Source of the DNA: a virus
Taxonomy: Duplodnaviria > Heunggongvirae > Uroviricota > Caudoviricetes
Virus record (IMG/VR): IMGVR_UViG_2718217884_000005
Span: 1-25,610 of that record
Length of the DNA: 25,610 nucleotides
Direction: 5' to 3' (one strand)
The translations under genes and the position numbers were made by a program. This document shows, piece by piece, positions 1 to 25,610 of the stretch (positions are counted from its first letter, which is position 1; each line of letters begins with the position of its first letter). A model generated the notes under the pieces. That model made no database searches and was not told the DNA's origin. It saw only the letters and a list, made by a program, of their open reading frames with translations.

Positions 1-443
1 TGAAATGTAAAACACTACCTCTGCTGGCGATGGTTGCCACCACTCTGTTTCTGAGCGCCTGCGATGACAGGAGTGATGACCTGAAAGCTATCAGTAAATT
101 TAAGGACCTCACGCCTCCGCGCTTCAGCGATGTGGTCAGTCGGCAGGATGATGTCAGCGAAGAATGGTCACAGGTTGGCTTTTCATCAGGTCTCACCCTG
201 CAGGTCTTACGTACCCGTGAGTCGCCCGATGGCTGCGAGGGCGGTAGTTACTACTACCTCGTGGATATGCAGGAAAAAACCATCCAGCCGCTGATGAATG
301 CGCTGTGTATTGCCGATAACATCAAACTGGAATACCAGGAGGTGACGGACCCGTATACCAAAGAAAAATACTTTGAGTACGCCCATGACGGCAAACTGAT
401 GGGGCAGCTACTGATACCCTCGAACCCTGACAATCAGGAATAA
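1..443 (+). CDS. CP4-type prophage lipoprotein (YfjS/YafY-like); start codon probably cut by the window edge
   Basis: ORF 30..443; in-frame upstream codons give KCKTLPLLA before MVATTLFLSAC, a signal peptide with lipobox LSAC; the ATG would sit at positions 0-2. Confidence 0.55.
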   Translation, partial: KCKTLPLLAMVATTLFLSACDDRSDDLKAISKFKDLTPPRFSDVVSRQDDVSEEWSQVGFSSGLTLQVLRTRESPDGCEGGSYYYLVDMQEKTIQPLMNALCIADNIKLEYQEVTDPYTKEKYFEYAHDGKLMGQLLIPSNPDNQE

Positions 444-465
444 AACAACGACAAAGGAGACAAGA

Positions 466-933
466 ATGACAATACTTTCACTAAGTCGGTTTATGCTGGC
501 GGGTGTACTGCTCGCGAGCTTTAATGCCTCTGCTATCCCGGGGTTCTGGCAGCAGGGTTACGGTCAGGGCAATACGGAATACAGCGTGACCGAAGCCAGC
601 GGAAAGACGTTTACCATCAACTGCACAGGGAACCCGGACCAGAATGGTTTCTATCAGCATTCAGTCTTTCTTACCCTTGCCGATGACAAGATGGTCAGTT
701 CGCACGATGACGACACTACTATCACCGTAGTGATGGATCACCAGCAGTACATTATTCCGTCCAGCCTGGGCTGGCGTAACGGCGATAACGCCTGGTTTGA
801 CTTCATCAGCAATATCTCTGAGGCCGGGCAGTTCGACGTCTACGTCAATGACCACAAAGCAGGGACCTTCACTGCGGACCGGAAGAACACTGAGAAAGTT
901 CTGTCCACTCTCGGAGACTGCAGCAACGACTGA
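466..933 (+). CDS. secreted hypothetical protein of CP4-type island (YfjT/YkfB-like)
   Basis: 155-aa ORF with N-terminal hydrophobic signal-like segment; GGAG-type RBS upstream; synteny with CP4 island genes. Confidence 0.5.
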
Positions 934-1009
934 TAGTAGTATCTTCCCCAGCAAATCCACCCCGACAGCTAGCAGGCTGCCGGGGTTTTCTTTTATCAGG
1001 AGCCCGAAA

Positions 1010-1249
1010 ATGACCCAATCCGTGTTGCTGCCACCGGGGCCTTTCACCCGGAGACAAGCGCAAGCGGTCACTACCACGTACAGCAATATCACACTCGAAG
1101 ACGACCAGGGCAGTCACTTCCGTCTGGTGGTTCGTGATACTGAAGGCCGGATGGTCTGGCGGGCATGGAACTTTGAGCCGGATGCCGGTGAAGGTCTTAA
1201 CCGCTATATCCGCACCTCAGGCATCCGTACAGACACGGCCACCCGCTGA
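1010..1249 (+). CDS. small conserved CP4-type prophage protein (79 aa)
   Basis: ATG at 1010 with AGGAG about 8 nt upstream; lies immediately upstream of the antirestriction gene as in CP4 islands. Confidence 0.4.
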
Positions 1250-1346
1250 TCGCGAAGCATTTACCCGCATTCACCTCCCCGAACACACTTTATATCCCCA
1301 TACGCCAGCCATCGCCGCTGGCGTTTTTATTGACGGAGACATACCC

Positions 1347-1805
1347 ATGACAACACAGACGCAGCACGACCTCGCACCCGCTAACCAACCCGAATTTGAA
1401 CTGACCGTCACGCCGGTCCCCGATGAACAGCGTATCGATTTCTGGCCACAGTACTTTGGCGCTATCCCGCAGTGGCTACTCCTGGAGCCGCATATCTTCG
1501 CCTGGATGGACCGCTTCTGTGAGGGCTACAGCGGTGGTATCTGGTCGTTCTACACCCTCAGCAATGGCGGCGCATTTATGTCCCCCGAGCCTGACAACGA
1601 TGAGACATGGCGTCTGTTTAACTGCCTGAACGGTAACGATGCCCAAATGAGTGCAGAAGCAGCAGGTATTGCTGTCTGCCTGATTGCGTATAGCCACCAT
1701 GCCTGCCGTACAGAATGTGACGCGATGACCGCACACTATTACCGCCTGCGGGAGTATGCCATGCAACATCCAGAGGCTCACGCCATTCTGCGTATTATCG
1801 ACTGA
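1347..1805 (+). CDS. yafX: antirestriction protein (ArdB/KlcA family, YafX/YfjX-like)
   Basis: 152-aa translation from the internal ATG at 1347 matches recalled CP4 antirestriction proteins; symbol is a guess based on the thrW-adjacent location. Confidence 0.75.
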   Translation: MTTQTQHDLAPANQPEFELTVTPVPDEQRIDFWPQYFGAIPQWLLLEPHIFAWMDRFCEGYSGGIWSFYTLSNGGAFMSPEPDNDETWRLFNCLNGNDAQMSAEAAGIAVCLIAYSHHACRTECDAMTAHYYRLREYAMQHPEAHAILRIID

Positions 1806-1820
1806 CCGAAGGAGCAACAG

Positions 1821-2297
1821 ATGAAACAGCTTTCCTTTTTACCCGGCGAGATGACGCCACAGGACCGGCGTCTCATTCAGCGGGCGCTCAGGGCTCTGGA
1901 CCGCCACCTGCATGAGCCCGGCGTAGCCTTCACCTCTACCCACGCCGTACGTGAATGGCTGCGACTGCATATGGCCGCGCTTGAGCGGGAAGAGTTCCGG
2001 GTGTTGTATCTGGACAACCAGAATCAGTTGATTGCCCATGAAACGCTCTTCACCGGCACGATTAACCGCACCGAGGTGCATCCCCGGGAGGTGGTCAAAC
2101 GTGCTCTGCACTTCAACGCGGCGGCGGTGATACTCGCGCATAACCATCCTTCCGGCGAGACGACACCTAGCCAGGCCGACAAAACCCTCACGCAGCGACT
2201 GGTTCAGGTGCTTCAGCTGGTGGATATCCGTGTCCCTGACCATCTGATTGTCGGTGGCAGGCAAATCTATTCGTTCGCAGAACACGGTCTGCTTTGA
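1821..2297 (+). CDS. ykfG: RadC-like JAB/MPN domain protein
   Basis: 158 aa with the HNHPSG JAB metalloprotease-like motif; RBS GGAG upstream; conserved CP4 island position. Confidence 0.8.
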   Translation: MKQLSFLPGEMTPQDRRLIQRALRALDRHLHEPGVAFTSTHAVREWLRLHMAALEREEFRVLYLDNQNQLIAHETLFTGTINRTEVHPREVVKRALHFNAAAVILAHNHPSGETTPSQADKTLTQRLVQVLQLVDIRVPDHLIVGGRQIYSFAEHGLL

Positions 2298-2305
2298 GGT
2301 ATTAC

Positions 2306-2527
2306 ATGAAAATTATCAGTAAACGCAGGGCAATGACGATATACCGCCAGCATCCTGAGTCCCGAATCTTTCGCTACTGCACCGGCAAATACCAGTGGCA
2401 CGGTAGCGTCTGTCATTACACCGGCAGGGACGTTCCGGATATCGCCGGAGTCCTCGCGGTATACGCCGAACGCCGCCAGGACCGCAATGGGCCCTATACC
2501 TGCCTGATGAGCATCACCCTGAACTGA
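2306..2527 (+). CDS. DUF987-family small protein (YkfH/YeeT/YpjJ-like)
   Basis: 73-aa ORF from ATG 2306 between the RadC-like gene and the antitoxin, as in CP4 TA loci. Confidence 0.55.
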   Translation: MKIISKRRAMTIYRQHPESRIFRYCTGKYQWHGSVCHYTGRDVPDIAGVLAVYAERRQDRNGPYTCLMSITLN

Positions 2528-2545
2528 CAATAGTGGAGAACTGTA

Positions 2546-3225
<680 letters not shown>

Positions 3226-3290
3226 ACATTGCGTACAACCTTCCCGATTTACATTTCTGAACTTCCTCCCTTGTTTACCTATTGCGTAAT

Positions 3291-3327
3291 GCGCCTGCTA
3301 CTACCCGGCAGGCGCGTTATCTTTTTA
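3291..3327 (+). terminator. rho-independent terminator after the toxin gene
   Basis: 8-bp stem gcgcctgc / gcaggcgc around a 9-nt loop, followed by a T-rich run (gttatcttttta). Confidence 0.6.
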
Positions 3328-3604
3328 CGGACAAACAATCATGCAACCAGAAGTTGAAGTATTAACCGATCATAATGAGCTAATTTGTTCGAGCTTTATT
3401 GAACACATTGCCAACACATTAAATTTAGGAGTGGTGTACAACTAAACCTGCAGCCAAGGATGTATAGTGAGCGAAGCCCTATCAGGCCTTTTTGGTCAGT
3501 AGATAAGATTGATCTTCGTTGATAGAATTTACTTACACCAGCTGTTACATTAAGATAATTTTTTGGTGGGAGAATGATAAGATCTTACGTAACAATTTGA
3601 TTTT

Positions 3605-3652
3605 AATGGTGCCGATAATAGGAGTCGAACCTACGACCTTCGCATTACGAAT
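3605..3652. repeat. prophage attachment-site repeat: 48-bp copy of the thrW 3' end
   Basis: aatggtgccgataataggagtcgaacctacgaccttcgcattacgaat is identical to 24165..24212 inside thrW; identity ends at 3653. Confidence 0.85.
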
Positions 3653-3879
3653 CATAAGAATCCGCTTCTAATTCAAAGTATTACCCCATCAACACTGCGC
3701 TCACACGTCCCACCACATCAAAACATGTAAAGCCTTGCAAGCCATTGTGAGGCCTTATGTGTCTCAGTTTTGTCCCACTACGACCTGCACAGAAAATAAG
3801 AAAATAGCGGTGATATCAAACAGTACAGAAGTCTTTTTTCTTTCAAATGGAGAAACTGATTAACCCGTTTAATTGTACT

Positions 3880-4135
3880 CCTCATGGGTAATCAGCAGTC
3901 CTCAGAGTAATGGAATGGCAGAAAGGTTCGTGAAAACGATGAAGGAAGACTACATCGCGTTCATGCCGAAACCGAATGTAAGAACGGCATTGCATAATCT
4001 TGCAGTGGCGATCGAACATTACAATGAAAACCATCCGCACAGTGCGTTGGGTTATCGCTCTCCGCGAGAATATCGACGTCAGCGGGTAACGTTAACTTAA
4101 GATACACCCCCTGTCTGGAAATAAGGGGGCAAGAA
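3880..4135 (+). pseudogene. IS3-family (IS2-like) transposase C-terminal remnant with right-end sequence
   Basis: translation [20 protein letters not shown]...[14 protein letters not shown] is the conserved C-terminus of IS2/IS3 OrfB; 4108-4130 resembles the IS2 terminal sequence; no N-terminal part present. Confidence 0.6.
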
Positions 4136-4141
4136 CAATGA

Positions 4142-4894
4142 TCAGATTCCCTGGTGAGTAAGAATTTTACTTTCTGAACTCCTCTGAGAGTATTGACTTG
4201 GAGAAACACCAAAATAACGTCTAAATACATAAGTAAAGTATGAGATACTGGCATAACCACAGACCTTAGCTACTTTACTAATAGGATAACAACGAGTGCT
4301 GAGTAAATATTCAGCCATTTGCATCCTCTCATCAAGTATGATCTTACTGAATGATACCCCCTCTTCTTTCAATTTCCTCTTTAGTAAACTTTCGCTGAGA
4401 TATAATCTTGATGATATATCCTTAAGACGCCATGGTGCAGATAAATCCGTATGAATAATCGTTTTAACTTTAGCCCCTGTGCTTTTCAAACATCCAAACA
4501 GAAATACTCCAAATTGTTTTTCAGAAGAAAATGCAGAGAGACATGTAAAAGCAATAGACTCATCAAAAATTTCTATGTATTCAGCACAGTGATTAGCCCA
4601 ACTAATTAATCCTTTAATTAAACTGAAGTCAGCAAAGTTTATTTTTAAATAAGATGGATATTCCCTACAATCAGAAATATCCCTTAAGTTATTAGCTTTC
4701 AAATAGCGACTAATAAACTCAGCGCCAAAATCCGCCACTATCACTCTTTCAGGATATGTCAGGAAAAAATCTCTAGAGCTAGAGTCGACAAGTACAGATG
4801 AACCTCTCTCCAGAAACACACTCTCTTTTCCGAAATAAACATCAAAGGACTCCAAAATCAATATAACTGAACATGTAGTTGCCATATCATCCAC
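4142..4894 (-). CDS. AraC-family transcriptional regulator
   Basis: 250 aa with a C-terminal AraC-type double HTH (KVAKVCGYASISYFTYVFRRYFGVSPSQY); visibly AT-rich. Confidence 0.8.
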   Translation of the reverse strand: MDDMATTCSVILILESFDVYFGKESVFLERGSSVLVDSSSRDFFLTYPERVIVADFGAEFISRYLKANNLRDISDCREYPSYLKINFADFSLIKGLISWANHCAEYIEIFDESIAFTCLSAFSSEKQFGVFLFGCLKSTGAKVKTIIHTDLSAPWRLKDISSRLYLSESLLKRKLKEEGVSFSKIILDERMQMAEYLLSTRCYPISKVAKVCGYASISYFTYVFRRYFGVSPSQYSQRSSESKILTHQGI

Positions 4895-5138
4895 CCAATT
4901 TAACTGAAACCAGGATGAAGTATATGCATATAAAGTTCACTTTGCCAAACTTCAGTATAAAAAACCACATAAAAAATAGGGTGTGATAAAAAACACCGTA
5001 AAAATAAAGCAAAGGATTATAAATTCCGTTACAGTTACAAATGATACTTAAGAAACAATTCCTTAGAAAACCTTATTTACAGCCAATAAGTAAGACACTT
5101 ATATGATATCAAGTTTTCATAAAACATAACTAGGCTAA

Positions 5139-6333
<1,195 letters not shown>

Positions 6334-6536
6334 CATAGCCAATAAGCATGTTAAATCCCCCTGGTAAAAGCAGGAATGATGCCATTTGCTTGTTATTTCT
6401 TCATTTTCATAAACGTTCATTTAATATTGTAATTTTTCAAACACTCCCTATAAATGCACTATCTGTACAATTCAACAAATTAACCTTATACTACTCACAT
6501 TATTTTTGTACACATTAAAACCAGCAAATACAACAT

Positions 6537-7601
6537 ATGAACTCGAATAGGTTAACCAGTCGATTGCAACATTTAGATGGGCTTAGAGGACTTGCTATAC
6601 TTCTTGTTATCTCTTTCCATGTTTTTTCTCGCTGGCCTGAATATTTAAACTTCGTCCATTACACAGGAAATATCATCCCATTTAAATATGGCATGCATGG
6701 CGTGCAGTTATTTTTCATGATATCAGGGTATGTTATCTTTTTGTCGATGGATAATTGCAAAAATATGATAAATTTCTTACTAAAAAGATGGACGAGATTA
6801 TTTCCGGCAATGCTATCATGTACAGCATTCATCTTTCTTTACTCTGTGTTTATTCATAACAGACCTGCCGGAACACCAAATTTGACAGATGCCATACCTG
6901 GCATCACTTTTATTCACCCGCAACTATTAAACTCAATATTCCATACTACCATCAACTCATTAGAGGGTGCCTTCTGGACATTATACGTTGAAGTTTTCTT
7001 TTACATTTTCGCTGGATTCATTTTCTTTCTGATGGGAAGAAAGATTTTTATGATTATGCTCTTTATGATGTTGCCTTTATACATCACTGGAGAGTTAGTT
7101 GCCCCTGGTGCTTTTGAACTACTATTCACATGTACTGGCTTACATAGTTTTGGATGGTTTTACATTGGTTGTTGCGTTTATGAGATTAAGAACAACAATA
7201 AAAACCCGGTTATCATAGCATCTCTCTTTATAACATTAACCCTCAACCTTCTTTCAGGGTATATTTTATTCAAAGATAATTATGGAATTGGGAATATCAT
7301 ATCCCTGTTAACTTTATTCATTATATTCATAGGTTCATTTTATATTCCAGCGTTCACTACCACCATGAAAAACAAATATCTACTTTTTTTTGGATTTATA
7401 AGTTATCCCCTTTACTTAATTCATGAGAATTTGATAGTAGCATTATCCAACAGTCTAATATCAAGTTTTAATCTGTCAGGTTATTTTTCCATAACCTCAT
7501 TAATCCCATCCATTTGCATAGCCATTCTTTTTTCTTACTTTATTGCAAAAAAAATAGAGCCTTATGTCATAAGAAAACTTAGAAACAGCTATGCAGGTTA
7601 A
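6537..7601 (+). CDS. acyltransferase-3 family membrane protein (O-antigen or other surface glycan O-acetyltransferase-like)
   Basis: 354 aa, about 10 hydrophobic segments; N-terminal LDGLRGLAILLVISFHV carries the AT3 R-x10-H signature; strongly AT-rich. Confidence 0.8.
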   Translation: MNSNRLTSRLQHLDGLRGLAILLVISFHVFSRWPEYLNFVHYTGNIIPFKYGMHGVQLFFMISGYVIFLSMDNCKNMINFLLKRWTRLFPAMLSCTAFIFLYSVFIHNRPAGTPNLTDAIPGITFIHPQLLNSIFHTTINSLEGAFWTLYVEVFFYIFAGFIFFLMGRKIFMIMLFMMLPLYITGELVAPGAFELLFTCTGLHSFGWFYIGCCVYEIKNNNKNPVIIASLFITLTLNLLSGYILFKDNYGIGNIISLLTLFIIFIGSFYIPAFTTTMKNKYLLFFGFISYPLYLIHENLIVALSNSLISSFNLSGYFSITSLIPSICIAILFSYFIAKKIEPYVIRKLRNSYAG

Positions 7602-7632
7602 TTCTGTTACTGTTGATCGATTAGCTCAGAAT

Positions 7633-7998
7633 TTATAGATTTGGCTCTGGAGGCCAGTTAATCTCAGGGTAGGTTGTTACATCAACAGCCTTAACCTGAT
7701 TCTTATATAAAAGCCACGCCGAAAGTTTAGCTCTGTTGGCATCGCTGATTTCACCCAGCATCAGCTCTGTGCGCCAGTCGAGCATAATTGCATCAGCGGC
7801 GGACAGTAATCGCTGTCGCTCATTTTCAGCAGCCTGGATGAGTTGTTCATGAGTCGGTGGGGGATTAATAATTGCCATAGCCTCACTTCTGGTGATTGGC
7901 ACAAGCCCTTCTTTGATAAAAGCATCCTGTGTGCCATATGCATCGTAGGCATATACGACGTTATTTTCATCTTTGTAATACTTCATCATTGTTATCAT
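7633..7998 (-). CDS. tfa: tail fibre assembly chaperone (Tfa)
   Basis: 121 aa resembling lambdoid Tfa proteins; ATGA overlap with the stop of the upstream tail-fibre frame. Confidence 0.7.
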   Translation of the reverse strand: MITMMKYYKDENNVVYAYDAYGTQDAFIKEGLVPITRSEAMAIINPPPTHEQLIQAAENERQRLLSAADAIMLDWRTELMLGEISDANRAKLSAWLLYKNQVKAVDVTTYPEINWPPEPNL

Positions 7999-8654
7999 TT
8001 TTTATCCACCTCTACCCAGGTAACATCTGACACTGTTCCTGAAAACTGCTGCACAATATAGGTCGCACCGGCAGGAACCATGAATGCGATAGTTGCTCTT
8101 TGCCCTGCAAGATTTGTTGTCTGAGAGCCGCGAAAATTAGCCGAATTACCATCCACATTAACGTTGGCGCTCAGAAATGAACTACCGTCAGACAGCACCG
8201 CATTGACGCTTACAAATATGGCGAAAGACTGGCTGTTGGTGTATACGACACCGAGATTTCTAGATTTCATTCCGCATTGACCAAACAACCCTTTCATATC
8301 TGAATAGTTTTGTGATGCAGCAAGTGATGATGCAGCAACACCAGATTCTGTTGATGTTCTGGAATCAGATACGCGGATAATTCCCTTGTTTGTAGTGGTT
8401 GCATCATTAGTCTTGCCTTGCAGAGCTACAATATCCGCATAATTCATCGCTGCCGCTTTTGCTGTTGCAGCAAGCGTTTCAGATTCGGATACCCTTGATG
8501 ATGTAAGTTGAACAATTCCTTTCTGTGTCGTAGTTGAATCCTGAGTTTTGTTTTGCAAAGATTTTATGTCCGTATAGTTTTGCGCGACAGCATTAGCTGT
8601 GGCTGCAATATCCTCTGCACCCGATATCGGAGTAATCAGTAAATAGCTCTCCGC
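7995..8654 (-). pseudogene. side tail fibre protein, C-terminal fragment only
   Basis: open frame with tail-fibre-type repeats (NYxDIxxLQxKT, TTTxKG); no plausible N-terminus; frame closes at a stop at 8655-8657 next to the endolysin remnant. Confidence 0.65.
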
Positions 8655-8766
8655 CTACAATGACGTCATAACCATGATTTCTGGTTTTCTGCCGTCCGTT
8701 ATCCGTTCCTTCTGACCATGCCACCATATCGAGGAAAGCCTTACGCTGAGGATTAAGATTTTGCAT
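8626..8766 (-). pseudogene. lambda R-type endolysin, N-terminal 47 codons only
   Basis: translation MQNLNPQRKAFLDMVAWSEGTDNGRQKTRNHGYDVIVGGELFTDYSD matches the recalled lambda R N-terminus, then diverges and stops; start overlaps the holin 3' end. Confidence 0.7.
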
Positions 8767-9070
8767 TTTTCACCCCTGTCAGTCGTTCCCAGAAGTACGT
8801 CAGTGCAACCGAACCCATCGCACCACTAATCCCCGCTGTCGCGAGAATCATGTAAATACTGAATCCACTTTCGATGCTGATCAGACCACCAATAACACCG
8901 GTGAATCCTGATACCACTATCTGAGCCAGAGCATTTATCCAACTCCACGTTGCTTTACTCTGCTTCACATCTATCAGGTAGCGGACCAGACCGCCCCAAC
9001 CTGCGATGATCAGCAAAACGAGCCAGAACGCTCCGGCAAGGCTCTCTTTTTCGTGCATATGAATAGCCAA
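8753..9070 (-). CDS. phage holin (three predicted TM segments, dual-start motif)
   Basis: 105 aa, MAIHMHEK dual Met start, three hydrophobic helices, charged C-terminus; sits between the Q-position gene and the endolysin remnant. Confidence 0.65.
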   Translation of the reverse strand: MAIHMHEKESLAGAFWLVLLIIAGWGGLVRYLIDVKQSKATWSWINALAQIVVSGFTGVIGGLISIESGFSIYMILATAGISGAMGSVALTYFWERLTGVKNAKS

Positions 9071-9283
9071 TGTTTCGCCGCCGACAAAAGGCCGGGACGT
9101 TAAATGTCAGAAATCAGGCTCACGGGGTAATTTAACGACAAAGCACGGAGTTGATGCTCCCCGCAAGCCTGGAATAAAAAAGCCAGCATGTAGCTGGCAA
9201 CAGAGGGTTAAGCAATATCAACTCAACAGCTGAAGACACCCTGGCTGGGGTAGGTTGGAAGGCTACTCACCGTCCAGAAACAG

Positions 9284-9312
9284 AAAAGCCCAAAGTTTTA
9301 AACCTCGGGCTT
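9284..9312 (-). terminator. candidate tR'-like intrinsic terminator in the late promoter region
   Basis: minus strand reads AAGCCC...GGGCTT hairpin followed by TTCTGTTTCT, in the Q–holin intergenic region. Confidence 0.35.
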
Positions 9313-9379
9313 GAATTTGGATTACTGCCAGTGCGTACAACATTGGCAAAATATCAGATTTACCCGAAATATATGCTTT

Positions 9380-10069
9380 TTAATCCAGTTTTGCAATACT
9401 TTGCTGTGAAAATGTCGTCTTTTGTTTTGAACGTGTTTTCGTTAAAAGCAATAAAGCTTGGCTATCAAGCTGTAGAAAAATGTGCTTCATTGCAACCCAG
9501 CGTTCAGTAAATGTCTCAGACCAGTTTTTTGATGTCACTCCCACCAGTGATGCCAGCTCCTGGTATTCATAGGTCTTACGCCCTGCCAGCTCGTTCTTCA
9601 CATCCTGTGCCGCCAGCCAGATCAACTTCTTTAAGCGTTCCAGTGTCTTACCTGCAATTTTCCTGGTACCCAACAGAGTCTTAAACTCGCTCCATACCCA
9701 CTGCGTTATGGTGACCTGATGTTCCCAGCGAACAATTTCGCTGTAACTCCACAGCAACCACGCTTTCTGGTGTTCTTCGAGAGACAGAACCGCGCGGCGC
9801 CATGAAGATGTTGAGAACTCAACCTGGCTGACCAGTGCAATGGATGAACCTTTTGCGTACGACTGCTTACCGGAAATCGGCGGATTATCCAGCGTAATCA
9901 TCTTGCCCGTTACCTCATCCAGAATGCGCGGCTTCTTTCGTTTATATGTACCAGTATCAAATTGTGCATGCTCCAGCCAGGCTTCAAGCTGGCCTTTCGT
10001 TGCTCCGCTCAAATCAGCAGTAGCCACAATGAGTTGCTCGCGGACATACTGTAAATATTGGGTATTCAT
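9380..10069 (-). CDS. putative late-gene antiterminator (Q-position protein)
   Basis: 229-aa ORF between ylcG/rusA and the holin, with a ~310 bp intergenic region before the holin; call is by synteny, no family signature recognised. Confidence 0.45.
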   Translation of the reverse strand: MNTQYLQYVREQLIVATADLSGATKGQLEAWLEHAQFDTGTYKRKKPRILDEVTGKMITLDNPPISGKQSYAKGSSIALVSQVEFSTSSWRRAVLSLEEHQKAWLLWSYSEIVRWEHQVTITQWVWSEFKTLLGTRKIAGKTLERLKKLIWLAAQDVKNELAGRKTYEYQELASLVGVTSKNWSETFTERWVAMKHIFLQLDSQALLLLTKTRSKQKTTFSQQSIAKLD

Positions 10070-10206
10070 GCGGCAGCTCCTTTCAGTGTTTTGGCGTAAT
10101 TCTTCAGTATCCGGTAATCGGTCAAAACAGAACCGGGGAAACGATATAAGCGCAGGCGCATCCAGCGGTGGCGAAGACGTTCTGCCATATAAGACTCAAA
10201 CATCAT
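10066..10206 (-). CDS. ylcG: YlcG-like small protein (46 aa)
   Basis: minus-strand [53 protein letters not shown]-type overlaps with rusA and the Q-position gene; missed by the ORF track size cutoff. Confidence 0.55.
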
Positions 10207-10565
10207 TCATTCCCCAGTTCAGTGATGGTCAGCTCCAGCTTCCCACCTTTGGTAACGGGCATCTTCACAACACGGTAATCAACGACCTGAATATCATCCA
10301 GCCAGAAACCTGCTTTGGTGAGTGCGTCAAAAGCGGCTTTTTGCAGATTATCCAGGTCACGGCGACGGCGATCCGGCATGTGGCACTCAATACGGATTTT
10401 CACAGGCATAGCCAGGCCGATATCCAGCATTGCGTTTTTAATGATTCGGGCGACGTTATCGCGGTATGCCTGCCCCTCTGCGCTGACGTGCGTGCGCCCG
10501 CGATTATGGCGGTAATAGCGATTATTGCTCGGAGGCCAGGGTAATGTGATGCTGTAGGTATTCAC
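10203..10565 (-). CDS. rusA: Holliday junction resolvase RusA
   Basis: 120-aa translation almost identical to recalled E. coli RusA. Confidence 0.95.
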
Positions 10566-10852
10566 GCCTTAATAACCCCCTCTTTCAGCCAGATAACCTG
10601 TGTTCTCGCCATACCTTCCAGCGCGCATTCTTTTGCATACTCAGCATCGACAAAATGCGTGCGACGGTCGATCTCATCGTGACAGGCAGAACATGCAATG
10701 GTGGCAATCAGGTCTGGCGGTTTGGTACCGGTGCCACACAATTCAGCCAGCCGGATATGTGCCAGTACAGACGTTTCAGGGTTGCCATTACATACGCCAG
10801 GGATTCTTACCTGGCATTCCCGACCACGCGCTGCTTTTCTCAAATCAGCCAT
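10562..10852 (-). CDS. ybcO: YbcO-like DUF1364 protein (putative nuclease)
   Basis: 96 aa from [23 protein letters not shown] with Cys-rich motifs; RBS AGGAGG upstream; DLP12 nin-region synteny. Confidence 0.75.
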
Positions 10853-11015
10853 GATTCCTCCTTGCTGCCAGTCGCAACCATTTTTTATCAACCAGGCTGG
10901 CGGTATACCCTAGCAGTGTTGGTATTTCGGATGGCTTCAGCTCAGGCTTACGCTTACGACGATTTGGTACTCTGTAGATGTGTCCGTTCATGACCCGAAT
11001 AAGCGGTGTAGCCAT
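10845..11015 (-). CDS. ninE: NinE-like small protein (56 aa)
   Basis: [30 protein letters not shown]... between ybcN and ybcO with overlapping start/stop codons; missed by the ORF track. Confidence 0.5.
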   Translation of the reverse strand: MATPLIRVMNGHIYRVPNRRKRKPELKPSEIPTLLGYTASLVDKKWLRLAARRNHG

Positions 11016-11470
11016 TACGCCTCCTGCTTGTCGCGCAGCAGCTGGAACTCGCAGCTCTGCGGAATAGTCAGGTGGCAGCCAATATTCATCGCCCAGGCTT
11101 CAACCTTACACAGGAAGACATACATCTCTCCGGTATCGAGATCGGAGGTATGACGTAATGACTGAATGGTGGTGATTTCACCGGTTACGACATCAACCAG
11201 TTCTTTGGTTTCATAACCGAGATAAGTGTGTTTGAGAGCATCTTTTACCCAAGCTGGAGTGGCGAACGTTTTACCCCTGCTGATGAGGTATTCACTGATT
11301 TCGCTGTACCACATGTGGCTGAGTGCATTCTGGGAAAGACTGCGTCTTTCGCGCCACGGTTTAAGCACCATGCGAAAGCATTTGCCGTCCTCCAGATAAG
11401 GCTGGATCTGCTGACCGATAGCGGTGAAGTTACCGCGATGCAATTTGATACCGTCTTGTGGGAGGTTCAC
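11015..11470 (-). CDS. ybcN: YbcN-like protein (DLP12 nin region)
   Basis: 151-aa translation matches recalled YbcN; conserved position upstream of ninE. Confidence 0.8.
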
Positions 11471-11660
11471 GCTTCACCTCCGCAGAGGTCAAACGTTGGA
11501 TGCAAAAAAACGCAGGTGCATTTCTGCATCTGTGAATGGAGAAGAGAGTTTGGATTGTATGTGCGCATAAACGTCCCCGTTTAGCGCAGAAGTCACCGGA
11601 GTTGTTCAAGCTCCGATGACTTTATTATTACGAATTGATTTTACAAAATCAAAAGGTATG

Positions 11661-25610: not shown

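Follow-up and report, generated by a model that had tools for sequence, protein, structure and literature searches.

Gene content of the prophage

The window, by which we mean the whole 25,610-nucleotide stretch of DNA analysed, contains a lambda-like prophage at the tRNA-Thr(CGU) gene thrW (24167–24242, minus strand), which was located by ARAGORN and Rfam; a search of the whole window with Rfam returned nothing besides tRNA. The proximal att repeat (24149–24212) overlaps this gene, tRNA and repeat together occupying 24149–24242, while the distal repeat (3589–3652), an incomplete copy of the tRNA-Thr 3′ part, forms the other prophage boundary and adjoins a CP4-6-like island. The two copies make up a 64-nt direct repeat of 93.8% identity that is also present in EcPF16 (NZ_CP054224.1). 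A complete tyrosine integrase gene (22989–24152, plus strand; PHROG integrase) adjoins thrW, so the element has the att repeats at a tRNA gene and the adjacent integrase that bound a cryptic prophage. The near-intact prophage of E. coli AR_452 (NZ_CP030331.1) occupies the same thrW site and resembles the window closely in its integrase (99.5% identity over 372 aa), Bet (99.6%), Q (97.8%), holin (100%) and endolysin residues 1–47 (100%). Full-length genes follow the lambda order, namely exo, bet, gam, kil, a cI-type S24 repressor, O, P, ninE, rusA, Q and the holin, and int, a xis-like gene, the nin region and cargo are also kept; the full-length matches from int through Q agree with the preliminary description, which had the element retaining regulation, recombination and cargo.

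The distal end carries an AraC-family regulator as cargo (4142–4894, minus strand; Pfam HTH_AraC/HTH_18, annotation transferred from EcPF16), just before which lies an IS3-family integrase-core fragment (~3891–4100); AR_452 shares this AraC/IS3-fragment end, the block 3601–5138 being 99.1% identical to the distal end of its prophage. There follows a 1195 bp IS5 (5139–6333, minus strand; transposase ORF 5273–6184) with 16-nt terminal inverted repeats (5139–5154 and 6318–6333), which interrupts the invertase gene pin after its fifth codon. Relative to AR_452, the rest of pin and a GIY-YIG gene are absent, the IS5 flanks matching AR_452 positions ~1.9 kb apart. What is left of the invertase region is a pinE remnant encoding MLIGY with that half of the invertase crossover site which lies nearer pin (6334–6417, minus strand), 100% identical to the pinE 5′ end and P-segment boundary of K-12 e14 until the identity stops at AAACGTT. 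Beyond it, an acyltransferase of the Acyltransferase_3 type, O-acetyltransferase-like cargo (6537–7601, plus strand; Pfam PF01757, E 3e-19; PHROG O-acetyltransferase, E 2e-44), occupies the usual place of the alternative fibre genes of the invertible segment.

The late operon and its missing genes

The lysis end of the late operon begins with a complete Q antiterminator gene (9380–10069, minus strand; PHROG Q-like, E 4e-108). In the Q–holin interval, a consensus scan picked out a putative late-operon leader (9182–9396, minus strand) with a promoter-like site at 9396–9368 and terminator-like hairpins at 9312–9286 and 9198–9182, a role suggested by analogy with the pR′/tR′ arrangement of lambda. 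The holin gene is intact (8753–9058, minus strand, with its ATG at 9058; the ORF is longest when read from a TTG at 9070). This ORF, 8753–9070, matches the LydA-type holin family (Pfam PF16083, E 8e-22; PHROG holin, E 5e-40), and the 101 aa product from 9058 is identical throughout to the AR_452 holin.

Behind the holin lies the start of a lambda R-type endolysin gene, here R′ (8593–8766, minus strand), a 57 aa ORF made up of R codons 1–47 (8766–8626), ten out-of-frame codons from stf DNA (IGCRGYCSHS) and a stop (8593–8595). Residues 2–47 align to residues 2–47 of lambda lysozyme (PDB 1AM7/3D3D, E 2e-24), the match ending exactly there, and all 47 R residues are identical to those of the intact 158-aa AR_452 endolysin. 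R′ is thus homologous to lambda R, a lytic transglycosylase of family GH104, and lacks the complete catalytic domain (~158 residues); the region of the catalytic Glu19 is still present in the stub, with only 47 of 158 residues left. No record of the exact 57-aa product was found. R′ is a gene fragment and would be non-functional as a lambda R-type endolysin.

The adjoining fibre remnant, stf′ (7995–8625, minus strand), comprises residues 118–326 of 326, the last 209 codons (8624–7998), and the stop codon, in a frame that is open from 8654. Its profile matches are to Phage_fiber_2 (Pfam PF03406, E 1e-11) and several PHROG tail-fibre families, and its 209 aa are 100% identical to the C-termini of intact 326-aa fibres. 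The fibre repeats and the C-terminal receptor-binding part of a repeat fibre of the invertible Sc/Sv type are therefore present, while the N-terminal baseplate-attachment part and the start codon are absent; among the missing residues 1–117 is the invertase crossover site. The first codon that could serve as a start is a TTG at 8558, and no ribosome-binding site is obvious for it. Downstream, tfa (7633–7998, minus strand; 121 aa, PF02413, E 7e-21; PHROG tail fiber assembly, E 2e-28) is intact, its ATG overlapping the stf stop codon, and the identical Tfa protein adjoins an intact 326-aa stf in other genomes. The operon now reads, in order, Q, the putative late promoter and terminators, holin, R(1–47) fused to stf(118–326), and tfa.

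The order R-Rz1-terS-terL-portal-head-sheath-tube-tape measure-baseplate-stf spans ~21.9 kb in AR_452. Unlike the window, AR_452 carries a complete R together with Rz1, terminase, head, contractile tail and baseplate genes (~22 kb), and an e14-type invertible fibre segment with pinE in place of stf′-tfa-acyltransferase-IS5. Because AR_452 has that much here, we take ~22 kb to be missing from the window. None of 34 AR_452 late or morphogenesis proteins is encoded in the window by tblastn, in which only R residues 1–47, the holin and a weak tfa match were recovered; the terminase, portal, head, sheath, tube, tape-measure, baseplate and Rz1 proteins gave no match, and the stretch between the att repeats is devoid of Rz, terminase, head and tail genes. 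The preliminary description had reported the loss of Rz, terminase, capsid and tail genes, as these searches bear out; its wider phrase, that all morphogenesis genes were lost, is slightly too strong, as tfa is complete and stf still has 64% of its length. With an R stub of 47 of 158 residues running out of frame, and an stf′ without attachment domain or start codon, the element is predicted from its sequence to make no endolysin, spanin, capsid, tail or usable fibre.

The junction

The switch from R to stf is abrupt and out of frame on the minus strand, at 8625..8626, and reads in gene orientation ...TACTCCGA(T)|ATCGGGTGCAG..., where the bar marks the break and a single nucleotide of microhomology is shared; the join produces the palindrome CCGATATCGG. 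Megablast matches split at 8626, those on the left ending and those on the right beginning there, which places the R-side break at codon 47 and the stf-side break before residue 118. Mapping by alignment in this way, together with the 1AM7/3D3D match, AR_452 identity and the Pfam and PHROG matches, substantiates the arrangement first described: an intact holin, R residues 1–47 (8766–8626), a sudden end of R similarity, a new fibre frame open to 8654, and then tfa. A join sharing 1 nt only implies illegitimate rather than homologous recombination.

Could such a join be an assembly or chimeric-read artefact, an outcome that the preliminary description had named as one that would overturn it? The junction 40-mer has no exact match in genome_contigs or metagenome_contigs, nor among 5,426 complete E. 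coli genomes, and, as noted above, its 57-aa product is without record. Against this, the same junction occurs, nucleotide for nucleotide, in an independent sequencing run (Logan contig ERR11779480_193330, L017), where it follows a genuine lambda S holin and an R allele of lambda, a background that differs from that of the window. The junction is therefore not an assembly artefact. The 1 nt shared at the join is also far under any assembler k-mer, and related scars are found in complete genomes (EcPF16 and KFu022), so that we consider the chance of an artefact close to negligible.

Order of the deletions

Two relatives share both arms of the scar with the window. EcPF16 and L009 (SRR11943576 contig 349) have the IS5 in pin, the acyltransferase, tfa, the stf C-terminus and the holin/R start in common with it, at 99.7–100% identity. 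EcPF16 differs in that R codon ~100 is joined to stf codon ~70 (R100::stf70, with GCGCTT microhomology), leaving 312 bp more than in the window, and in its different early region and an integrase of only 77% identity; its junction 40-mer, too, has no exact match in genome_contigs or metagenome_contigs. L009 differs in having an intact R, an Rz′::tape-measure′ fusion and a hub/DNA-circulation′::stf′ junction, and its fibre-side break falls at the same nucleotide as that of the window; one of its arms matches the window at 100% and the other at 99.96%, the left arm differing by 1 nt in 2.3 kb. On the same left arm, KFu022 has TerL joined 16 nt before tfa.

These relatives bear on the claim, made initially, that a single deletion fused the lysis cassette to the fibre gene, which the intermediate scars of EcPF16 and L009, with arms at least 99.7% identical, do not support. 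The final sequence is itself compatible with one deletion of ~20–22 kb in an intact prophage, joining R codon 47 directly to stf codon 117, and both sides exist intact, the R side in AR_452 and the gp48-stf-tfa-acyltransferase-IS5 side in L033/L042. Homologous exchange in stf′/tfa and R′/holin clearly shuffles arms between lineages (L014, L017), and, were the fibre site a hot spot, every junction could come straight from an intact gene. The closest relatives of both arms nevertheless carry smaller scars, spanned by the window's deletion, and as the L009 left arm differs by 1 nt in 2.3 kb, two independent large deletions are less parsimonious than one extra deletion of 2.7 kb (or 312 bp). We therefore think a one-step origin rather unlikely, and the intermediate scars of very close relatives make a series of successive deletions at least as likely as a single one, and the more probable account of the scar. 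A simple route, in which a further, nested deletion of 312 bp turned the EcPF16 scar into that of the window, is weakened by L009, a closer left-arm relative with another intermediate.

A recurrent fibre-side breakpoint

The fibre-side breakpoint of the window recurs in other elements, an observation absent from the preliminary description. Written G|TATCGG (unit 0), it is nucleotide-identical in at least four other junction partners; counting R, the unit-0 partners are R, a baseplate hub (L008 group), a DNA-circulation protein (L009), gp46 (L024) and DUF2612 (L015), three of the five coming from a look-up that needed a called 187-aa ORF and so limited detectable junctions to ~100 nt, not to one nucleotide. 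At the homologous point of the next fibre repeat (unit 1, G|TATCCG) two more partners are joined, a head-decoration protein (KFu022 L004) and a P2 GPO scaffold (Z1323HEC0011 L031), so that lambdoid, Mu-like-tail and P2-like prophages are all represented. The breakpoint sequence is CATCGCGGG|TATCGGGTGC, the two sites are followed on their right by the 30-nt sequences GGGTGCAGAGGATATTGCAGCCACAGC and CCGAATCTGAAACGCTTGCTGCAACAGC, and comparison with native partner sequences gives 1–7 nt of microhomology at the joins. A scan with the unit-1 anchor added no new loci, and the proteins found to resemble the fibre fragment were intact fibres, ORFs from flipped segments and the head-decoration fusion, with no further out-of-frame junctions. 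Judging from these alignments, the fibre-side end of the deletion is a non-random point, preferred as an end by deletions running upstream.

Might selection account for this pattern instead? The holin without endolysin, or stf′ with tfa, could be kept because it serves controlled cell death or release, or as a donor cassette for incoming phages, in which case the repeated end point and the shared +1 frame would reflect selection. Holin, tfa and the fibre C-terminus are indeed intact and near-identical across strains; four of four out-of-frame partners share one terminating frame (...IGCRGYCSHS*), which ends 34 nt ahead of the TTG that starts the 187-aa ORF; and phages are known to acquire fibre genes from defective prophages (PMC3945230). 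Selection, however, could not fix a breakpoint to one nucleotide, other frames do occur at the site (DUF2612′ and GPO′, with head-decoration in frame), and stf′ is without a start codon that has a ribosome-binding site. We judge a selected function very improbable. The preliminary description's word ‘domesticated’ is accordingly a supposition, the observation on that side being the intactness of ORFs.

Candidate causes of the fixed end

Our best guess at the mechanism is that a DNA end or nick would form at G|TATC and be joined through 1–7 nt of microhomology. As a tentative proposal, for which we would claim less than even chances, the site G|TATC(G/C)G, present once per Phage_fiber_2 repeat unit, may receive the DNA end or nick from which upstream deletions start repeatedly, exact to the nucleotide.

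What might make such an end is harder to say. A Pin-family serine invertase acting at a secondary site, or gyrase or another type II topoisomerase exchanging cleaved sites, would be expected to give nucleotide-precise joins with 0–7 nt of shared sequence, as found; all products fit a top-strand join at |TATC, and tfa has an invertase gene downstream of it in every context. For the invertase, however, the genuine crossover sites (..AAACC TT GG..) are found beside the invertase genes and, in native fibres, 60 nt upstream; the fixed site is unlike them, and the 26-bp ..AAACC NN GGTTT.. dyad is lacking at CATCGCGGG|TATCGGGTGC, so we rejected a secondary invertase site. Gyrase has in its favour that GGTAT, which in the published consensus (GGTAT|NNNN|ATACC; PMC6379681) stands beside the cut, is found in both fixed sites. 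By that consensus, though, the cut would fall at GGTAT|CGGG, 2–3 nt to the right of the observed boundary, and the flanks of G|TATC misfit the consensus arms, so that gyrase too was set aside on comparison with the consensus. Reciprocal products, in which the left side of the site is kept, were not seen among nine viral contigs with the upstream anchor, a small sample. Overall an enzyme-made end of either kind seems unlikely to us. A hairpin or cruciform was likewise rejected, as folding z-scores of −1.8, −1.8 and 0.0 gave no structure that places the break.

To our knowledge, none of the restriction sites, IS ends, Chi, integron, Xer or relaxase sites fits the breakpoint. Illegitimate-recombination hot spots of E. 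coli include short-homology-dependent deletions and gyrase-mediated exchange, as in the formation of lambda bio transducing phage. The fixed site resembles these in that unrelated genes are joined over 1–7 nt and one site is reused; it differs in that at least seven partner combinations, drawn from varied phage backbones and two homologous repeat units, have one of their ends fixed to the nucleotide, and in that none of the known consensus sequences compared with it fits.

Prophage decay at thrW

Taken together, these comparisons make it very probable that the region is the late-operon deletion scar of a defective lambda-like prophage at thrW, most likely reached in several steps and with a recurrent fibre-side end. 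Such ‘grounded’ prophages have been reviewed (PMC6379469). The cryptic prophages of K-12 (DLP12, Rac, Qin, e14 and CPS-53) are like the present element in lying beside a host gene or tRNA, in keeping int, regulatory and some lysis genes, and in having ends with stf/tfa/pin remnants. They also show unrelated gene fragments fused by internal deletions, as in CPS-53, where yfdM, a methyltransferase fragment, directly adjoins the fibre fragment yfdL; that join was considered as an instance of the same breakpoint and dismissed, lying at another point and in another fibre allele. The thrW element differs from these prophages in its integration site and gene content, in its complete early region and in the scar itself (R codon 47/stf codon 117). 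The process is ordinary cryptic-prophage decay, and the odd point is a breakpoint that recurs in unrelated deletions of other bacteria.

From its sequence, the element is predicted to bring about neither normal lysis of the cell nor particles, though it may still excise, repress and recombine. The scar itself matters little, as one more step in well-known prophage decay. The allelic series that can be set out at one locus (intact, TerL::tfa, R100::stf70, DNA-circulation′::stf′ and R47::stf′) points to decay via successive deletions and arm swapping, most likely in several steps and not in one event. At least seven different deletions, in several phage types, end at one nucleotide position of a fibre repeat. 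If the proposed site does receive a DNA end or nick, the loss of lysis and morphogenesis genes in lambdoid, Mu-like-tail and P2-like prophages would be directed by sequence, with the fibre tip, tfa and downstream cargo always kept; and if a defined break-making activity lies behind it, this would give access to the mechanism by which prophages are disarmed and their receptor-binding modules saved for reuse.

Structure of the scar

The scar lies on the minus strand beyond an intact holin gene (8753–9058, longest ORF to 9070; Pfam PF16083, E 8e-22; PHROG holin, E 5e-40), 100% identical to the holin of AR_452, a near-intact thrW prophage relative in E. coli (NZ_CP030331.1). Overlapping the holin end is R', a 57-codon ORF (8766–8593, minus strand) homologous to phage lambda lysozyme, in which residues 2–47 pair with residues 2–47 of the lambda enzyme (PDB 1AM7/3D3D, E 2e-24); the alignment stops exactly there, and all 47 residues (47/47) are those that begin the intact 158-aa endolysin of AR_452. 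Past R codon 47 the frame gives IGCRGYCSHS and then a stop. A C-terminal tail-fibre fragment of 209 residues, stf' (8624–7998, minus strand), carries Phage_fiber_2 repeats in a different frame from R' (Pfam E 1e-11, plus several PHROG tail-fibre families) and is followed by an intact tail-fibre assembly gene, tfa (7998–7633, minus strand; PF02413, E 7e-21). With megablast against 5,426 complete E. coli genomes, the matches divide at 8626: those to fibre/tfa end there and those to holin/endolysin start there. The preliminary description, which placed here a holin, R residues 1–47, a frame switch and tfa, was right in both coordinates and content.

Intact stf has 326 codons in genomes where an identical tfa adjoins Baseplate_J and gp48 genes; the junction falls within codon 117, and residues 118–326 are kept. 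The join reads ...TACTCCGA(T)|ATCGGGTGCAG... (bar at the break), with one T shared, and the fibre's invertase crossover site (..GAAAACC TT GGTATTAAAGAC..), 60 nt upstream of the junction, is deleted. The joined sequence at 8621–8630 is a perfect 10-bp palindrome, CCGATATCGG, with an EcoRV site that neither parent contains; this is probably coincidence.

The window is the proA–thrW region, with tRNA-Thr at 24167–24242 and the element bounded by a 64-nt direct repeat (3589–3652 and 24149–24212). Left of 3589 lies a CP4-6-like island with ykfB, yafW and ykfI, the last two a toxin-antitoxin pair; the island (1–3588) also holds YfjS/YafY lipoprotein, antirestriction and JAB/ykfG genes, and EcPF16 (NZ_CP054224.1), a relative with another scar, carries at the point matching ~1016–1020 an IS150 that the window lacks. 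Between the repeats the order is lambda-like: int, xis-like, exo, bet, gam, kil, cargo, a cI-type repressor, cro-like, O, P and the nin region, then Q, holin, R', stf', tfa, an acyltransferase gene, IS5 in pin and an AraC regulator, the early genes all being full length relative to AR_452. At the same site AR_452 has ~21.9 kb between R and stf, encoding Rz1, terminase subunits, portal, head, sheath, tube, tape measure and baseplate. None of its 34 proteins from this interval matched anywhere in the window, and Rz, packaging, head and tail genes, previously reported missing, are therefore truly absent. The wider claim that all morphogenesis genes were lost goes slightly too far, as an intact tfa and 64% of stf remain as their sole remnants.

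In 5139–6417, beyond tfa, pin (an invertase gene) is interrupted after codon 5 by a complete IS5, and pin and a GIY-YIG nuclease gene (~1.9 kb) of AR_452 are missing; the 84 nt left beside IS5 match the first part of K-12 e14 pinE at 100% identity. The acyltransferase gene (6405–7601) occupies the place of the invertible segment's alternative fibre/tfa genes, its pin-side boundary coinciding exactly with the crossover point (..AAATGAAC|GT.., against ..AAATGAAC|CT.. with a different invertase in loci L034/L040, 3962–4160). Since other contexts have a GDSL lipase or nothing there, this position is a cargo slot. ORFs of 243 and 197 aa (P0001, P0016, P0060, P0070) with unrelated starts run into the fibre variable part at GIKDAS/GIKEAS; such ORFs are the product expected from a flipped (off) segment, so inversion of the segment probably continues in other genomes. 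A Lom/OMP beta-barrel gene (ORF 13504–14253, plus strand) lies on the opposite strand between pieces resembling AR_452 ren (13368–14659) and appears to be a moron inserted between P and the nin region. Directly after the repressor, in the rexAB position (18125–19310), are a DUF7946/DUF7947 protein and a 110-aa ORF, where AR_452 has a HipA kinase and DUF3037 and other thrW prophages are annotated with TIR/DUF6414 or DUF4041; these differences suggest a slot with variable, defence-like content. The sole PADLOC match is weak (PDC-S42, E 1.5e-4).

Origin of the junction

The exact junction occurs in no complete E. coli genome, genome collection or metagenome collection searched. Look-up of a 187-aa ORF inside stf' did recover it, nucleotide for nucleotide, in a Logan contig (ERR11779480_193330, L017). 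Upstream this contig has a true lambda S holin and lambda R allele (MVEINNQ...), unlike the window, and every difference falls within the first 75 nt of R'. Given this independent occurrence and the 1-nt overlap, the assembly artefact raised earlier as a doubt can, for practical purposes, be ruled out. The sequence upstream of the scar was probably replaced later through homologous recombination, two separate origins of one join being less likely.

A single deletion had been proposed to account for the scar. The window's left arm recurs, together with the IS5 insertion in pin that marks it, in EcPF16, KFu022 and L009 (SRR11943576 contig 349). EcPF16 fuses R codon ~100 directly to stf codon ~70 through GCGCTT microhomology, and 312 bp spanning this join are missing from the window. 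In L009, which is 99.96% identical in the left arm and 100% over the 248 nt available of the right, R is intact and is followed by an Rz'::tape-measure' fusion, an ORF of 176 aa and, joined to stf, a truncated DNA-circulation/hub gene. KFu022 joins a full TerL gene 16 nt before tfa. Because these relatives share the left arm, the last deletion leading to the scar could have been 312 bp, 2.7 kb or ~22 kb, and with such close intermediates one step from an intact phage is the least parsimonious route. The order of deletions is not provable, since lineages have visibly traded arms (L014, L017). EcPF16 also has the same left arm and Q-holin-R' (window 8626–10116, L001 19440–20929), but its early region (window 10116–23050) is unrelated and its integrase, although thrW is again the site, shares just 77% identity; judging from such mosaics, thrW prophages exchange whole arms. 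L009 (568–1746) carries an in-frame fusion of an Rz-like spanin N-terminus to tape-measure protein, and L008 (451–1482) one of an unknown N-terminus to a tape-measure C-terminus; decay left several scars per element in these relatives.

A recurrent breakpoint in the fibre gene

In gene orientation, the DNA 5' of TATCGGGTGCAGAGG varies by context and the break is always at one nucleotide. In the first Phage_fiber_2 repeat unit concerned (unit 0), native ...CATCGCGGG|TATCGG is replaced by ...CTCCGA|TATCGG after R codon 47 (window, L017), ...ACATAGT|TATCGG after a baseplate-hub fragment (L008, L010–L014, L016), ...AACGACGT|TATCGG after the DNA-circulation/hub fragment (L009), ...GGGGGGA|TATCGG after a Mu gp46-like gene (L024) and ...AACAGGGG|TATCGG after DUF2612 (L015). 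One repeat further on (unit 1, native ...CATCAAGGG|TATCCG), the homologous position is joined to a head-decoration gene (KFu022, L004) and to a P2-type GPO scaffold gene (Z1323HEC0011, L031). Three unit-0 cases came from a look-up that confines junctions to ~100 nt, yet not to one nucleotide, and the remainder from unbiased DNA searches. Where the native partner is known, 1 to 7 nt are shared (T, TA, TATCGG, GGGTATC). The partners are without exception late genes that lie upstream and share the orientation of the fibre gene, implying deletions of 0.55 to ~22 kb, each extending upstream from a fixed point. Some junctions end elsewhere (EcPF16, KFu022 thrW), but the two fixed positions serve 7 of 8 partner combinations ending inside the ~690-nt variable part of the fibre. 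In contrast, a 250-bp out-of-frame deletion inside stf of L037 (~2187–2207, compared with L033 1937–2187) lies between 21-nt repeats of fibre units and is an ordinary repeat-mediated deletion.

As to cause, invertase crossover sites are located elsewhere and differ in sequence, and the DNA at the breakpoint forms no notable hairpin. Gyrase, on the consensus quoted from PMC6379681 (GGTAT|NNNN|ATACC), would cut 2–3 nt right of the break, and the arms do not fit. Reciprocal products were not seen in a small sample. Four out-of-frame partners have one reading frame in common; three others differ, so selection on frame is not convincing. Our working guess is that G|TATC marks a defined end or nick in the DNA, which would then be joined through microhomology.

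Implications for the prophage

From gene content, the holin is likely still expressed by Q-dependent late transcription, and endolysin, spanin and virion likely cannot be made; stf' has no start. The repressor, the integrase, the att sites and the Red-type recombination genes show no apparent damage, and the element may accordingly retain immunity, excision and recombination. The thrW locus is a known integration hot spot. Decay as seen here is the usual prophage fate, as in K-12 DLP12, Rac, Qin, e14 and CPS-53 (reviewed in PMC6379469), and PMC3945230 documents exchange between phages and defective prophages. Since all of this is known, the scar is a fresh example of an already known kind of prophage decay, and only its recurrent breakpoint might come as a surprise to a specialist.
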